Source of the DNA: a virus
Taxonomy: Duplodnaviria > Caudoviricetes
IMG/VR virus record: IMGVR_UViG_3300021387_000994
Span: 1-64,000 of that record
Reading direction: 5' to 3' (one strand)
Length of the DNA stretch: 64,000 bases
Part shown: positions 1-64,000 of the stretch, piece after piece
How positions within the stretch are numbered: the stretch's first letter is position 1
Layout of the letters: each line of letters opens with the position of its first letter
Program-made: the position numbers and the translations under genes
Notes under the pieces: generated by a model
The model's database searches: none
Told to the model about the DNA's origin: nothing
Seen by the model: the letters and a program-made list of their open reading frames with translations, nothing else

Positions 1-155
1 TTTCTATCTTTCGGTTTATAACCTATTCTATGATATTTTTTATTATTATCTGTGAAGGAAACTATTTCGACATTGAGACCATTTATGTCTATAATATCTT
101 CTTCTCTTACCATCTCACCGAAATATTCTTCGGTTATAGTTTTAAGTATTCCCAT
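1..155 (-). CDS. DUF285/BspA-like repeat protein paralog, 5' part (runs off window)
   Basis: Reads MGILKTITEEYFGEMVREEDIIDINGLNVEIVSFTDNN..., nearly identical to the N-terminus of 157..831; starts 1 nt after that gene's stop. Confidence 0.8.
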   Translation of the reverse strand, partial: MGILKTITEEYFGEMVREEDIIDINGLNVEIVSFTDNNKKYHRIGYKPKDR

Positions 156-156
156 G

Positions 157-831
157 CTATTTCATCTTTGGTTTATATTCGTCTTTTATCGGACAATTAT
201 TAAACATATTTGTTTTATATTTTTCAGTTAAATTCCATTTTGATAAATCTTGATTAAAAGATTTTGCATAAGCAAACATAAAACTCATATCTTTGACACT
301 AGATACTTTCCAATCACCTATTGGTTGGTTGAATGATGTAGTATCATAAAACATATAACTCATATTTTTAACATTTGAAACGTCCCATTTTCCAATAGGT
401 TGGTTGAATGATGTAGCACTAGAAAACATATAACTCATAATTCTAACATTTGAAACGTCCCATTTTCCAATAGGTTGGTTAAACGATGTAGTATCATAAA
501 ACATACTATCCATATATATAACATTTGAAACGTCCCAACCGGTTATATCACCATTGAATGTTTCATTGTAGTTAAATAAATAACACATATCTTTAATATC
601 TGAAGTGTCTATATCATTGAAGTCACCCTCATCTCCCCTCACTTCAAACATTCTTTCCAATAATTTTTGTAAGTTATTTTTATCTTTCGGTTTATATCCT
701 CTTCTATGGATATTTCCATTATTATCTGTGAAAGAAACTATTTCAACATCAATACCAGTTAAATCTATCATGTCTTCTTCTCTTACGGTTTCACCGAAAT
801 ATTCTTCTGTTATAGTTTTAAGTATTCCCAT
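157..831 (-). CDS. DUF285/BspA-like (PARCEL) 25-aa repeat protein
   Basis: Repeats FNQPIGKWDVSNVxxMSYMF; CATAAATA late motif at 850-857 (-). Confidence 0.85.
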   Translation of the reverse strand: MGILKTITEEYFGETVREEDMIDLTGIDVEIVSFTDNNGNIHRRGYKPKDKNNLQKLLERMFEVRGDEGDFNDIDTSDIKDMCYLFNYNETFNGDITGWDVSNVIYMDSMFYDTTSFNQPIGKWDVSNVRIMSYMFSSATSFNQPIGKWDVSNVKNMSYMFYDTTSFNQPIGDWKVSSVKDMSFMFAYAKSFNQDLSKWNLTEKYKTNMFNNCPIKDEYKPKMK

Positions 832-900
832 ACTATTATTATTATATTTTATTTATGTGATTTATTACATTTCAAGAAAAAATTTGTTATATTTAATAGT

Positions 901-1605
901 ATGAAAATAATACTTGATGAACTAACACCGAAAGAATTTTTCTCGAATGGAGGAATCGTTAAAATCCAAATCGACCCAAATTTATTCAAACAAAAAAAGA
1001 ATAAGTTTCTTTTTTATGAATACAGGGGATATATTCGTTTTTTAAGAGAAATTTATCTTAAATATATGTCCATCTATTCCGATATGACTCCACAAGAGGT
1101 GTATGGGAAAGTAAATTCATTGGTCAAACTCCAATGTACAATAGGAACAAAAGAATACACGATAGACCCCAATTTTGATGGTGTCGGTTCTTTAGAATTT
1201 TGTAATTTTTACTATTGTTACGACAATGATTTTTTTGAAAAATCAACTCAGCAGAAAACAGATGTTTATAAGATGGAAAATGTAAATTTTTCCACCATAG
1301 ATATAAACGACAGTAATTGGAATATATATGAAAAACAAAGACTTGAACGTGGATTTGATGATTCTGAACTGTGGTGTTTGAATAATACAATATCAAGTTT
1401 TATACTTCCAAGACTGAAGGCGTTTAAAGAAAAACATTTCAGTACTCCGGAAAATATGACAAGTGACGAATGGGACAATATTCTTGAAAGAATAATAATC
1501 GCTTTTGAAATTGTAAGAAAAGACAACCAGACAGAAGAAGAGATGTATAAAATGGAATGTGGATTGAAACTTTTTGCAAGATATTTGAAAAATATGTGGG
1601 ATTAA
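901..1605 (+). CDS. hypothetical phage protein
   Basis: 234-aa ORF directly after a TTTGTTATATTTA motif. Confidence 0.7.
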   Translation: MKIILDELTPKEFFSNGGIVKIQIDPNLFKQKKNKFLFYEYRGYIRFLREIYLKYMSIYSDMTPQEVYGKVNSLVKLQCTIGTKEYTIDPNFDGVGSLEFCNFYYCYDNDFFEKSTQQKTDVYKMENVNFSTIDINDSNWNIYEKQRLERGFDDSELWCLNNTISSFILPRLKAFKEKHFSTPENMTSDEWDNILERIIIAFEIVRKDNQTEEEMYKMECGLKLFARYLKNMWD

Positions 1606-1608
1606 ATT

Positions 1609-2235
1609 ATGAAAAAAGAAAAATTTTTAATTTTGAATCGCTGGAGAACACCTGATGGAACAATTCTGACATCTAGATACAGACATGAATATGTTGAACA
1701 CACAGACAAAAACGGAGAATATTACTTTGTTGATGGTGGTTCTGACTATATTCGTGTGTCTGTCAATAATGAAAAGATGACAGATATGTGTGTGTATTCA
1801 GACAGTCCGTTTGATGAAATCAGAAGAATTATGGTACGTGGTACGTTTAGTGAAGATAGCAAACCCATATTTATTCCTTTGTGTAATATGTCAAATCCAC
1901 ATCTCGAAAACTGCATAACATACTATTCTGATTTATTCGATGAGAAAGGATGTAAAAATAAGTATATGCACTTCTATCTTCTTGAACTAATTGCAAGATG
2001 GTATGCAAACAAGTTTATCACTGATAAAACATATACCATCGAAGACACGACAACTGATAATGTTGAAACTATTTCTGAACCATATCTTCAATCAATTGAA
2101 GATGTTTTTGATTATGGAATATTGGAAACTGTTACTAAAATAAAAGAAAATATATCAACAAATATTCATAGTGATAAAAAGGAAATGATAGAACTTATTA
2201 TCCATCTATATAATTTATTAAAAAGACAAAAATAA
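1609..2235 (+). CDS. conserved phage hypothetical protein (SRxRH...VDGG motif)
   Basis: TPDGTILTSRYRHEYVEH..YFVDGGSDYIR motif common in large phages; followed by a terminator. Confidence 0.65.
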   Translation: MKKEKFLILNRWRTPDGTILTSRYRHEYVEHTDKNGEYYFVDGGSDYIRVSVNNEKMTDMCVYSDSPFDEIRRIMVRGTFSEDSKPIFIPLCNMSNPHLENCITYYSDLFDEKGCKNKYMHFYLLELIARWYANKFITDKTYTIEDTTTDNVETISEPYLQSIEDVFDYGILETVTKIKENISTNIHSDKKEMIELIIHLYNLLKRQK

Positions 2236-2261
2236 AAAAGGGTGAGAAATCACCCTTTTTT
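2234..2261. terminator. bidirectional intrinsic terminator
   Basis: AAAAAAGGGTGA-GAAA-TCACCCTTTTTT. Confidence 0.8.
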
Positions 2262-2369
2262 ATTTTCTATACTTTCTATGAATAATTTATTGTAAATTCC
2301 ACCATAGAATTTTGTCTTACTAATCACATCCATAACTTCTTTGTTTGTATAAAATTTTTTACCATAATA

Positions 2370-2386
2370 TATTTATGTCATAAATA
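2370..2386. promoter_or_regulatory. back-to-back T4-like late promoters
   Basis: TATTTATG-T-CATAAATA palindrome; CATAAATA recurs upstream of the structural genes. Confidence 0.65.
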
Positions 2387-2411
2387 AGATATAATACATC
2401 TTACAAGATAA

Positions 2412-4073
2412 ATGCCTACATATACTTATAACAATGGTAATTTTTCATCGACAACAAATATAGTGAATGGAGTTGCATACACACAGAATATTATGATGCT
2501 AAACTCAACCGGTAATGGTTGTGGTGATTCTCCGTGCCCACAAGGATATTCACTTTACTTCCCTTGTCTTAAAAATATAACAAGAGGTGAAGATGTCTGT
2601 TTTGACTTTTATGTTGTTGACAATGTTACAAAGGATGTTGTCGATTTGAGAAAGGTCGACGCCATTTCTATAACTCTAACTGGAAATTTTGGATGCACAC
2701 TCGGCACATATACATACCCAAGTGATGACGGGTATATTAGACCATTACAGAAAATTGAATATAAACACATTTTAGAAGAAGGGTTCAAGGAAAGGGAAAA
2801 ATTCAACCTCAACGTTGTTTCTGTTGATACTGATTTGGAAGAAATATCAGAATCAAACATTAATGGGAAAATAGGTTCTTATTACGAGGGTGACACGGTT
2901 GTACTTGAAGCATACGACACAGAATCATATATTTTTGTAGGATGGGTTGATTTAGATTCAGAACTTGACGACGAATGTGATGATTATTATTATTCTACAA
3001 ATCATAGAATTGTTTTCAAGATATATTCTGATAAAAATCTTGCAGCTATATATAAGAAAAGGGAAACTTATACAATTGAATTTGACACAAAAAATTCATT
3101 GTTCAACTATTATTATAGAAACAAAGAGTATGAACTTCTTGAAAACAGGATAACGGTTAAGGAAGGGGAGTTCATCATCGTAAGGTCTATTCCGGTAAAT
3201 TGTATTTTTTCAAAATGGAATATGTCCGGTTTAAAAGGATGTTGGCACACGGACGAAAAGAATATCGTCATGCAGATTTGTGTTAAATCAAATATTAGAT
3301 TGAAGATAGATTCGATAGATGTTCCAACAGACTTTAACGAAGAAAGTGACAGTGATAGTGAAAACATGAATCCGTTTGACTTGAATTTTGTAAATTTCAC
3401 AATGCAGTCTTTGATTTCTTTATGTAACATAGACATAAACAAAGGTGATATAAAGGAACACAATCTTGAAAGAAATGTTTTGACAAATGACATCGTATTT
3501 TCACCCGATACAGATATTTCGAAAATGTTTGTATCATGCACTCCAATAGACTATAATAATTTGTATTGCTATCATAGTGGAACAAATACTATGTTAAGAT
3601 TTGGAAACGAGAATGAAAATGGATATTTGTCGTTTTTGAATCCTGTTGTAGAAAATGAAACTGTAATTGAGGTTTATTGTACGAAATACAACAACGAAGT
3701 TTGTTCCATTTCAGTTAAACTAGATGATGATGAACAACAAGTTCAAGAACTCTATGACTCAGGTATAAATATATTGACATTTAGATTCGATAATATTGAT
3801 TTTAAAACAATAACAATATCGTCTGTCGGTGAAGTATTTCCAGAGGAAAAATCAGGTATCTGTTTTGTGGATAAGATAATAGTGTCAGATAGTGTGATTA
3901 TAGACAAAGGAAAGGCAACATTGTGTCTTCCTGGTTCAGTTACATCTACTTTCCATCGTGGTAAGATAACCGCCACCGGTGCAATCATGGTAGGTGGAAA
4001 ATCATACGGTCTCCCATGCACTATGATTGGAAATGTAAGTGGAAATCCAATAATAAATCAAATAATAATATAA
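2412..4073 (+). CDS. putative virion structural protein with InlB-B-repeat-like beta domains
   Basis: GSYYEGDTVVLEA..YIFVGW and FSKW motifs; late promoter upstream. Confidence 0.5.
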   Translation: MPTYTYNNGNFSSTTNIVNGVAYTQNIMMLNSTGNGCGDSPCPQGYSLYFPCLKNITRGEDVCFDFYVVDNVTKDVVDLRKVDAISITLTGNFGCTLGTYTYPSDDGYIRPLQKIEYKHILEEGFKEREKFNLNVVSVDTDLEEISESNINGKIGSYYEGDTVVLEAYDTESYIFVGWVDLDSELDDECDDYYYSTNHRIVFKIYSDKNLAAIYKKRETYTIEFDTKNSLFNYYYRNKEYELLENRITVKEGEFIIVRSIPVNCIFSKWNMSGLKGCWHTDEKNIVMQICVKSNIRLKIDSIDVPTDFNEESDSDSENMNPFDLNFVNFTMQSLISLCNIDINKGDIKEHNLERNVLTNDIVFSPDTDISKMFVSCTPIDYNNLYCYHSGTNTMLRFGNENENGYLSFLNPVVENETVIEVYCTKYNNEVCSISVKLDDDEQQVQELYDSGINILTFRFDNIDFKTITISSVGEVFPEEKSGICFVDKIIVSDSVIIDKGKATLCLPGSVTSTFHRGKITATGAIMVGGKSYGLPCTMIGNVSGNPIINQIII

Positions 4074-4075
4074 AA

Positions 4076-5473
4076 ATGAATAACATATTGACTATTGAAG
4101 AATTTTTACAAGAAGATTATGAAAGTATAAACGAGGGTCTTTTGACAAATCTTTTTGGAGCAATTTTAAGAAAAGATATGTGGAGTCTCGTAAAAGGTGA
4201 AAATTCTATAAAAAAGGAATTTCGTGAGATAGACGACAAATTGAATGGATTCTATCTAACAAAGGTGAAAAATCCAAACGCTTCACAGAACGTCCGTCAG
4301 ACACTTGTTGAGTGGGCTGGTGAGATATATAAAGCCAAAGTTGAAGCAAAGGAGAAATTTGAAAAAGAAAACAAAAATGGTGAAGAAACTTTCCCACTTG
4401 AAGATATTCTCGGTATGTTCGCTTTTTCAACAGAAAGTGAGTTAAAAAAGGGTGGTGTTACAGACGAGTCGATAAAAAGTTTCAGAAAACTACATAAAGA
4501 CCTAGATATGGACACCAGGATGGACGAAAATTCTTCGTTAAAGAAAATGGTCGAACAGATAAAGAAAATCGACGAGAGATACCAAAAAATGCTCGATGAA
4601 TACACATCTAGTTCTGCTGATTTGAGAAGGTGGGCAAAATTATTGAAGTCAAATATGGAAATCATCATAGATAAACTACTTTGTGACAAATATGATGAAA
4701 AAAACAGATTCGCCGAAGACTTGAAAAGTGTGAAAAGTAAAAGAAATAAAAAGAATGAGAAAAAGAACAATGAGGAACAAAAAACCGAAAATGATGAATT
4801 GAGGAATATAGAAACAGAAAGAACCGATACTTTGAGAGACCTTGGTGCAGACCCAGATAGTAATTTTTCATCTGATTATTTTAATGAATCAAGAACCATT
4901 GAAATAAACGAGTCTAAAAAAATAGAAATAGGAAATGTGAATAAGACATTGGGTCTTGTTGTCAAAATCGACAAAAACGATGAACATCAGAAAAAAATAA
5001 TCAAAAACTGTATACATTTAATTTCTGTCTTTGTCGTGGATAACATAGATAAGAATTTTACAGATTCTAAACAATTTACAAAAGGTCTCGGATTCCAATT
5101 GTTCTGTTCGGCAGCATTAAACTTCTTATACTACTGTTATTCTGGTGATGACAATATATTGAAAGAAAAGAAAGGTATTGCAATTGAGGTTATGGCAAGA
5201 GCATGTGCTTACAACAATGTACTTTCTGGATTCGGACTCCCATGTCCGAAAGAAGATGAGAACAAGGACGACAGTGAAAAAAGAAGTGCCTTTGGATATT
5301 TTGTAGATGAATTTGAGAAAATCATCAAAAAAGAAAACGACAGAGAAGTTCTCACAAATTTCAAAAAGATAAAAGACTTAATCTTGAAAAAAGCAAAGGA
5401 AGTTTTTAAAAAAATTGAGGATGAGAACGAAAAAGAAATGAAAGAAGATGAACGAAAAGACAATAATGAATAA
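4076..5473 (+). CDS. putative internal head protein (charged, helical)
   Basis: Likely start ATG 4076 (MNNILTIEEFLQEDYESINEGLL) with a capsid-targeting-like N-terminus and INE protease-type sites. Confidence 0.55.
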   Translation: MNNILTIEEFLQEDYESINEGLLTNLFGAILRKDMWSLVKGENSIKKEFREIDDKLNGFYLTKVKNPNASQNVRQTLVEWAGEIYKAKVEAKEKFEKENKNGEETFPLEDILGMFAFSTESELKKGGVTDESIKSFRKLHKDLDMDTRMDENSSLKKMVEQIKKIDERYQKMLDEYTSSSADLRRWAKLLKSNMEIIIDKLLCDKYDEKNRFAEDLKSVKSKRNKKNEKKNNEEQKTENDELRNIETERTDTLRDLGADPDSNFSSDYFNESRTIEINESKKIEIGNVNKTLGLVVKIDKNDEHQKKIIKNCIHLISVFVVDNIDKNFTDSKQFTKGLGFQLFCSAALNFLYYCYSGDDNILKEKKGIAIEVMARACAYNNVLSGFGLPCPKEDENKDDSEKRSAFGYFVDEFEKIIKKENDREVLTNFKKIKDLILKKAKEVFKKIEDENEKEMKEDERKDNNE

Positions 5474-5506
5474 AAAAAAGAGGATTCCAAATGGAATCCT
5501 CTTTTT
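5472..5506. terminator. bidirectional terminator between convergent genes
   Basis: GAGGATTCCA-AA-TGGAATCCTC flanked by A/T tracts. Confidence 0.8.
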
Positions 5507-5521
5507 GTTTTTCTCTTTAAG

Positions 5522-6103
5522 TTACTGAACCGATGGAAGACCGATTGTCTCTTCATCCCAGTAGTCACAAATAAATGTGATTTGAAGTTCGTTTGCCTCG
5601 TTGACATTGTCATAGTTTCTATCACCCATACCTGTCATCTGACCCGATGGAAAAATGTCCTTACAAGTAATCTTTCTCCAGACTGAACCGTCACGGTTGT
5701 ATTCAACAATGACCATAGTTCCACAATAGATTGCCTTCAATCCTTGAGAACCCGTTGCAGGGTTGTAAATCAAGTTCGTCCAGTTACGAAGTGCAGTATA
5801 GATATAGTTTTCGTTGGCATTGTTCAAGTTCAAAGAAAATGTGATACCTATTTCCAAGTGTGTCTGGTCTGGACCACCGGCATAGTGTCTTTCTGCAAAT
5901 TTGAACTTCTGTACAGCGGTACCTACTGCTGGATTCAACCCGTCAAGTCCGGAAATACTACGTACATGTTCGAGAAGCAATGCTGAATCGGCTGTCACGG
6001 CACCATTCAAAGGTGACATAATCGTGACCTCGAAAAGCGATGGATTCACCACTTCCCATTTATTCATACTGGCTTGACTATTCCTATAGTGACTCAAACT
6101 CAT
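5522..6103 (-). CDS. gp19: tail tube protein (T4 gp19-like)
   Basis: 193 aa; LRNWTNLIYNPATG, VEYNRDG, IFPS, ITFICDYW motifs; next to sheath; late promoter 6158-6165. Confidence 0.85.
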   Translation of the reverse strand: MSLSHYRNSQASMNKWEVVNPSLFEVTIMSPLNGAVTADSALLLEHVRSISGLDGLNPAVGTAVQKFKFAERHYAGGPDQTHLEIGITFSLNLNNANENYIYTALRNWTNLIYNPATGSQGLKAIYCGTMVIVEYNRDGSVWRKITCKDIFPSGQMTGMGDRNYDNVNEANELQITFICDYWDEETIGLPSVQ

Positions 6104-6170
6104 ATATTTATAATATTATTTTATATATTTTAAGGAAAGAAACTATCTTTCCAATATTATTTATGTAAAA

Positions 6171-7226
6171 TTATTTCCAGTTATTTTCTTTTGAAATATC
6201 ATCTAACAAATTTCTTTTATATAGAAAATTAAATGCAGACATATTCATTATCTTGAACTCACTTCTTGAACCATATTTTCTAGACTCGTTTTTTGCAGAT
6301 TCAACAGTCCATGTTTTTCTACGTAATTTTAACCAAGTCATTTCATCCAACCAACCATTTTCCCTCGCTATTGAATATGCTCTACTACTTTTTCTGCTAA
6401 ACTCATTTCTGTTTGTATATTTTTTAGATTCCTCGAAAACAAGTTCTTTTGTCCATTTTATTTCTTTAGGTGGTCTTTTCAACCAAACCATCTCATCTAT
6501 CCAATTATTTTTAATAGAAACTTGATAAGCACCTCTACATTTTTTAAAAAATTCAACTCTTGATTGATATTTTTTAGATTCATCAAACACTTCTTCTTTT
6601 GTCCATTCCGTCCTCACGAGTCTCTTTATCCACGGCATCTTGTCGAAGAGTCTGTGTTTTCTTGCATATTCAAATGCATATGATGAATTTTTCATGAAAT
6701 CTTTCCTGCTCGTGTATTTCCTCGATTCCTCGATTACAGTTTCGTCTGTCCATTTAAAATGAAGTCCTATTGAGCTGCATCCGACACCGACTTTTGCTTT
6801 ATTCAACATAGTATACCCATTTGACTCATACACATCGACCCAATATTTTTCCATTTCTTGTGCTTTTTCTATAGTTAAGTTATCTTCGAGATATTTTGGT
6901 TCCGGTACACATAACCCAAGTTGTGAGAAATATTCGTACACTGGTGAGTTCGATGTCTTGTTCGGTGAAAACATTCCCGTTTTATGTTGTTCATGTCTTT
7001 TCTTTTTATCAACAGTGAGTCCTACATAGGCAACTTTATTTTCGTTATCTTCATATACATATACACATCTCGGTCTGTTGTCTGTGTTTTTCGACAACCA
7101 GTCCATTTTGTTCATAATCCCACGTTTTAGGGAATGTTTATATGCCGAGTTTGATTTTCTTGCAAACTCAGTTCTTGTTTTATATTTCTTTGACTCTTCT
7201 AAAAGAGACTCATCTGTCCATTTCAT
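6171..7226 (-). mobile_element. GIY-YIG homing endonuclease with repeated KWT-E..KY..R.EF DNA-binding modules
   Basis: CVYVYE...AYVGLT...RHEQH, E..W..Y...GY.MLN GIY-YIG core; about five ~50-aa repeats. Confidence 0.8.
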
Positions 7227-7312
7227 AATATATTTATTATATTATTTCCATAACCAATAATTGAAAAAAAATATTTCATAAATAAGATATATCAAAAAAA
7301 AATTATAATAAT

Positions 7313-10300
7313 ATGGCTTTAGATGCAGAATTGAGTAATTTGAAATCAGCTGGTACCTATCGTTTTGAGAGAGACCTTAGTACCATTTCAAATGATACAA
7401 CCACATACTCTAATTTGAGATTGGTTGTTGGATTCTCGAAGATTGGTCCATTTAACACACCAATGTTGGTGACAAATTCAGCACAATTTGTGAAACTTTA
7501 CGGTCCAATTGACCGTTCCCTTGAAAAGAGAGGTTCTTACTTTCACAGAAGTTGTCTAGTCGCCCTCAGTGCCGGTCCTATTCTTTGCTTGAATCTTTTG
7601 AACCTTGACCCAGACATCGACCAGGTTCCACAGAAGAGTTTTTCTGTAAATACAAAGTACTTCAACAAACCACTTGTTACGTTACCATTGATTTCTATCT
7701 ATGACACCGATAAGTTCTGGTTTGCAAGTGAACAGGCATACTTGGACAGTATCGAAAGATACTTGAACAAAAACGCTGCACAAGAACTTCTTAACGACGA
7801 TGGTGACATTGACAGATATAATGGTGACTACACTACCAACATTCTTCATTTCACCAATGTCGGTAAGAAACCAGTTTCTATCCTTGTTAAGAAAGCAAGT
7901 CCTTATGCAACAACAGGTTATGAAACAACATTGAATGATTGGTATGGTCAAGGTAATGTTCCCGAATACCTTAATGGAACTTCTTATGTAAGTGACTATA
8001 TGGTTGAGGTTTATGTTATTGCCGGTGACTTTGGTCCAGCAACAATCAAATCAAACGGTATCCCAACAAGTACCGATTTGGATGACGACGGTGAGACAGA
8101 AATCATCTATCGTTATGACATTAACGACAAGGACGGAAACAATCCATATTCAAGATTCACATCCGATATCATCTATCAGAACTACTTTGACAAGGACGGT
8201 TTCATCCGTAAGGACAAAAGTACTGATACGACTGATACTAAACTTGCTAGATTCTTGAACCTTTCATCTGTGAAACTTCTCGGTAAGTACACCGGTTCTT
8301 TGATTCCTAACTTTGTAACAAAACTCGGTCAGAATATCTGGATTCAGAAACTTGTAAATGACGACACAAGTGTCAACGGTGTTCTTTGTGCAGAAAATAT
8401 AGAGAACCTTGAAAACATTGAGGAAGTCAATGGTATCATCAATGAGAACATCGACATCATCGGGCATAACATTCCTGCTATGTTGAAAACAGATGAGTTA
8501 AAAGATATAGATTTTAACTTCTTGTCTTATAAAACAAATGTTCCATCTACTGATAGATATTTGTATTTTTCGGCCGATGTCAATAATGACGAAGGTTTTA
8601 TTGATGATAGATTAAGAGATGGTGTCGTTGTCTATAAATATTTCGGAAAGGATGATAATCAAGATGTCACATATAATAGATATAAATGGACAATGGATAA
8701 AATCATCGTGGAGAATGGTCCATATAGAGGAACATATAATCCAGACGATGTTGTAGAAGGTCTTCCAGGAGATGAACAAACAACATGGAAACAGTATATA
8801 AATAGAAATGGTAATCCTTTGAATGGAAATCTCACAGAAAATATATATACTTTTGAAAGTGATTTTAATGTTGGTGTTGTTCCAAGTAAAATTAGAGTCA
8901 TAAACGAGCACAACGATGAAATACAAGGTCCTGTAAAATATACAGAATCTAATCCTTTAATTACAGACATCACCAAATTCGAAGATGATAAAGTTATCTT
9001 TGATAATGATACTTATCCAATAGAAGTTCTACATACTACAGCAAGACCAGACAGTCCACTTATCGGTGAAATACGTGGAAACGAAGTACTTGTTCCAGCT
9101 GGTGTAAATATTGTTGCTGGTGACTATGTTATCTCATGTGTACCTGGTATTGAGGATGAAGACGGTGTGTCAGTTACATATCCATTCTCACGTTTGACCC
9201 GTGTTGTCGAAACTCGTGGTGTATATGCAGACACTTCAGATGACAGTGAGGATGCAGTAAGACTCACCAAGGTCGCTATCAAGGTTGTATGTGCAGACAT
9301 TGTTGATAAGTCAGCAGACGGATACATCAGAAAGTTCAAGACAATCGACCAATATGCAGAACACTTCCAATGGACATGTCTTAAAGGTTTCCAACTCCGT
9401 GACGATTTGATGCCAAACGGAACAAATGAGAGACAGAACGAAATTCTCGATGTCCTTCGTGAAGAACCAAGAATGAACGGAACAAAATCCAACTTGTTTA
9501 AGACACTCTGTGACCGTGACTATATCCAGTGGAGATACCTTGTAGATACATTCGGATATGGTATTGAGGAATCAAGTAAGGATGTGTATACACTTCTTTG
9601 TAAGAAACGTCAAAGTGCATTGGCAATTATCAACTGCCCATCACAGGCAGACTTCAAGAAATCAACTGACCCATCATTCGTGAATGCAAGAAATTCAGTC
9701 GAGGCTGAGTTTATTGCAAAGGGTGGTGATTCATCAAAGACTCCTTCGTTCCTATACACACTTCCATCAGCAGAAAATGGTGCTTCATTCGGTGCATACT
9801 ACTACCCATTCTTGAGAATATCTGATTTGAGTGCAACAAAGAGTGTACCACCTGCAGCCTACGTTTCTAACTTGTATATCTCTAAGTACAATGCAAGTAA
9901 CGCTTGGTCAATCGTCGCCGGTCAGAGAAGAGGTGTTATCTCAGGTAACCAGGTTATCGGTGTTGAAGCAACTCTTGTACATGACAACCGTGATTGGCTT
10001 GAACCAGCAGGTATCAACTCAATCATCTGGGAGAATGGTGTCGGTGTTGAAATCTATGCAAACAAGACTGCAAAACAGAGTCCTAAGTCTGCATTGAGTT
10101 CAATCCACGTCCGTGAGTGCTGCATTTACATACAAGATAACGTTGAAACGATTCTCCGTAAGTATGTGTTTGAAATGAACACTGCTCAGACTCGTTTGGA
10201 AATCAAGACTTTGGTTGATAATTTCTTAGAGGGTGTGAAAGCAGACGGTGGTGTTTATGAATATAAGACCGTTATGGATACATCCAATAACACACAAGAA

Positions 10301-10423
10301 GTTATTGACAACAATCAAGGTGTAATCGACATTTATATTGAACCAGTTAGGGGTCTTGAGATACTCACACAGAGGTTAACCGTGATGAAAACTGGTGGTA
10401 TTGCCGCTGGTGCATTCGAGTAA
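7313..10423 (+). CDS. gp18: tail sheath protein (T4 gp18-like)
   Basis: SAGTYRFERD, VGFSKIGPFNTP; C-terminal VPPAAYVS, WSIVAGQRRG, SALSSIHVR, VFEMN, NNTQEVIDNN, IYIEPVRG; late promoter 7277-7284. Confidence 0.95.
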   Translation: MALDAELSNLKSAGTYRFERDLSTISNDTTTYSNLRLVVGFSKIGPFNTPMLVTNSAQFVKLYGPIDRSLEKRGSYFHRSCLVALSAGPILCLNLLNLDPDIDQVPQKSFSVNTKYFNKPLVTLPLISIYDTDKFWFASEQAYLDSIERYLNKNAAQELLNDDGDIDRYNGDYTTNILHFTNVGKKPVSILVKKASPYATTGYETTLNDWYGQGNVPEYLNGTSYVSDYMVEVYVIAGDFGPATIKSNGIPTSTDLDDDGETEIIYRYDINDKDGNNPYSRFTSDIIYQNYFDKDGFIRKDKSTDTTDTKLARFLNLSSVKLLGKYTGSLIPNFVTKLGQNIWIQKLVNDDTSVNGVLCAENIENLENIEEVNGIINENIDIIGHNIPAMLKTDELKDIDFNFLSYKTNVPSTDRYLYFSADVNNDEGFIDDRLRDGVVVYKYFGKDDNQDVTYNRYKWTMDKIIVENGPYRGTYNPDDVVEGLPGDEQTTWKQYINRNGNPLNGNLTENIYTFESDFNVGVVPSKIRVINEHNDEIQGPVKYTESNPLITDITKFEDDKVIFDNDTYPIEVLHTTARPDSPLIGEIRGNEVLVPAGVNIVAGDYVISCVPGIEDEDGVSVTYPFSRLTRVVETRGVYADTSDDSEDAVRLTKVAIKVVCADIVDKSADGYIRKFKTIDQYAEHFQWTCLKGFQLRDDLMPNGTNERQNEILDVLREEPRMNGTKSNLFKTLCDRDYIQWRYLVDTFGYGIEESSKDVYTLLCKKRQSALAIINCPSQADFKKSTDPSFVNARNSVEAEFIAKGGDSSKTPSFLYTLPSAENGASFGAYYYPFLRISDLSATKSVPPAAYVSNLYISKYNASNAWSIVAGQRRGVISGNQVIGVEATLVHDNRDWLEPAGINSIIWENGVGVEIYANKTAKQSPKSALSSIHVRECCIYIQDNVETILRKYVFEMNTAQTRLEIKTLVDNFLEGVKADGGVYEYKTVMDTSNNTQEVIDNNQGVIDIYIEPVRGLEILTQRLTVMKTGGIAAGAFE

Positions 10424-10488
10424 TGAATATTACTTTAAAATAAATAAAGGGAATGGAAAAAACCATTCCCTTTTGTTATTTTTAATAT

Positions 10489-12144
10489 ATGGATATTTTT
10501 AATAAATTGGATGTTTTAAATTACATAAATGAACATAATAAGGAACATGGTGGACATCTTACTACGGAGAATGGTTTTAAAAAACATTTTCCGGAATTGT
10601 ATGATGATTTTACAAAAACCTCTTTTCCATCATTTTTTGAAGGTTTTGATTTTAAACAGAAACTATGGCACTTTTTAAGAGATGACTACACACAACATAT
10701 ATGTTCATGTGGAAATCCTTTAAAGTTCAGAAGTTTTTGGTATGGATATAATATGTTTTGTCATATAAATTGTCCAAGTATGGTTGAACATCAGAAAGAA
10801 TGTATAAAAGATATTAATTCGAAAAGAACAGAGGATGAAAAGAAATCAATACAAGAAAAGGTAAAAGAGTCGTTTTTGGAAAGATATGGTGTTGAAAGAT
10901 ATTCACAAACTAAAGAATGGAAAGAAAAGACTTTAAACACAAACAAAGAAAAATATGGGTGTGAGTGGTTTTCAAAAACGGACACATATAAAGACTCTTT
11001 TAGAAAAAAGTCCATTGAAAAATATGGTGTTAGTAATCCTATGTTTTCTGATGTTGTGAGAAAAAAATGGAAAGACACAATAGATAAAAAGACATCCGAA
11101 TATTGGTATAACACATATCCGGATATTATTTCAATAAATGATAATGAGTTAACTTGTAGATGTTATGATAAAACTTGTGACAGATGTTCGGAAAAAAGTT
11201 ATGTAATAGATAAGAGTTTATTTTCCAATAGAGTTTGTTATGGAATAGATTTATGTACAGTAAGAAATCCATATAATCCTTTATTTTCAGGTGGTGAACG
11301 AGAATTATTTAATTTCATAAAATCAATATATGATGGTGTTATAATAGAGAATGACCGTTCTGTTTTAAAAGGAAAAGAACTCGACATATATATTCCAGAA
11401 TTAAATCTTGCTTTTGAATTTAATGGTGTATATTGGCATAATGAGTTTAATAAAGAAATAGCGTATCATCAGAAAAAATCATTGTCTTGTATGAAAAAAG
11501 GTATTCATCTTATTCATATATGGGAAGATGATTGGTTATATAAAAATGAAATAATAAAAGATTTTATAAAATCAAAGTTTGGTGTGTATGATGTAAAAAT
11601 AGGAGCTAGAAAGTGTGAAGTTAAAATTGTTCCAAATAATATTGCATATCGTTTTTTGATGAAAAATCATATTCAAGGTGGAGTAAAAAATGGAAAATCA
11701 ATAGGTTTATATTATTGTAACGAGATTGTGGAAGTATTGACATTTGGTAGTATGAGAAGAAATATGGGTGGGAAACAAGTTGATGGGCATTATGAAATTT
11801 ATAGAGTTTGTTCAAAGATTGGATACAATATACAAGGTGGTTTCTCAAAACTTCTCAACTATTTTGAGAATGTATACAATCCGATTGAAATAATAACATA
11901 TGCAAATTTAGATTATTCTGTTGGTAATGTATATGTTGTGAATGGTTTTTGTAAATGTGGTATTAGTAAACCGGTATATTCATGGGTTGTCGGAGGAATT
12001 CGTAGAAATCGTTCAAATTTTATGAAATCCAAACTTGATGAATGTAAAAAAAATCCGAAATTAACTGAATCTGACGTTATGCATAGGAGAGGTTTTTGGA
12101 AATGTTGGGATTCTGGGAAGATTAAGTTTAAAAAAAAGAGGTGA
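10489..12144 (+). mobile_element. putative homing endonuclease (KYGV repeats + PD-(D/E)XK/Vsr-like domain + Hef-like C-terminus)
   Basis: ERYGV/EKYGC/EKYGV repeats, ELDIYIPELNLAFEFNGVYWH, IHIWEDDW, NHIQG; flanked by terminators. Confidence 0.75.
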
Positions 12145-12205
12145 TAATGTCACCTCTTTTTTTTTTATTATCCATAAATACGATATATAATAAATTATAT
12201 TTTAT

Positions 12206-12511
12206 ATGAAGAAAATTTCAGACGATATATTTGTATTGAATGAGGATGAAAAGATTGTGGTTGACAATCTTTCCGACAAAATCGCCGAAATGATTAAGGA
12301 AGGAAAATCTACTGATGAAATTCTCAAAGGAGATTTGGATGAAGGTCTTCTCGGTGGTATTGTTGGTGGAGTCGCTGGTGCAACAATCGGACCCGCTCTC
12401 GGAAGAGCAATCTGCAAAGCTCTCGGAATAGAACACGGAATATTGTATAACTTTTTAAACAGTAGGGCATTTCTTGCAGCAGTCTGTGGATATATGGGAC
12501 TCAAATATTAA
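12206..12511 (+). CDS. small glycine-zipper late protein
   Basis: LDEGLLGGIVGGVAGATIGPALG; late promoter 12173-12180. Confidence 0.65.
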   Translation: MKKISDDIFVLNEDEKIVVDNLSDKIAEMIKEGKSTDEILKGDLDEGLLGGIVGGVAGATIGPALGRAICKALGIEHGILYNFLNSRAFLAAVCGYMGLKY

Positions 12512-12528
12512 AACAAAACAATTTAGAC

Positions 12529-12816
12529 ATGGATAATTTGATTAAAATAACAGAAAATACTGGAATTGGGTCTGAATTTATAGGTGTTTATAACAAAAAT
12601 AACGAGACTATTAAAAAATCTGTTGATGATGTAGAAACAGAATTGAAAGATTTGAGAAACAAAAATATAATATTGATGAACAGACTTTCCTCTCTTTCAG
12701 CAAATTTTCAGACTATGAAAAACAGTTATGACTTACTCAAAGATAGTTATGACCAATTAATGAATGCTTTTGATGACATAAGCAATAAGTTAGATGATAT
12801 AATCAATAAAGAATAA
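12529..12816 (+). CDS. coiled-coil hypothetical protein
   Basis: Heptad-rich 95-aa ORF in a late operon. Confidence 0.65.
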   Translation: MDNLIKITENTGIGSEFIGVYNKNNETIKKSVDDVETELKDLRNKNIILMNRLSSLSANFQTMKNSYDLLKDSYDQLMNAFDDISNKLDDIINKE

Positions 12817-12818
12817 AG

Positions 12819-15800
12819 ATGGTAAAACGAATAAAATTCAATAGGATAAATGGTAAAGATACACTATCTGATTCCATAACTACATTAAACCAAAACTTTG
12901 AACTACTTGAAGAGACACTTGACACACAAATATCCAATGGTGTAAGTAGTCTTCAAGTTGATGATGTTGTGTGGAATGTAGCTGGTGCTACCGGTCCATC
13001 ATCAACAATAAAGTTGTCAAACGGAAACACAGCAAAAATAAATCCTATTCCAGCGGCCGATGAAAATAAGTCAGGTGTCATTACAACTGGAGACCAGAAT
13101 ATTTCCGGTGTAAAGACATTCAAATCTGGTGTTTCTACAGATAATCTGATAGATTCGATGTACCATAATATCATAACGACTGACGGTAACAGAGTCTATG
13201 TCGGTGGTGAGAACGGTATTCAGCTTATATATGATTCCGAAGGAAGACTGAGTGATGTGTATTACTCATTTTTAAAAGGAACCGATATATCAGAAATCAT
13301 AGAATCATCTGGCAGAGATGTTGAGGAATTGAGAAACTATCTTGAATCCATTTTAAATCAGTATAACATAAAACTCGAACAACAAGAAGATTATATAAAT
13401 GATGTTGCAAGGGCCATCGCTGAAATAAACAATCTCGATGAATTAATTGAACAACTCGACGGACTCATTGAAAACTATTTCGGTGATGAGAATGAGATGC
13501 AGACTCTTAAAGACACATGGACTTCTGAAAATACTTTGGATTTACACATCAGTGACACATTCACTGACATTGTGAATAGAAAATGTTATAAATTTGTCAA
13601 AAACGGTGATTCCTATGAATGGAGACTTCTTGATGAAAGTGAATATTCTGCTGTAGTTAGGGCTCTCCTAAACTCATTGGAGGCAAAATCTGTTGCTGAT
13701 AGAAAATGCACCACTTTCTACCAAGACAAAATACCTGCACCTTGTTATGTGGGTGACATTTGGGTTGTAAAGAAAGCGTTCTACATGAACGGAAATAAAC
13801 AAGTTGAATATATAGAGGGTACTACAAATGTACCTTCAACAACTATTGTCTATCCGAAAGAAACTATGTTGTTCTGTGTACAGGATAACGACACTAATGT
13901 TCCAGACATAACAGTTTGGAATAAAGACTTGTCAACTTATTCTGAAATCCAATTTAAGAAAAACGTTGAAACAAGATTCGGTGAGACATCTGAAGCAATA
14001 GAAAAAGCACAAAGTGACATAGATGCCATCAATGATGACAATATGTTCAGTGTTTTCGAAAAAAGGGATTTCTTGAGCAAGACATGGTATGTGATTTCCG
14101 GAAGTTACACCTATGATGAAAATACAGATATAAGTTACGACGACAACAAACCAATAGAAACACCAACAGAAGGTTTCTTGGGAACAAGTACAAATGGTTC
14201 ATTCTGGAACGCCGTACTTAACTGTATCGGTGACAATACCAACATAGATGCATACAATGTTCCTCTTGGAGAACTTATAACAGCATTCAAAAATCTCGCT
14301 TCTTTCTGTAAATTGAATGGTCTTTTCAGCAACACAATAGAATCTACACAATTCGTCACAACAAGAACAAACGAGTTGAATTCAGATAATTCTAATATTG
14401 GTTCAGTTGCAAAGAAAGAATTGGCAGACTTATTGTACAATTACTATCGTGAAGAAGAAGAGTGTAGAAAAAGTTCATACATTTCAGCAGTAACATCAAC
14501 TCTTGATGAACTCATTTCACAAGAAGACCATGCTATTCAGAACTGGTATTTCAATGGTGTTCCTGACAGACAAACTGAACTTCCTTGGAGAATAAACGGT
14601 GAAAGTAGTTTGGATGAAACTGATAACAGACACATTAATGATACACTTGTTGATTTAAATTCGACACTTGGTCAGAACATTTATAAGTTTTCAAAATTAA
14701 TATCTGATGATGATTTCCAAAACGAAGAGTTATTTGACACACAAAAAGATAGACGTATTTTGAATACATTGTTCTATTGGAAAAATATAAAATCCAGTGA
14801 CATAAGTTCTATCATAAACGAACTCGACATAGATTCCATTATTGCTGGTATGGATGGTTCTATAAATGTGTTCAATTGTATACCACACGATTATACATAT
14901 GGTGATATTTGGTTCTTCAATGGTTTTGATGAGAATGACCCAAACATTGATTTTGTGACAAATTCTGACCGTCAAAGATTCATAGAAGGGTGTATCTATT
15001 ATTGTAACAATACAGACCTCACTGGTTCCGGAAGTGATACAATTCGTGAAAATTTCCTTTCTTCTGATTGGGAAAACGGATATAAAAAAGGAGATGAGTT
15101 CATCACAAGATTCTCAAATATGGCTTCCGACAGTGTTCTCACACCGATAGAGAAAAACCAACTTGTAAGGACTTGGTATGAAATCTCCGGTGTAAATTTG
15201 TTCGGAAACGACGGAAATGCAAACGATAACATACTTGAAGATATTTTTAACGATGATAACAGCAACGACGGTAGTTTCCGTTTCGTTATCAACGAGTGTG
15301 CATCTGCATTAGGAACACCAATAACAAGTTTTGCTGATTTTCAAAACTTTATATCAACAAGTGAAAATTCTGATTCTGACATAAATGATGTCATTGAAGT
15401 TGTTAATAATCTTGTAAAGAAATTTAAAGATATAGAAACTGTCCTTATACTTTGTGGTTGTTTAGATACAAGTGTTGACACAATTCTTAGAGATGTTGAA
15501 TTTAGTGGTTTTATAAATCTTACAAGATATAATGGTGTGTGGAATCAAAGTGTTCATATCAACATGTTGAGTGATGTGTTTGCAACATATTATATGGAAG
15601 AAGACAATCTTAAAACTCTTGTCCATCAATTGAAAATAAATGAGTTGGAAGATGAGTTAACAAGTAGAATCAATTCCATAGATGATATGTCAAGACTTGC
15701 TAAAGAAGCCGCTGACGCTGCATTGGAGGGTATTGGTGATATAAATTCTGACGGAGTTTTCTCTGTGTCAGAAAAGATGTCATTCTTGAACAACACTTGG

Positions 15801-18800
15801 CGTAAGATTGCAGGAAGCAAGACATATACACCAAATAATAATGCAGTAGATGGTAATGGTAAACCAATTACTGGTTATCTAGGAACAACTCCACAAGGAA
15901 CATTCTGGCTCGCTATTGAAAATATGAGAGTGTCGCCGGAACCACAGATTGTCACAAAGTTTAAGACTCTTGGTGATATATGTGCTAGTTTTGGTTTGTT
16001 TGACCAAAGTATTTCTTCATCAAATTTCACTGTGGAAAATTCAAAAGATGCTTTATATGACGCTTTGTTTGAATACTATAATGAAGAAGAATTGTTGAGA
16101 AAATCTGCATATGCAGCAAGTGTCAATGAGGTGTTGGATGATTTGAGAACCCAACTTGATGGTAAGATAAACACATATTATGGTGATGGTGTTCCTCCAA
16201 GTACATCTGATGGTTTGAGCGAACTATGGTCGGATAGTTACGATAACCACATAAACGATGAATATAAAAACACACAAGACTTCTCAACACTTTATATTTT
16301 CCGTAAAATTACTGATGACACTGAAATTGATGAAAACGTAGATATTCAAATAGAAGATACTGGTTATTATTGGAAGTCTATTGATACTTCAAATATTTCA
16401 AATATAATCAGTGAGTTTGAAGATGCCTATAATGAGGCTTTGGCTGCTGTCGATGGTATAATTCAGACATTCGGTGAAAAAGATTTACCCGATGAATATG
16501 GATATGGTGATATTTGGTTTTTCGGTGGAATCAGTAAAATAAGAGACGATATTGAAAATGCAGACCTCAGTTCATTTGTTGCAGGTAACGTCTACTACTG
16601 CAATGTAATCCCACCGACTGGAGATAGTGATGACTTAAAATGGCATGAATTTGACCCATCACATTGGACAGTAGGTTCAAATTCGGGTGATATGACCCAC
16701 AGACTTGCCCACATGACATCTGACGACTGGTTATCTGTTGTCGAGAAGCAGCAACTTCTCGATATGTGGTATAAAATCACCGGTAAAAGTTTTTCTGAAT
16801 TTGGTTCAAATGCAGAAAATGTTACAAGTACAATAATGTCGATGCAGTCAAATAGTGGTTCATATTATACACTCGTAAGACAGTATGAAAACACCCTTGA
16901 CGAATACCAAGAGTACATTGGTGGTGATTCGGAAAGTAGTGACACACCTGGAGGTGGAGACACACCTGGAGGTGGAGACACACCTGGAGGTGAGACACAA
17001 CAACCAGAAGAAGATTACTCAGTGGTTGTTGAAAATGCAAGAATAATGTGTGGTGGTGACGATATTACGGAGAATATTAAAGTTATATGTGAAAAAAGTG
17101 AAGATGCTTCTTACTTTACACACATAAAACTTGATTCTATAGAACCATATTATATAATTGGATACGGTGACAGTGGCGGAGTACTAAATTTGTCTGATAA
17201 TAATTTTGAATTTTCAGTAAGAAAAGATGCAATTATAACACAAATATTTGTGTTAGGAATAGATATTGTGGATATAAACAACAATGACGAAAAGGTAGAA
17301 GATTTCGGTAAGATTGAAATAACATCTGAAAATATTGACAGTGAAGTAAAATTAATAAATATGACTTTATCGGAATCAACACGTGTTCCTGTTGATTATT
17401 CTTTCGGTAACGGTGAATATATGCAGATAGAAAATGGAGAATCTGTACAATTTGAAATTCAACGTTCTAATTTAGACACTTATAACAAATTAATTATAAG
17501 AACAAGAGAAGAAGGTGATGAAAATGGTGCATCTTTGGAAATTGAAACAACAAAGACAAATCTTGACAATGCTCTTAAAAATATATTCAGGATTCTTCTT
17601 GTTGTAGGATGTGGTGAAAATCCACTTATAGACACTGATTTGACACTTGTTGATATTCCTTCAAGTCTGAACGCCTATGGTGTTGGAAAAATATCGTCAA
17701 AACCAACTATCATTGCTGATATATTCAACAGATATTATGCAGAAGAAGAGAACTTATCTGTTGAATTAACTGAATTGCAAATAACAACTTCTTTGACCAA
17801 TCCTACAACAGTACAAGAACTCGCCGAAGGTATTGGAGGCAAAGGATTCGTTCTTTCGTCTTTGATACAACTAGAATACAATGACGAGGTTGTCGGAGGT
17901 TTGGATGGTGTTACTGCTAACAACGATAATGTAGGTATGTGGTTCGGAGGTACAGTTGAAAATGCCTTGAAGACTTTGAATGGAACACTTGGTGGCAACG
18001 AACAACCGGTTCCTGTGATAGTGACCAAAAATGGTTTAGGAAGTAAAATTGGTCCATTCAAGATAGGAGAAAGTCGTTCAAACGAACACGTTTTTGTTGG
18101 TGACGAAACATCTGGTAACGTAACTGTAATAAATACGGACTATATTTCGATGGGTGCTTCATATTCAGATTCTGATTCAAAAAATGAAGCCAAGAGTAAT
18201 GCAACCATATACCTTGATAGAGATGGTGTTGGAAGTAGAATCGGACCATTAAAAGTCGGAAGTGGCAATCAAATCTTTATAGGTGATGAAAGTGCTGGTA
18301 ACGTTACGATAATAGATACTGATTATATTTCTTTGGGTGCAGAATATAATAACTCGAATACAAAAATCGGTGCAAAAGAATCACCGATATTTTTAGATGT
18401 TGATGGTATTGGAAGTAAAATCGGACCATTGAAAGTCGGAAGTTCTGAACAAATATATACTGGAAATGAGAATACTGGAAATGTCACTGTGATAGACACC
18501 GGTTATATTTCTTTGGGTGCATCTTATTCTAATTCTGAAACCAAATCAGATGCAATGGAAAATGCAATGATATTCCTTGATAGTAATGGTGAGGGAAGCA
18601 GAATTGGACCATTGAAAATAAAGACGGATGATGATAATAAAATTTTAACATTCGGACAATCAAGACCAGTATTTAAATATAAGAGAAGAATTTCCTATAG
18701 TAGAGATAGATACTTCAGAACACTATGTACTCCAGAATCAACATCTAGCACTTCTATCGACAATCACAATTTCAATAGTACAGATTTGAATAAAGACATA

Positions 18801-18908
18801 CAATATGGTACTGACGCTGTTGATTGGGAAACTGTTGGTGATGACACAGCACCAGTTGAACCAATCAATACTGGAAGCACAGACCAAAATAGTCAACAAA
18901 ATCCATAA
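12819..18908 (+). CDS. very large repeat-containing virion protein (tail fibre / baseplate-associated candidate)
   Basis: 2029 aa; N-terminal SGVITTGDQNISGVKTF fibre-like motif; 4x D..LS..EK...W..I.G repeats; C-terminal ~60-aa GSxIGPLK repeats; late operon. Confidence 0.6.
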   Translation: MVKRIKFNRINGKDTLSDSITTLNQNFELLEETLDTQISNGVSSLQVDDVVWNVAGATGPSSTIKLSNGNTAKINPIPAADENKSGVITTGDQNISGVKTFKSGVSTDNLIDSMYHNIITTDGNRVYVGGENGIQLIYDSEGRLSDVYYSFLKGTDISEIIESSGRDVEELRNYLESILNQYNIKLEQQEDYINDVARAIAEINNLDELIEQLDGLIENYFGDENEMQTLKDTWTSENTLDLHISDTFTDIVNRKCYKFVKNGDSYEWRLLDESEYSAVVRALLNSLEAKSVADRKCTTFYQDKIPAPCYVGDIWVVKKAFYMNGNKQVEYIEGTTNVPSTTIVYPKETMLFCVQDNDTNVPDITVWNKDLSTYSEIQFKKNVETRFGETSEAIEKAQSDIDAINDDNMFSVFEKRDFLSKTWYVISGSYTYDENTDISYDDNKPIETPTEGFLGTSTNGSFWNAVLNCIGDNTNIDAYNVPLGELITAFKNLASFCKLNGLFSNTIESTQFVTTRTNELNSDNSNIGSVAKKELADLLYNYYREEEECRKSSYISAVTSTLDELISQEDHAIQNWYFNGVPDRQTELPWRINGESSLDETDNRHINDTLVDLNSTLGQNIYKFSKLISDDDFQNEELFDTQKDRRILNTLFYWKNIKSSDISSIINELDIDSIIAGMDGSINVFNCIPHDYTYGDIWFFNGFDENDPNIDFVTNSDRQRFIEGCIYYCNNTDLTGSGSDTIRENFLSSDWENGYKKGDEFITRFSNMASDSVLTPIEKNQLVRTWYEISGVNLFGNDGNANDNILEDIFNDDNSNDGSFRFVINECASALGTPITSFADFQNFISTSENSDSDINDVIEVVNNLVKKFKDIETVLILCGCLDTSVDTILRDVEFSGFINLTRYNGVWNQSVHINMLSDVFATYYMEEDNLKTLVHQLKINELEDELTSRINSIDDMSRLAKEAADAALEGIGDINSDGVFSVSEKMSFLNNTWRKIAGSKTYTPNNNAVDGNGKPITGYLGTTPQGTFWLAIENMRVSPEPQIVTKFKTLGDICASFGLFDQSISSSNFTVENSKDALYDALFEYYNEEELLRKSAYAASVNEVLDDLRTQLDGKINTYYGDGVPPSTSDGLSELWSDSYDNHINDEYKNTQDFSTLYIFRKITDDTEIDENVDIQIEDTGYYWKSIDTSNISNIISEFEDAYNEALAAVDGIIQTFGEKDLPDEYGYGDIWFFGGISKIRDDIENADLSSFVAGNVYYCNVIPPTGDSDDLKWHEFDPSHWTVGSNSGDMTHRLAHMTSDDWLSVVEKQQLLDMWYKITGKSFSEFGSNAENVTSTIMSMQSNSGSYYTLVRQYENTLDEYQEYIGGDSESSDTPGGGDTPGGGDTPGGETQQPEEDYSVVVENARIMCGGDDITENIKVICEKSEDASYFTHIKLDSIEPYYIIGYGDSGGVLNLSDNNFEFSVRKDAIITQIFVLGIDIVDINNNDEKVEDFGKIEITSENIDSEVKLINMTLSESTRVPVDYSFGNGEYMQIENGESVQFEIQRSNLDTYNKLIIRTREEGDENGASLEIETTKTNLDNALKNIFRILLVVGCGENPLIDTDLTLVDIPSSLNAYGVGKISSKPTIIADIFNRYYAEEENLSVELTELQITTSLTNPTTVQELAEGIGGKGFVLSSLIQLEYNDEVVGGLDGVTANNDNVGMWFGGTVENALKTLNGTLGGNEQPVPVIVTKNGLGSKIGPFKIGESRSNEHVFVGDETSGNVTVINTDYISMGASYSDSDSKNEAKSNATIYLDRDGVGSRIGPLKVGSGNQIFIGDESAGNVTIIDTDYISLGAEYNNSNTKIGAKESPIFLDVDGIGSKIGPLKVGSSEQIYTGNENTGNVTVIDTGYISLGASYSNSETKSDAMENAMIFLDSNGEGSRIGPLKIKTDDDNKILTFGQSRPVFKYKRRISYSRDRYFRTLCTPESTSSTSIDNHNFNSTDLNKDIQYGTDAVDWETVGDDTAPVEPINTGSTDQNSQQNP
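16941..16992 (+). repeat. 18-nt tandem repeat (DTPGGG x3 linker)
   Basis: GACACACCTGGAGGTGGA x ~3. Confidence 0.9.
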
Positions 18909-18926
18909 ACAATAAAATAAAGAAAA

Positions 18927-20150
18927 ATGATAATCAATTGTGGATATAATAACATAAACCTTATAAGAAGACCTTTTAGGAAAATGTCTTCAAACCAAAA
19001 TCAATCTTCAAAAATTAGGATTGAAGAATTAGGAGATTTCAATCTTATTCCTTTAGAGAATGATTCTTTTTATAATGTGGAAAATCAAGTTTTTCCAAAA
19101 AATGGAGACACGGGTCAGATATACACCATATCTGACCCAGATGTCGGAGTGCTAATTCCACACATTGTGAAATTTGGCAAATTTCCATTGGCATATAAAA
19201 CAGTTGATATAGATAACTGCATCAATATACCAGATTTCAATGCTATTGTAATGAGTCAAAATTCATCAATAATATTGAACAATGTTATGTATAATGTCTT
19301 GGATTTTATATTTACACAGCCCATTTTCTTAAAGACAAATGATGTATGGTATTCGTATGTACCAAGATATAAAATTAACGACAGTGACATAGTTTTCGAG
19401 AAAATTGAGATAACAGATTTCAACAATATGTTTGAAGAAGATGAGGATTTGGAAATAAACGATGTTGTAATTTCTGACCAAAATGTTTCAGACATGAATT
19501 TTGCCCAATTCGGTATTGGTAAGAATGGATTGTCTCTTAAAAACGGAATATCATATACAATAGACGGTTGTGGAAACGCTGATTTTAATATTGGTAATAT
19601 AAAAAGTGATTCTCAACCATTTGCCAAAATAAAAATGAATGTCAACAACCAATTGACTATTGTAGATAAAAAACTTGAAGTAGATTCATATAGAAAAGGT
19701 GATGTGTTGTCGGGCACTTCATTCACTTCATTACTTGGAACCGTAATACAAAATGTCATTGATGAATATACGAATCAATATGTTGATTGTGACACAGATG
19801 GTAATGTGCAAACAAAGAATGTAAATATAAATGGTAATTCGTATTATTCATCTTATGACATAGACAATACAAACAATAATACAATTTATGTGAGACTTAA
19901 AAATACAAATACACGTAAAAATCCGACATTTCGTCTAAATGGTGGAGATAGATATATTCGTCAAATAATGTATAATGGTAAATTCGGTAATGATTTAATT
20001 AACATTCCAGAAGGATACTATAAAGTAACTCCTGTTGAATTAAATGCAAATACAAGAGTATGGAAATTTGAATCTGACAAAATAGTGAACTCAGTAAATA
20101 CGTTCTTAAAAAAGATTTCAAGTTTCGACATTCTTATAGTAAAAAAATAA
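18927..20150 (+). CDS. hypothetical structural protein
   Basis: 407-aa ORF at the end of a late operon, before terminator ~20156-20190. Confidence 0.6.
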   Translation: MIINCGYNNINLIRRPFRKMSSNQNQSSKIRIEELGDFNLIPLENDSFYNVENQVFPKNGDTGQIYTISDPDVGVLIPHIVKFGKFPLAYKTVDIDNCINIPDFNAIVMSQNSSIILNNVMYNVLDFIFTQPIFLKTNDVWYSYVPRYKINDSDIVFEKIEITDFNNMFEEDEDLEINDVVISDQNVSDMNFAQFGIGKNGLSLKNGISYTIDGCGNADFNIGNIKSDSQPFAKIKMNVNNQLTIVDKKLEVDSYRKGDVLSGTSFTSLLGTVIQNVIDEYTNQYVDCDTDGNVQTKNVNINGNSYYSSYDIDNTNNNTIYVRLKNTNTRKNPTFRLNGGDRYIRQIMYNGKFGNDLINIPEGYYKVTPVELNANTRVWKFESDKIVNSVNTFLKKISSFDILIVKK

Positions 20151-20232
20151 TAAATAAAAAGACCGTTTCAAATAAATGGTCTTTTTTTTTATTTCATAAA
20201 TACATTAAGTTAGTTATTTAAATACATATTTT

Positions 20233-21942
20233 ATGTCTGGTTTTACAACAGGAAATAATAGAAGTAATACTATAAATCCAAATCCAGTAAGAAGGATGTT
20301 GAGAAAACTTTCATCATTCGGTATGAACTACAAGGATGATGTCATAAAAAACGTCCGTTCCCAAGATTTAGATTTACAAAGGCAAGTTTTAAATTCATCT
20401 CCCAATTCGGCACAAGTTGGTTCTTTGAATGACGAAGCAGTACAAGTTTTATTTGCTCGTATGTCATCTACAGACCCATCTTTATCAAAAGGTTATTTCA
20501 ACCTTTCGGAAGAAAATTATGCAAAGAAAAAAGAACAATTGAGAAGATATGCCTTACAGGATGAAATTGAGGAAATACTTGACATCATCTGTGAGGAATG
20601 TGTTTGTTTTGATGGTGCAAATAAGTTTGCAAGTGCAGCATTGAACTACAAAGTCGACCAAAATATCATGGAAGAATATAATGCAGAGTACAATAAACTC
20701 TATAATTATTTTGGTTTTTATGATACGGTTCAAGCAACAGACTATTTTAGGAAATGGTTGATAGATGGTTTCCTTGCTTTCGAAATTGTTTATAATAAAG
20801 AACAGACTGAAATTATCGGTTTTGTTGAACTTGACCCTGCAATGCTTACACCAGGCATCGACCCTGCAACAAATGAAAAGGTTTGGTTTGTTAATCAACA
20901 AATGTCACCGAATGGTACAGCAACACAAGATAGAATATTATATGATTCACAGATTATATATCTTGCCTATGCAAAAGCGGATGCAGTTTCAAGAATATCT
21001 TATGTCGAAAGACTTATTCGTTCATTCAACATTTTGAGAACTATGGAGGCAACAAGAATCATCTGGGCTGTAACCAATGCAAGTTACAAGACTCAATATA
21101 TTATTCCAGTTGGTTCTGTTCAGTCTCCAAGAGGTCGTCAGACACTTGCCCAAGCAATGGCAAACTATAAAGAACTCGTAGACTTTGATTGGGATTCCGG
21201 TGAAATTAGAACCAATGGTCGTCCTATGCTCCAGTTCTATAAAGACATTTTTATGGCTTCTGAGGGTGGTGAGACCCCACAGATACAGAACTTGGGTGGT
21301 GACGGTCCAGAAATTTCAGATACAGAAACTTTAAAATACTTTCGTGACAAATTACGTCAGGCTTCAAAAATTCCAAACACCCGTTTTGAAAAAGAACAGG
21401 GTGAGGGTGTATATACACTTTCAGCCGAAGGTATCAACCGTGAGGAAATTAGATTTGCAAAATTCGTAAAAAGACTTCGTGCAATATTCTCAGAGATTCT
21501 TTTGAAACCTCTATACATCCAGATGTGTTTGAAACATCAAGAAATCACAACGGATATAAATTTCCGTGTTAATATGGGTCTTGACTGGTATTCGGATTCA
21601 TTGTTCGAGGAAAACAAGAAGATGGAATATTTGCAGAAACAGTCTGACTTCATTGGTTCAATTATGAGTACACTCGTTGAAACCGATGCAGAAGGAAATC
21701 AAATCCCATATTTTGATTTTGAATGGGCAGTACGTAAATGGTTTGGTCTGACAGACGAAGAACTTAAAGAAAATAAGAGATATAAGATGGAGAAAGAACT
21801 TCGTGCAGAAGGATACAAAGAGGAAGATATTTCGAAAATTATAGGTGGAGAACCGAAAGAAAAATTCAAACCCGTGAAGAAAAAGAAAAAGGAAGATGAG
21901 GAAGATGAAGAAGGTAAAGGTGGTGGATTCGGTGGTTTATAA
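20233..21942 (+). CDS. gp20: portal protein (T4 gp20-like)
   Basis: FRKWLIDG, ISYVERLIRSFNILRTMEATRIIW, YFRDKLRQASKIPNTRF, INREEIRFAKFVKRLR; late promoter 20195-20202. Confidence 0.95.
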   Translation: MSGFTTGNNRSNTINPNPVRRMLRKLSSFGMNYKDDVIKNVRSQDLDLQRQVLNSSPNSAQVGSLNDEAVQVLFARMSSTDPSLSKGYFNLSEENYAKKKEQLRRYALQDEIEEILDIICEECVCFDGANKFASAALNYKVDQNIMEEYNAEYNKLYNYFGFYDTVQATDYFRKWLIDGFLAFEIVYNKEQTEIIGFVELDPAMLTPGIDPATNEKVWFVNQQMSPNGTATQDRILYDSQIIYLAYAKADAVSRISYVERLIRSFNILRTMEATRIIWAVTNASYKTQYIIPVGSVQSPRGRQTLAQAMANYKELVDFDWDSGEIRTNGRPMLQFYKDIFMASEGGETPQIQNLGGDGPEISDTETLKYFRDKLRQASKIPNTRFEKEQGEGVYTLSAEGINREEIRFAKFVKRLRAIFSEILLKPLYIQMCLKHQEITTDINFRVNMGLDWYSDSLFEENKKMEYLQKQSDFIGSIMSTLVETDAEGNQIPYFDFEWAVRKWFGLTDEELKENKRYKMEKELRAEGYKEEDISKIIGGEPKEKFKPVKKKKKEDEEDEEGKGGGFGGL

Positions 21943-21998
21943 TAGTTAAAAATGTTTTTCATAAATAAAGAGATAGATATAAAAAAATTATATATAAA

Positions 21999-24041
21999 AT
22001 GAAAGAAAAAAGAGTATTGGTGGTAGAACGCTCGGGTTCTGATATCAGTTATTCTAACGAGACTGTTACTAACAATCTAGGAAAGCAAGAAGAGTCAATA
22101 GTTCTTACCGGTATATTTACAACTTTTAATGAGAAAAATCGTAATGGTAGAATATATGAAAGTGCAGACTTTCTCCCACATCTTGAAGCTTTGAAAGAAT
22201 CTGTTAAGAACCATACTTTACTAGGTGAGTTAGACCACCCACATGGTTTTGAGATTTCACTGACAAATGCAAGTCATGTGATTGAAAGTCTTGAGTTTGA
22301 CCCACAAAGAAATGCTGTTGTTGGTAAGATTCGTCTTCTCAACACTGCAAAGGGTAAGGATGCACAAGCATTAGTAAGAGATGGTATTCCTCTCCATATT
22401 AGTTCTCGTGCTGCCGGTACCGTAGATGAAAGTGGTCACGTAAAACTTCAACAATTGTTCACTTATGATTTGGTTGCAGACCCTGGTTTTGCAAATGCCG
22501 TCTTATCAAGAGTGAATGAAGGGGTGGATTCAAATCCTATTTCAGATGAAACGAGAAGAATTTTGACTGAAATGAAAGAAAATTATGAAAAAATTAATGA
22601 AGGTCTTAATCTAGTTTCGAGTTCTGAAAGTTGTGAGATTTACGAAACTAACACAGAACTTGTTCCAGAACCAGGTAAAGAAGGTAAAAAGACAGATGAT
22701 TTTGGTTGTGAACAACAAAATAAAAACACTAATAAGGCATCTAATGGTACAATAGACGATACAAATAACAAAAATAATATGGACGGAAAATATATTTCAT
22801 TTGAAGATTTTCAGAAATATACTGAGAATCTATCTGAAATCATCGCCGATTTGCAGTCCGCTATTTCAAATTATAGAAATGAGTTAGAATCAGTAAAAAA
22901 TGAAAAAGGTGGCACAAAACCAACCGAAACATTCCAAGATGGAAAAACTGATAATAGTGCAATTTCGAATTTGGTAACAAATAGTGTTGAAAAAAAGATG
23001 AAAGAGGTTGAGGAAAGATATGAGAATTTGAAAAAATATACTATGTATCTAGCCGAACAACTCGACAATTCTATCTCACATCAAGACTACATTGTTGAAA
23101 ACTGCAACAAGATGATTGAACATCAAGATTATATTGTTGAAAACTGCAACAAGATGATTGAACATCAAGATTATATTGTTGAAAACTGCAACAAGATGAT
23201 TGAACATCAAGATTATATTGTTGAGAATTTGAATGACACAATTGGTTATCAAAACTATATTGCAGAGATGTTGGATAAGTCTATTGACTATTCTAATATG
23301 CTTGCAGAAGAGCAGAATAAAAATATCGCTCACTCAGACTATCTCGTAGAGAAGATGAACCAAATGATTGACCATCAAGACTACATTGCAGAAAGTTGCA
23401 ATGAAATGATTGATGAAAACAACAAGTTGAATGAAACTGTTAAAAAATTGAAAGATTTCGGTAATTATTTGGCAGAAGGTATGAATAATATTGTCGCTCA
23501 CAATGATTATATCGTAGAGAGTTTGAACAAGAAAGAAGAAAATTCTTTGAATGAGGAACAGAACAAACAACAAGTTGTTGATAAGAAAGTTGATGAGAAA
23601 AAAGAAGAGAAATTTGATTCAAAGAAATATCAGAATGACCTCAATGAAAAACTTGGAAATCTCATATCAACAGTAAAGACTCAGTATGAAGAGACAAAGA
23701 AGAAAGAAGCCGAACAAATCACAGAGTCAAGAAAGGCTGTTGAAAATGCAAACGAGTTTATGCTTGTTAATTATATCCCAGAAAGGCTTAAAGAAAGATG
23801 GGCAAATCTTTCAGATGAAAGAAAACAAGAAATTTTGGCAGAGTCAAAGATGCTTGTTATCAACAATGCAAATGCAGCAACTTATTTCTGGAACACTCGT
23901 GATATGAGAGAAAAACAAGTTGAGATGAAGAAAGTTGAAGAACAGGTTACTGCAAACCAACAGAACAATCCTATAAACGAAGGTCTAACCGAAAGACAAA
24001 AAATGATGTCTGATATGATTAAGTATCGTATGAGAAGATAA
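21999..24041 (+). CDS. gp21: prohead protease (T4 gp21-like) fused to a long coiled-coil scaffold-like domain
   Basis: KNRNGRIY, LGELDHP, SHVI, ISSRAAG, TYDLVADPGF in the first ~175 aa; remainder is 14-aa helical repeats. Confidence 0.9.
   Translation: MKEKRVLVVERSGSDISYSNETVTNNLGKQEESIVLTGIFTTFNEKNRNGRIYESADFLPHLEALKESVKNHTLLGELDHPHGFEISLTNASHVIESLEFDPQRNAVVGKIRLLNTAKGKDAQALVRDGIPLHISSRAAGTVDESGHVKLQQLFTYDLVADPGFANAVLSRVNEGVDSNPISDETRRILTEMKENYEKINEGLNLVSSSESCEIYETNTELVPEPGKEGKKTDDFGCEQQNKNTNKASNGTIDDTNNKNNMDGKYISFEDFQKYTENLSEIIADLQSAISNYRNELESVKNEKGGTKPTETFQDGKTDNSAISNLVTNSVEKKMKEVEERYENLKKYTMYLAEQLDNSISHQDYIVENCNKMIEHQDYIVENCNKMIEHQDYIVENCNKMIEHQDYIVENLNDTIGYQNYIAEMLDKSIDYSNMLAEEQNKNIAHSDYLVEKMNQMIDHQDYIAESCNEMIDENNKLNETVKKLKDFGNYLAEGMNNIVAHNDYIVESLNKKEENSLNEEQNKQQVVDKKVDEKKEEKFDSKKYQNDLNEKLGNLISTVKTQYEETKKKEAEQITESRKAVENANEFMLVNYIPERLKERWANLSDERKQEILAESKMLVINNANAATYFWNTRDMREKQVEMKKVEEQVTANQQNNPINEGLTERQKMMSDMIKYRMRR
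23079..23226 (+). repeat. 42-nt coding tandem repeat (HQDYIVENCNKMIE)
   Basis: Units start at 23079, 23121, 23163, 23205 and are near-identical. Confidence 0.9.
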
Positions 24042-24076
24042 AAATTATACAACTAAAAAACAAAACAAGGGCAAAA

Positions 24077-24775
24077 ATGTTCGAAACTATATTTACTTTC
24101 TTTAAGGAATATGGTGCTTTATTAATAGGACTCATAAAGAAATATGGTATAAAAACAGTTATAGTGGTAGTATTACTTTGTGGTTTTATATTTGGTATCG
24201 GATATATGGTCGAAAAAAGAATTAATATGGTTGTTCCACAAACTGTAGAACAATCTATGGATGCCAATTATGAGAAACAAGAAACCATACACCAAGAGAA
24301 TCTTCTTAAATCTGACGAAGTATATTCGGAGGCTAAAATAAAACTTCGTTCAACTTTGAAGGATATTGGGTGTGAGTATATCTATCTTATAGAATATCAC
24401 AATGGTTCTGCTAATATGGCAACATCGTTCCCATTTAGGAAATTCGACGTGACTATGGATATCTGTAAGGATGGTGTTCCATACATAAACACCACAATGC
24501 TAAAAGACGAACATATTACAAAATACGACATTTTCGACAATCCGGAATTTACTAAACAGCAGTTTATGTATTGTTCTCGTGAAAATTTTAAAAAGGTCGA
24601 TTACAAGTTGTATCAGATGATGGACCATAACAAGAAAATACAATGGGTGTACACTTACAATTTATATTACGGTGATGACATACTTGGTGCAGTTCTTGTA
24701 TTATCATACGATAAAATTAACTTGAAAACATTTATGAACCATATGCACGAATTGGATGTTATTTTCAACCAATAA
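24077..24775 (+). CDS. single-pass membrane protein with soluble C-terminal domain (possible holin, T4 gpT-like topology)
   Basis: Hydrophobic VIVVVLLCGFIFGIGYMV segment followed by a ~190-aa globular domain. Confidence 0.4.
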   Translation: MFETIFTFFKEYGALLIGLIKKYGIKTVIVVVLLCGFIFGIGYMVEKRINMVVPQTVEQSMDANYEKQETIHQENLLKSDEVYSEAKIKLRSTLKDIGCEYIYLIEYHNGSANMATSFPFRKFDVTMDICKDGVPYINTTMLKDEHITKYDIFDNPEFTKQQFMYCSRENFKKVDYKLYQMMDHNKKIQWVYTYNLYYGDDILGAVLVLSYDKINLKTFMNHMHELDVIFNQ

Positions 24776-24912
24776 GTACTTTTCATAAATATAGAAAAGA
24801 TGTAAAAATCATTTTACATAAATATATAAAACAACAAAAAGAAACTTGAAGTAAATAGAAGCAAAGTACTTCAGTTGACTATATACAAAATAAAAAAAAA
24901 AAGAAAAAAATT

Positions 24913-26613
24913 ATGTTACAAAACGTTATTTTGAACGAAGCCGAAGTTTTAAAGGCTTGGTCAGGTTTTATTACTGAGTCAACTGGTGTTACTGATAGAG
25001 CTAAGTTGACATGGATGAGCAAATACTGTGCTTATCACGATATGAATGAAAAACAACAGCTCAACGAGTCAGTAGCTGGTTATGCTCACCTTAACCCAGG
25101 TATGAACGTTGGCGGTATGGGAGACATCTATTTCCCAGGTGCTAACCCTAACAATGGTTATGATGGACAACGTGGTAGTGGTGACAACCCATTCTCACTT
25201 CTCCCTCTCGCCGTTCAGGTTGCTGCACAGACAATCGCTCTCGACCTCGTTCCAGTAGTCCCAATGCAGGGTCCTCTCGGAATCCTCCAATATATGGACT
25301 ATGTTTACGAAGGTGGTAAGACAAATATCGCTCCTCGTTTCGAGGGTGAATGGCCAATGGGTAACGAGTCTAAGACTGCTCCTCTCATGGTTAAATTGAC
25401 CCTTGCAAAAGAAGATGGTAGTGATTCCGATTCTGAAAAGGATATTGTAAACCACGCCGCTTCTTACAAAGAACTCCAAGAGACTTTCAAACCTGGTTAC
25501 ACAACTGAGGTTGGTGAATATAAACTTATCTTCGTTGCACTTGGTCGTATCGACGGTCGTCCTATCTTCCAAGTTCAGGAGAAGTTGAGAACCAACGAAC
25601 AGAAGTGGAATGGTGGTGAAGGTGCAAGCCAATCACTCGCTGAAACACTTATGGGTGAAAATGCAGAACAGGTTGCTGGTTACTATGTAATCGACATCGA
25701 CACTGTTAAGGCTCTTGAAGATTTCATCCCTGGATTCACTGGTGCTGGTTTCAAGAATGGTAATCCAATGTCAGCTCAGTCTTATGACAGAGCAACTGGT
25801 GAATCAACACCAAGCAACATGATGTCATTGAACGTCTTCACAGAGAAGGTAGAAGCCAAGACCATCCAGGTTAAGGGTACTATCACTCGTGAGCAAATCC
25901 AAGACCTCAAGGCTTATGGTATCGATGCTCTTGCACAGGTTGAAGCAGAACTCGTCAATGAATTGACTCAGCATATCAACCGTGAGTTGTTGAACAACAT
26001 CTTTGAACTTGGTTGGAAGAACCACGAGGAAGCTCTTGCTTTCGAGGGTATCAACCTCAACACATTCTTCACCATCGACCCAGCCGAGCCTGACCACGAT
26101 GGTTTTGAGAATGTATATGTAGCAGGTGGTGCTGAAACACTTGGTACCATCCAGAGAAGACTCTACACCAAGGTTCTCGCTGCAACCACATTGATTGCAC
26201 AGAGAGGTCGTAGAGGTGCTGGTACCTTCGCTGTTTGTGCAGCAGGTATCGGAGCAGCTCTTCAGGATTGTGCCGGTTTCACCGCTTATCCACTTTCTAA
26301 CACCATCAACCAAACCGCCGGTTCTTTGTATCCAGTTGGTGCAATCAGTGGTGTAAGTATCTACATCGACCCTAACATGCCATTCAGCGATGGTCACATC
26401 GTAGTTGGTCGTAAGGGTAAGGACAACGAACCTGGTCTAGTTTTCATGCCTTACTTGATGGCTGATAAACTCTCTTATCCTGCAGAGGGTATGGAAGGTG
26501 CTCCTGTAACTTCATTGAAGTCACGTTATGCTATCGTCCGTGCAGGTCATCACCCACAACTTTACTACTATGCTTTTGAAGTTAGAATGGGTAAAGGTGT
26601 GAACATCATCTAA
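24913..26613 (+). CDS. gp23: major capsid protein (T4 gp23-like)
   Basis: DLVPVVPMQGP.G, EQIQDLKAYGIDA, ELTQHINRE, VGRKG, GLVFMPY, LKSRYA; tandem late promoters at 24784 and 24817; strong codon bias. Confidence 0.95.
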   Translation: MLQNVILNEAEVLKAWSGFITESTGVTDRAKLTWMSKYCAYHDMNEKQQLNESVAGYAHLNPGMNVGGMGDIYFPGANPNNGYDGQRGSGDNPFSLLPLAVQVAAQTIALDLVPVVPMQGPLGILQYMDYVYEGGKTNIAPRFEGEWPMGNESKTAPLMVKLTLAKEDGSDSDSEKDIVNHAASYKELQETFKPGYTTEVGEYKLIFVALGRIDGRPIFQVQEKLRTNEQKWNGGEGASQSLAETLMGENAEQVAGYYVIDIDTVKALEDFIPGFTGAGFKNGNPMSAQSYDRATGESTPSNMMSLNVFTEKVEAKTIQVKGTITREQIQDLKAYGIDALAQVEAELVNELTQHINRELLNNIFELGWKNHEEALAFEGINLNTFFTIDPAEPDHDGFENVYVAGGAETLGTIQRRLYTKVLAATTLIAQRGRRGAGTFAVCAAGIGAALQDCAGFTAYPLSNTINQTAGSLYPVGAISGVSIYIDPNMPFSDGHIVVGRKGKDNEPGLVFMPYLMADKLSYPAEGMEGAPVTSLKSRYAIVRAGHHPQLYYYAFEVRMGKGVNII

Positions 26614-26642
26614 TAAAGAATTTCAATACTTTTTTAGATAAC

Positions 26643-26677
26643 AAAAAAGAGAAACTCAAATGAGTTTCTCTTTTTTT
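26643..26677. terminator. bidirectional terminator after the major capsid gene
   Basis: AAAAAAGAGAAACTCA-AA-TGAGTTTCTCTTTTTT. Confidence 0.85.
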
Positions 26678-26693
26678 ATTCTATAGTCTATTA

Positions 26694-27458
26694 CTATTTT
26701 TTACCACTTCGTATTTTTGCAGCGAATTGTTTTGCATAAAATCGAGTGTCAGAAGGAAATCCTTCAGCATTATCGCCAACCCAATCTAGATACGACGGGT
26801 CAACATTTCTAACTGGTTTTCCTTTATATTTTCCGAAAGACATCCGAACACATCTATCATCACCATCTCCTTCGATTACAAAATTTCCACCAATATCGAC
26901 ACGATTTGAGTATGTCGAAAGTTCATTTTCATCAAGAATCTCATTATTTTCAATTTGATGACGATATATTTCTAGTGTAGCCATAGCATCTGCATCTGCA
27001 CTATGTGCATTATCAAGGTCTTTACCAGTGTACTTCTTGTATAACTCGCCAAGTTTTCCGGAGTTGTATTTCTTATAAATTGTGTACGTGTCATACACTT
27101 TCACTTCACGGAAATTCCATACAAGACCAGCTCTCAGAAAACTCTCATATAGAATTGGTGCATCGTAGAACGTGCAGTAGTGACCACCAATGTCACAACC
27201 CTCGAAAAACTTGAATACCACTGGTGCAACTTCTGTGAATACAGGACAATCAACAAGGTCAGATTCCTTAATACCGTGTCTTTCGAAAGCATCGGGTTCG
27301 ATTGGGACACCATCGTTGTTACACTTGAAATAAATCTTATCTATTATTTCGAGAGTTTTTGCATCCACCTTGATTCCAGAAATCTCGATAATCCTTGTCA
27401 ATGCAGGATTTTTTAGAGCACCGGTTGTCTCCAAGTCAAAAAATATAATATCTTTCAT
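26694..27458 (-). CDS. DEDDh 3'-5' exonuclease (DnaQ/ExoX-like)
   Basis: FFDLETTG, YD..IL, AHSADAD; C-terminal FGKYKG..V..VDPSYL.W. Confidence 0.9.
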   Translation of the reverse strand: MKDIIFFDLETTGALKNPALTRIIEISGIKVDAKTLEIIDKIYFKCNNDGVPIEPDAFERHGIKESDLVDCPVFTEVAPVVFKFFEGCDIGGHYCTFYDAPILYESFLRAGLVWNFREVKVYDTYTIYKKYNSGKLGELYKKYTGKDLDNAHSADADAMATLEIYRHQIENNEILDENELSTYSNRVDIGGNFVIEGDGDDRCVRMSFGKYKGKPVRNVDPSYLDWVGDNAEGFPSDTRFYAKQFAAKIRSGKK

Positions 27459-27462
27459 TCTA

Positions 27463-27912
27463 TTAGATTAGATTTTCATAAACATACTTAATTGCAGCAT
27501 CACACGCCTCGTCATTTTTTTCAAATCCGGTTTTAGACTTAACCAGAGAGAATTTATATCTCTCTAGTTTATATATTTCATATACATATCCAATTCCATC
27601 TTCATAGACATATGGTTTTACAGTTATATGGAGATTATAATTATCCCTTATAAATTCCATCATACCCCATAAAGATGGTGCAGAGTATGCTGAATCAGAA
27701 TTAGATGAGTTTTTGTTATAACTCTCATATATATCACCCCCATCAATGGCCTCAATTTCATCTTCCCTACCTTCGTCTCTTAAATCACACTCTTCATCAA
27801 AACTGATGTCCTCACCATTGTGACATATTCTAGGTATATAAGATATACGACACAATTCATTGAATCCTTTTTGTTTAAGAAGTTTTGCAACCTCAAATGA
27901 TACAATATCCAT
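27463..27912 (-). CDS. conserved Bacteroidota-phage-type hypothetical protein
   Basis: VSFEVAKLLKQKGF...APS motif recalled from Bacteroides/Prevotella phages. Confidence 0.6.
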   Translation of the reverse strand: MDIVSFEVAKLLKQKGFNELCRISYIPRICHNGEDISFDEECDLRDEGREDEIEAIDGGDIYESYNKNSSNSDSAYSAPSLWGMMEFIRDNYNLHITVKPYVYEDGIGYVYEIYKLERYKFSLVKSKTGFEKNDEACDAAIKYVYENLI

Positions 27913-28004
27913 CTCTATTATTTTTTATTGTTTTCCTTTTTTTTAAAGATACTATTTTTTATTGAAAAAAAAAATAAAGTCGTGGAAAAATCCACGACTT
28001 TATT

Positions 28005-28304
28005 TTATAAATTTGAGTTCATATCCTCAAATTCAAACTCATAATCTGATGAAGGTGGGTTTGCAGTGGCTTGACCAGTTATCTCTGGATTAGATTGTCT
28101 TATGTCATTCTTCGTAGGAGTGAGAAGTTCTTTTGCAGTCTTGAAAACACCTTCTTGAATTTCATAGGTTCTCTTATCATGCTCGCCACTTTCGAACTTC
28201 TTTACTTGTTCTTTATCTTTCAAGAAATCCAAAGAATGTTCCCTTGCAGATTCGAACCTTTTGTTGTACTCGTAATGGTCGAGTTCTTTTTTGTAATCTT
28301 TCAT
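28005..28304 (-). CDS. hypothetical protein
   Basis: 99-aa ORF followed by a hairpin terminator at ~27972-28005. Confidence 0.6.
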   Translation of the reverse strand: MKDYKKELDHYEYNKRFESAREHSLDFLKDKEQVKKFESGEHDKRTYEIQEGVFKTAKELLTPTKNDIRQSNPEITGQATANPPSSDYEFEFEDMNSNL

Positions 28305-28349
28305 ATGTTTAATGTTTTTATTTTTTATCTATGAGTATATTTAAGTTAT

Positions 28350-30254
28350 TTAATTATATATTTTACCCCTAATTTCTTTCGGAGCTCCTTTAAGTGATGT
28401 TAATTCATTTCCTCTACAATAAAAATCTCCACCAACTTTTTCAGGAGCACCTTTAAGTGATGTTAATTTATTACACCTACAATTAAAATTTCCAACAACT
28501 TCTATTGGAGCGCCTTCAAGTGATGTTAAATTACTATTCATACACTCAAAATCTCCACCAACTTCTCTTGGAGCACCTTCAAGTGATGTCAATTCATTAC
28601 CAACACAATCAAAATTTCTACCTACTTTTTCTGGAGCACCTTTAAGTGATGTCAATTTATTACGACTACAAATAAAATCTCTACCTACTTTTTCTGGAGC
28701 ACCTTCAAGTGACGTTAATTCATTAAATTTACAAATAAAATCTATACGGACTTTTTCCGGAGCTCCTTTAAGTGATGTTAATTTATTATGGTAGCAATTA
28801 AAATTTCCACTTACTTTTTCTGGAGCACCTTCAAGTGACGTTAATTCATTCCGTTCACACTCAAAATTTCCACCGACTTTTTCCGGAGCACCTTTAAGTG
28901 ATGTCAATTTATTATTATTACACTTAAAACTTTTTTTAACTTTTTCTGGAGCACCTTCAAGTGATGTCAATTTATTACCACTACAATCAAAACTTCCACC
29001 AACTTCTCTTGGAGCACCTTTAAGTGATGTCAATTCATTACCACTACAATCAAAACTTCCACCAACTTCTCTTGGAATACCTTCAAGTGACGTTAATTTA
29101 TTAAAGGAACAATCAAAACTTCCACCAACTTCTATTGGAATATCTTCAAGTGACGTTAATTTATTAAAACTACATATAAAGTCACCACTAACTCTATTAA
29201 AATATATTGGAAGTGACGATAGGTTATTCCCATTAAGTTTTACATCACCATCATAGTCAATAACGGGTTTATCATTTTTTTCTTCAACGAATTTTATTTT
29301 TTTACCATCAAATCCAAAATCACACCAATCCAAAATCAACTTTTTATTATATATAAAAGATTGTTGTTTACCATTTTGAACAAAATAGAAATTTTTAGTT
29401 ATTTTATCTACTTTATCAAATAATGAATTTATATCTACACCTTTTTTAAGTTTTTCTTGAATATTATACTTATTAAATTTTTCACCTTTTTCCGAAGGTT
29501 TAAAGACTTCAAAAAAGTTCATGTTTATAACTTCACTGACTTGTCTAGGAGAACAAAAGTTTTCATTATTTTCTCCATCAAAATCGTGGTTATATCTAGT
29601 TGTGATATATAAAGGCATTCCGTTATAATCTACACATACTGAAATCATTGATAAACCATAGTCGTTCAAAGGGGCGTCTTTATCATCTTTTTTTACATTT
29701 TTGAATCCATTTCTCAAACAAAAATAGAATTGATTCATTCCATCACATGAGTATGAATCGAAATTTTTATTACTTTTTGTAACACACCAAGAAGTATATG
29801 ATTTGTATTTTGAAGCACTTCTATAAGAATTAATTTTAATTATTTCATAATCACTACCTCCAGTGAATTTCATTCTTTTTACATAATTAATTTCCTCTTC
29901 AGTTTCTTTTTTCTGTATTGGAAGGAATCTTTGAAAGATTTCATCCTTACTTAATCCATTGAGATTATTGTCATATTCGGACAAATGTGGTTCAACAGAA
30001 ATGATTTTTAACATACTATTCATTGTAGATATATCATTTGCATTCTGCAACTCTCCATCAACATACATTCTGCACACACCGTACAAAAATTTATATGCCG
30101 GTCTTTCTGTGTGTTCAAGTTCAGAGAAATCATGCTTTACTGCATTTATGATTTCAGATGGATTATCATATCCTTTTGACCTTAACATTCTTTTTGTCTT
30201 GTCTTCTTTTGATTCCAATATAAGAAAACTTCCTAAATCTAATATATTTTTCAT
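28350..30254 (-). CDS. leucine-rich-repeat-like protein (22-aa LTSLEGAPEKVGGNFxC repeats)
   Basis: About 13 tandem 66-nt coding repeats in the C-terminal half; N-terminal domain with a WCVT motif. Confidence 0.8.
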   Translation of the reverse strand: MKNILDLGSFLILESKEDKTKRMLRSKGYDNPSEIINAVKHDFSELEHTERPAYKFLYGVCRMYVDGELQNANDISTMNSMLKIISVEPHLSEYDNNLNGLSKDEIFQRFLPIQKKETEEEINYVKRMKFTGGSDYEIIKINSYRSASKYKSYTSWCVTKSNKNFDSYSCDGMNQFYFCLRNGFKNVKKDDKDAPLNDYGLSMISVCVDYNGMPLYITTRYNHDFDGENNENFCSPRQVSEVINMNFFEVFKPSEKGEKFNKYNIQEKLKKGVDINSLFDKVDKITKNFYFVQNGKQQSFIYNKKLILDWCDFGFDGKKIKFVEEKNDKPVIDYDGDVKLNGNNLSSLPIYFNRVSGDFICSFNKLTSLEDIPIEVGGSFDCSFNKLTSLEGIPREVGGSFDCSGNELTSLKGAPREVGGSFDCSGNKLTSLEGAPEKVKKSFKCNNNKLTSLKGAPEKVGGNFECERNELTSLEGAPEKVSGNFNCYHNKLTSLKGAPEKVRIDFICKFNELTSLEGAPEKVGRDFICSRNKLTSLKGAPEKVGRNFDCVGNELTSLEGAPREVGGDFECMNSNLTSLEGAPIEVVGNFNCRCNKLTSLKGAPEKVGGDFYCRGNELTSLKGAPKEIRGKIYN

Positions 30255-30266
30255 ATTCTTTTTTTT

Positions 30267-32642
30267 TTACCAATTAACGTCATCACCTCCGAAATACAAG
30301 GCGAATCCAGCTTCAAGTTGTGTTATATTTACAAATATTTTTTCACCGGTTCCTTGACCGTTGTCTATTACACAGAACAAAGTATCTTCAGCGGTTAGAT
30401 AATAAAAACCTTGTTGGATAAATTTTCCCTCGTGTTGTTTTAATTCACTTTCGTGTGCAAACTCACGACTCAAAACTATTGCATTTTTAATACCCTCAAT
30501 TTGAGTTTTTCTCATATAATACTCATCAACCCACACTTTTTTTGCAAATGCACTTGCCTCTTCTCTTGTAACACAGTCATTATCAGTATAATTTATTATG
30601 CTTGATATTTTTGCATAAATGTTTTCTGCATCTTGTTTGGTGAGATATATATTGTCTGCAACATCCTTTTCGAGGAATATTGAATATATGTCATCTGCCT
30701 TCATATATTCCGACAATTTAAACTTCTTCATATAAAACTCATCCACCCAAATCTTTTTGGCAAATGCAGTAAGAGACTCTCTTATATCTGAAAGTTGGTC
30801 ATTTGTTGCATACTTTGAAAACTTATTGTTTAGTTCAGTAATTTTTTGTGACAACAACTCGTTTATTGAATCACCTGTCATATAGTTTTCAAGTGTTTTG
30901 CTGAGATAAACAACAGAAGTATATTTTTTTAGTTCATTCAGAAGTTCGTTATTGTCGATGAAATTAGTACTGACCCAATTTCTTTGAGCAAGTGTTGGAA
31001 TAACGGAACTAACAGAAGAAAGTTGTTCTTTTGTTGCATACTTTGAAAACTTATTGTTTATTTCAGTAGTCTTTTGTGAAAGAGATTCTTTTGTTGCATA
31101 ACCATCAAGTTTTTCATCAACGTACTCCTTTGTTGCATATCCACTTAAATCTGTTGGTTCTCCACTTGAACTACCACTTGAGTCACCCTTTCTAATAAAA
31201 TTTTCACTGACCCAATTCTTATGAGCAAGATTACTCATTCTATCATTTAATTCAGAAACTTGAGTACGTGTTGCAAACTTTGACATTCTGTTGTTAATCT
31301 CATTAGACAATCGTCTTAATTTTTCGTCAGTAACATCTTTTTCCTCGAATTTATCAAGTATTTCGTTTATATATTCAAGTGTTGCATATCCTTCAATTTT
31401 TTTATCAAGGTCTGACTCATGAAGATAATGTTGTTCTACACATATTTTCTTTGCAAATGCACTAAGTGATTCCTTTATATCAGAAACTTGTTTCTTGGTT
31501 GCATATTTTGATAATTTATTATTTATCTCTGTTACAACTTGTTCAATCTTATCGTCTATCGATGAATCATCTTCTCCTCTTAAAAATTTTGAATCAACAT
31601 ATTCTTTTGTTGCATACTCACCGATAATATCTTTGATTGAGTCTTTACGGAGATACAAATTATCCACCCACATTCTATTTGCAAAAGTTGATAATTTTTC
31701 ATTGACACTAGACTTTGTTTCTACATTACTCAAATCAGATTTCTTTGCAAATGTAGAATCAGCAACGTCTTTCTTTAAATAGGAATTTGCTTCATTTTTT
31801 GTCAAGTAATCATCGAGTACCACATCAACAGATTCTTTTGTCACATAGTTATTCTGCAACTCATTTTTTGTTGCAAAAGTATTGTTTGCAGTAGTTTTTA
31901 AAAGATATTTGTTATTTACATCTTCTTTTGTTGCATATATAGAACCGACTTCACTTTTCTTTAAGTAAGGTTTCAACGATTCAGTGAGTTGGTTTCTTGT
32001 TATGTAGTTCTGAACTTTTTCTAAAAATTCATCCTCATCTATATATAATGTATCTGCTTCATCTTTTGATAGATAAATAGATTCAGCAAGAGAAGTCTTT
32101 AAATACTCATTCAGTTTTGTATTCAATTCTCCGGATGATATTCTATTATTGGTCTCAGACCTTACCTCATTAATTGAATTTGCAAGTCTGTCACAATAGG
32201 CATAAAGATTTCTGTTTGAAGTTTGTAAACTTTTTATATCTTCTATAAGGGATAATGGTTCATCTAACAAACCAAATTCTTCTTTGGTAAGAAGATAGTT
32301 TTTCGAATAGTTTTCAAGAGCTTGTTTTGTTATGATATTCTCAATTGGAGAACCTATTATATTCACAAGTTCATCTACAAGTGACAAATTTGTCACATAG
32401 TCATGTTCGGCGAGCCAAGCGTTAAGTTCAGACTTTTTTACAACATCTTTAATATTGCTATCGGAAGCGAACACAGATAGTTTGTGTCTCCTATTATTCC
32501 AATCGAAATAAAACTCATTGGTATCACTCGTATGGTATAATCTTCCGTTTGAGGGTGTTTTTATGTTACATAATTCTTCATAAGTACATGTTATAACTTC
32601 CAAATATTCAACAGCAAGATTTGTGTTGTCTTGTACGTTCAT
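30267..32642 (-). CDS. late fibrous repeat protein (YATK / FAKKxWV repeats)
   Basis: Many YATKE-type repeats; late promoter 32665-32672. Confidence 0.65.
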   Translation of the reverse strand: MNVQDNTNLAVEYLEVITCTYEELCNIKTPSNGRLYHTSDTNEFYFDWNNRRHKLSVFASDSNIKDVVKKSELNAWLAEHDYVTNLSLVDELVNIIGSPIENIITKQALENYSKNYLLTKEEFGLLDEPLSLIEDIKSLQTSNRNLYAYCDRLANSINEVRSETNNRISSGELNTKLNEYLKTSLAESIYLSKDEADTLYIDEDEFLEKVQNYITRNQLTESLKPYLKKSEVGSIYATKEDVNNKYLLKTTANNTFATKNELQNNYVTKESVDVVLDDYLTKNEANSYLKKDVADSTFAKKSDLSNVETKSSVNEKLSTFANRMWVDNLYLRKDSIKDIIGEYATKEYVDSKFLRGEDDSSIDDKIEQVVTEINNKLSKYATKKQVSDIKESLSAFAKKICVEQHYLHESDLDKKIEGYATLEYINEILDKFEEKDVTDEKLRRLSNEINNRMSKFATRTQVSELNDRMSNLAHKNWVSENFIRKGDSSGSSSGEPTDLSGYATKEYVDEKLDGYATKESLSQKTTEINNKFSKYATKEQLSSVSSVIPTLAQRNWVSTNFIDNNELLNELKKYTSVVYLSKTLENYMTGDSINELLSQKITELNNKFSKYATNDQLSDIRESLTAFAKKIWVDEFYMKKFKLSEYMKADDIYSIFLEKDVADNIYLTKQDAENIYAKISSIINYTDNDCVTREEASAFAKKVWVDEYYMRKTQIEGIKNAIVLSREFAHESELKQHEGKFIQQGFYYLTAEDTLFCVIDNGQGTGEKIFVNITQLEAGFALYFGGDDVNW

Positions 32643-32718
32643 ATAAAGTTCTATTTGTTTTATATATTTATGATTTTTTTGTTATATTTAATACATAGAA
32701 ACAATTAAAATAATAACT

Positions 32719-33147
32719 ATGGATTTAAACGAAAGATTTAATGTATTGGTGCAAGGTGTTGAAATTGCACAAAAAAGTGGAGTTCTTACTTTAGATGATG
32801 CTGCTAAAGCAAAAACTGCAATTGATTCCATTCAAAAAGGTGAAAATTTAAGAGACGAATTATTCAAACTTTCAGAGATTTGTGAATTTGCTCAAAAGAA
32901 AGGTGTGTATAATCTTGCAGATGCACATACAATTTTCCTTGCCGCTGACCAGATTGGTGCAGAAATTGATAAATTCTTGATTAGTCAAGAGAAACCACAC
33001 GAAGTGCCAGATAATGATGTGGAAAAAGAAGAAAGTGAATCTTGGGTAATTCCAAATGGAACCAAAGATGTAGAAGATTGTGAAAAACAAGAGGAAAACA
33101 AGGAATCAGACGGAAAAAAGAAACCATCTAAGAAAAAGGGTAAATAA
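32719..33147 (+). CDS. hypothetical protein (duplicated AQKxGV motif)
   Basis: TTTTGTTATATTTA at 32677-32690 upstream; terminator downstream. Confidence 0.65.
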   Translation: MDLNERFNVLVQGVEIAQKSGVLTLDDAAKAKTAIDSIQKGENLRDELFKLSEICEFAQKKGVYNLADAHTIFLAADQIGAEIDKFLISQEKPHEVPDNDVEKEESESWVIPNGTKDVEDCEKQEENKESDGKKKPSKKKGK

Positions 33148-33258
33148 AACACCAATAGGAACGAAAAAAAGGAGGTCTCTAAGACCTCCTTTTTTTATTT
33201 TTGGATAAAGTACCCACAAAAAGAAAAAGGAGCCAAAATAGACCCCTTTCCGTAAGTT

Positions 33259-33798
33259 TTACATACCATCGGCGACCATTGCCATTGCACCGAGAATTGC
33301 TCTCGTGTGTTCTTTGAGTTCGACATCGTTTTCAACAAGATTTACGACAACCTCATCGTCTGTTGCAAGTGATGTCTGTACATCTACATCCTTCCATCTA
33401 CGGAAACCCTTTTCACAAGTCACCACAATTCTTTCATACCAGTCGAGAGGAAATCTCTTCTTTATTCTCTCTATGTATCTTCCAAGTTCATAGAAACAGA
33501 TTGGTTGGTCTGATTCCAATGTGTTTGCAAAGTACATTGAGAAAATATCACATTTTTCCAACATCTCAAACTCCCACTTGATTTGTTCATCGGCGGCCGA
33601 TGGGTCGTGAATCGGGAAATTTGGTCTCCTTGGATTCATAAGATAGACATCAATATCAGATTCCATTTCAACATTTGTGAAATTTTTAATGATTCTGTCT
33701 TGCCACATAGGACATTTCTGAATACCACCGGCGAGAAAAATCTTTATTGATTTTTTTGAGAAATCTACCTTTTCGGGTGCAGTAACCACTTTTATCAT
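33259..33798 (-). CDS. nucleoside 2-deoxyribosyltransferase-like protein
   Basis: IFLAGGI...WQ, NPRR, QIKWE, PICFYELG. Confidence 0.8.
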   Translation of the reverse strand: MIKVVTAPEKVDFSKKSIKIFLAGGIQKCPMWQDRIIKNFTNVEMESDIDVYLMNPRRPNFPIHDPSAADEQIKWEFEMLEKCDIFSMYFANTLESDQPICFYELGRYIERIKKRFPLDWYERIVVTCEKGFRRWKDVDVQTSLATDDEVVVNLVENDVELKEHTRAILGAMAMVADGM

Positions 33799-33817
33799 AT
33801 TTCAATGTTATTTTGTA

Positions 33818-34657
33818 TCAATTCCAATATAAACTTTCGAACACATCCTTGTTTGTCCTACCTTCTTTTGTCCTACGGAACGAACTGTTCTTACTATCTA
33901 TATATACCTTGTTAATATAGCAATCAATCGGTACGACAAGAGAACCATTTGACTTACCATCAAAACTTAAAACAAATTTAATATCCATCGTGTTCAATAG
34001 TCTTAACTGATTGAAAAAATCATCGAAAACTACTCTACCAAAATATCTGTTTATCCGTGTGTTGTCATAAGGAGGGTCAAGATAAAGAAAGTCTCCTTCT
34101 TCAATTTCTTCAAATATGTCTTTATAATCACAACATCTGAATGTCACCTCATTTACATTTAAAAGTTCACTCCAATCCATAATCACCGGTTGAAGTCTTT
34201 TTGGCTTTATTCCGTCACGAGTCAAATGAAGGGTTCCATTGAACTCTTTATGTTTGTTGTACCTTGGTATTCCGTTTGTACAAGTTCTCATTATGAAGAA
34301 AAACAACATAGGATTTCTCGTTTTATTAAACTCATTTCTGATTTCCTCGAAATATGCACGTTTCATCCCTTTGTTGTCTATAGACTGCATTTTTGACCAC
34401 ATTCTGCTGTACTCATCAAACAGTTCTTCCGGATTATCCTTTACAACATTCCACAAATCAATTAAATCCGGATTTGTATCTGAACATACAAAATCACGAG
34501 CAAACTTCTCATCAGACACCATAAGTTGATACAAGACCGAACACCCTCCACAAAATGGTTCATAGTATGTTCCCATATATTTTGGAAAATAGGATATTAT
34601 CTGCTCACTTTGTATTCTTTTACTTCCAGACCATTTTATAATTGGTTGAAAATCCAT
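33818..34657 (-). CDS. dam: DNA adenine methyltransferase (Dam/D12 class)
   Basis: IKWSGSK, YYEPFCGG, LYLDPPY. Confidence 0.9.
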   Translation of the reverse strand: MDFQPIIKWSGSKRIQSEQIISYFPKYMGTYYEPFCGGCSVLYQLMVSDEKFARDFVCSDTNPDLIDLWNVVKDNPEELFDEYSRMWSKMQSIDNKGMKRAYFEEIRNEFNKTRNPMLFFFIMRTCTNGIPRYNKHKEFNGTLHLTRDGIKPKRLQPVIMDWSELLNVNEVTFRCCDYKDIFEEIEEGDFLYLDPPYDNTRINRYFGRVVFDDFFNQLRLLNTMDIKFVLSFDGKSNGSLVVPIDCYINKVYIDSKNSSFRRTKEGRTNKDVFESLYWN

Positions 34658-35767
34658 TTAAAATCCTATTTTTTTCTTTTCTTCGACAAATTTGTTTTCA
34701 CCGGAAAATAATTCTGCAAGTGATATATCTTTATCAGGTTCTTTCAAACCAAGTTTCTTTGCCGCCTCGATAGCACGTTCCTTTTTCAATTTACCGAAGT
34801 CGTACTTCATTCTGCAACGGCCAGGTCTAAGTAGAGCGTTATCAATATTTTTTTCATTTGTATTAAATGTACAGATAAATTTTATGTTGAGGGCATCGGC
34901 AAGTAGACCATCACTCATATTCAACATGTCTGCAACTGCTGAACTTCTCGTATTATTTTTTGTAACGACTAAATTCTCACAATCCTCAATTACAAATACA
35001 CAATTTCTATTACCCATAAGAAACGATAAAAATTGTGGACTAGTTATATCATTCACAAGATTTGACGGGACATAGACAAACTTCTTATTATTCTTTAGTT
35101 GTTTAATCAAATGTCTTATATATGTGGTCTTACCTGTACCTGCATCACCATGTAAGATATACAATCCATTGTCATCTTCCTTGATACTTCTCACGATTTC
35201 TTTGTTAATTTCCTCAAACCCTTCGTTATACAGTCCGAAATCCAATTCCCCTTTCAATTTTATTTCAAAAGGTTCCATGTAAAAATCATGTGCATGTGCT
35301 ATAATATTGCACATAACCTTGTTATTGTCACCAACATAATCTAAAAGATATTTATTTACTACGGATTTAATAATATCTTTATTCTTATGTGTATGTATTT
35401 CTATACCAGGCCAATTATTTCCAAAAGAAATCAAACACTCGTCATTAAACACAATAAAACCAGTGATAAAAATATCATTCAATATAATTTCTTCTTCGTG
35501 TTCGTCAAACATATCATTCTCATCTGTATTTGAATATCCAACACAAAAATTGGTAAATCCGTCAGCAATTAATTTATCATAAAGACTTTCCACTTTTTTT
35601 AGTCTATCATTACGACCATTATAAGAAATACTAAACGAACAATTTATAGTTGGGTAAAATCCAAAAATAGAAGAGTATATATTCTTCTCATCATCAAGAT
35701 GTGCTCTCATAACGGTCGTGTTTTCTATAGTTTTATCCGTGCCGTATAATTTAAATATTTTTCCCAT
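34658..35767 (-). CDS. AAA+ ATPase
   Basis: LHGDAGTGKTT, VIEDCE, LNMSDGL, DNALLRPGR. Confidence 0.9.
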   Translation of the reverse strand: MGKIFKLYGTDKTIENTTVMRAHLDDEKNIYSSIFGFYPTINCSFSISYNGRNDRLKKVESLYDKLIADGFTNFCVGYSNTDENDMFDEHEEEIILNDIFITGFIVFNDECLISFGNNWPGIEIHTHKNKDIIKSVVNKYLLDYVGDNNKVMCNIIAHAHDFYMEPFEIKLKGELDFGLYNEGFEEINKEIVRSIKEDDNGLYILHGDAGTGKTTYIRHLIKQLKNNKKFVYVPSNLVNDITSPQFLSFLMGNRNCVFVIEDCENLVVTKNNTRSSAVADMLNMSDGLLADALNIKFICTFNTNEKNIDNALLRPGRCRMKYDFGKLKKERAIEAAKKLGLKEPDKDISLAELFSGENKFVEEKKKIGF

Positions 35768-35787
35768 TTGTAAATTTTAATCTTTTT

Positions 35788-37134
35788 TTATACTAAATGA
35801 CTTAATGTATCTACCATATCACTTCTTTCAAAAAGTTTCATCTTATTATAATTAGCATCGATTTTGAACTTAGTATCACGACCCTCACCCTCACGTATTT
35901 TCAATATCTTCAAATAATAAAACGGAACACAAGTACCATCTTCATCTTCATTTCCAACACCCATTCTCATATCATCTGTCTGTATGATACCGAAACAAGT
36001 ATCAACCGTATGTAGAAGACCCATAGATTCGGCAACATCTTCCATATTGATATCAGAACCATTTAGGGCACTACGACCACACTGTGTGGCGGTAATAATT
36101 GAAAGGTTATACTTTACTGCAATACCCCTCAAATCTTCTGCTATCTGTTTGATTTTGAGATATGTGCTCTCACTATTTGGAAGACGGTAGTTTGACATAA
36201 TGTTGATATAGTCAATGATGACCACATCAACCTTGAACTTCTGTGTTTCCTCTACTTCCTTAATATATCTCTCAACATCCAACACGGTACCTTGTCCGGT
36301 AGGGAACTCTTTGATAAAAAGTTTTCCGAGTGGCATTATCGAACTCATTGAAAGATTATTTAGTTTTTTTCTTACCTTGTTCGAATCTTCCACTATAGAA
36401 TCATAATCTTCCAATGTTATATCAAAAAGGTTTGCACCGATTCTTCTTGTAACCTTTGCTGCCGACATCTCACAAGTAATGTAAAGAACATTTTTTCCTT
36501 TACGGACAAACTCAGCAGCATCATTACAAAGGAACACAGACTTACCGGCATTTGTTGCACCGATATAGCACGTAAGTGTTTTAAGGTCGAGACCACCTTT
36601 AGAAATCTTATTAAAATATTCCCAAGTGTATGGTATCTTATAATCTTTTACTGATTTATGAGAATCAACGTCAAAGAAATTACTACCCAAATCTGTATCG
36701 AAAGAAATCAATGAAGTATCGGCGACCATACCCGTGGCTTTATGAACCACATCGACAACATTGTCAAGTGTAATATCGGTTGTCTTAACGTATGTTACTG
36801 CCTTAACTATATTGACATTCAAAGCTCTCCATTGTATCCACCCCTCAGTAGTACCTTTTAACCACTCGTCGTCGTATGAACCTATCTCAACATCATATAT
36901 AGAACGAATGGTTTCAACCGATATTTTCTTATCGTCATCTTTCAAAAGTGAAATCATCTGCTCACAAGACGGAGATTCTTTATACTCTTTGAAGAAATTT
37001 TTGGAAGTAAGTGCAACATACTGAATATCCTCATTGGTAAAGAAATCACCACCTATCGAAAGAAGATAGTTCGGATGTTTCAACATGTAAGCAAATATGA
37101 CTTTCTCCTGTTGTATGCTCGACTTTAATCCCAT
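35788..37134 (-). CDS. gp41: replicative DNA helicase (T4 gp41/DnaB-like)
   Basis: GATNAGKS, ITCEM, IKEFPT, IIDYINI, IAEDLRG, TATQ, AESMGL. Confidence 0.93.
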   Translation of the reverse strand: MGLKSSIQQEKVIFAYMLKHPNYLLSIGGDFFTNEDIQYVALTSKNFFKEYKESPSCEQMISLLKDDDKKISVETIRSIYDVEIGSYDDEWLKGTTEGWIQWRALNVNIVKAVTYVKTTDITLDNVVDVVHKATGMVADTSLISFDTDLGSNFFDVDSHKSVKDYKIPYTWEYFNKISKGGLDLKTLTCYIGATNAGKSVFLCNDAAEFVRKGKNVLYITCEMSAAKVTRRIGANLFDITLEDYDSIVEDSNKVRKKLNNLSMSSIMPLGKLFIKEFPTGQGTVLDVERYIKEVEETQKFKVDVVIIDYINIMSNYRLPNSESTYLKIKQIAEDLRGIAVKYNLSIITATQCGRSALNGSDINMEDVAESMGLLHTVDTCFGIIQTDDMRMGVGNEDEDGTCVPFYYLKILKIREGEGRDTKFKIDANYNKMKLFERSDMVDTLSHLV

Positions 37135-37412
37135 ATCGTTTTCACAATTTTATATGAACTACCACTTTTTTCTATAAACCCTTCACCAAGTAAAGTGTTT
37201 ATTATTTTATCTATTCTATTATTAACCAACTCATCGTCTGTTTCATTGGAGAAATATCTATTTTTAATTTTATCCCTTGAAAACAACTTATCATCCAATG
37301 AAATTGTACATGAGTCATAAAGTACATCCAATGGAGTAGGATAACCGAACAAAGTCTTATTTATTCCAGTTATATATCTTACTTGTATTTTATTTTTGTC
37401 TAATTCTCTCAT
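37125..37412 (-). CDS. hypothetical protein upstream of helicase
   Basis: Likely start ATG 37412 (MRELDK), just after a TTTTGTTATATTT motif; overlaps the gp41 start. Confidence 0.55.
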   Translation of the reverse strand: MRELDKNKIQVRYITGINKTLFGYPTPLDVLYDSCTISLDDKLFSRDKIKNRYFSNETDDELVNNRIDKIINTLLGEGFIEKSGSSYKIVKTIWD

Positions 37413-37452
37413 ATAACTAAAATATAACAAAAAAAGGTGGAGATTATCCACC

Positions 37453-37524
37453 TTTTAACAAAATATCAGGTATATACTTGATTTTTTTGTTAAAATCTAT
37501 AATATACCTGATATTTTGTTAAAA
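37453..37524. repeat. perfect 23-bp inverted repeat with 26-nt spacer
   Basis: TTTTAACAAAATATCAGGTATAT (37453-37475) / ATATACCTGATATTTTGTTAAAA (37502-37524). Confidence 0.85.
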
Positions 37525-37527
37525 ATG

Positions 37528-38187
37528 TTATTCCTCAATGAGTTGTGTTTTGATTTGGTCATCAATGGTTTCTTCTTCCTCCTCAAACAAATCATCTATT
37601 TTTACACCGTCTGCATACTTGAATTCCTCTTGTATGTATCTGTCGAGTCTTTCAAGTCTTTCCTTGGTAAATGCCTTTGATGTGAAAAGTTCCTTTGGTG
37701 TGATTGTCTCACCGTTGTCAAGACAATAGTTTCTTGAAGTTTCACTTGGAACGAAGTACAAAACCTCACCGTCTTTCTTTTCAACACGGATGTACTCATC
37801 ATTTGGTGACTTATTGTATTCTTTTTCTGTGATAAATTTCCCTTTTTGAATACCACATCTCTCAAATGAGATATATTCCTCAAGACCGACATATGGGTTC
37901 ATACCAGAAACATAGGATATATAAAATTTAACAGTTGTTGGTTTACAGAACCTGTTCTTTTCCGGTTTTGCTGTAACAATGATGCCAGTCTGCAAATTGT
38001 CAGAACCCTCCTTGAGTTTTGCCTTTGTCAAATTAAGTATTATTGATGCACCATACACCATACCAGAATTATGGTTCACAACACCATTTTCTGTTACATA
38101 ATGTTGGACATCTTCAACAGTAAGGTCATAAACATCAGTACAACAGTTTTCTTTTACACTTTTTACTTTTAATGTCTTCAATTGCAT
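37528..38187 (-). CDS. uvsX: split intein C-fragment (40 aa) + UvsX/RecA C-extein
   Basis: VYDLTVEDVQHYVTENGVVNHN|S intein blocks F/G, then SGMVYGASII, KNRF, GMNPYVGL. Confidence 0.9.
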   Translation of the reverse strand: MQLKTLKVKSVKENCCTDVYDLTVEDVQHYVTENGVVNHNSGMVYGASIILNLTKAKLKEGSDNLQTGIIVTAKPEKNRFCKPTTVKFYISYVSGMNPYVGLEEYISFERCGIQKGKFITEKEYNKSPNDEYIRVEKKDGEVLYFVPSETSRNYCLDNGETITPKELFTSKAFTKERLERLDRYIQEEFKYADGVKIDDLFEEEEETIDDQIKTQLIEE

Positions 38188-39145
38188 ATTCTATATCTTT
38201 TATTATTTTTTCAATATTGTTGTTTTTAAAATATTTGTCACCGATACGAATTATTCCAATAATATCTTTTCTTTTTGATAGAATAATATTATCTCTTATT
38301 TCATCATATTCAATATCATGCCAAAAATTACCATCATATTCAAACAATATTATATTGTTTTCAAATTCAATATAACCATCGGTAAGGACATATTGTTTTC
38401 CATATTTTGAATATAATTCTGTATTTTGTACATTTATTCCTAAATGCAAATGTTTCAAACCACATAAATGTTTTGAAATTTCATTAAAGAAACACAACTC
38501 CTCTTTGGATTCATAACCTAAATTTTTCTTCCAGTATTTTTCCGGATTTAATCTGTATAATTCTTTTTGTCTTTCTGATTGTTTCTTAATTGCAGATTCA
38601 TACTCATCATCACTTTTATAATTTTCACGACACATTCCGTTTAACTTGTGAACTTGAAATATAGCATCATCCTCTGAAAATCCATTTTCAATCCAATATT
38701 GTTTTGACCACTTACATTTTTTCAGTCTTTCTTTGTATGAATATTTCTTAATCATTTTATCGGAACGTTCTTTTTGTATTTTTTTAATTGTTTCTATATA
38801 TTCCGATTCCGAAACACCCTTATCAATATAATACTCCTTACATAATGGTGACCTTTTTCTCTGTTCAAAACTTATTTTTTCATATATTTCTTCACAATTT
38901 TCCCAACCCATTGATTTCCAATAATCTGTTGACAACACAGATGATGATTTTCCACACCTCAAAGATTTTAGGTATTTGCTAATATCATCAAATTTATTCC
39001 TAATTCTATTTGACTTTGTGTTTAGAAAAACCTCATAGCATTTTTGAACAAGAGATTCATTGTTTTCATTTATGTTTGGAAAACTTTGTTTTAGAAATGA
39101 TTTGAATATTTCAATACAATATATATCCGATACCCTATACTTCAT
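38135..39145 (-). mobile_element. free-standing endonuclease (Vsr/PD-(D/E)XK-like) between the split-intein halves
   Basis: YESKEE..FF, DGYI...ILFEYDGNFWH...DEIRD; YW...G repeats; own CATAAATA at 39165-39172. Confidence 0.75.
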
Positions 39146-39198
39146 TGTTTTTCATATTTTTTATTATTTATGAAAAAAGCAGAGTGGTGGATATGGTA

Positions 39199-40164
39199 TC
39201 ACAATTTCTTTATCTCATTCCCTTCAACCAAATCGGAAGCCTTTATCCATTTTGAATCATCCAATATATCATCAAAATTTTCACCTATAAAGAATCTATG
39301 GTCTTTTGAACAAGTAATTTTACTTCCATCTTCAAACTCTATATCCAATGTGTCTTTTTTAAATCTCCACGTGTTCATAATTTCTTTGTCACCAACAATC
39401 GTCTTCACTTTGTCACCAACACGGATGTCTTCTATATTCTTTAATTCGCCATTTGACATAATAACTTTTGAACCACCAACTAAACATCCTCCAGATTGTA
39501 CGGATGTTGGTATATATGTGTTTGTTGATTCATATACGTGGTTTGACAATGCCATTGTTGCACCGATAATACCCATCTTCATAGAAACAATTCTGAACAA
39601 AGACCTTAATTTCTTTGCTTTTGTCATATCCGCTTTGTCACTCCCTGATTTTGCATCATCAATTTCCTTTTCTGTTGGGAGTCCACCTAATGAATCAAGA
39701 ACAAAAAACACTTTTGGAATTTCCATACCAGATTCTTTCTTTTCAATAAGAAGTTCTATAATCTGTGTAATTGATGTTCTAAATTCCTCAACACTTGTCA
39801 CTGGTTCATATCTGAATTTTTCCGGATTGATACCAAATTGAATTAACATCTTTTTTTCAACAGCATTCTCAGAATCATACCAAATAACAAAATATTCCTT
39901 TTCTATCGCCTCTCTTGCAATATTAAGAAGTAAATATGTTTTTCCAACACCACTAACACCAGACAATGCCGTTATTCTATTATTTGGAATACCACCAAAA
40001 ATACTTCCAGATAAACTTGCATTACAAGCATAATTACCAACTGGAATATAATCAGTAATTTCTGATACTCCAGCATCTTCCGACATCAAACCACCCCATT
40101 TTGAGTTTTTTGACATTTCTTTGTTTAAATCACTAAAACTAAAAATTCCACTTTGTTTAGCCAT
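39199..40164 (-). CDS. uvsX: UvsX/RecA N-extein + split intein N-fragment (95 aa)
   Basis: GGIPNNRITALSGVSGVGKT, YDSENA, LDSLG, NHVY, QSGG|CLVGGSKV..., ITCSKDHRF intein blocks A/B. Confidence 0.92.
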   Translation of the reverse strand: MAKQSGIFSFSDLNKEMSKNSKWGGLMSEDAGVSEITDYIPVGNYACNASLSGSIFGGIPNNRITALSGVSGVGKTYLLLNIAREAIEKEYFVIWYDSENAVEKKMLIQFGINPEKFRYEPVTSVEEFRTSITQIIELLIEKKESGMEIPKVFFVLDSLGGLPTEKEIDDAKSGSDKADMTKAKKLRSLFRIVSMKMGIIGATMALSNHVYESTNTYIPTSVQSGGCLVGGSKVIMSNGELKNIEDIRVGDKVKTIVGDKEIMNTWRFKKDTLDIEFEDGSKITCSKDHRFFIGENFDDILDDSKWIKASDLVEGNEIKKL

Positions 40165-40250
40165 ATACTATAAAATTTATTTTGTTGTACTCTAAATATA
40201 ACAAAAAATATGTCAGGTTCCATAAATATTTTAAACACAAAATTTTTGTA

Positions 40251-40823
40251 ATGATTGATGAAAAATTACCAAAGAAAATAACACTCAATGATATTTTAAA
40301 TCGTAAAAGATGGATATTGGAACTTGTCGATAAATTCGGAATGGATATACCCGATGATATAGATGGTCACGATTTCAAGAAAGTTTGGGACAGATGGGTA
40401 GATAAAGGTGGTGAATCCAACTATTACTTTGCAGAAGAATTAAGAAAAGGATTGAACAAATACCTTATAGAAAAAAATAAAGAAGTGAATGAGTGTGGTG
40501 TTCAAGGTGGTGCAACACCGACAAATGTCGGTGGAATGGGCAACATAGTTTTACCTGGTGGTGAACCAGGTAGCGGTTCACCTGGTTCAGGTGACATTCC
40601 TTTACCATCTCCAACAGGAAAAGTGTATACACAAGTTCAACCATTTGACCAATTTATAAAGAAAAATTGGAAAAATAAGAAAATGAAAAAATCAAAAAGA
40701 AAACGTAGATTGGAAAAAAACAGTGATGCAGAACATACACCAAATGATTCTGTATATGATTATGTTGATGATTTTAGAACATATATACAAAGAACACATA
40801 ATGAAATACTATGGGTATATTAA
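40251..40823 (+). CDS. late hypothetical protein with Gly/Pro-rich segment
   Basis: Likely start 40251 after CATAAATA 40221-40228; VNE site then GGATPTNVGGMGN..GSGD. Confidence 0.55.
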   Translation: MIDEKLPKKITLNDILNRKRWILELVDKFGMDIPDDIDGHDFKKVWDRWVDKGGESNYYFAEELRKGLNKYLIEKNKEVNECGVQGGATPTNVGGMGNIVLPGGEPGSGSPGSGDIPLPSPTGKVYTQVQPFDQFIKKNWKNKKMKKSKRKRRLEKNSDAEHTPNDSVYDYVDDFRTYIQRTHNEILWVY

Positions 40824-40956
40824 AAACTATTATATGTTTAACTATGCTACATCATTTAATCAAGATTTATCAGAATGGGATTTAACTAAAAAAAATACAA
40901 TAGATATGTTTAAAGATTGTCCTATCAAAGACGAATACAAACCTAAAATGAAATAA
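40811..40956 (+). pseudogene. internally deleted DUF285/BspA-family paralog
   Basis: ATG at 40811 encodes MGILKTI (family N-terminus), joined out of frame to MFNYATSFNQDLSEW...CPIKDEYKPKMK (family C-terminus). Confidence 0.8.
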
Positions 40957-41021
40957 AGAGTGATTATTAAATCATTCTTTATTTTTTTCATAAATACTAT
41001 AAATATATAAAATATAATAAC

Positions 41022-42803
41022 ATGGATTATACTAATAAAGGATATTCCCCATTGAACGAAAGTAAAAAGGCATCCGACATTCAAATTGTTTTTTTGAGTT
41101 CAAGAGCAGAAAAAACAGCAAAAAGTTCAAATTCAATGTTTTTCTTTGAAGATGCTGCAAAGAAAGCCGGCCTTAAAATGATAACAATAGACCCAAGTTC
41201 ATCTACTATAAAGAGAAACAGTGAGGATTCATATACGGTTGTGGAAGACAATGGTGGTAAAAAAACTTATGTTTTGAAACCATCAAATACAATTATTGTT
41301 CCAAGACGTACTGTTTTGAAAAACAGTGAGTCGAAAGAATTTATACAAGACTTGCAGACTTATGGATTTTTCTGTTTGAACACACTCGACTCAATAGAGA
41401 CTTGTGAAGATAAGTTTTTGACATATAAAAAACTAAAAAACGCTGGTGTTCCAACACCAAAGACAACCGTTATTACATCATCTTCAATGAATAAACTCGA
41501 TGACAAGATAGACAATATCGGAGGAAAGTTCCCAATTGTTTGTAAGATTCTGAATGGGACACAAGGTGTAGGTGTATTTATCATCGACTCAAAGATGAGT
41601 CTTCGTTCCACTCTACAAACTATGTTCAAACTATCCCCAAAGTCTGACATCATTCTTCAGGAGAAGATTGATTCAGATTATGATTTGAGGGTTCATGTTA
41701 TGTATAATGGATTTGAAAGAATGACATCGGGACTAGATGGTTTTGAAATCATTGGTTGTATGAAAAGAAACCAGCTTGCTGGTGACTTCAGAAGTAACTA
41801 TTCACTCGGTTCAACTGCTGAAAAAGGAACTCTTACACCGGAACAGGAAAAGATTGCAAAGATGGCTGCCAAGGCAACTGGATGTAGATGGTGTGGTGTT
41901 GATTTGATTGTTTCAGCAACAACAAAACAACCTTATGTCATCGAAGTCAATTCATCACCAGGAACAAAAGGTATCACTACAGCAGCAGGTGACGATGTTG
42001 TCGGAACACTCTTCAATATGTTCAAAGACTTCAAATACACCAAGTATGAGTCAGAACAAATCGGTAGTTATGAAACAATAACCATCAAGGATATTTCGAA
42101 AGAAACATCTGCTCTTGATACGGCAATAAAATTTGACGACAATAAGACATTCACAGAACTTGAGTGTTCGTCGGTCAATGCAAAAGATGAAGACGTTTCA
42201 TTTGTTTTCAATGGAGTCACCTATAACCGTGAATTGGTTGGTTTGAAGAAAAACGACCCAATGGTGGAACTCAACTTGAAATTTAACGGAACTGTCTATA
42301 AAAATGAACTCGTTGTGTTGAAACAAGTCAACGACAATATTAATAAGAATCATATGGTTGGTGGTACAAAACTTATCAATCGTGTAGCAAACAACGCTGT
42401 CATCATAGATAAACCTTTCTATCTGACAGACAACACGACAAACTTCGATATACCTAAAAAAACGGTGGAAGAAGGTCTTTTGACAGAGGGTAAAAACTGG
42501 GTGTTCAAAGTCAACGATGAAGAAATTAAACTTGCTGGTTTAAGACAAGTTATTAAATCTTTTGTCGATGGAACAAGGAATAAATATTCAAGAGGAAAAT
42601 GGTCGATTGAAGCAGAAGATTCCAATAATTGGGAACTTATGTACAATGAACAAAAGTTCATCGAATGTAAGGATGCAGAGATAAAGTTCAAACACAATTA
42701 CATGCCGTATAATTTGGCATGTAAAATCTCCGGTGTAATCGAATCAATCATAGAAGGTGCCATTGTCGATATGAGTGTATATCCAGAAACAAAAGAAGTG
42801 TAA
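41022..42803 (+). CDS. rimK: RimK-family ATP-grasp ligase with a degenerate RimK-associated protease-like C-terminal domain
   Basis: CEDK..T...L..AGVPTPKT, K..NGTQGVGV, QEKI...DLRV, FRSNYSLG, GVDLI, IEVNSSPG. Confidence 0.88.
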   Translation: MDYTNKGYSPLNESKKASDIQIVFLSSRAEKTAKSSNSMFFFEDAAKKAGLKMITIDPSSSTIKRNSEDSYTVVEDNGGKKTYVLKPSNTIIVPRRTVLKNSESKEFIQDLQTYGFFCLNTLDSIETCEDKFLTYKKLKNAGVPTPKTTVITSSSMNKLDDKIDNIGGKFPIVCKILNGTQGVGVFIIDSKMSLRSTLQTMFKLSPKSDIILQEKIDSDYDLRVHVMYNGFERMTSGLDGFEIIGCMKRNQLAGDFRSNYSLGSTAEKGTLTPEQEKIAKMAAKATGCRWCGVDLIVSATTKQPYVIEVNSSPGTKGITTAAGDDVVGTLFNMFKDFKYTKYESEQIGSYETITIKDISKETSALDTAIKFDDNKTFTELECSSVNAKDEDVSFVFNGVTYNRELVGLKKNDPMVELNLKFNGTVYKNELVVLKQVNDNINKNHMVGGTKLINRVANNAVIIDKPFYLTDNTTNFDIPKKTVEEGLLTEGKNWVFKVNDEEIKLAGLRQVIKSFVDGTRNKYSRGKWSIEAEDSNNWELMYNEQKFIECKDAEIKFKHNYMPYNLACKISGVIESIIEGAIVDMSVYPETKEV

Positions 42804-42876
42804 AAGATAGAATAAGACTCATAAAACAAAAATAGAAGTTAATTGAAATTAACTTCTATTTTTTCATAAATATAAT

Positions 42877-43047
42877 ATGGGATGCAACTGTAACAAAAAC
42901 GATTCTATACCACTTTCAGTTAAGAAGGAAAAAAGAAGAAAACTGAAAGAAAAAATATCAGATATAAAACAACTTTGGAAAGAAAGTGAGACAACTGGAT
43001 TGTCTGGTAGTGCTACCGTAACAAAAGACGAATTAGGATTTAAATAA
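42877..43047 (+). CDS. small basic 56-aa protein (MGCNCNK...), below the ORF-track cutoff
   Basis: Intact ORF 4 nt after CATAAATA 42865-42872, ending 12 nt before the next gene. Confidence 0.6.
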   Translation: MGCNCNKNDSIPLSVKKEKRRKLKEKISDIKQLWKESETTGLSGSATVTKDELGFK

Positions 43048-43059
43048 AGGAATAAAAAA

Positions 43060-44010
43060 ATGCAACAAATAAAATCATTCGACGAATTTATAAACAACGT
43101 CACAGAATCTAAAACCGATTCAAAAAAAGAAATCGCTGGATTCAAGGAGGCAATTGAAATTGTAGGTCTCGGAACAATCAAGGCAAAACTTGATACCGGA
43201 AACACAACAAAATACAACGCTCTAATAGTTCAAGACTATTTCGAAAAAGATGGAAAAGTAAAATTTAATTTCAACGGTAAGGACTTGGAGTATGATGTCG
43301 AGAAACATGTAAGAATATGGCACCACGGAAAATCAACTGAACGTCCAATTATCAAAGTTGATTTGATTTTCAATGGAAAAAAGTACAAAGACGAACTCAT
43401 TGATTTAAAAATTTCAGATTTGACCGGTACAAAGAACTATAGATGTCGTATGTTGATATGTAAAAAATTTATGGAAGAGGCAAATATTATCATAGACCCG
43501 TCCAAAGAATTTAACATCACTAAAAAACATCAAATTGACAAACCAAGAAAAAAGAAAGTCAATGAATCAAAAGATAGTGAAAACCAAGTAATAATGAGTA
43601 CAAACAAAAACTTGGACGCTACTGACATTGATTTCATACTCGGTGGAAAAACCATTGGTGGTGCAATTCTGACAAATCAATATATTGATGGAATAATAAG
43701 TGAATATAAAGACTCTGTGGATGATTTCGACGAAAGCATATTCAGAAAATTTGACGACAATGAAAAACTATATAACCTTGAAGACTTTTGGATAAACAGA
43801 GAATATCGAGGAAAAGGTTATTCAAAATTGTGTCTAGAAAAATTGATGGAAAAATATGGTGATAAACAAATGGTATTGAGAGCGTTTCCTGATGGTGGAG
43901 TAGATGAAGACACTCTTGTGAAGATATATAGCAGATATGGTTTTGTAGTGCTTCAACCAACAAAATCTGATGGAACGATAATGGGTAAATATAAAAATAA
44001 AAAAGAGTGA
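43060..44010 (+). CDS. RimK-associated retropepsin-like (RimB / 'ATP-dependent Zn protease' family) domain fused to a GNAT acetyltransferase
   Basis: AKLDTGN, RPIIKVDL, MLICKKFM..IIDPS; C-terminal INREYRGKGYS, LVKIYSRYGF. Confidence 0.8.
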   Translation: MQQIKSFDEFINNVTESKTDSKKEIAGFKEAIEIVGLGTIKAKLDTGNTTKYNALIVQDYFEKDGKVKFNFNGKDLEYDVEKHVRIWHHGKSTERPIIKVDLIFNGKKYKDELIDLKISDLTGTKNYRCRMLICKKFMEEANIIIDPSKEFNITKKHQIDKPRKKKVNESKDSENQVIMSTNKNLDATDIDFILGGKTIGGAILTNQYIDGIISEYKDSVDDFDESIFRKFDDNEKLYNLEDFWINREYRGKGYSKLCLEKLMEKYGDKQMVLRAFPDGGVDEDTLVKIYSRYGFVVLQPTKSDGTIMGKYKNKKE

Positions 44011-44045
44011 GGTTTTCCCCACTCTTTTTTTTTATTTTACTCTTC

Positions 44046-44765
44046 TTATTCACATTCATCACTCCAATCACAATCAAGTGCTTCATTAATATAAGTAAAT
44101 GTTGAAAAATCAGCAAATTTACTCTCTGATACATGAGTTGGTGTAAATTTAGCATGTTCATCGATAACACCCAAAAATCTTTCTTCTGCAAAACATCTGA
44201 ATGACATCTTTTCTATATCAAAATAGGTGACAAAACCTTCTCTTGCAGGTCTTTTTGTTCCAGAAGATGAAGTTGATGGACCAAGTACTCTTGCAATTAT
44301 ATCTCTATTTCTTGTTCCGTATGCAACTCTTATTGAACCATCCTTTTTCTCAAATTTAAACGAGACAATATCTGCTCTTAGCATTTCTATAAATGTTGAA
44401 ATTGGAACCATTTTTGGTTTTACTGCCATTGTAGTAGTTTTGATTTCACCAGTAGGAGTCTCAACAACACCCTTTGACACCCTAATCTCACCACTAGGAA
44501 GTTCAACGACACCTTCCGGTGTATCAATTTCTTCTTTGGTTTCTTCGGTTTTTGTTGTCTCTGGATTATCACTTTCCCAGTTATACCCCTCTTTAATCAA
44601 TTTGTCCCATAATTTATCGAAATAACTATATGCTTCAGACGATGCTTCGGATGGCCATGTTCTTCTAACATCATCCAAATTCATCAATACAGTATTGAAT
44701 GGATTTTCTTCACGGAATCCCTCTGTAGAACCGTCCCATGATTCATTTACTTTTTTCATAAACAT
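44046..44765 (-). CDS. WYL_2/SH3-barrel (DUF2693-like) domain protein
   Basis: VSFKFEKKDGSIRVAYGT...TYFDIEKMSFRCF; late promoter 44780-44787. Confidence 0.7.
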   Translation of the reverse strand: MFMKKVNESWDGSTEGFREENPFNTVLMNLDDVRRTWPSEASSEAYSYFDKLWDKLIKEGYNWESDNPETTKTEETKEEIDTPEGVVELPSGEIRVSKGVVETPTGEIKTTTMAVKPKMVPISTFIEMLRADIVSFKFEKKDGSIRVAYGTRNRDIIARVLGPSTSSSGTKRPAREGFVTYFDIEKMSFRCFAEERFLGVIDEHAKFTPTHVSESKFADFSTFTYINEALDCDWSDECE

Positions 44766-44778
44766 TTTAAATTATATA

Positions 44779-45606
44779 TTATTTATGAAAAATAATGTTA
44801 TTCATTATATTGTCACTTAATTTTTGAATATATCTAATTTCATATGAACCGTCGTCTTTCAACCAGATAAGTCTTCTGTCGATGATTTTCAAACCGACAC
44901 TTTCAAACATTTTCTGATATAAATTGAACTGAAGTGTATAATGTGACAACGCCGTGTCTTGAAAATCACCCATAGGTGGTTTCATTCTGATATCGTTTCT
45001 GACTGTGAAATCTTTTTCAAGTTCCTTGTTTGTTTTCCAGTCTCCTATAACAAAACCACTCTCTTCAGGAAATATTTGGTTTTCTTCATAGAAAAGAATA
45101 TCGGCTGTACCACATATCGGAAGTACATTATCCATATATTTTGTAGAAAGTTTAAACTCAGCACCAATCACATATAATCGTTTACATGGGTCGAAGTTCA
45201 TTTCATTGTAGAATTTCACAATAGCTTCCTCTTTCGGATATGTCGGAAGAAGGACTTTGTATTCTTCATCCCATTGTTTCTTGTTTGATTCACAGATAAG
45301 TTCAGGATGACCAGCCATAACATTTGTATAACTCTCTCCAAACTCATGTGTCCTAGAACCAGATATTGTTGATTTACGATTCAACAACCTCCAATTTCTT
45401 AAAACATCATATTGTGTCAAACCAACTTTCTCTGCATATGCTCTCGATTTTGCATCCTCATCAAATGGTTGCTCATATTTCTTGATGATATTGGAAACTG
45501 GAGTGTACTCTTTTTTGTCGATGAAATATTGATGACTCTCTTCAATGAAATTGATGTCACCAAATTTTTCATTCAACAACTCTCTTGTTTCTTCTATAAT
45601 TTTCAT
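44779..45606 (-). CDS. PD-(D/E)XK exonuclease (Cas4/RecB-like phage family)
   Basis: FIEESHQY, GSRTH, E...ICGTADILF, IGDWKTNK, HYTLQFNLY. Confidence 0.8.
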   Translation of the reverse strand: MKIIEETRELLNEKFGDINFIEESHQYFIDKKEYTPVSNIIKKYEQPFDEDAKSRAYAEKVGLTQYDVLRNWRLLNRKSTISGSRTHEFGESYTNVMAGHPELICESNKKQWDEEYKVLLPTYPKEEAIVKFYNEMNFDPCKRLYVIGAEFKLSTKYMDNVLPICGTADILFYEENQIFPEESGFVIGDWKTNKELEKDFTVRNDIRMKPPMGDFQDTALSHYTLQFNLYQKMFESVGLKIIDRRLIWLKDDGSYEIRYIQKLSDNIMNNIIFHK

Positions 45607-45881
45607 ATTTTTCCTATTACCATTTCTTTACTTATAACAACATATTCAATATCATCCACTTTGATGTATAACCCACCCATATCACAGAAAGCGATATGGT
45701 CTCCGACATGATATTCATCATTAGGAACACCAATGCTGTCTATTATACCGGTATATGGTGGTGGAATTTCCATTATATTTTCAGATTTCAATGGTTCTGG
45801 AAGGATTATCCCACCTGCAGATTTATATTCGCCATGGTCTTTAATAACCATCATTACATCATTTACTGCAACAAGTCTCAT
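45603..45881 (-). CDS. groES: co-chaperonin GroES (gp31-like)
   Basis: KSAGGIILP, VGDHIAF, EYVVISKEMVIG. Confidence 0.85.
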   Translation of the reverse strand: MRLVAVNDVMMVIKDHGEYKSAGGIILPEPLKSENIMEIPPPYTGIIDSIGVPNDEYHVGDHIAFCDMGGLYIKVDDIEYVVISKEMVIGKI

Positions 45882-46930
45882 AGTTTTTCTTTATAGTTTG
45901 TATATAATTCCATCACTGTGTCGAATCTCTTTCCCTCAACATCGTTGTCTTTAAGCCATTCCTCTATATATTGTTCTTGTGTCTTTTTGTCAACAGAATT
46001 TTCATCTTCATTCAACAATACAATATCTTCGTTATTTTCAGAATGTATGTTAAACTCTTTGAAGACTCCGTTCAACTCATTCATCAAATCATCAAACTTA
46101 CATTGTATGACATCATTTCCGTTAATGTGCAAATCAACAAAACAATTTTTCCACATATCCTTTAATTCACCAACAGTCTTATCAAGTATCTCATATATAG
46201 AAAATTTTTTAAATTTTGGTGAATATGTATTTTCAAAAAATGTTATTTCACCCGTCTTTACATCAAGTACGGTTATTCCGTTCATACCATCCATCTCACC
46301 ACGTGTCATCTGATACGGTGTTCCGACATAATGAACATTTTTCATATCTTGTTTCTTATGAATATGACCTGCATATACTACAGATTTCTTAAAATCTTTT
46401 GAGTCTATTGAATTACTTGACATTGACTTTATACCACTTTTGTTCAATTGACAACCGGCAACATCTAAATGTCCAAAGATATAATCGACATCGACTGACT
46501 CCAATAATTTTCTCTCGCTTTCTAATTCGTTAATCCAAGGGTTAAAAAGAACACTTTTTCCACTTATGACCTCAACCTCTGGTTTCTTATATACCGTAAC
46601 ATTTGGTATATTCTCCAACATTCTTATTGATGTGATGTCATTTGACGATTTATTGTAAATATCATGGTTTCCGACTATAATACGAATATCATCAAATATT
46701 TTAGACAAACTATTGAATATATCAATCGTTCTGCACATCGTATTAAGACCGACTGTACTTCTATTATCAAATACATCACCAAGATGGACAAGTATATCAC
46801 CGTCCTTATGTTCTTTCTTCATCAAAGGTATAACGACATCATTGAAATATCCTGTAAAATCGTTTAACCAATTCTCATTGTCGTTTTTCACACCAAAATG
46901 TGTGTCTGCTAAAAACCATATTCTACTCAT
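45878..46930 (-). CDS. gp47: recombination nuclease subunit (T4 gp47/SbcD/Mre11)
   Basis: ADTHFG, LGDVFDNR, VGNHD, FGHL, AGHIH, YVGTPYQ; likely start 46930. Confidence 0.92.
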   Translation of the reverse strand: MSRIWFLADTHFGVKNDNENWLNDFTGYFNDVVIPLMKKEHKDGDILVHLGDVFDNRSTVGLNTMCRTIDIFNSLSKIFDDIRIIVGNHDIYNKSSNDITSIRMLENIPNVTVYKKPEVEVISGKSVLFNPWINELESERKLLESVDVDYIFGHLDVAGCQLNKSGIKSMSSNSIDSKDFKKSVVYAGHIHKKQDMKNVHYVGTPYQMTRGEMDGMNGITVLDVKTGEITFFENTYSPKFKKFSIYEILDKTVGELKDMWKNCFVDLHINGNDVIQCKFDDLMNELNGVFKEFNIHSENNEDIVLLNEDENSVDKKTQEQYIEEWLKDNDVEGKRFDTVMELYTNYKEKL

Positions 46931-47010
46931 ATTTAAAATATAACAAAAATAAAAAAGGTGTGATTCTTTTTTCACACCTTTCTAAAAAAACAATATGAAC
47001 TTTTACGATA

Positions 47011-47892
47011 TTAAGAAAACATAATTGGACCAATGACAACACTTGTTTTTACACAATTTTCTTCATCAAACGAAGAGAACTTAATTCTGTTACTATGAAA
47101 CTCAATAGTATACATCTTGTCATTGTCAATATACGAAAAATGCTGCTTATTGAAGCAACCAAGGAACGAATCACTTCCACTGAAGTTTTCATAACCAATA
47201 TTGGTTAATCTTTTGTTATATACCTTTTCATAATTTACAAACTCCTTAAATGCATCTTCATCACCTTCACGATAACGATTGATGATTTCGTTTATCTCGG
47301 AACGAACATTTTCGTCGGTAGGTTCAATCTCGGAAACAAACACATCATCACCATTTTTATAGAAGAATACACGAGCAAACTCCTTATATAGACTGAAAAG
47401 GTTTTGTATATACTTAAACTCATTCTCATTGATATCAATAGAGAACTGTAAATTTGACGTATTGTCGAAAACGTTTTTCTTTTTGTCTTCCTCCATTGTA
47501 AGGAAATCAACAGCCTCTGGGTCTGCACAAACAACATTCAACTCGAATCCGTCTGTGTGAATTGACATCTTCTTTGCAAAGTTGTTGTCCTCAACATAGA
47601 ATGTGATATTGACATTTTCGGAGCCAATGAGTGGAAGGGCGGAGATAATCTTACTAGCATCACTAAACTGAATCTTCACACACTCATCATCACACTCGTT
47701 TTCATAACTTTCACAAATCTTTTCTAAATCTGACTCAACAGCCTTGACGGCGGTTTTTTGTTTGTTATAGGCAATAGATTCATACTCACTACCCCTAACT
47801 GTGACGAACATCATTCTGTCCATACTCGAACTTCTCTTGACGAGATTAAGGAAACGCTTGGTCTCCACATTTTTTAATGAAATCTTTCTCAT
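47011..47892 (-). CDS. probable DNA sliding clamp (gp45-like)
   Basis: Acidic 293-aa beta/alpha protein next to gp47; no decisive motif. Confidence 0.4.
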   Translation of the reverse strand: MRKISLKNVETKRFLNLVKRSSSMDRMMFVTVRGSEYESIAYNKQKTAVKAVESDLEKICESYENECDDECVKIQFSDASKIISALPLIGSENVNITFYVEDNNFAKKMSIHTDGFELNVVCADPEAVDFLTMEEDKKKNVFDNTSNLQFSIDINENEFKYIQNLFSLYKEFARVFFYKNGDDVFVSEIEPTDENVRSEINEIINRYREGDEDAFKEFVNYEKVYNKRLTNIGYENFSGSDSFLGCFNKQHFSYIDNDKMYTIEFHSNRIKFSSFDEENCVKTSVVIGPIMFS

Positions 47893-48052
47893 AAAATAAA
47901 ACTGAATTAAAAATTAACTTCTTGAATTAAATATAACAAAAAATTACAACAATTGTAACATTTTTTTTCATTTTTTTCAATAATTGTGATACAATTCTCG
48001 TTATATTCTAACATATACTAAATATAACAAAAAAGGATAAACCTCCTTTTAA

Positions 48053-48919
48053 TTACCACAAACCATTATCATAATTTAAGTAAAGACTCTCATATACAAT
48101 TGCATTTTTATCTTTACCGATTGTTCTCTTGAAAGATGAGTTTCCACTTTTAATATAAAGATGTCTTCTATAACAGTTTTCGGGAACGGAATATGTATTG
48201 TCAATATCTCCGGATTTCCCATTAAATGAAAGTGCAAACTTCACATTCTTTTTTGAAACATCTTCAAGGAAAACAAAAAAAGACTTGAAGTTTATCCCTC
48301 CGAAATAATACATTCCCTTTGTGTTGAAATACGGTGGGTCCATATAAATGAAATCACCTTTCTTTATCTCACCGAGTATTTCTTCATAGGAACGATGTAC
48401 AAACTCGACGTTGTTTTTTCTCAATTTGTCACTCCACTCATTTAATATGGGTTTCAACAATTCTGGTTTTATTCCATTTCTTGTTATGTGAAAACTATTG
48501 TTGAACTCACCCATCTGATTATATCTCGGCATACCGTTTGTGGTTGTTCTCATTATGAAGAAAAACACAAGTGGGTCGTGGTTCTCGTTGTATATCTTCC
48601 TTTGTTCCTCAAAAAATTTCCTCTTACGGTCTATATCGTTGTCTTTGTTCAACTCTTCCCACAATTTCACATAAGACTCATATATCTCATCCGGTGAATG
48701 CTTTACTTTTTTCCACAATTCAATAAGGTCTTGGTTTATGTCAGAACACACATATCTCTTCACAAATATTCCAGAGTTAATCAAACCCATAAGCATCGAA
48801 CAACCACCACAGAAAGGTTCGTAGTATGTGTCGATTGTCTGTGGGAAATACTGAAGTATTTCCTCACACTGACTTCTCTTGGAACCACTCCATTTTATAA
48901 CCGGTTGAAATTTCACCAT
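48053..48919 (-). CDS. dam: DNA adenine methyltransferase (second Dam paralog)
   Basis: IKWSGSKR, YYEPFCGG, IYMDPPY; clearly paralogous to 33818..34657. Confidence 0.9.
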   Translation of the reverse strand: MVKFQPVIKWSGSKRSQCEEILQYFPQTIDTYYEPFCGGCSMLMGLINSGIFVKRYVCSDINQDLIELWKKVKHSPDEIYESYVKLWEELNKDNDIDRKRKFFEEQRKIYNENHDPLVFFFIMRTTTNGMPRYNQMGEFNNSFHITRNGIKPELLKPILNEWSDKLRKNNVEFVHRSYEEILGEIKKGDFIYMDPPYFNTKGMYYFGGINFKSFFVFLEDVSKKNVKFALSFNGKSGDIDNTYSVPENCYRRHLYIKSGNSSFKRTIGKDKNAIVYESLYLNYDNGLW

Positions 48920-48964
48920 TCTAAAAAAGTTTTATTGTATTTTTCACTGTCCCAACAGTCACCA

Positions 48965-49204
48965 TTAAATAACCTCGTACTCACCATTCAAATATAAGTA
49001 TTCTACTTTACATTTTTCACAAGTTTCCCATTTAAGCCATTCGAGTGCATTTTCAAGCGTGTCAAATTCAACATAGTCACTCCATTCACCGATATGTCCA
49101 AAATAATGCCACCAACTCCACCAATGCTTATGTTGTGGGAAATAAGTAACCGAAATCTTTCCGTCGATTCCCTTTGATTCTACTTTCTTAATTCTATATT
49201 TCAT
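48965..49204 (-). CDS. hypothetical protein
   Basis: MKYRI...PQHKHWWSWW small phage protein. Confidence 0.55.
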   Translation of the reverse strand: MKYRIKKVESKGIDGKISVTYFPQHKHWWSWWHYFGHIGEWSDYVEFDTLENALEWLKWETCEKCKVEYLYLNGEYEVI

Positions 49205-49205
49205 C

Positions 49206-49952
49206 TTAAAACAATGTTTCGTTATTAAGTAATTCTATTATTCTAACATTTGCAATCTTGAAATATTTCTCCTCAATCTCAAACCCTATGAATTTTCTGT
49301 TTGTATTGATGCAAGCGACAGCGGTCGTTCCACTACCCATACAGTTATCCAGCACCAATCCACCCTCCGGACAATATGACTTCACGAGAAATTCAATAAG
49401 TTCAACAGGTTTTTGGGTTGGATGTATCTGGTCCTGTCTTCTCCATTTCTGTGGAAAGTCCAAAACAGTAATTGGATGACGTGTTCCTTTGTTGTCGGTC
49501 TCGACACCTTTTATCCCATATCCAAGATTATTCACTTTGTTTGGAGTATACTTTCTTTTGTACGGAGTTCCTTTTGACATCTGTGGTTCATAGTAAGCAG
49601 CTGGTTCTCCAAACACAAGAACCATCTCATGTTTCTTTAACGGCATATACTTTGCCGTAAGAGGAGACCCACACTTCGATTTCTTCCAAACCATATCATA
49701 TCTGAAAAGTTTCTCATTTGAGAGGGCAAGTTTAAATGCAAAAAGACCGGAACCGAAAAGAATGATATTTCCTTTCGGTTTGATTATCCTCTCATATTGT
49801 CCCCACAACTTATCGACTGGGAGTTGAACATCCCAATTCATTGATGTTGATTGATAAGGTGGGTCACAAATGATACAGTCAACAGAATGGTCGTCAATCT
49901 TCTTCATCCCTTCAAGACAATCCTCGTTATATATTTTATTGATTTCTAACAT
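49206..49952 (-). CDS. N4-C/N6-A DNA methyltransferase (beta class)
   Basis: ICDPPY, HPTQKP, VLDNCMGSGTT. Confidence 0.92.
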   Translation of the reverse strand: MLEINKIYNEDCLEGMKKIDDHSVDCIICDPPYQSTSMNWDVQLPVDKLWGQYERIIKPKGNIILFGSGLFAFKLALSNEKLFRYDMVWKKSKCGSPLTAKYMPLKKHEMVLVFGEPAAYYEPQMSKGTPYKRKYTPNKVNNLGYGIKGVETDNKGTRHPITVLDFPQKWRRQDQIHPTQKPVELIEFLVKSYCPEGGLVLDNCMGSGTTAVACINTNRKFIGFEIEEKYFKIANVRIIELLNNETLF

Positions 49953-50043
49953 ATTAAAATACTTTTACTTCATATAGATTATATAATTTCATACACTAAA
50001 TATAACAAAAACAACTTTACATAAATAACATAAAAAAAAGATT

Positions 50044-50598
50044 ATGATTAAGAAATTTGAAGAATACGTCACAGAAAATATCAACTACGGATTCGGAAAA
50101 ATCAAGTTCGACGACAAAGAATCTGAATCACGATATAAAGAAATCAAAAAAGAAAAAGAGAAAAAAGAATTTGAGAAGTTAAAGAAATATGAAAAATACT
50201 TCGGAGAACTTGACGATAATGATGTCAAAAAAATAAACAAAGAAGACCTAAAAGATGTTTTGAATAATATTTTAAAATATTTGAAAACATTCAAAACTCC
50301 ACTTGAACGTTTTATCAAAGACGATGATAAAATAGGTGATGAATTTATGAATATGGCATTTAATATTCATAAATTGTATATTCCTGAAAGTATACGTCAA
50401 AACGGAAAAATAATTCCTAGTGAAATAAAAAAGACAGATATTTATAATGATATAAAGACATTTCACAAATATATTGTAAAAGATTTTATTGGAATAGAAG
50501 ACGTGTTAGAATCATCGGATAAAGAACACGATGACGTTGTGAAAACATTTTACAAATATTTGATGTTCGTTGACAGAGTGTATAATATATGGGATTAA
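50044..50598 (+). CDS. putative internal head protein
   Basis: N-terminus MIKKFEEYVTE; late promoter 50020-50027. Confidence 0.6.
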   Translation: MIKKFEEYVTENINYGFGKIKFDDKESESRYKEIKKEKEKKEFEKLKKYEKYFGELDDNDVKKINKEDLKDVLNNILKYLKTFKTPLERFIKDDDKIGDEFMNMAFNIHKLYIPESIRQNGKIIPSEIKKTDIYNDIKTFHKYIVKDFIGIEDVLESSDKEHDDVVKTFYKYLMFVDRVYNIWD

Positions 50599-50670
50599 GT
50601 CATATAATGACTGAATGATATGTTATATAAATCAAAATAAAAGGAGGTAAAAAGACCTCCTTTTTTATTT

Positions 50671-51348
50671 CTACCATAACGGAATGTCATCAGTCTTTCC
50701 ATCAAATCTTTCCATTTCTCCAGTGTCCCAGTTCATTATTTTAGCGGGAATTTCAGTTTCAGGAAGGCACATTGTCACACCGTCCATCCTGAAAAGGTTA
50801 TAAGAGACGATTTCTGCCCATTTTTCCACCTCTGTGGGGTCTTTACCGAACTTTGTGGTAAAACTCTCCACAACGGCAGAAAAAACGTTCATACGGGCAA
50901 GAAAAAGAGAATCTTCCTGCCACTCGTATCCATAAGTTGATTTAAGTGCAAGTTCCACCAATCGGTACCATTCTTTCTCATCGTCTGTGGTTATTCTCTG
51001 CAATTTTCTATCGAGAAGACCGACACGTTCAACAATCTTTATGGGTCTTCCACTTGAAGTGTCATACCTTGTTGTAAGAAACGGACCCTCACCACAAGTA
51101 ACTTCAAGTACACGTCTCTTTATATAATCTTCATCGGAACCATTGAAATCCTTATCAACAGAGTCATTCATTTTCTTGACAATCTCAACTGGAGTAAAAA
51201 CCTCCGCTTTCTCTTTCGTCCTTGCAGTCTGTACATCAACATTCTTTGAGTAACGTGGAACAACTTCATCTACATTTACATTGAGTTTTCCACTATTTGT
51301 GTGCTCTTCGAGTAGAATTTCCTTTATCTTAAAATCATTAATATACAT
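50671..51348 (-). CDS. N-terminal (AdoMet-binding) half of a gamma-class adenine methyltransferase
   Basis: KAEVFTP (motif X), VLEVTCGEGPFL (I), YGYEWQ (II), RMDG (III); no NPPY. Confidence 0.7.
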   Translation of the reverse strand: MYINDFKIKEILLEEHTNSGKLNVNVDEVVPRYSKNVDVQTARTKEKAEVFTPVEIVKKMNDSVDKDFNGSDEDYIKRRVLEVTCGEGPFLTTRYDTSSGRPIKIVERVGLLDRKLQRITTDDEKEWYRLVELALKSTYGYEWQEDSLFLARMNVFSAVVESFTTKFGKDPTEVEKWAEIVSYNLFRMDGVTMCLPETEIPAKIMNWDTGEMERFDGKTDDIPLW

Positions 51349-51408
51349 ATATTAAATATAACAAAACAACTTTTACATAAATAACATATATATAAAAAAA
51401 AAAGAAAC

Positions 51409-51619
51409 ATGATTAAAATTCAGTAGAACAAAAATTGAACCAAAATTATACAGTGGTATATTACAATACAGTGGTGAGGAAACCACAGGACAACTTATAG
51501 TGTTCAACAACAATATGTACATATTGTCGGATGAAAATATTTTTGAAGGCAACAACACAATTTTAATCGGTGCCGACGAAGAGACATTGGTAGACCCTAA
51601 CACAGTAAAAGAACTATAA
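51409..51619 (+). pseudogene. frameshifted small late gene (weak YopX-like resemblance)
   Basis: ATG ATT AAA A|TTC: a single-base shift in an A-run restores MIKFSRTK...LVDPNTVKEL; late promoter 51376-51383. Confidence 0.45.
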
Positions 51620-51667
51620 GTGATAAACTATAAAACATAAATAACATATATAAATAAAAAAAAAACT

Positions 51668-52141
51668 ATGATTAAGGATTTTGAAAATTTCATTAATGAA
51701 GAACATCAACACAGTAGTATTGATATGTTTCCAAAAATAAACCAAAAAGGTTTTGAAAGTATGTTAAAGAACATTATTCTTAGAAAGGATGATAATCTTT
51801 ATATACCAACACTTTTTATAGATAATCGTAACGGTAATCTTTCAAAATTAGAAGAACACAAGAAAGATATATTATTTATAGATATGGATAATGTTGATAC
51901 CGATAGTGAATTTAAACAAATTGAAAATGAAATAGAAAAAGAAAAAGAAAAAATAATTGTTTTTGTAGGAAATCTTGGTTTTGGAGATAGTAGGCTTTTT
52001 AATAGTTTTTCAAAACTTATTATGAAAACAATAAAAAATAAAAAAGTATATATTTTCATAGAATCGGAATTTAAAGATGTTCATAAACTTGAAAAAAGTA
52101 TGATATATAATTTCGCTATTCTAAATATAGAAAAAGAGTAG
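51668..52141 (+). CDS. putative internal head protein
   Basis: MIKDFENFINE; late promoter 51636-51643. Confidence 0.6.
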   Translation: MIKDFENFINEEHQHSSIDMFPKINQKGFESMLKNIILRKDDNLYIPTLFIDNRNGNLSKLEEHKKDILFIDMDNVDTDSEFKQIENEIEKEKEKIIVFVGNLGFGDSRLFNSFSKLIMKTIKNKKVYIFIESEFKDVHKLEKSMIYNFAILNIEKE

Positions 52142-52183
52142 GAATTGGTTACATAAATAACATATATATATAAAAAAAAATAT

Positions 52184-52738
52184 ATGGAAAATAGAATTAA
52201 AAAATTTGAAGAGTTCATAAAAGAGAGTTCTTACGGGAACGACCGTTTCACCTCTACGTTAACCGAAGAGTTCAATATAAAATCTAAAAATGAGATATCT
52301 GAACTTTTTAAGGCAATGTGTGATGAAAACAAGAAAAAAATAAAAACAATTTTGGGAAACAATGAAAATGTGGCTATTACAAACTGCAATGATAATTTTA
52401 TTGAGTATTTGAAACGTATGTACATATACGATAACCCAGATAATTTTTATTTTGTCGAAGATATTGAAAACCCAGAACAATTGGAAGATATTATTATAGA
52501 AAATATCGACAAAAACATCATAATATCAAAAGAGGTTTCTTCCAAAATGATAAAAGAATACAACTTTTACAGGATACTTGAAAACGAGTATGTGAGAGTT
52601 AAAGAAGAAACCGGAGAACGTAAGAATTTTGACAAAAAAATAGTTGTACTGTTTGAAGAATCTATGGATGAAATAAAAAGAATTTCACCAAAAAACTGGA
52701 GATACTTTTTTGCAAGAATATATTGCATTGAATTATAA
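52184..52738 (+). CDS. putative internal head protein
   Basis: MENRIKKFEEFIKE; late promoter 52152-52159. Confidence 0.6.
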   Translation: MENRIKKFEEFIKESSYGNDRFTSTLTEEFNIKSKNEISELFKAMCDENKKKIKTILGNNENVAITNCNDNFIEYLKRMYIYDNPDNFYFVEDIENPEQLEDIIIENIDKNIIISKEVSSKMIKEYNFYRILENEYVRVKEETGERKNFDKKIVVLFEESMDEIKRISPKNWRYFFARIYCIEL

Positions 52739-52771
52739 AAAACAAAAAGGAGGTAAAACGACCTCCTTTTT

Positions 52772-53131
52772 TTATTGTATTTGTTCCTTCCAAACCTTCC
52801 CACACTTCCGGCAAGTGTAAACTCGATAAGTGTTGTGGACTTTATGTTTTCCGAACTCTGTCTTGTTTCCGTTCTCATCAAGATATTCTTCATCATACGA
52901 AATTGATGAGTTCTTGTAACAGTTGTGGTATATCTTATCAGGTAGTGAAAACTCACCATTTATTATCATAAGTATCACAAGTACCCACGACATAAAGACC
53001 GACAAATATATACCGAGTATCAAAAAGAACTTCGGATGGTCATAGTGTTTATACTCACGAATTTTTTCGTTACCGAGCAAAGCGATAATAATACCGATTG
53101 TCCAAAAGATTATAAGTGCAAGTATGTTCAT
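52772..53131 (-). CDS. small membrane protein with C-terminal CxxC
   Basis: Two hydrophobic segments; YTCRKCGK. Confidence 0.6.
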   Translation of the reverse strand: MNILALIIFWTIGIIIALLGNEKIREYKHYDHPKFFLILGIYLSVFMSWVLVILMIINGEFSLPDKIYHNCYKNSSISYDEEYLDENGNKTEFGKHKVHNTYRVYTCRKCGKVWKEQIQ

Positions 53132-53451
53132 ACGAGTTCATCAATTCTTTTCTGTTCTTTAAAATAATTTTCAACAAGTGAAGCAACAAACGACTCACTG
53201 TCCTTGAATGGTACACCAGAGAATAACATTGATGAATTGATTTTGGTGTTCATCGGAATGATTTTACCATCTCTTTTGTCTTTCAGTTCGGATGTAAAAA
53301 CAAGTGTTCCGTCTTTTTCTTCAGATACCTTGAACGAAAAATCTTCAGTCATACATCTATAATGGAGTTCAGATTCATCTTCTTTCTCCAACACAAACTG
53401 AAGATGTTTGTAATCCTTGATTTGTTCTTTGAGTTTTAACAGATTTTTCAT
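53128..53451 (-). CDS. hypothetical protein
   Basis: Likely start 53451 (MKNLLK), downstream of a TTTGTTATATTTA motif at ~53475-53487. Confidence 0.6.
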   Translation of the reverse strand: MKNLLKLKEQIKDYKHLQFVLEKEDESELHYRCMTEDFSFKVSEEKDGTLVFTSELKDKRDGKIIPMNTKINSSMLFSGVPFKDSESFVASLVENYFKEQKRIDELV

Positions 53452-53480
53452 ATTTACAAATTTTTTATATACTGTAAATA

Positions 53481-54485
53481 TAACAAATTCCATTTCAGAA
53501 TATAGAGTTAAACATTTTATCTCCGAGTAGAATAACCGATTCCATTTAAGAATATAGTATTAAAATACCAAAAGGTCTAATTTTATAAAAATCCAAATTA
53601 CGATTCCATTTCGGAATATAGGGTTAAATGTTGCAGACGGCGAAGTGATTGTAGCTTTCGTATTATGATTCCATTTCAGAACATAGGGTTAAACACCGCT
53701 TCGGTGGTTTTGGTTGAACTGTGTCCATTATGATTCCATAACAGAACATAGGATTAAATAATCATTCGTCCCACGTCGGACCATTGACGTAATTACGATT
53801 CCATTTCAGGTAATAAGGTTAAATAATACTTTCCGTTTTGTGGTATAATTATGGAACATTATGATTCCATTTCAGAATATAAGTTTAAACACTTGAAGAA
53901 TACGTCAAGAAAGCCGAGAAGAAATTATGATTCCATTTCAGAACATAGGGTTAAACACTATACTGTCTAAACATTGGCAATACCGTATAATTGTGATTCC
54001 ATTTCAGAACATAGGGTTAAACACTTGACTTACCATTCTTTCTTGCAACAAGTATATTGTGATTCCATTTCAGAACATAGGGTTAAACACTTCGTACCAG
54101 ATGGTTCAGATATATGTGTGCATTGTGATTCCATTTCAGAACATAGGGTTAAACACTACGATTACCTACATAGCTAACAAGACCTCCATTGTGATTCCAT
54201 TTCAGAACATAGGGTTAAACACTATACAATGTACTGAGAATACAACAGATATAATTGTGATTCCATTTCAGAACATAGGGTTAAACACTCAGAATCTGAA
54301 TCATTACGTGCAGATTTAATTGTGATTCCATTTCAGAACATAGGGTTAAACACTTGATTTGGTAACACAAAGACTTTTCCTGTATTGTGATTCCATTTCA
54401 GAACATAGGGTTAAACACTTCACAAATTTAAATCTCGTTGTCACACTTCATTGTGATTCCATTTCAGAACATAGGGTTAAACACT
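53481..54485. CRISPR. CRISPR array, 16 repeats (36 nt) / 15 spacers (mostly 29-30 nt)
   Basis: Repeat ATTGTGATTCCATTTCAGAACATAGGGTTAAACACT is perfect at 53990, 54056, 54122, 54188, 54254, 54319, 54384, 54450; degenerate copies at 53924, 53858, 53792, 53727, 53662, 53597, 53533, 53481; spacers unique. Confidence 0.97.
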
Positions 54486-54524
54486 ACGATTTATATATAA
54501 GTAAATATATCAATACTTTAACAA

Positions 54525-55694
54525 CTATTCATCAAAAATTTTTTCATATGTGTCTTTGTAGTCAGTATCATAAAGAATTGTATCAATTTCAACACTACAT
54601 ATACCACCCTCAAGACACCTACACACACCAGAATTTTCTTTTATTGCTTTAATCACTTTATCGTCGTCTGTTTCTATTATAATTGTTGCATCAAATACAA
54701 GTTTGTGTGTGTCAACACCTCTCTTATTTAATAGATAACATTTTCCACCAAGACCCTTATCACTATTCTGCATTTGTGGGTATATTTTTTTGTTTTTTCT
54801 AATAAAAAACAAACCATCACCATTACTTCGATTTGGAAAATCAACATTGAATATGGCACACATCCAAGGTCTGTAAAAGTTTCCAGAAACAGTTGTCAAC
54901 TCATTTTTCCAACCATCCTCGATACTTTTTACAAAATCTATTGTTCTCTCAATCAAGTCGTTATCATTTTTTAATTTCTCATATATTTCCTTACACATTT
55001 CTGAAAAAGTAAGATATTTTCTAACATCATCATACCCCAAAATTTCATTTATATATGAAAAAAGTCTTCTATATGTTTCAGTTTCTTTGTTCTCAAATGT
55101 ACGTAACAATTGGTCATAACTATAATAACCAAGCATCGTCTTCATCTTATTACCATTTTCATCTGGTTCTTCAAGTTCAAAAAAACTTTGTTTATATGAA
55201 ACATTACTGTTTATAGAAAGTTTTTCACTTTTAATAAGTTCCATATCGAGAAAAATCTCATTACCACTTTTAAATTCTGGTTTGTATATATGATAATACT
55301 CACCATCTGAACCAATGACTGTTTTGATGTAATTTGATGAATCAATAGGAGTGTTAAATTTTATATATGCTTTCTTTGCAAGATTTACACATATTTCTGG
55401 ATATGTTAAAATATCTTCATACAAATATCTATTACGTCTCTTTGGTTTTGTTGGTGTTGGGACACCGTTCATAAGACTTGTCATCAAGTTACAAACATCA
55501 GTCCAAGCAAGCGGTTTTCGAAAATTATGACCTCTTTTAATCCAACTCAACGTCACTTTTTCGTTTGGAAATTCTTTCTGCAAATCAGCAAGTATTTCTT
55601 TAATTACTGGATTTCTTCCATCGGTTTTTGGGTTCAACGACTCTTTCAATAGACCAGCGTTTTCAATATTCAAATATAGATAATACATAATCAC
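54525..55694 (-). CDS. cas5: Cas5fv-like (type I-F2-like) Cascade subunit
   Basis: Position after cas7; N-terminal beta strand and C-terminal ATIIIETDDDKVIKAIKENSGV...LEGG resemble the recalled Cas5fv C-terminus; large central helical insert; GTG start 55694 or ATG 55688. Confidence 0.6.
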   Translation of the reverse strand: MIMYYLYLNIENAGLLKESLNPKTDGRNPVIKEILADLQKEFPNEKVTLSWIKRGHNFRKPLAWTDVCNLMTSLMNGVPTPTKPKRRNRYLYEDILTYPEICVNLAKKAYIKFNTPIDSSNYIKTVIGSDGEYYHIYKPEFKSGNEIFLDMELIKSEKLSINSNVSYKQSFFELEEPDENGNKMKTMLGYYSYDQLLRTFENKETETYRRLFSYINEILGYDDVRKYLTFSEMCKEIYEKLKNDNDLIERTIDFVKSIEDGWKNELTTVSGNFYRPWMCAIFNVDFPNRSNGDGLFFIRKNKKIYPQMQNSDKGLGGKCYLLNKRGVDTHKLVFDATIIIETDDDKVIKAIKENSGVCRCLEGGICSVEIDTILYDTDYKDTYEKIFDE

Positions 55695-55703
55695 ACAAAT
55701 TTA

Positions 55704-55735
55704 GTCCTGTGATGATGGATTAAACATCACAGGAC
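55704..55735. promoter_or_regulatory. GC-rich hairpin between cas7 and cas5
   Basis: GTCCTGTGATG-N10-CATCACAGGAC, with no U-tract on the coding strand. Confidence 0.6.
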
Positions 55736-55745
55736 AAATTATTAT

Positions 55746-56837
55746 TTATTCATTATCATTTTTATTTTGAGAGTTTTTCCACTTCTCTCTCTCTTGTTGT
55801 TTCTTGTCCTTTTTTTCTTTTGACTTTTTATCCTTCTCTTCAATATGTTTCTTTCTATTTTTCCAACCTTCAAAAGAATCCTCAACATAAAATTGCTCAA
55901 TTTCAAAAGTCAAGTCATTTACATTATCTTTCGTAACAACAATTTCTTTACCTTTCGTACCACCCTCATATATCAATTCGATTTTAAGTTCATATGCTTC
56001 CACCTCTCCACGACGACGGTGAATATTTAATTCAAGAAGTCCATTTAAAGCTTTGTTTATAAGTGTGTTCACATACTCATCATCAAAAAGAAGACCATAT
56101 TCTGCACCATAACCTTCACCAAAAACATCTTGTGCATCTTTTGGTTTGAAAAACCCTACTTTATATGGTACTCTGCCATAACGCTTGAGAAATGCCTTTT
56201 CGAGAGAACTCCCACAAGGGATTCCACCATCTTCAATGTTTTTTTCATCAGAACCTTCAAAATACTCTTTATCTGCACCAAGTCTACCGGAATATAAATC
56301 AAGTGACAAAAATTGGGCTTCCTTAACACTAAAAAAACCATTCACATAATATTCCGTTTCTCCAAGTTGTTCTTCTGTAAATAAAGAATTACAGTCACGA
56401 TAACCAGATTTTGTGTCTTGGTCTACAATTATTTCAGATTTTGTTTCGATTGCATCATATGGTGTCAAACAAGATGCTTTTCCAAAACCATTTCCACTAG
56501 GTGCAGAACCATCAGCACACATATACCCCCTCATAAATCCCATAGGACTTGAGATAAAATTACAAGCATTTGTTATAAAACCCCAAGTAGAAGAATCACA
56601 TTTATTCGTACCTTTAAACAATGCATAACGAATACAACCAGATGAAATTTTGGCATGCTCATCATATGATACATTACCATACTCATCCATAACTTTCTGT
56701 TTTATTTTTTTAAGGCGGTTTATTGGTTTTGTACCTTTTAATTCACTGTCGTATACATTTTCGACACCATTATAATTCACACCACCTTGACCTTTTAATT
56801 TAAGATGAAACTTAAATCCTTTTAACTTATTATTCAT
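55746..56837 (-). CDS. cas7: Cas7fv-like (type I-F2) backbone subunit
   Basis: KGQGGVNYNG, ISSGCIRYALF, SPMGFMRGYM, GYRDCNSLF..LGETEY, QFLSLD, GLLFDDEYV, LNIHRRRG are co-linear with motifs I recall from Shewanella Cas7fv. Confidence 0.8.
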   Translation of the reverse strand: MNNKLKGFKFHLKLKGQGGVNYNGVENVYDSELKGTKPINRLKKIKQKVMDEYGNVSYDEHAKISSGCIRYALFKGTNKCDSSTWGFITNACNFISSPMGFMRGYMCADGSAPSGNGFGKASCLTPYDAIETKSEIIVDQDTKSGYRDCNSLFTEEQLGETEYYVNGFFSVKEAQFLSLDLYSGRLGADKEYFEGSDEKNIEDGGIPCGSSLEKAFLKRYGRVPYKVGFFKPKDAQDVFGEGYGAEYGLLFDDEYVNTLINKALNGLLELNIHRRRGEVEAYELKIELIYEGGTKGKEIVVTKDNVNDLTFEIEQFYVEDSFEGWKNRKKHIEEKDKKSKEKKDKKQQEREKWKNSQNKNDNE

Positions 56838-56856
56838 ATTTTACTAAAATTAAAAA

Positions 56857-57552
56857 TTATTCATAATCACATTTAAGACCAGCGAATCCAAAACCATATC
56901 CAGTGGATTGACCAAACCCCATTGATGTCAATTTTTCCCTAACATCACGCTTACCCTTTAGAATGATTTGAATACAAGATGTCTTTATACAATTTTCTTG
57001 TTTTGTTCCAGCCTTAACTTTACACCATTTAACTTTCCAATTTTCTTTATGAAATGGTTCTATTTTTATAGTCGCTGCATCACTCTCTGAGACACCACTT
57101 TTAATAAGTTTCTTAACCGTGTGTGAGCGAAGTATATCAATAAAATGCTCTTCATCTTCAAAAGTGATGTTTTTATCATCAATTTTTAGGCGAAGACAAT
57201 TTATTCTTACAATATCAAATCTTGGCATTGAAGTTTGCTTATACGTATCAAAATCCTCAAATATCATAGTTTGAACCATACCATTATCCCAAATATCCAT
57301 AATATTATTAGATAACGTTTTGATAAAATCATTATCATCAGAACTAACTATTATATGACCACCATTGGGATATTGAATCAACCCATTCTTATCTAAAACA
57401 CCACCCCTCATTTGTGAAATAGAATAATTTGAAGTACCATTGTGCCACTTATTATTATTTCCAAGGCATGTGTGAATATATCCAACAACATAATCTATCG
57501 TTGGTTTTGTAAATGGTTCACTGTTTGGTTTAAATTTTATTTTAAGTCTCAT
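56857..57552 (-). CDS. cas6: CRISPR-associated endoribonuclease Cas6
   Basis: MRLKIKF N-terminus, YSISQM, C-terminal G-rich loop GFGQSTGYGFG. Confidence 0.9.
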   Translation of the reverse strand: MRLKIKFKPNSEPFTKPTIDYVVGYIHTCLGNNNKWHNGTSNYSISQMRGGVLDKNGLIQYPNGGHIIVSSDDNDFIKTLSNNIMDIWDNGMVQTMIFEDFDTYKQTSMPRFDIVRINCLRLKIDDKNITFEDEEHFIDILRSHTVKKLIKSGVSESDAATIKIEPFHKENWKVKWCKVKAGTKQENCIKTSCIQIILKGKRDVREKLTSMGFGQSTGYGFGFAGLKCDYE

Positions 57553-57572
57553 ATAATAAACTTCATTTTTTA

Positions 57573-57603
57573 CAAAGATACTATTTTTTTTTCAAATATC
57601 AAA
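57573..57603 (-). promoter_or_regulatory. Bacteroidota housekeeping-type promoter for cas6-cas7-cas5
   Basis: TTTG-N19-TATCTTTG on the minus strand. Confidence 0.75.
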
Positions 57604-57610
57604 ATAAAAA

Positions 57611-60025
57611 TTAAGAAACTGGATAAAGACCAAGTTCATCATTATAATTGTGATTAAACAAAAGAGTTGGTCTGTCTGAACGATATGAAAGTTCTGATGA
57701 ACTTTTAATATCACACACACCAGTTATACCATAAACTCTTTTTAAAGTTCTTTTATCTGGAAAATCAAATGGAGTTTTGTCTAACATAAACATATATCTC
57801 TTTCTTGCTTCATCTGATGGGTCTTTTGATATATCATTTTCTCTCTTCAAAATGAAATCAGAACAAGCAATTGGTTCAAGAAAACCATCTAGTGTTTTAA
57901 CTGTTATGAAAACATTACCATTAGTACCACGATAAGTACAACCCCTTGAAACCATCTTGACACCATCATATTTTTTATTATTTGAACTACCAACAAGAGT
58001 TATATTCATAAGACCATCCATACCGTTGTTATAAAGGTTTGTATAATATCTAACGAATATACTCTCATTATCTTTATAAAAATTATGATATAACTCATAA
58101 AATTTATTTTTAGTGATTGTTTTTCCTTCAAGTGATTTCAAAATACCAATCCAATTTTTGTAAAGTTTAACAATATCAGAATCATTTGTTTTTATTGAAG
58201 GATATGTCCAAGGTTCGTATCTATACATAATATATCTCAAACCTTCTTCACTTAAATCATAAAAAACATTATAATCCACCTCACCATATTCATTAAATCT
58301 ACTGAGACGACCACAAGCGTGTTGAATTGTATCATCCGGTAAAATACAAAAGTCATTCATAGATTTTGCCGAAATATCCCAACCAGTACCTATCAAACTT
58401 GTAGACACAACGGCTTTCTTATCTTTTGTTGATTCTTTACCATACATATCAAATACTTCACTACTAATATCTTTACGACGATTTTCACGAAATATAGAAT
58501 GTACTAAAATTTTTGGATTTTCTGCTTTCAAATATATATCTCGTGCATCATCGACAGTTTTACATATAGTAAAACTATTTTGTTTAACAAGTTCAATAGG
58601 AATATTACCATCAGAACAATCGTATGTTTTAATGTTTATTTTAACATCACCTGAGTGTATTGGTATATCATTGAAAAAATTTATTTTATCGGAATCACCA
58701 AACCAAAGATTCTTAAAATCTGGTGCAGTGGCACTCATAAGAAGACATTTTCCCTTTGTGTAATGCATAATATTTAACATAGAATTTATAAATGCTGGAA
58801 ACATAGGGTGTCCACATCTAAAATCTTGATATTCATCAAATATAACATTTCCAAAATAATTATAAACAAGAAATTTCGAAAAGTTATTCTTTGAATTTCT
58901 ATTAAGATAATTATCTATATTTGTAATAATAATATCACAATTTTCAAGTCTGCAATCTTTATGATTTGAGTCCTTTATCTCCCCTGTTGTGAAAGAACAA
59001 ACTTTTATAATATCATTGAGACCCATTTTCTCAAGTTCACGAATAACACTTTTATATGTAGATTCTGTTAAAGAATTTGTCGGAAGAACCCATAAACCCT
59101 TTTCTTTATTTTCAATTAGCCATAAAATTGCCATAAGTGTTTTTCCAAAACCAGCCGATGCTGTTAAAACATTTACACGAACCTTATTATCAACAATCTT
59201 TTTAATTATTTCTAATTGGGTATCAAGTCTTTTTGTGTCATATCTTGACAAATCAGTATCTCTTTTGCAAAAATTAGATTTTTTTGAATCTAAAAATGAA
59301 GAGTAAACACAACTTGATGCTGTACGGTCAGACCAATTTAAGATTGCATGATTTATTGATTGATATGAACTTAATTCAACCTCTTCTCTTGTTTCCTTTA
59401 TTTTTATATCTGGTCTAAATTTAACACAACTAAAAAGACACTCATCACAAACCTTTCTATCATAAAAAAATTTTTTATCAAGAATCATTCTATAATTATC
59501 ATTATGAGATAAATCTGTACCATATTTTAAATCAACATATTCAATCATATACATATAAAAATTCTTCATATCTTCAAATGTGTCTGGTTCATCCTCAAAA
59601 ATACTCTTCATAATATCCTTTGAGGATTTATTTTTATCAGAACGAACAATATGATGAAACAATATGGGTGAAGTAATGTCACTCATAGAGTATACACGAT
59701 TCAAACAAGATACGGTAAATGCCCAAGAAATTGTGTTATGATATTCCTTTGTGTTATCACAACCATCATATTTTATAGACTCAAGACTATCTTCGTCAAG
59801 TTCACTTTTTTCTTCAATAAATTTTTGAAAACTTTTTGTAAACTTTCCGATGTCGTGCAATATAATTGTTAAGGCGATATGTTCTTTAAACTCCTTTGTA
59901 CACTTTGATTCTTCCATCAAATCTATAAAAGACATACCCAATTCAATAACATCTTTCGTATGTTCCACAATGGTTTTTCCACCATACTTTTTACTTTTTG
60001 CAAATTTATTCTCAAACATATACAT
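57611..60025 (-). CDS. cas3: Cas3 HD nuclease-helicase (no Cas2 fusion)
   Basis: EHT..V, LHDIGK, YHN, FHH, SDRTASS HD motifs; ASAGFGKT, DEYQ, MSAT, GWDIS, QHACGRLSR helicase motifs. Confidence 0.92.
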   Translation of the reverse strand: MYMFENKFAKSKKYGGKTIVEHTKDVIELGMSFIDLMEESKCTKEFKEHIALTIILHDIGKFTKSFQKFIEEKSELDEDSLESIKYDGCDNTKEYHNTISWAFTVSCLNRVYSMSDITSPILFHHIVRSDKNKSSKDIMKSIFEDEPDTFEDMKNFYMYMIEYVDLKYGTDLSHNDNYRMILDKKFFYDRKVCDECLFSCVKFRPDIKIKETREEVELSSYQSINHAILNWSDRTASSCVYSSFLDSKKSNFCKRDTDLSRYDTKRLDTQLEIIKKIVDNKVRVNVLTASAGFGKTLMAILWLIENKEKGLWVLPTNSLTESTYKSVIRELEKMGLNDIIKVCSFTTGEIKDSNHKDCRLENCDIIITNIDNYLNRNSKNNFSKFLVYNYFGNVIFDEYQDFRCGHPMFPAFINSMLNIMHYTKGKCLLMSATAPDFKNLWFGDSDKINFFNDIPIHSGDVKINIKTYDCSDGNIPIELVKQNSFTICKTVDDARDIYLKAENPKILVHSIFRENRRKDISSEVFDMYGKESTKDKKAVVSTSLIGTGWDISAKSMNDFCILPDDTIQHACGRLSRFNEYGEVDYNVFYDLSEEGLRYIMYRYEPWTYPSIKTNDSDIVKLYKNWIGILKSLEGKTITKNKFYELYHNFYKDNESIFVRYYTNLYNNGMDGLMNITLVGSSNNKKYDGVKMVSRGCTYRGTNGNVFITVKTLDGFLEPIACSDFILKRENDISKDPSDEARKRYMFMLDKTPFDFPDKRTLKRVYGITGVCDIKSSSELSYRSDRPTLLFNHNYNDELGLYPVS

Positions 60026-60036
60026 ATATTTTTTTG

Positions 60037-60067
60037 CAAAGATACTATTTTTTCACCAATAAACAAA
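60037..60067 (-). promoter_or_regulatory. Bacteroidota housekeeping-type promoter for cas3
   Basis: TTTG-N19-TATCTTTGCA on the minus strand, just downstream of the terminator at 60070-60101. Confidence 0.78.
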
Positions 60068-60102
60068 AAAAAAATGAACGGAAATTTTTCCGTTCATTTT
60101 TA

Positions 60103-60369
60103 TTAGAAATTATATGTCCTACAATCCTCCGGTGGATATTTTGCTTCCGGAAGTCCCAATACAGACCTTACATTTTTTGATGCTTTCACAGTCTCATCGT
60201 AATTGTCATAAACCTCCCATTGATTTCCACCACGTACAACTTCCATTCTTTCGACCGTCATATCGTATCCACAGTCGGCGAGATTCTCCACAAGGAAATC
60301 GAGGTCTCTCAAATACCACCAGTTCCCATATTTCTTTACAAATCTTTCTTTATTATTTTTCGGTATCAT
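60103..60369 (-). CDS. hypothetical protein
   Basis: 88-aa ORF ending at a hairpin terminator. Confidence 0.55.
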   Translation of the reverse strand: MIPKNNKERFVKKYGNWWYLRDLDFLVENLADCGYDMTVERMEVVRGGNQWEVYDNYDETVKASKNVRSVLGLPEAKYPPEDCRTYNF

Positions 60370-60400
60370 AACATAAATAAGTTATATAAATAAAAAAACT

Positions 60401-60748
60401 ATGATTAAAAAATTTGAAGAATTTGTAAATGAATCTCTCAACCAATTAGATTTTGAACCAATTTTGTGGGGTGTTGAAATCTTTGATGATGAGATGGAGG
60501 ATGACAAAGGTATTTCCGTAACTCTTGAAAGAGGTGCTGGTGGTGGTAGAGAACTTATTGAATCACATTGGAAAGTATATGCAATTGAGGATTTGGATGA
60601 CAGATGGAACGTAAAAGCCATCTGCATCGATTCCGAAGATAGAAGATACCAACCTGATGATGAGATTGATTTTGAAATCAATAAAGACGATGATGTTTGG
60701 GACCTTGAATCTTTATTGCAAGATGCTCTTGATGAAGAAGGATTCTAG
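60401..60748 (+). CDS. acidic putative internal head protein
   Basis: MIKKFEEFVNE; CATAAATA at 60372 and TATAAATA at 60385. Confidence 0.6.
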   Translation: MIKKFEEFVNESLNQLDFEPILWGVEIFDDEMEDDKGISVTLERGAGGGRELIESHWKVYAIEDLDDRWNVKAICIDSEDRRYQPDDEIDFEINKDDDVWDLESLLQDALDEEGF

Positions 60749-60793
60749 TATAAAAAGACAACTATGTGTTGTCTTTTTTGTTATATTTAATAT

Positions 60794-61561
60794 ATGTTAG
60801 AAATTAATAAAATATATAACCAAGATTGTCTTGAAGGTATGAAAGAGATAGATGACAAGTCAATCGACTGCATCATCTGTGATTTACCTTATGAGGTTCT
60901 CAATAAATCGAATGAAAACGCCAAATGGGACGTTGTGATACCTTTTGACAAACTATGGGAACAATACAACAGAATAATCAAGGACAACGGTGCTATATTA
61001 CTTTTTGGACAAGGTATGTTCACTGCACAGTTGATGATGAGTAATTCTTCAATGTGGAGGTATAATCTTATATGGAAAAAAGGAAACCGTTCCACAGGTT
61101 TCTTGAATGCAAAAAGGATGCCTCTTCGTAACCACGAAGACATTGTTGTATTCTACAAGAAACTTCCAACATATAATCCACAGAAGGTCATTGGTGCAAA
61201 GAACCACTCTCGTGGTAATGTAAAAAAACAGAAAAACCAATGCTATGGTAAATTTGATGCTTCAGTCACCCAAGATGATTTTTCTGGAATGAAATATCCG
61301 ACGAGTATAATAGATGTTGAGAAAGAACATTGTAAGACATTCCACCCGACACAGAAACCGGTTGAACTTATATCATACTTGATAAAGACTTATACAAATG
61401 AAGGAGACTTAGTTCTAGACAATTGCATTGGAAGTGGAACGACTGCAATCTCTTGTATAAAAGAAAATAGAAATTTTATCGGATTTGAAACAAACGAAGA
61501 ATATTTCGAGAAAGCAAGTAAAAGAATAAATGATGAAAAATCAATAATAAAATTGTTTTAA
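60794..61561 (+). CDS. N4-C/N6-A DNA methyltransferase (beta class), paralog of 49206..49952
   Basis: ICDLPY, HPTQKP, VLDNCIGSGTT. Confidence 0.9.
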   Translation: MLEINKIYNQDCLEGMKEIDDKSIDCIICDLPYEVLNKSNENAKWDVVIPFDKLWEQYNRIIKDNGAILLFGQGMFTAQLMMSNSSMWRYNLIWKKGNRSTGFLNAKRMPLRNHEDIVVFYKKLPTYNPQKVIGAKNHSRGNVKKQKNQCYGKFDASVTQDDFSGMKYPTSIIDVEKEHCKTFHPTQKPVELISYLIKTYTNEGDLVLDNCIGSGTTAISCIKENRNFIGFETNEEYFEKASKRINDEKSIIKLF

Positions 61562-61576
61562 CAAAAAAGGTTGGAG

Positions 61577-62455
61577 TCATCTTCCAACCTTTTTTGTTTT
61601 CCAACCATATTTTTTCATTTTCTCGTGAATATACTCCATGTCTTTTTTTGACAGTCCAAACTCGTCCATCAACGACTCATCCGAATAGTCCATATTATTA
61701 GGTTGTGATGGAATCATTTTCAACAGAGATTTAGGACATTTTGTAGATTTTTTGAAAAACATTACAACAAAGAGAACCAAGTCTGTGTTCAACCATTCTA
61801 TGAACTTTTTACAGGAATCCTCACTCGAGAATGTGAAAACGTTCCACTGTCCGTCTGATATTTCCTTACGTGGTGAAAGATTTTCTTGTGTGAACAAAGT
61901 TGGCCAGTCCCATTCGTAATTCCCATCATCACGGACATGACCACGATGAACCGATAGAAGACAATGCCAACCGGATGGTATATTGTATATTTTCTTAACT
62001 CTTTCCTCTCCATGTATGTCAGCGAGTGACATAAATGACATCTCTTTTAAATCCAAACTTTTATGTTTGGAAATCTTTTCAATAATCTTCTTGTTTTCGA
62101 AATGTTCCCCACCAAACCTGATGTTCTTTACAAAGTCACTCGTTATTCCATATTTTCCTTTCTTTGAAAATGTGAAGATACCGACACCACGTATGATGTC
62201 AACCGTTCCGAATATATTCCTCAAACCTTCATCATATTCAAAACCAGATAGCATCAACGACGAATATTTCTCACAGAATCTTTTATAATGTGGGTCTTTT
62301 TCGTTCATATTGTCGACTACCGATGTAGGATTTATCAAACACATGATGCTTTCATCATCCATATTGTTATCGTATATAGATTTGGTTATCTGTATATACA
62401 AAGGGTCCCAGTGACCTTGGTATGGTGGATTGCCTACTATAATATCAAATATCAT
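61577..62455 (-). CDS. C-terminal (catalytic NPPY + target-recognition) half of a gamma-class/Eco57I-like methyltransferase
   Basis: Begins MIFDIIVGNPPY; no motif I; C-terminal DESLMDEFGLS. Confidence 0.7.
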   Translation of the reverse strand: MIFDIIVGNPPYQGHWDPLYIQITKSIYDNNMDDESIMCLINPTSVVDNMNEKDPHYKRFCEKYSSLMLSGFEYDEGLRNIFGTVDIIRGVGIFTFSKKGKYGITSDFVKNIRFGGEHFENKKIIEKISKHKSLDLKEMSFMSLADIHGEERVKKIYNIPSGWHCLLSVHRGHVRDDGNYEWDWPTLFTQENLSPRKEISDGQWNVFTFSSEDSCKKFIEWLNTDLVLFVVMFFKKSTKCPKSLLKMIPSQPNNMDYSDESLMDEFGLSKKDMEYIHEKMKKYGWKTKKVGR

Positions 62456-62502
62456 ATATTAAAAATAACAAACGGAAGATTTTTTTAGTCTTCCGTTCTT
62501 AT

Positions 62503-63642
62503 TTATTTCAATTTTTCATGATTACCATAAACTGTCTTTGGTATGATTGCAAGTGTGATTGGGAGGATGGATGCAACACCCCATTTCTGAAGTTCAAGAC
62601 AAATGTCATCAAGTGTTGCACCTGAAGATATGTTGTCGTCGAATACGACAACATGTTTTCCTTTAAGTTTAAGTCTCATATCTTTCAATTTTGGATTTAT
62701 TACAAAAAGACCTTCGATAGACCTTCTGTGTTTATCATCCAAAGACTTGATTTCAAATTTCTTTGCCCTTCCGTTTTCGTCCTTTGTTTTATCTTTACCT
62801 CTTCTACCAAAATTATGTCTCCTAATTTTTATGAGTTCCTCTATGGCCTTTATCTCATTTTTTTTATCCGTCACATCCCGTGTAGGTCTTCCTCTTTTTC
62901 CGATTGCATATGCAATAGAATCATTCAGTTCATCAACCCTGACCCTTAAATTATAAATGTCTGCATCGAATTGCCAATTCTCAATATCTTTTTGAAGTTT
63001 ATGTATCTCCATGTCTGTAAGACCGATACTCTTTGCAACATCTGTATTAACAACAACATTTTTTATATCTTTAATAAGTAAGTCTGGAATACACTTGATA
63101 CCAGGTGAATCCTTATATCTCTTCATTATATAATTGACCATATCCTTGTTGAAATCACTAGAACTCTGTGGAAAAGTTATTATATCTATGGGGTTGTCTT
63201 TTAAAAGATGATATATGTACAAAGATGTCCTCTTCATAAATCTATCGATTGAATCAAAGTCTATATTTCTCTTTTCTATATTCTTGAACTTACTTGGGTG
63301 TTTCAATGCCATAGAAACTCTCATATCAGATATTTTATATAGGTTGTATGACATCACGTTACTTTTTGGTAGAAGCACTTCGTGATATTCGAATTTTTTA
63401 TCGTCATTGAATATTTCTGTAGATGTTGAATCTGTATCATTCTTACCTGGTGTAAATCTAAAAGTTCTGTCACTTGAACGACCACGTGACCCGAAAGACC
63501 ATCCTTCATTGCATAAATCAATTTTATCATACCCCATCTCATGTTCCTCTTCCATAAGGAGTTCGATAAAATCAAATATAGACAATGAATCTTCAATTAC
63601 AACATTATCTACAAATTCATCATATGTTTTTATATTATTCAT
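62503..63642 (-). CDS. phosphoribosyltransferase-fold protein with capsid-targeting-like N-terminus
   Basis: FPQSSS, HVVVFDDNISSGATL PRPP-binding loop; MNNIKTYDEFV; late promoter 63667-63674. Confidence 0.75.
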   Translation of the reverse strand: MNNIKTYDEFVDNVVIEDSLSIFDFIELLMEEEHEMGYDKIDLCNEGWSFGSRGRSSDRTFRFTPGKNDTDSTSTEIFNDDKKFEYHEVLLPKSNVMSYNLYKISDMRVSMALKHPSKFKNIEKRNIDFDSIDRFMKRTSLYIYHLLKDNPIDIITFPQSSSDFNKDMVNYIMKRYKDSPGIKCIPDLLIKDIKNVVVNTDVAKSIGLTDMEIHKLQKDIENWQFDADIYNLRVRVDELNDSIAYAIGKRGRPTRDVTDKKNEIKAIEELIKIRRHNFGRRGKDKTKDENGRAKKFEIKSLDDKHRRSIEGLFVINPKLKDMRLKLKGKHVVVFDDNISSGATLDDICLELQKWGVASILPITLAIIPKTVYGNHEKLK

Positions 63643-63713
63643 ATCATTAAAATAATCATTTTATAATATTTATGAGAAAGGACTTGGAACAAAAGTCCCA
63701 AGTCCTTTCAATA

Positions 63714-64000
63714 TTAAAACAGCGGAACATCGTGTGACATGCTTATGTCGATTGGTGAATATCCCATAGCTTCTATTATTCTGTTCATTGGACTGAGAAT
63801 AAGCAAGTCGAACATTTTATCATAGTCGATTTCAAAACCACTTGCCATATCCATCGGGTATTGACCAGATGGATAACTAAATGCTTGTATCGGTTCTTGA
63901 ACTTGACAGTCTGTATAATAATCAACACCATTACGTTTTTCAATAATACCACCTTTTATAAATCTAATCTCTTGATGTTTCATTATAGTAGGAATATCAG
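63714..64000 (-). CDS. gp43: family B DNA polymerase (T4 gp43-like), C-terminal end (partial)
   Basis: EIDYDKMFDLLILSPMNRIIEAMGY...PLF resembles the gp43 C-terminus; runs off window. Confidence 0.65.
   Translation of the reverse strand, partial: DIPTIMKHQEIRFIKGGIIEKRNGVDYYTDCQVQEPIQAFSYPSGQYPMDMASGFEIDYDKMFDLLILSPMNRIIEAMGYSPIDISMSHDVPLF

Follow-up and report, generated by a model that had tools for sequence, protein, structure and literature searches.

An intact four-gene type I CRISPR-Cas system lacking a large subunit and spacer-capture genes on a bacteriophage genome fragment

Type I-F2 (formerly I-Fv) is the smallest type I CRISPR-Cas system known. It is found on proteobacterial chromosomes or plasmids, lacks Cas8 and Cas11, and combines a Cas6f (Csy4), a Cas2-Cas3 fusion and cas1f with 27–28-nt hairpin repeats and 32-nt spacers. 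Its reference is the system of Shewanella putrefaciens CN-32 (PDB 5O6U, 5O7H, 9G44; PMC4937334, PMC12956352), the structure of which shows that Cas5 alone reads the PAM by a helical domain and that Cas3 is recruited by Cas7 and Cas5 (PMC12956352); a locus on the Acinetobacter lwoffii plasmid NZ_CP046295.1 was also used here for comparison. Two phage-encoded systems are relevant as well. Vibrio phage ICP1 (~125 kb) carries a compact type I-F1 system that interferes by Cas3 and has a known target, PLE (PMC10161043). The type I-C variant of huge phages described by Al-Shayeb et al. 2020 (PMC7162821) is without Cas1, Cas2 and Cas4, and also without Cas6, as Cas5d processes the RNA, and another helicase replaces Cas3.

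The system described here lies in a window of 64,000 nt, positions 1 to 64,000 of the IMG/VR virus record IMGVR_UViG_3300021387_000994, a contig of 133,579 bp with a CheckV completeness of 39%; the parent bacteriophage genome is roughly 340 kb. Neighboring genes are those of a phage, encoding a tail sheath, a portal, a prohead protease and a major head protein. All components are located on the minus strand in the order cas3-cas6-cas7-cas5-array, as described in the first-pass annotation. The cas3 gene (57611..60025) encodes an 804 aa protein with an HD nuclease, an SF2 helicase and a Cas3 C-terminal domain; gene callers place its start two codons later, giving 802 aa. It is followed by cas6 (56857..57552, 231 aa), which encodes a two-RRM, Cas6b-like endoribonuclease, cas7 (55746..56837, 363 aa), which encodes a Cas7fv-like backbone subunit, a Cas5-like gene (54525..55694, 389 aa, or 387 aa counted from the ATG), and an array of 16 repeats (53481..54484; repeat GTGTTTAACCCTATGTTCTGAAATGGAATCACAAT). 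The gaps from cas3 to the array measure 58, 19, 51 and ~40 nt; with 19–58 nt from gene to gene, no large subunit (Cas8) or Cas11 fits in the locus, which bears out the annotation on this point. The system is thus an intact four-gene type I system without a large subunit and without spacer-capture genes on this fragment.

Upstream of cas3, an intrinsic terminator (60070..60101, minus strand), consisting of a 14-bp stem with a T run behind it, ends the upstream transcription unit and sets cas3 apart. A putative cas3 promoter of the form TTTG-N19-TATCTTTG (60037..60067, minus strand) ends 11 nt before the ATG, and the same form recurs 20 nt before the cas6 ATG (57573..57603, minus strand) as a putative promoter of the cas6-cas7-cas5-array operon, with a 24-nt box identical to that upstream of cas3. 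The full motif lies within 80 nt upstream of just two of the 115 ORFs in the record, cas3 and cas6. The putative cas3 promoter fits the Bacteroidota -33/-7 consensus.

The type I signature, a Cas3 with HD nuclease and SF2 helicase, is accompanied by type I Cascade genes adjoining the array, assigned by profile for Cas7 and Cas6 and by fold and predicted complex for the Cas5-like protein. Judged by its sequence, Cas7 is clearly a homolog of Cas7fv, as had been proposed from its motifs. It matches the NCBIfam Cas7fv model NF040577 with an E-value of 1.5e-22, and the only PADLOC profiles that match it are Cas7fv (5e-17) and Cas7f (7e-12). It also matches the Shewanella Cas7fv structure (5O6U chain C, 5e-10), and hhalign aligns it to the Acinetobacter I-F2 Cas7fv over 265 columns (99.1% probability, E 1.3e-18). 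The NF040577 score of 80.3 bits falls far under the curated equivalog cut-off of 200 bits, placing this Cas7 outside the canonical I-F2 family. A Lys/Glu-rich C-terminal tail (~residues 330–363) is common to the family. The phage system shares with I-F2 a homologous Cas7 backbone.

Cas3 matches TIGR01587 (5e-19), TIGR01596 (5e-12) and the Pfam domains Cas3_HD, DEAD and Cas3-like_C_2, and all of its motifs are intact (H22, H57-D58, H96, H125, ASAGFGKT, DEYQ, SAT and QxxGRxxR), with the HD and helicase catalytic residues invariant across six diverged loci. Among solved structures it comes nearest to the I-F2 Cas3 in 9G44 (1.4e-12), and it scores comparably on the Cas3b (9.4e-35) and Cas3fv (9.5e-30) profiles. 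Unlike the I-F2 fusion, it has no Cas2 domain and the HD domain begins the protein: its alignment to the Cas3fv profile opens at profile position 135, and that to the Acinetobacter Cas2-3 (25% identity over 420 residues) starts at residue 397, past the Cas2 part. These results bear on the idea that the complex binds without degrading, as an RNA-guided repressor or recruiter in which Cas3 serves mainly as a helicase, comparable to type IV and transposon-borne Cascades. Huge-phage CRISPR systems without a nuclease or with other helicases have been recorded (PMC7162821), and in the remote relative L010 the precomputed Pfam hits cover only the Cas3 helicase domains. However, the HD motif residues are invariant both in this Cas3 and in L010, the Cas3 HD profiles match, and no complete locus examined is without Cas3, making this explanation very improbable.

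The sequence marks Cas6 as a canonical enzyme of the Cas6b-like, G-loop kind and not as Csy4, in agreement with the first-pass annotation. It matches the Cas6b profile over its full length (2.6e-21), TIGR01877 is also among its best matches, and its C-terminal glycine-rich loop reads GFGQSTGYGFGFAG. A Cas6f/Csy4 identity was ruled out, as BLASTP against the Acinetobacter Cas6f detected no similarity. The repeats likewise differ from those of I-F2. They had been described as 36 nt; they are indeed long, in contrast to the 28-nt type, but measure 35 nt unless the preceding A is counted, which is present at 11 of the first 11 copies. The repeat RNA is unstructured, folding no better than shuffled sequence, and the spacers comprise 14 of 29–31 nt and one 17-nt remnant, with a period of 65–66 nt. 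A Cas6b-type Cas6, unstructured repeats and a stand-alone HD-helicase Cas3 are features of type I-B. Membership in type I-B was rejected, as PF09484 (Cas8b) has no match in the 133.6-kb record and Cas7 matches Cas7fv/Cas7f profiles only; the phage system is of the I-F lineage in its Cas7 and lacks Cas8b, Cas7b, Cas5b and cas4-cas1-cas2.

The array is polar, with new repeats at the cas5 end and decayed ones at the opposite end. The first eight repeats from the cas genes are identical, pointing to fairly recent additions, and the distal repeats carry 1–12 mismatches. Three assemblies of the phage have identical arrays and so give no sign of ongoing spacer gain, and protospacer searches with the array spacers found no target. 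In two relatives, L006 and L008, the array repeats are just 64–82% alike. Such decay, together with the fixed array, the empty target search and the lack of adaptation genes in the 133.6-kb record, would fit a decaying or domesticated remnant whose cas genes are drifting or otherwise employed and whose fossil array no longer guides interference. This is very improbable in view of the four intact ORFs, which co-diverge over their full length down to 26% identity, the invariant HD and helicase residues of Cas3 in six loci, and the eight identical cas-proximal repeats; moreover, conservation at the presumed crRNA-handle positions (GAATCA, AA and CTAT) does not fall below 90% in arrays that are otherwise degenerate.

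The 389 aa protein had been annotated as the Cas5 of an I-F2-like Cascade. A Cas5fv identity is suggested at the level of models, by the fold, a predicted contact with Cas7 and the gene position, and not by sequence: hhalign of its family profile against the Acinetobacter Cas5fv returned nothing, and NCBIfam assigns no family to any of 21 members of the protein family. The same family profile does match the protein in the Cas5 position of I-F2-ordered loci (98.1% and 98.6% probability). The AF2 model (pLDDT 82.5) shows an RRM core that is interrupted by a beta-rich stretch and by an insert of six helices (~residues 110–320), so that the modeled third subunit, as in I-F2, would be a Cas5-sized RAMP with a helical insert. 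In Foldseek the best two matches are the Cas5fv chains 5O6U_F and 9G44_B, both weak (E 0.02–0.07). VIA-align gave a Z of 6.4 with Cmr3 (128 aa aligned, 3.7 Å rmsd) and 6.0 with Cas5f2 (223 aa aligned, 10.5 Å rmsd). Cas5fv chains reach a Z of 5.4–6.0. Structural Z values of 5–6.4 are below the level that the tool's own notes consider trustworthy alone. A wide structure search yielded nine alignments of at least 120 aa, each with a chain from a CRISPR effector complex. One of these is Cas5fv 5O6U_F; the others (I-A, I-B CAST, I-C, I-E, I-E-HNH and III-B) we take, from entry titles, to be Cas5-family subunits. An Atlas shape search was led by Cas5b and Cas5p clusters, and Cas5-family proteins top three structure searches or libraries (Z ~6). 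The predicted complex of the protein with Cas7 reached an ipSAE of 0.73 (runs 0.72–0.74) against 0.00 for the best control, a mark that 58 of 80 solved complexes attain and that lets through 2 of 110 mismatched pairs; given that a like complex has been solved, this pass may reflect likeness to it. The runs share at least 66% of contacts, partner pLDDT is at least 72, and the predicted interface lies on the RRM core and not on the insert.

Beyond the present locus, the four-gene module and array occur in no fewer than 11 metagenomic loci (at least 12 with this one), on contigs as long as 494 kb and in three gene orders, one of which is that of I-F2 (cas3-cas7-cas5-cas6, retained in the distant relatives L022 and L023). 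Across seven loci all four proteins co-diverge, at 26–50% identity over their full length. The system is therefore a member of a widespread huge-phage family. The first-pass annotation had regarded it as a chimera and possibly an unnamed variant; a literature search outside Al-Shayeb 2022 found no published name for the family, and the system is not a singular chimera. What is known is the Cas8-less I-F2 kind, and what is new is a real variant, a rebuilt distant relative of I-F2.

Profile searches of the 133.6-kb record, or ~39% of the genome, found no match to Cas1 (PF01867), to two Cas2 profiles, to Cas4, or to Csy1 and Cas8b (PF09484). The claimed lack of Cas8, Cas1 and Cas2 thus holds for the locus and this fragment, and as a claim about the whole genome it reaches beyond that sample. 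With a record that is 39% complete, and with a Cas6 and repeats in the style of I-B, a split locus might be supposed, in which a large subunit supplied by the host, or by the 60% of the genome that lies outside the record, completes an ordinary Cas8 Cascade, I-B-like or I-F1-like. Against this, the twelve loci have quite different flanks and exactly four cas genes each, with no cas8 candidate in any of them; this Cas7 is from the sole lineage known to work without Cas8, the third subunit has a large insert as Cas5fv does, and the Csy1 and Cas8b profiles are unmatched in the 133.6 kb. A split locus is accordingly most unlikely. No cas1 was found in any related locus examined. ICP1 differs in retaining Cas8f (Csy1), Cas6f, a Cas2/3 fusion and Cas1, and can therefore adapt by itself. 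The present system resembles the I-C variant in its huge-phage setting and in the missing Cas1, Cas2 and Cas4, and departs from it in being I-F2-derived, with a true HD-Cas3 and a Cas6.

We consider it probable that this is a phage-borne, interference-only type I system whose effector is a Cas8-less, Cas11-less Cascade of I-F2 design. The array would be transcribed from the minus strand, probably along with cas6-cas7-cas5, and the canonical Cas6 would cleave the unstructured 35–36-nt repeats to leave a conserved ~8-nt 5' handle (AUCACAAU). Each crRNA would then carry one Cas5-like subunit at the handle, ~5–6 Cas7fv-like subunits along the 30–31-nt spacer and Cas6 at the 3' end. PAM reading and duplex opening are the task of Cas8 in other type I systems; here the 389 aa protein is proposed to fill the roles of Cas5 and of the large subunit alike, its helical insert acting as PAM reader and duplex wedge. 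Cas7 and Cas5 would directly recruit the stand-alone Cas3 to the R-loop, where its HD nuclease and helicase would shred the target. Because the fragment has neither Cas1 nor Cas2, new spacers, if any are gained, would depend on a host enzyme acting in trans or on machinery encoded in another part of the genome. Like the I-C variant (PMC7162821), the present system is presumed to act in phage-phage or phage-host conflict; the first-pass annotation proposed a use against competing phages or mobile elements, which may hold here.

A broader reading, which we put forward only tentatively, is that the family constitutes an unnamed subtype-level branch of type I, carried almost only by huge phages, that links an I-F2-type Cas7/Cas5 backbone with an unfused Cas3 and a Cas6 of the canonical type, is switched on straight after infection by host-type promoters, and gains spacers through the Cas1-Cas2 of a host system of a different type, a borrowing with which the 36/30-nt array geometry is consistent. 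If so, it would rank, at ~5.5 kb, with the smallest Cascade-Cas3 modules that are self-sufficient in interference. A use in genome engineering has already been argued for the Shewanella I-F2 system, and the ~5.5-kb four-gene set may suffice for Cas3-based long-range deletion. The findings bear on how readily modules are shuffled in class 1, on PAM reading and Cas3 recruitment without a large subunit, and on the ways in which phages employ CRISPR systems that lack spacer-capture genes. They indicate that the Cas8-less design accommodates another crRNA-processing enzyme and another type of repeat, and that it is not confined to a few proteobacteria, but is successful, old and diversified on huge phages.

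The CRISPR-Cas locus lies in the first 64 kb of a linear record of 133,579 bp (33% G+C), in which PHROG matches to tail sheath, portal, prohead protease and major head proteins confirm a tailed phage. The completeness of this record is given by CheckV as 39%, implying a genome of ~340 kb. The locus spans 53481–60101 on the minus strand, opens with a strong terminator (60070–60101), and continues with cas3 (57611–60025), cas6 (56857–57552), cas7 (55746–56837), the gene for a 389-aa Cas5-like protein (54525–55694) and, ~40 nt beyond the latter, a CRISPR array of 16 repeats (53481–54484). The gaps between the four cas genes measure 58, 19 and 51 nt, so that no further subunit can be hidden between them; the claim of the first-pass annotation that the locus has no room for a large subunit is thus borne out. 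Profiles for Cas1, two Cas2 families, Cas4, Csy1 and Cas8b found no match in the 133.6-kb record, which represents 39% of the genome, and the locus DNA found no match among GenBank phages. When 98 other ORFs of the record were scanned with PADLOC, the top 25 matches listed were to methyltransferase families only. Several DNA methyltransferase genes are present, with at most four ORFs matching any one PADLOC methyltransferase family, and an N6_N4_Mtase gene (60794–61561, plus strand) adjoins the CRISPR locus; this set is consistent with a phage that heavily modifies its own DNA. Elsewhere in the record, a 551-aa HNH/homing endonuclease (10489–12144, plus strand; phrog_3339, 5e-109) is encoded within the structural module, between the tail sheath gene and a 2029-aa ORF.

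A 24-nt promoter-like box, AAAAAATAGTATCTTTG[T/C]AAAAAA, is located on the minus strand just upstream of both cas3 (60037–60067) and cas6 (57573–57603), with near copies at 27937–27960 of the window and at 120467–120490 of sequence G000. The box builds the pattern TTTG-N19-TAnnTTTG, which corresponds to the -33/-7 promoter pattern of Bacteroidota. The full pattern occurs no more than 80 nt upstream of only two of the 115 ORFs in the record, cas3 and cas6. This hints either at early transcription by the polymerase of a Bacteroidota host or at such a host being the source from which the locus was recently captured.

The Cas6 had been described as a G-loop protein distinct from Csy4, and the Cas3 as unfused, with intact HD and helicase motifs; both descriptions hold. 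Cas6 matches the Cas6b profile from end to end (2.6e-21) as well as TIGR01877, carries the glycine-rich loop GFGQSTGYGFGFAG at its C-terminal end, and has no similarity to the Cas6f of the Acinetobacter lwoffii plasmid NZ_CP046295.1, the canonical I-F2 reference. Cas3, with HD, DEAD and Cas3 C-terminal domains, reaches similar scores with Cas3b and with Cas3fv profiles; among solved structures, its best relative is the I-F2 Cas3 in 9G44. Its alignment to the Acinetobacter Cas2-3 begins only at residue 397 of that protein, which places it without the Cas2 part. The HD residues and the Walker A, DEY, SAT and QxxGRxxR motifs do not vary among six loci whose overall identity is only 27–38%. A reading of the locus as a type IV or transposon-borne Cascade is rejected on account of its HD-containing Cas3.

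The proposed kinship of Cas7 with Cas7fv is likewise supported by matches to the NCBIfam Cas7fv model (1.5e-22, with 80 bits against a curated cut-off of 200), to the PADLOC Cas7fv (5e-17) and Cas7f (7e-12) profiles, and to the solved Shewanella Cas7fv (5O6U chain C, 5e-10). When eight family members were combined into a profile, it aligned with the Cas7fv of the Acinetobacter lwoffii plasmid I-F2 system at 99.1% probability over 265 columns, and these proteins are already covered by PF28157 (Cas7fv-like), a recent addition to Pfam. Pattern scanning recovered three relatives in JGI metagenomes and none in IMG/VR or the species genomes. The family carries a Lys/Glu-rich C-terminal tail (approximately residues 330–363; window 55746–55850), which canonical Cas7fv proteins of 315–329 aa lack; this tail might help to hold the displaced DNA strand where Cas11 is absent.

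The repeats, first given as 36 nt, are 35 nt in length, or 36 nt if a nearly constant preceding A is counted, and are separated by spacers of 29–31 nt. The repeat RNA has a folding energy of -2.2 to 0 kcal/mol, no better than that of shuffled sequences, an absence of structure that accords with a canonical Cas6 rather than with Csy4. Eight repeats beside cas5 share one sequence and the distal repeats are decayed, indicating polar growth of the array from the cas end; the arrays in three assemblies of the phage are identical. In 68 repeats drawn from four related arrays, conservation falls on CTAT (11–14), AA (22–23), GAATCA (26–31) and AA (33–34), so that the 3' end of the repeat, the prospective 5' handle of the crRNA, is constrained even where the remainder drifts. 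The arrays of two related metagenomic loci, L006 (12220–13178) and L008 (5826–6915), contain repeats only 64–82% identical to one another, yet their period stays strictly at 65–67 nt and the 3' block GAATCA..AA is preserved; the impression is of old arrays drifting without homogenisation. Searches with all 15 spacers by blastn-short against the 133.6-kb record and the retrieved loci returned self matches only and no protospacer. The array gave only chance-level matches (E of at least 0.9) among 50,697 GenBank phages, and five spacers, searched against IMG/VR while allowing any nucleotide at every sixth position, gave 0 matches each. The repeat core, searched in one genome from each of 185,579 species, matched once, inside an ORF without an array, so no bacterial array with this repeat was found; Rfam contained no CRISPR-DR family matching the array.

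The 389-aa protein had been proposed as a Cas5fv-like subunit, a proposal that the modelled fold and the predicted partner favour and for which the sequence-family searches give no match. The protein has no match in Pfam, NCBIfam or PADLOC or in a PDB sequence profile search, is not recognised by hhalign against canonical Cas5fv, and found nothing in an Atlas feature search, the Atlas's own model of the protein being poor. Exhaustive searching with HMMER yielded 21 relatives, each 300–406 aa in length, whose alignment was used to generate an AlphaFold model with a pLDDT of 82.5. In this model the N- and C-terminal parts form an RRM core into which a beta-rich stretch and six helices are inserted. 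In the PDB, Foldseek places two Cas5fv chains on top, those from 5O6U and 9G44, both as weak matches (E 0.02–0.07). VIA-align gives Cmr3 (Z 6.4; 128 residues, 3.7 Å) and Cas5f2 (Z 6.0; 223 residues, 10.5 Å), followed by Cas5-HNH and a type I-A Cascade chain. A Foldseek-independent structure search returns generic RRMs at Z 5–6, and in all nine of its alignments of at least 120 residues the partner is a chain from a CRISPR effector complex: Cas5fv in one case, and in the other eight what we take to be Cas5-family subunits. The Atlas shape search places Cas5b and Cas5p clusters on top. None of these model-based scores is decisive singly, and all point in the direction of the Cas5 family. A reading as a Cas8-Cas5 fusion is rejected in view of the single RRM core and the length of only 389 aa.

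The predicted complex of this protein with Cas7 has an ipSAE of 0.73 (runs 0.72–0.74) versus 0.00 for the best control. Among solved complexes, 58 of 80 attained that mark, as did 2 of 110 mismatched pairs. At least 66% of contacts agree between runs, the partner has a pLDDT of at least 72, and the predicted interface lies on the RRM core, leaving free the helical insert at approximately residues 190–285. A solved Cas5fv-Cas7fv complex already exists, so the pass may stem from resemblance to it, and such resemblance is itself the question at stake. The family shares an N-terminal motif with the consensus NPIP.T.LSNML..L.G, and BLASTP aligns the equivalent stretch with the Acinetobacter Cas5fv. 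The motif resembles the helix-1 motif of Cas5 proteins, a resemblance that serves as a lead.

Taking the I-F2 complex of known structure (PMC12956352) as a guide, we infer that Cas6 would process the array, that the effector would be a Cas5(1)-Cas7(5–6)-Cas6(1) complex, that the insert of the Cas5-like protein would read the PAM and wedge the duplex, and that free Cas3 would be recruited directly by Cas7 and Cas5. The I-F2 subtype is already known, and so are huge-phage systems that lack adaptation genes (PMC4937334, PMC12956352, PMC7162821). On the above analogy the phage system would work like I-F2, yet it fails four features that define that subtype, namely Cas6f, the Cas2-3 fusion, Cas1f and the 28/32-nt array geometry. 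A figure in Makarova 2025 is said to depict an I-F variant "intermediate between I-F1 and I-F2". No paper naming the present architecture was found in the literature covered, which stopped short of that figure and of Al-Shayeb 2022.

Related loci, located through searches with Cas7, the 389-aa protein and Cas3, all carry the same four genes and an array, with cas1, cas2, cas4 and cas8 in none. Three gene orders occur. The order cas3-cas6-cas7-cas5-array is found in this phage (also on NODE_28 of ERZ12302816, a contig of 250,164 bp), on the contig encoding the related protein P0002 and in L009, where two LRR_5/DUF7666 proteins are encoded directly upstream of cas3 (173–2177). The order cas6-cas7-cas5-array-cas3 is found in L001 (383 kb; ERZ932315), L006, L008, L010 and L024, and cas3-cas7-cas5-cas6-array, the I-F2 order, in L022 (494 kb) and L023 (339 kb, an NCBI assembly). 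In L023, an IS605 OrfB/TnpB (Cas12f-like) gene (12443–13651, minus strand) lies ~1.5 kb downstream of cas6, immediately past the gap where an array would lie. The profile of the 389-aa family matches the Cas5-position proteins of L022 and L023 at 98.1% and 98.6% probability, respectively, and the four proteins co-diverge over their full length at 26–50% identity. The Cas3 search yielded 155 clusters at E ≤1e-8, many on contigs of 300–494 kb, of which three were inspected. The four-gene module is a family and no one-off, and its flanks differ in every locus, indicating that it moves as a four-gene cassette.

Follow-up and report, generated by a model that had tools for sequence, protein, structure and literature searches.

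A phage-borne type I CRISPR array built like a type II-C array: possible spacer acquisition through host Cas1–Cas2

The window analysed here, a 64,000-nt stretch, forms part of a 133,579-bp record (IMGVR_UViG_3300021387_000994; CheckV completeness 39%) of a large gut or rumen phage. A class 1 CRISPR locus lies along its minus strand, with the following features.

53481–54485, minus strand: CRISPR array, leader end at 54485; 16 repeats of 36 nt, 15 spacers
54486–54524, minus strand: putative minimal leader, 39 AT-rich nt that separate the first repeat from the cas5-like stop codon
54525–55694, minus strand: Cas5-like protein, 389 aa, possibly Cas5fv-like (fold match; conserved slot after cas7 in all relatives)
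55671–55699, minus strand: third promoter motif, at the cas5 start
55746–56837, minus strand: Cas7fv-like backbone protein, 363 aa (NF040577, PADLOC Cas7fv, PF28157, 5O6U)
56857–57552, minus strand: Cas6 endoribonuclease, 231 aa (PF01881, TIGR01877, PADLOC Cas6b at 74.5 bits)
57573–57603, minus strand: Bacteroidota-type promoter motif TTTG-N19-TAnnTTTG, just upstream of cas6
57611–60025, minus strand: stand-alone Cas3 (HD nuclease and helicase), 804 aa (PF18019, PF00270, PF22590, TIGR01587, TIGR01596, PADLOC Cas3b and Cas3fv)
60037–60067, minus strand: Bacteroidota-type promoter motif, just upstream of cas3 and near-identical to the copy at 57573–57603

Profile searches identify the genes for Cas3, Cas6 and the Cas7fv-like protein, and together with the Cas5-like protein the components of a type I effector (Cas3, Cas7, Cas5 and Cas6) are all represented, the Cas5 part by a weak fold match. 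The Cas3 protein begins with its HD domain and carries no Cas2 fusion. The Cas7fv-like protein scores 80 bits (E 1.5e-22) against NCBIfam NF040577, which is under the 200-bit cut-off of that model; PADLOC also calls it Cas7fv, the PF28157 assignment comes from precomputed annotation, and a profile built from eight homologues matches Cas7fv in PDB 5O6U (E 5e-24). By these profile comparisons, it is a distant relative of the Cas7fv family. The 389-aa protein has no sequence match in Pfam, NCBIfam, PADLOC or the PDB. The top structural match of its AF2 model (pLDDT 63.5) by VIA-align is 5o6u_F, which is Cas5fv (Z 6.1, rmsd 3.7 over 128 residues), and a Foldseek search of the PDB with the model gave no significant match. 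The modelled fold suggests a Cas5-like protein that is possibly Cas5fv-like. A Cas6f identity was considered for the Cas6 protein and rejected, as it matches PF01881, TIGR01877 and PADLOC Cas6b instead and is classical Cas6b-like. No Cas8 or other large subunit was matched, and there is no room for one between the four effector genes. The phage carries a type I system composed of Cas3, a Cas6b-like Cas6, a Cas7fv-like protein and a Cas5-like protein, without Cas8, Cas1 or Cas2.

The type I-F2 system of Shewanella putrefaciens CN-32 (PMC4937334; PDB 5O6U, 9G44) resembles this system in its Cas7fv-type backbone, its lack of Cas8 and its Cas5-like partner. By contrast, I-F2 has Cas1, a Cas2-Cas3 fusion and Cas6f, whereas the phage system has a stand-alone Cas3, a Cas6b-like Cas6 and no adaptation genes, and I-F2 arrays have 28-nt repeats and 32-nt spacers rather than the 36-nt repeats and 29–30-nt spacers of the window. 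Homologues of the phage Cas6, 28–34% identical, occur in 27 of 401 Bacteroidota genomes, and an I-B-type array is present in five of the seven neighbourhoods that were fetched. The Bacteroidales I-B arrays beside the closest of these homologues have 30-nt repeats and 35–38-nt spacers. A type I-B identity for the phage system was rejected, given the absence of Cas8b and the contrast between this I-B layout and the 36/30 layout of the phage array. The first-pass annotation had held that its interpretation would fail if the nearest repeats came from type I or III loci with their own Cas1 and 30-nt spacers; the arrays next to the Cas6 homologues are I-B arrays with these longer spacers.

The element at 53481–54485 is a real CRISPR array. 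Repeat searches and TRF detect a 65–66-nt period across 53479–54491, and placement of the repeats by hand gives the 16 repeats and 15 spacers, of which eight are 30 nt, five are 29 nt and two are 22-nt remnants between decayed repeats. The eight cas-proximal repeats (53990–54485) are identical, the ninth has one change and the remainder degrade toward 53481, where the final three are barely recognisable. Constant repeats, unique spacers of near-constant length and cas genes only 39 nt away are thus all present. Between the end of the first repeat (54485) and that of the 389-aa ORF with its stop codon (54525) lies a gap of 39 nt with ~15% G+C. Period, repeat and spacer lengths, gradient of decay and AT-rich gap all agree with what the first-pass annotation had described. 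Fold prediction gave no stable hairpin for the repeat on either strand, and no inverted copy of the repeat (an anti-repeat or tracrRNA-like element) is present across the 133-kb record.

Six related phage loci, five of them on contigs of 58–383 kb, share the 36/30 layout, the polarity and the repeat end, which makes this layout a trait of the phage-borne system. Cas7 identity within the family falls to about 35%; one related phage, G406 (302,581 bp, 82% complete), yields a Cas7 match with E 3e-110. In all seven family arrays the repeats are 36 nt, 30-nt spacers predominate over 29-nt ones, the repeats at the cas5 side are perfect and the spacers are unrelated. The repeat ends in AATCACAAT in the window, in AATCACAAC in four of the six relatives and in AATCAAAA(C/T) in L015 and L168. 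Four relatives have the array on the cas strand directly 3′ of cas5, and in three of those cas3 is next. Across 101 repeats, the best-kept part is a GAATC block that spans the cut site expected at −8. A scan of JGI metagenomes with the family repeat core returned six loci that are family arrays or fragments (L147, L148, L155, L157, L168 and L170) and 24 others that are single chance matches, with no array beside cas1. The exact repeat core had no match in IMG/VR, a tblastn-based locus search of IMG/VR with Cas7 found no relatives, and the Cas7 profile matched none of 401 Bacteroidota genomes or five II-C-bearing genomes.

To compare these arrays with those of type II-C systems, we scanned 185,579 species genomes for two copies of AATCACAAY separated by 59–79 nt. 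At least some 45 arrays were found; all of the matches listed have 30-nt spacers and repeats of 35–36 or 46–47 nt, and within the fetched stretch type II Cas1 is present in 27 of them and Cas9 in 22. Among the matches listed, every bacterial array that shares the 9-nt end AATCACAAC and has cas genes in view carries Cas9 and/or type II Cas1, none has a Cas7fv-like gene nearby, and all read ...AATCACAAC in the cas9–cas1 direction, just as the phage array does from its own cas genes. The end GTTGTGATT, which the first-pass annotation had named, proves to be the signature end of II-C repeats, and the reference arrays listed that share it have 30-nt spacers and, wherever cas genes are in view, type II cas genes. 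The phage array has this end as well (AATCACAAC at the leader-distal side is GTTGTGATT in the crRNA sense), together with the 30-nt spacers. II-C and phage arrays are also alike in having a minority of 29-nt spacers, a cas-proximal leader and far-end decay, the last being visible in L067, a Prevotella MAG and the single bacterial array examined for decay. Outside the 9-mer by which the comparison arrays were selected, and by shuffle tests that ignore kinship among repeats, the phage repeats match the 36-nt II-C repeats among the matches listed at 11.2 of 27 positions (shuffles 7.07 ± 0.58) and the 33 listed II-C repeats of 46–47 nt at 13.97 of 27 positions when one 11-nt deletion is allowed (shuffles 9.59 ± 0.46). 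Overall identity to the 36-nt II-C repeats is 55%. Judged from these alignments, the likeness consists of both repeat ends and a weaker internal signal.

There are also several differences. II-C loci, which occur in Bacteroidota and other phyla, contain cas9–cas1–cas2 and a tracrRNA, whereas Cas9, type II Cas1/Cas2 and an anti-repeat are missing from the 133 kb of phage sequence searched. An internal TAnnTTTG promoter box on the crRNA-sense strand is found in 19 of the 33 II-C repeats considered among the matches listed, in contrast to none of seven phage repeats on either strand. Finally, Bacteroidales II-C repeats are mostly 46–47 nt, so the ruler of a II-C integrase would need to tolerate a 36-nt repeat.

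In Flavobacterium columnare, a II-C Cas1 acting in trans supplies spacers to VI-B arrays that lack Cas1 and have a 36-nt repeat and 30-nt spacers (Hoikkala et al. 2021, PMC8092290); the first-pass annotation had cited such acquisition for Bacteroidota. By the description in PMC8092290, VI-B (Cas13b) arrays resemble the window array in their 36/30 layout, in the lack of cas1/cas2 in the locus and in a leader-distal GTTGT/ACAAC end shared with II-C. The effectors differ, as VI-B uses Cas13b encoded on the host chromosome, whereas the window encodes a multi-subunit, DNA-targeting class 1 effector with Cas3 on a phage. The VI-B and II-C repeats of F. columnare share only the leader-distal GTTGT motif, and II-C repeats in other species are ~11 bp longer (PMC8092290); a size mismatch between a 36-nt repeat and longer II-C repeats thus exists in this proven pairing too. 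The phage array has the attributes of a VI-B-like client, namely no adaptation genes of its own and a repeat length, repeat ends and spacer length compatible with a II-C module.

We lean, at somewhat better than even probability, toward the reading that host II-C Cas1–Cas2 fills the phage array in trans, with the phage transcribing the minus strand and Cas6 processing the transcript. As a DNA substrate, the array is built like a II-C array, with a short cas-side leader, 30-nt spacers and a 36-nt repeat whose leader-proximal end is NNTGT and whose leader-distal end is AATCACAA(C/T). First, upon infection of a II-C-bearing Bacteroidota host, the host Cas1–Cas2 would integrate 30-nt prespacers at the cas5-proximal repeat. 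Next, the array would be co-transcribed on the minus strand with cas6–cas7–cas5, as gene order and promoters suggest. By analogy, the phage Cas6 could then cut 8 nt before the 3′ end of the repeat, creating a AUCACAAU handle. Finally, a Cas7fv/Cas5 complex and Cas3 would attack matching DNA, most likely that of competing phages. Type II Cas1, the enzyme that such a host would supply, occurs in 102 of the 301 Bacteroidales genomes sampled. The idea of the first-pass annotation that the array serves as a substrate for host II-C Cas1–Cas2 is borne out in its sequence-level predictions and limited by repeat size, the prevailing Bacteroidales II-C length not being 36 nt; acquisition in trans itself is what we infer.

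The array is most likely transcribed on the minus strand. This direction is suggested by the minus-strand orientation of the cas genes and of the motifs before cas3, cas6 and cas5, by the position of the array after cas5 on the cas strand in four relatives, by the conservation of GAATC across the expected −8 cut site and by the lack of a TAnnTTTG box in the phage repeats. The promoter motif occurs seven times in the whole window against 4.4 expected, a count not above chance. VI-B arrays are transcribed from the leader and II-C arrays toward it, and spacers integrated by II-C have their PAM end facing the leader (PMC8092290). A transcript that starts at the leader side would consequently carry this end 5′ of the guide, the side on which a type I system reads its PAM.

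Alternatively, the array could be inherited and either static or growing by recombination only, in which case an ancestor joined type I effectors to a II-C or VI-B array and the present layout is a frozen relic. We consider this unlikely. Three further assemblies of the window phage, from different samples, are pertinent here, as the two that include the array carry spacers identical to those of the window and no turnover is seen; the long, heavily decayed arrays of L015 and L168 would also fit a relic, as would the lack of a protospacer in any set searched. Searched against the remainder of the phage record and every fetched locus, the 15 window spacers gave matches of at most 16 nt. The window array gave nothing convincing against 50,697 INPHARED phage records, and in 401 genomes from the genus to which a Prevotella MAG belongs it gave only chance-level partial matches across repeat–spacer borders. 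Three window spacers, searched with every sixth base free, had no match in IMG/VR; 90-odd spacers of the seven family arrays had none in the window phage record, the whole 302-kb G406 sequence or the other family loci; and 816 bacterial II-C spacers matched the family phages over at most 23 nt, with none near full length. As no protospacer was found, no PAM was derived. What speaks against a relic is that most of the diverged lineages keep a run of identical repeats at the cas5 end, unrelated spacers and a decayed old end, as expected if spacers went on being added at one end once these lineages had split. The runs of identical repeats comprise eight copies in the window and at least ten in G406, but two to four in L012, L015 and L174.

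It is quite unlikely that the phage has adaptation genes in an unsampled part of its genome, fills the array itself and owes the 36/30 layout to that module. Profile searches for Cas1 (PF01867) and Cas2 (PF09827) found neither in the window, in agreement with the first-pass annotation, nor in the whole 133,579-bp record, where the same annotation had held that finding them would count against its proposal; Cas4 and Cas9 are absent from the record as well. The low completeness of this record leaves some room for such genes, as does the fact that a 250-kb contig of the same phage and the 383-kb contig of L012 were searched in part. Nevertheless, Cas1, Cas2, Cas4 and Cas9 are all absent from the 82%-complete G406 sequence, and Cas1/Cas2/Cas4 are absent from the 10 kb that flank the cas genes of L012 and L174 on each side and from the shorter flanks of L015. 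According to published surveys, CRISPR systems of huge phages are nearly all without Cas1, Cas2 and Cas4 (PMC7162821, PMC13037316).

A coincidental likeness to II-C strikes us as distinctly improbable; the repeat would then be an elongated version of a common class 1 Cas6 repeat, with a 3′ handle that ends like II-C repeats by chance, and an unrecognised phage or host integrase would set the 30-nt spacers. Some of the resemblance does have another possible source. The nearest cellular Cas6 homologues adjoin I-B arrays that also have a 66-nt period (30 + 36) and whose repeats, in the cas direction, finish with GGAAT and then six nucleotides of which the last three read AA[C/T]. The 3′ end of the phage repeat matches this handle region at an average of 7.1 positions among its last 12 nt, so part of the II-C resemblance may not be mimicry, and the repeat matches no CRISPR-DR family in Rfam at a relaxed threshold. 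The last 9 nt of the phage repeats, however, match II-C repeats at 8.4 of nine positions and I-B repeats at 5.5. The leader-proximal NNTGT end, the repeat length, the 30/29-nt spacers and the similarity inside the repeat favour II-C as well, as does the uniformly type II context of the bacterial arrays with the same end among the matches listed.

Service by another host module, V-A Cas1–Cas2–Cas4 or I-B, is highly improbable. Bacteroidales V-A arrays do share the 36-nt repeat length, and their transcription starts at the leader, with the PAM 5′ of the guide. The V-A spacers, however, are spread over 26–30 nt (periods of 62–66 nt), the V-A repeats match the phage repeats at chance level (27%, and 30% overall) and type V Cas1 is rare (8 of 301 genomes); the I-B spacers are 35–38 nt.

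If host II-C Cas1–Cas2 does fill the phage array, there are several implications. First, the phage memory would be updated only while infecting II-C-positive hosts. Second, if host Cas9 also helps to choose prespacers, incoming spacers would already be filtered for the Cas9 PAM, and the PAM reader of the phage, the Cas5-like protein, would have either to recognise this PAM as its reverse complement on the leader side or to work without any PAM; protospacer flanks of the phage are predicted to mirror the host Cas9 PAM. Third, cross-talk by trans-acquisition would extend across CRISPR classes and across the virus–host boundary, explaining how adaptation-less CRISPR systems of huge phages stay current. 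More broadly, a whole clade of huge Bacteroidota phages might depend on its hosts in this way, with type I arrays that evolved as integration targets for II-C Cas1–Cas2, a wider claim that we regard as possible, with the balance tilted against it.

Trans-acquisition has been shown experimentally both for VI-B with II-C (PMC8092290) and for plasmid type IV-A3 systems, which gain spacers via host I-E Cas1–Cas2 (Benz et al., bioRxiv 10.1101/2023.06.23.546257). Like the window locus, IV-A3 systems and huge-phage loci without Cas1/2/4 (PMC7162821) combine an effector on a mobile element with a host-like array and no adaptation module. Both partners in the IV-A3/I-E pairing are class 1, whereas the pairing proposed for the phage would join a class 1 effector array to a class 2 adaptation module. 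Surveys of huge phages report missing adaptation genes and some host-like repeats, not a class 1/II-C pairing (PMC7162821), and we found no description of a phage type I array served by host II-C adaptation in the literature searched. As host-like phage arrays and Cas1-less phages are already in print, the advance lies in a specific testable case rather than in a new principle. The compact, Cas8-less interference module of four genes with 30-nt guides is possibly worth characterising in its own right.

The leaders invite a last comparison. A leader-end motif, ..TCGT or ..ATGT, recurs in the window, in L012 and in a small number of II-C leaders without being general, and it serves here only as a lead. 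The arrays of four relatives begin just 5–6 nt past the cas5 stop codon. A Prevotella II-C array (L073) has a leader that agrees with the last 30 nt of the window leader at 18 of 30 positions, a value reached by 1.6% of shuffles.

The 65–66-nt period described in the first-pass annotation resolves, when placed by hand, into 16 repeats of 36 nt with spacers of 30 nt (n=8) or 29 nt (n=5), and two 22-nt remnants separate the final, barely recognizable repeats. The polarity and AT-rich gap described there also hold: the eight cas-nearest repeats (53990–54485) are identical, the ninth differs by one change and the remainder degrade in the direction of 53481, and 39 nt of ~15% G+C lie between the first repeat and the end of a 389-aa ORF, stop codon included. 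Four cas-locus genes lie upstream, all on the minus strand, and are listed here after the array:

53481–54485, minus, CRISPR array, 65–66-nt period, 16 repeats of 36 nt, placed by hand
54525–55694, minus, 389-aa protein, candidate Cas5 by predicted fold
55746–56837, minus, Cas7fv-like protein, from profile searches
56857–57552, minus, classical Cas6 (PF01881; PADLOC Cas6b, 74.5 bits)
57611–60025, minus, Cas3 with HD and helicase domains, without the Cas2 part

In the Shewanella I-Fv Cascade (5O6U), the Cas7 family profile matches the Cas7fv chain (E 5e-24). Sequence searches with the 389-aa protein gave no match; its AF2 model, of moderate confidence (pLDDT 63.5), aligns best with Cas5fv (5o6u_F, Z 6.1) and next with other Cas5 and Cmr3 chains, tentatively suggesting that it is Cas5. 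The cas locus holds no candidate ORF for Cas8. Because an N6/N4 DNA methyltransferase gene (60794–61561) lies immediately upstream and a family B DNA polymerase gene is nearby on a longer contig of the same phage (L009:182–3124), the locus sits among replication and modification genes. A 121-aa minus-strand ORF (53128–53493), which starts within the last decayed repeat, weakly matches a PADLOC type II restriction enzyme model (E 4e-4). Tandem repeats occur at 28377–29228 (63-nt unit, ~12.7 copies) and 23078–23262 (42-nt unit, 3.5 copies, 98% identity). The 133-kb record contains neither a second array nor an inverted repeat copy (anti-repeat).

The 36/30 layout is a family trait of this phage-borne system. 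Cas7 homologues, with identities down to ~35%, identified six further phage loci: L012 (383 kb), L015, L168 (58 kb), L157, G406/L173 (302 kb) and L174 (352 kb). All six have 36-nt repeats, spacers mainly of 30 nt and less often of 29 nt, and perfect repeats at the cas5 side with decay at the far end. In the cas direction, repeats of all seven phage arrays begin NNTGT and end AATCACAA(C/T) in five arrays and AATCAAAA(C/T) in L015 and L168. In four relatives the array starts 5–6 nt past the cas5 stop codon (L012:12226–13560, L015:5821–7010, L174:12057–12810, L168:7430–8460), and the leader must therefore lie within the cas5 coding end; the window's 39-nt leader retains an ATTGAT motif, which in relatives is part of the coding region. 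The array precedes cas3 and follows cas5 in L012, L015 and L174, whereas cas3 has moved upstream in the window. Profile searching among 1.8 billion cluster representatives yielded 537 Cas7fv-like proteins; 401 sampled Bacteroidota genomes yielded none.

The same repeat end recurs in bacteria. We scanned 185,579 species, one genome each, for two AATCACAAY copies 59–79 nt apart; at least ~45 of the matches listed are real arrays, all with 30-nt spacers. Repeats are 46–47 nt in at least ~33 listed arrays (nearly all Bacteroidota, several of them Prevotella MAGs) and 35–36 nt in at least ~10 (Proteobacteria, Nitrospirota, Cloacimonadota, Kiritimatiellia, Rikenella and Cytophagales). The fetched 8-kb stretches around listed arrays contain type II Cas1 in at least 27 cases and Cas9 in at least 22, with no Cas7fv-like gene, and in the cas9-cas1-cas2 direction every listed repeat ends ...AATCACAAC; the II-C-like end named in the first-pass annotation is shared with genuine type II loci. 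The single II-C array examined for decay, L067 from a Prevotella MAG, also has decayed repeats at its far end, and II-C and phage arrays have the same DNA-level arrangement.

The AATCACAAY 9-mer defined the II-C set, so independent evidence comes only from the other repeat positions. Outside the 9-mer, phage repeats agree with 36-nt II-C repeats at 11.2/27 positions (shuffles 7.07 ± 0.58) and, with one 11-nt deletion allowed, 46–47-nt repeats at 13.97/27 (shuffles 9.59 ± 0.46), in tests that ignore kinship among sequences and so overstate significance. Over their whole length, phage repeats are 55% identical to the 36-nt II-C class, compared with 65% within the class. The last 30 bases of the window leader match a Prevotella II-C leader (L073) at 18/30, a score reached by 1.6% of shuffles, which is a weaker hint of a II-C link.

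Bacteroidota-type promoter motifs stand immediately before cas3 and cas6, where the two copies are nearly identical, and at the start of cas5; none occurs on the plus strand in the array or downstream. In relatives, the array is embedded on one strand as cas5-array-cas3. Conservation among 101 repeats is highest in the block GAATC (positions 27–31), which spans the canonical cut site, 8 nt short of the 3′ end. The phage repeat forms no stable hairpin, and Cas6b-type substrates usually have none. From these features, the phage array is probably transcribed on the minus strand, which would yield a AUCACAAU 5′ handle. A TAnnTTTG box lies on the crRNA-sense strand in 19 of 33 Bacteroidota 46–47-nt II-C repeats and in none of the seven phage repeats on either strand. 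The box fits putative transcription from within II-C repeats toward the leader, and the ~11 extra nt of the longer II-C repeats may carry this promoter.

There is precedent for acquisition in trans. In Flavobacterium columnare, a Cas1-less VI-B array gains spacers through II-C Cas1 (Hoikkala et al., PMC8092290). The leader-distal GTTGT end is the main likeness of VI-B and II-C repeats, and in other species II-C repeats exceed the 36-bp VI-B repeats by ~11 bp. Transcription runs toward the leader in II-C arrays and in the opposite direction in VI-B arrays, and the PAM end of the spacer is oriented to the leader (PMC8092290). Every sequence-level feature of this VI-B 'client' array recurs in the phage arrays. 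Were they filled in the same way, leader-side transcription would place the PAM-derived end at the guide 5′ end, where type I complexes read the PAM. All testable sequence predictions of the borrowing first proposed for this array hold, and we infer, with slightly more confidence than doubt, that host II-C machinery services it. More broadly, surveys find Cas1, Cas2 and Cas4 missing from most CRISPR systems of huge phages and report host-like repeats in some of these systems (PMC7162821, PMC13037316); on plasmids, IV-A3 systems rely on borrowed I-E adaptation (bioRxiv 10.1101/2023.06.23.546257). The 2022 Cell virus–CRISPR survey aside, we found no literature description of phage-borne type I arrays whose repeats are of II-C type.

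The promoter motifs, together with the likeness of repeat and leader, suggest a host in Bacteroidota; rumen or gut samples are the source of several relatives. None of 816 bacterial II-C spacers matches these phages. We found no protospacers in the phage record, G406, the family loci, INPHARED, IMG/VR (searched with three spacers) or 401 Prevotella-genus genomes, and so derived no PAM. The three oldest readable spacers (11–13; 53633–53791) have 52–55% G+C, compared with 27–43% in the ten newer ones (53828–54449), near the phage's own 30–35%; targets may have changed over time. No spacer turnover was seen, spacers being identical in the two other same-phage assemblies that include the array. 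Spacers of each related locus are unrelated to those of the others. An array inherited and frozen seems unlikely.

Alternatively, adaptation genes could reside in the unsampled part of the phage genome. The window covers the initial 64 kb of a record of 133,579 bp, rated 39% complete by CheckV. Cas1 and Cas2, noted as missing from the window, have no profile match in this entire record, and neither do Cas4 and Cas9; all four are likewise absent from the related phage record G406 (302,581 bp, rated 82% complete; Cas7 match E 3e-110), and we judge this explanation quite improbable.

A coincidental II-C likeness, in a repeat with an ordinary class 1 handle, is very doubtful. Of 401 Bacteroidota genomes, 27 carry the phage Cas6's nearest cellular relatives (28–34% identical), and five of seven fetched neighborhoods have an I-B-type array with 30-nt repeats and 35–38-nt spacers, rather than the 30-nt spacers in type I or III neighbors that the first-pass annotation had weighed against its proposal. 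Because I-B repeats, read in the cas direction, finish with GGAAT and six further nt, the last three being AA(C/T), the phage repeat 3′ end partly resembles an ordinary Cas6 handle region; its last 12 nt match I-B at 7.1/12 and II-C at 9.0/12. The phage array (36 + 30) and Bacteroidota I-B arrays L190–L195 (30 + 36) have a common 66-nt unit with the parts swapped, which may be coincidence.

Service by a different host module is highly improbable: Bacteroidales V-A arrays have 36-nt repeats, as in the phage, but 26–30-nt spacers, and their repeats match phage repeats at the chance level of 27–30%. Of the adaptation modules found in the probable host order, type II alone yields the narrow 30/29-nt range of spacer lengths, and type II Cas1 occurs in 102 of 301 Bacteroidales genomes, compared with 8 of 301 for type V Cas1.
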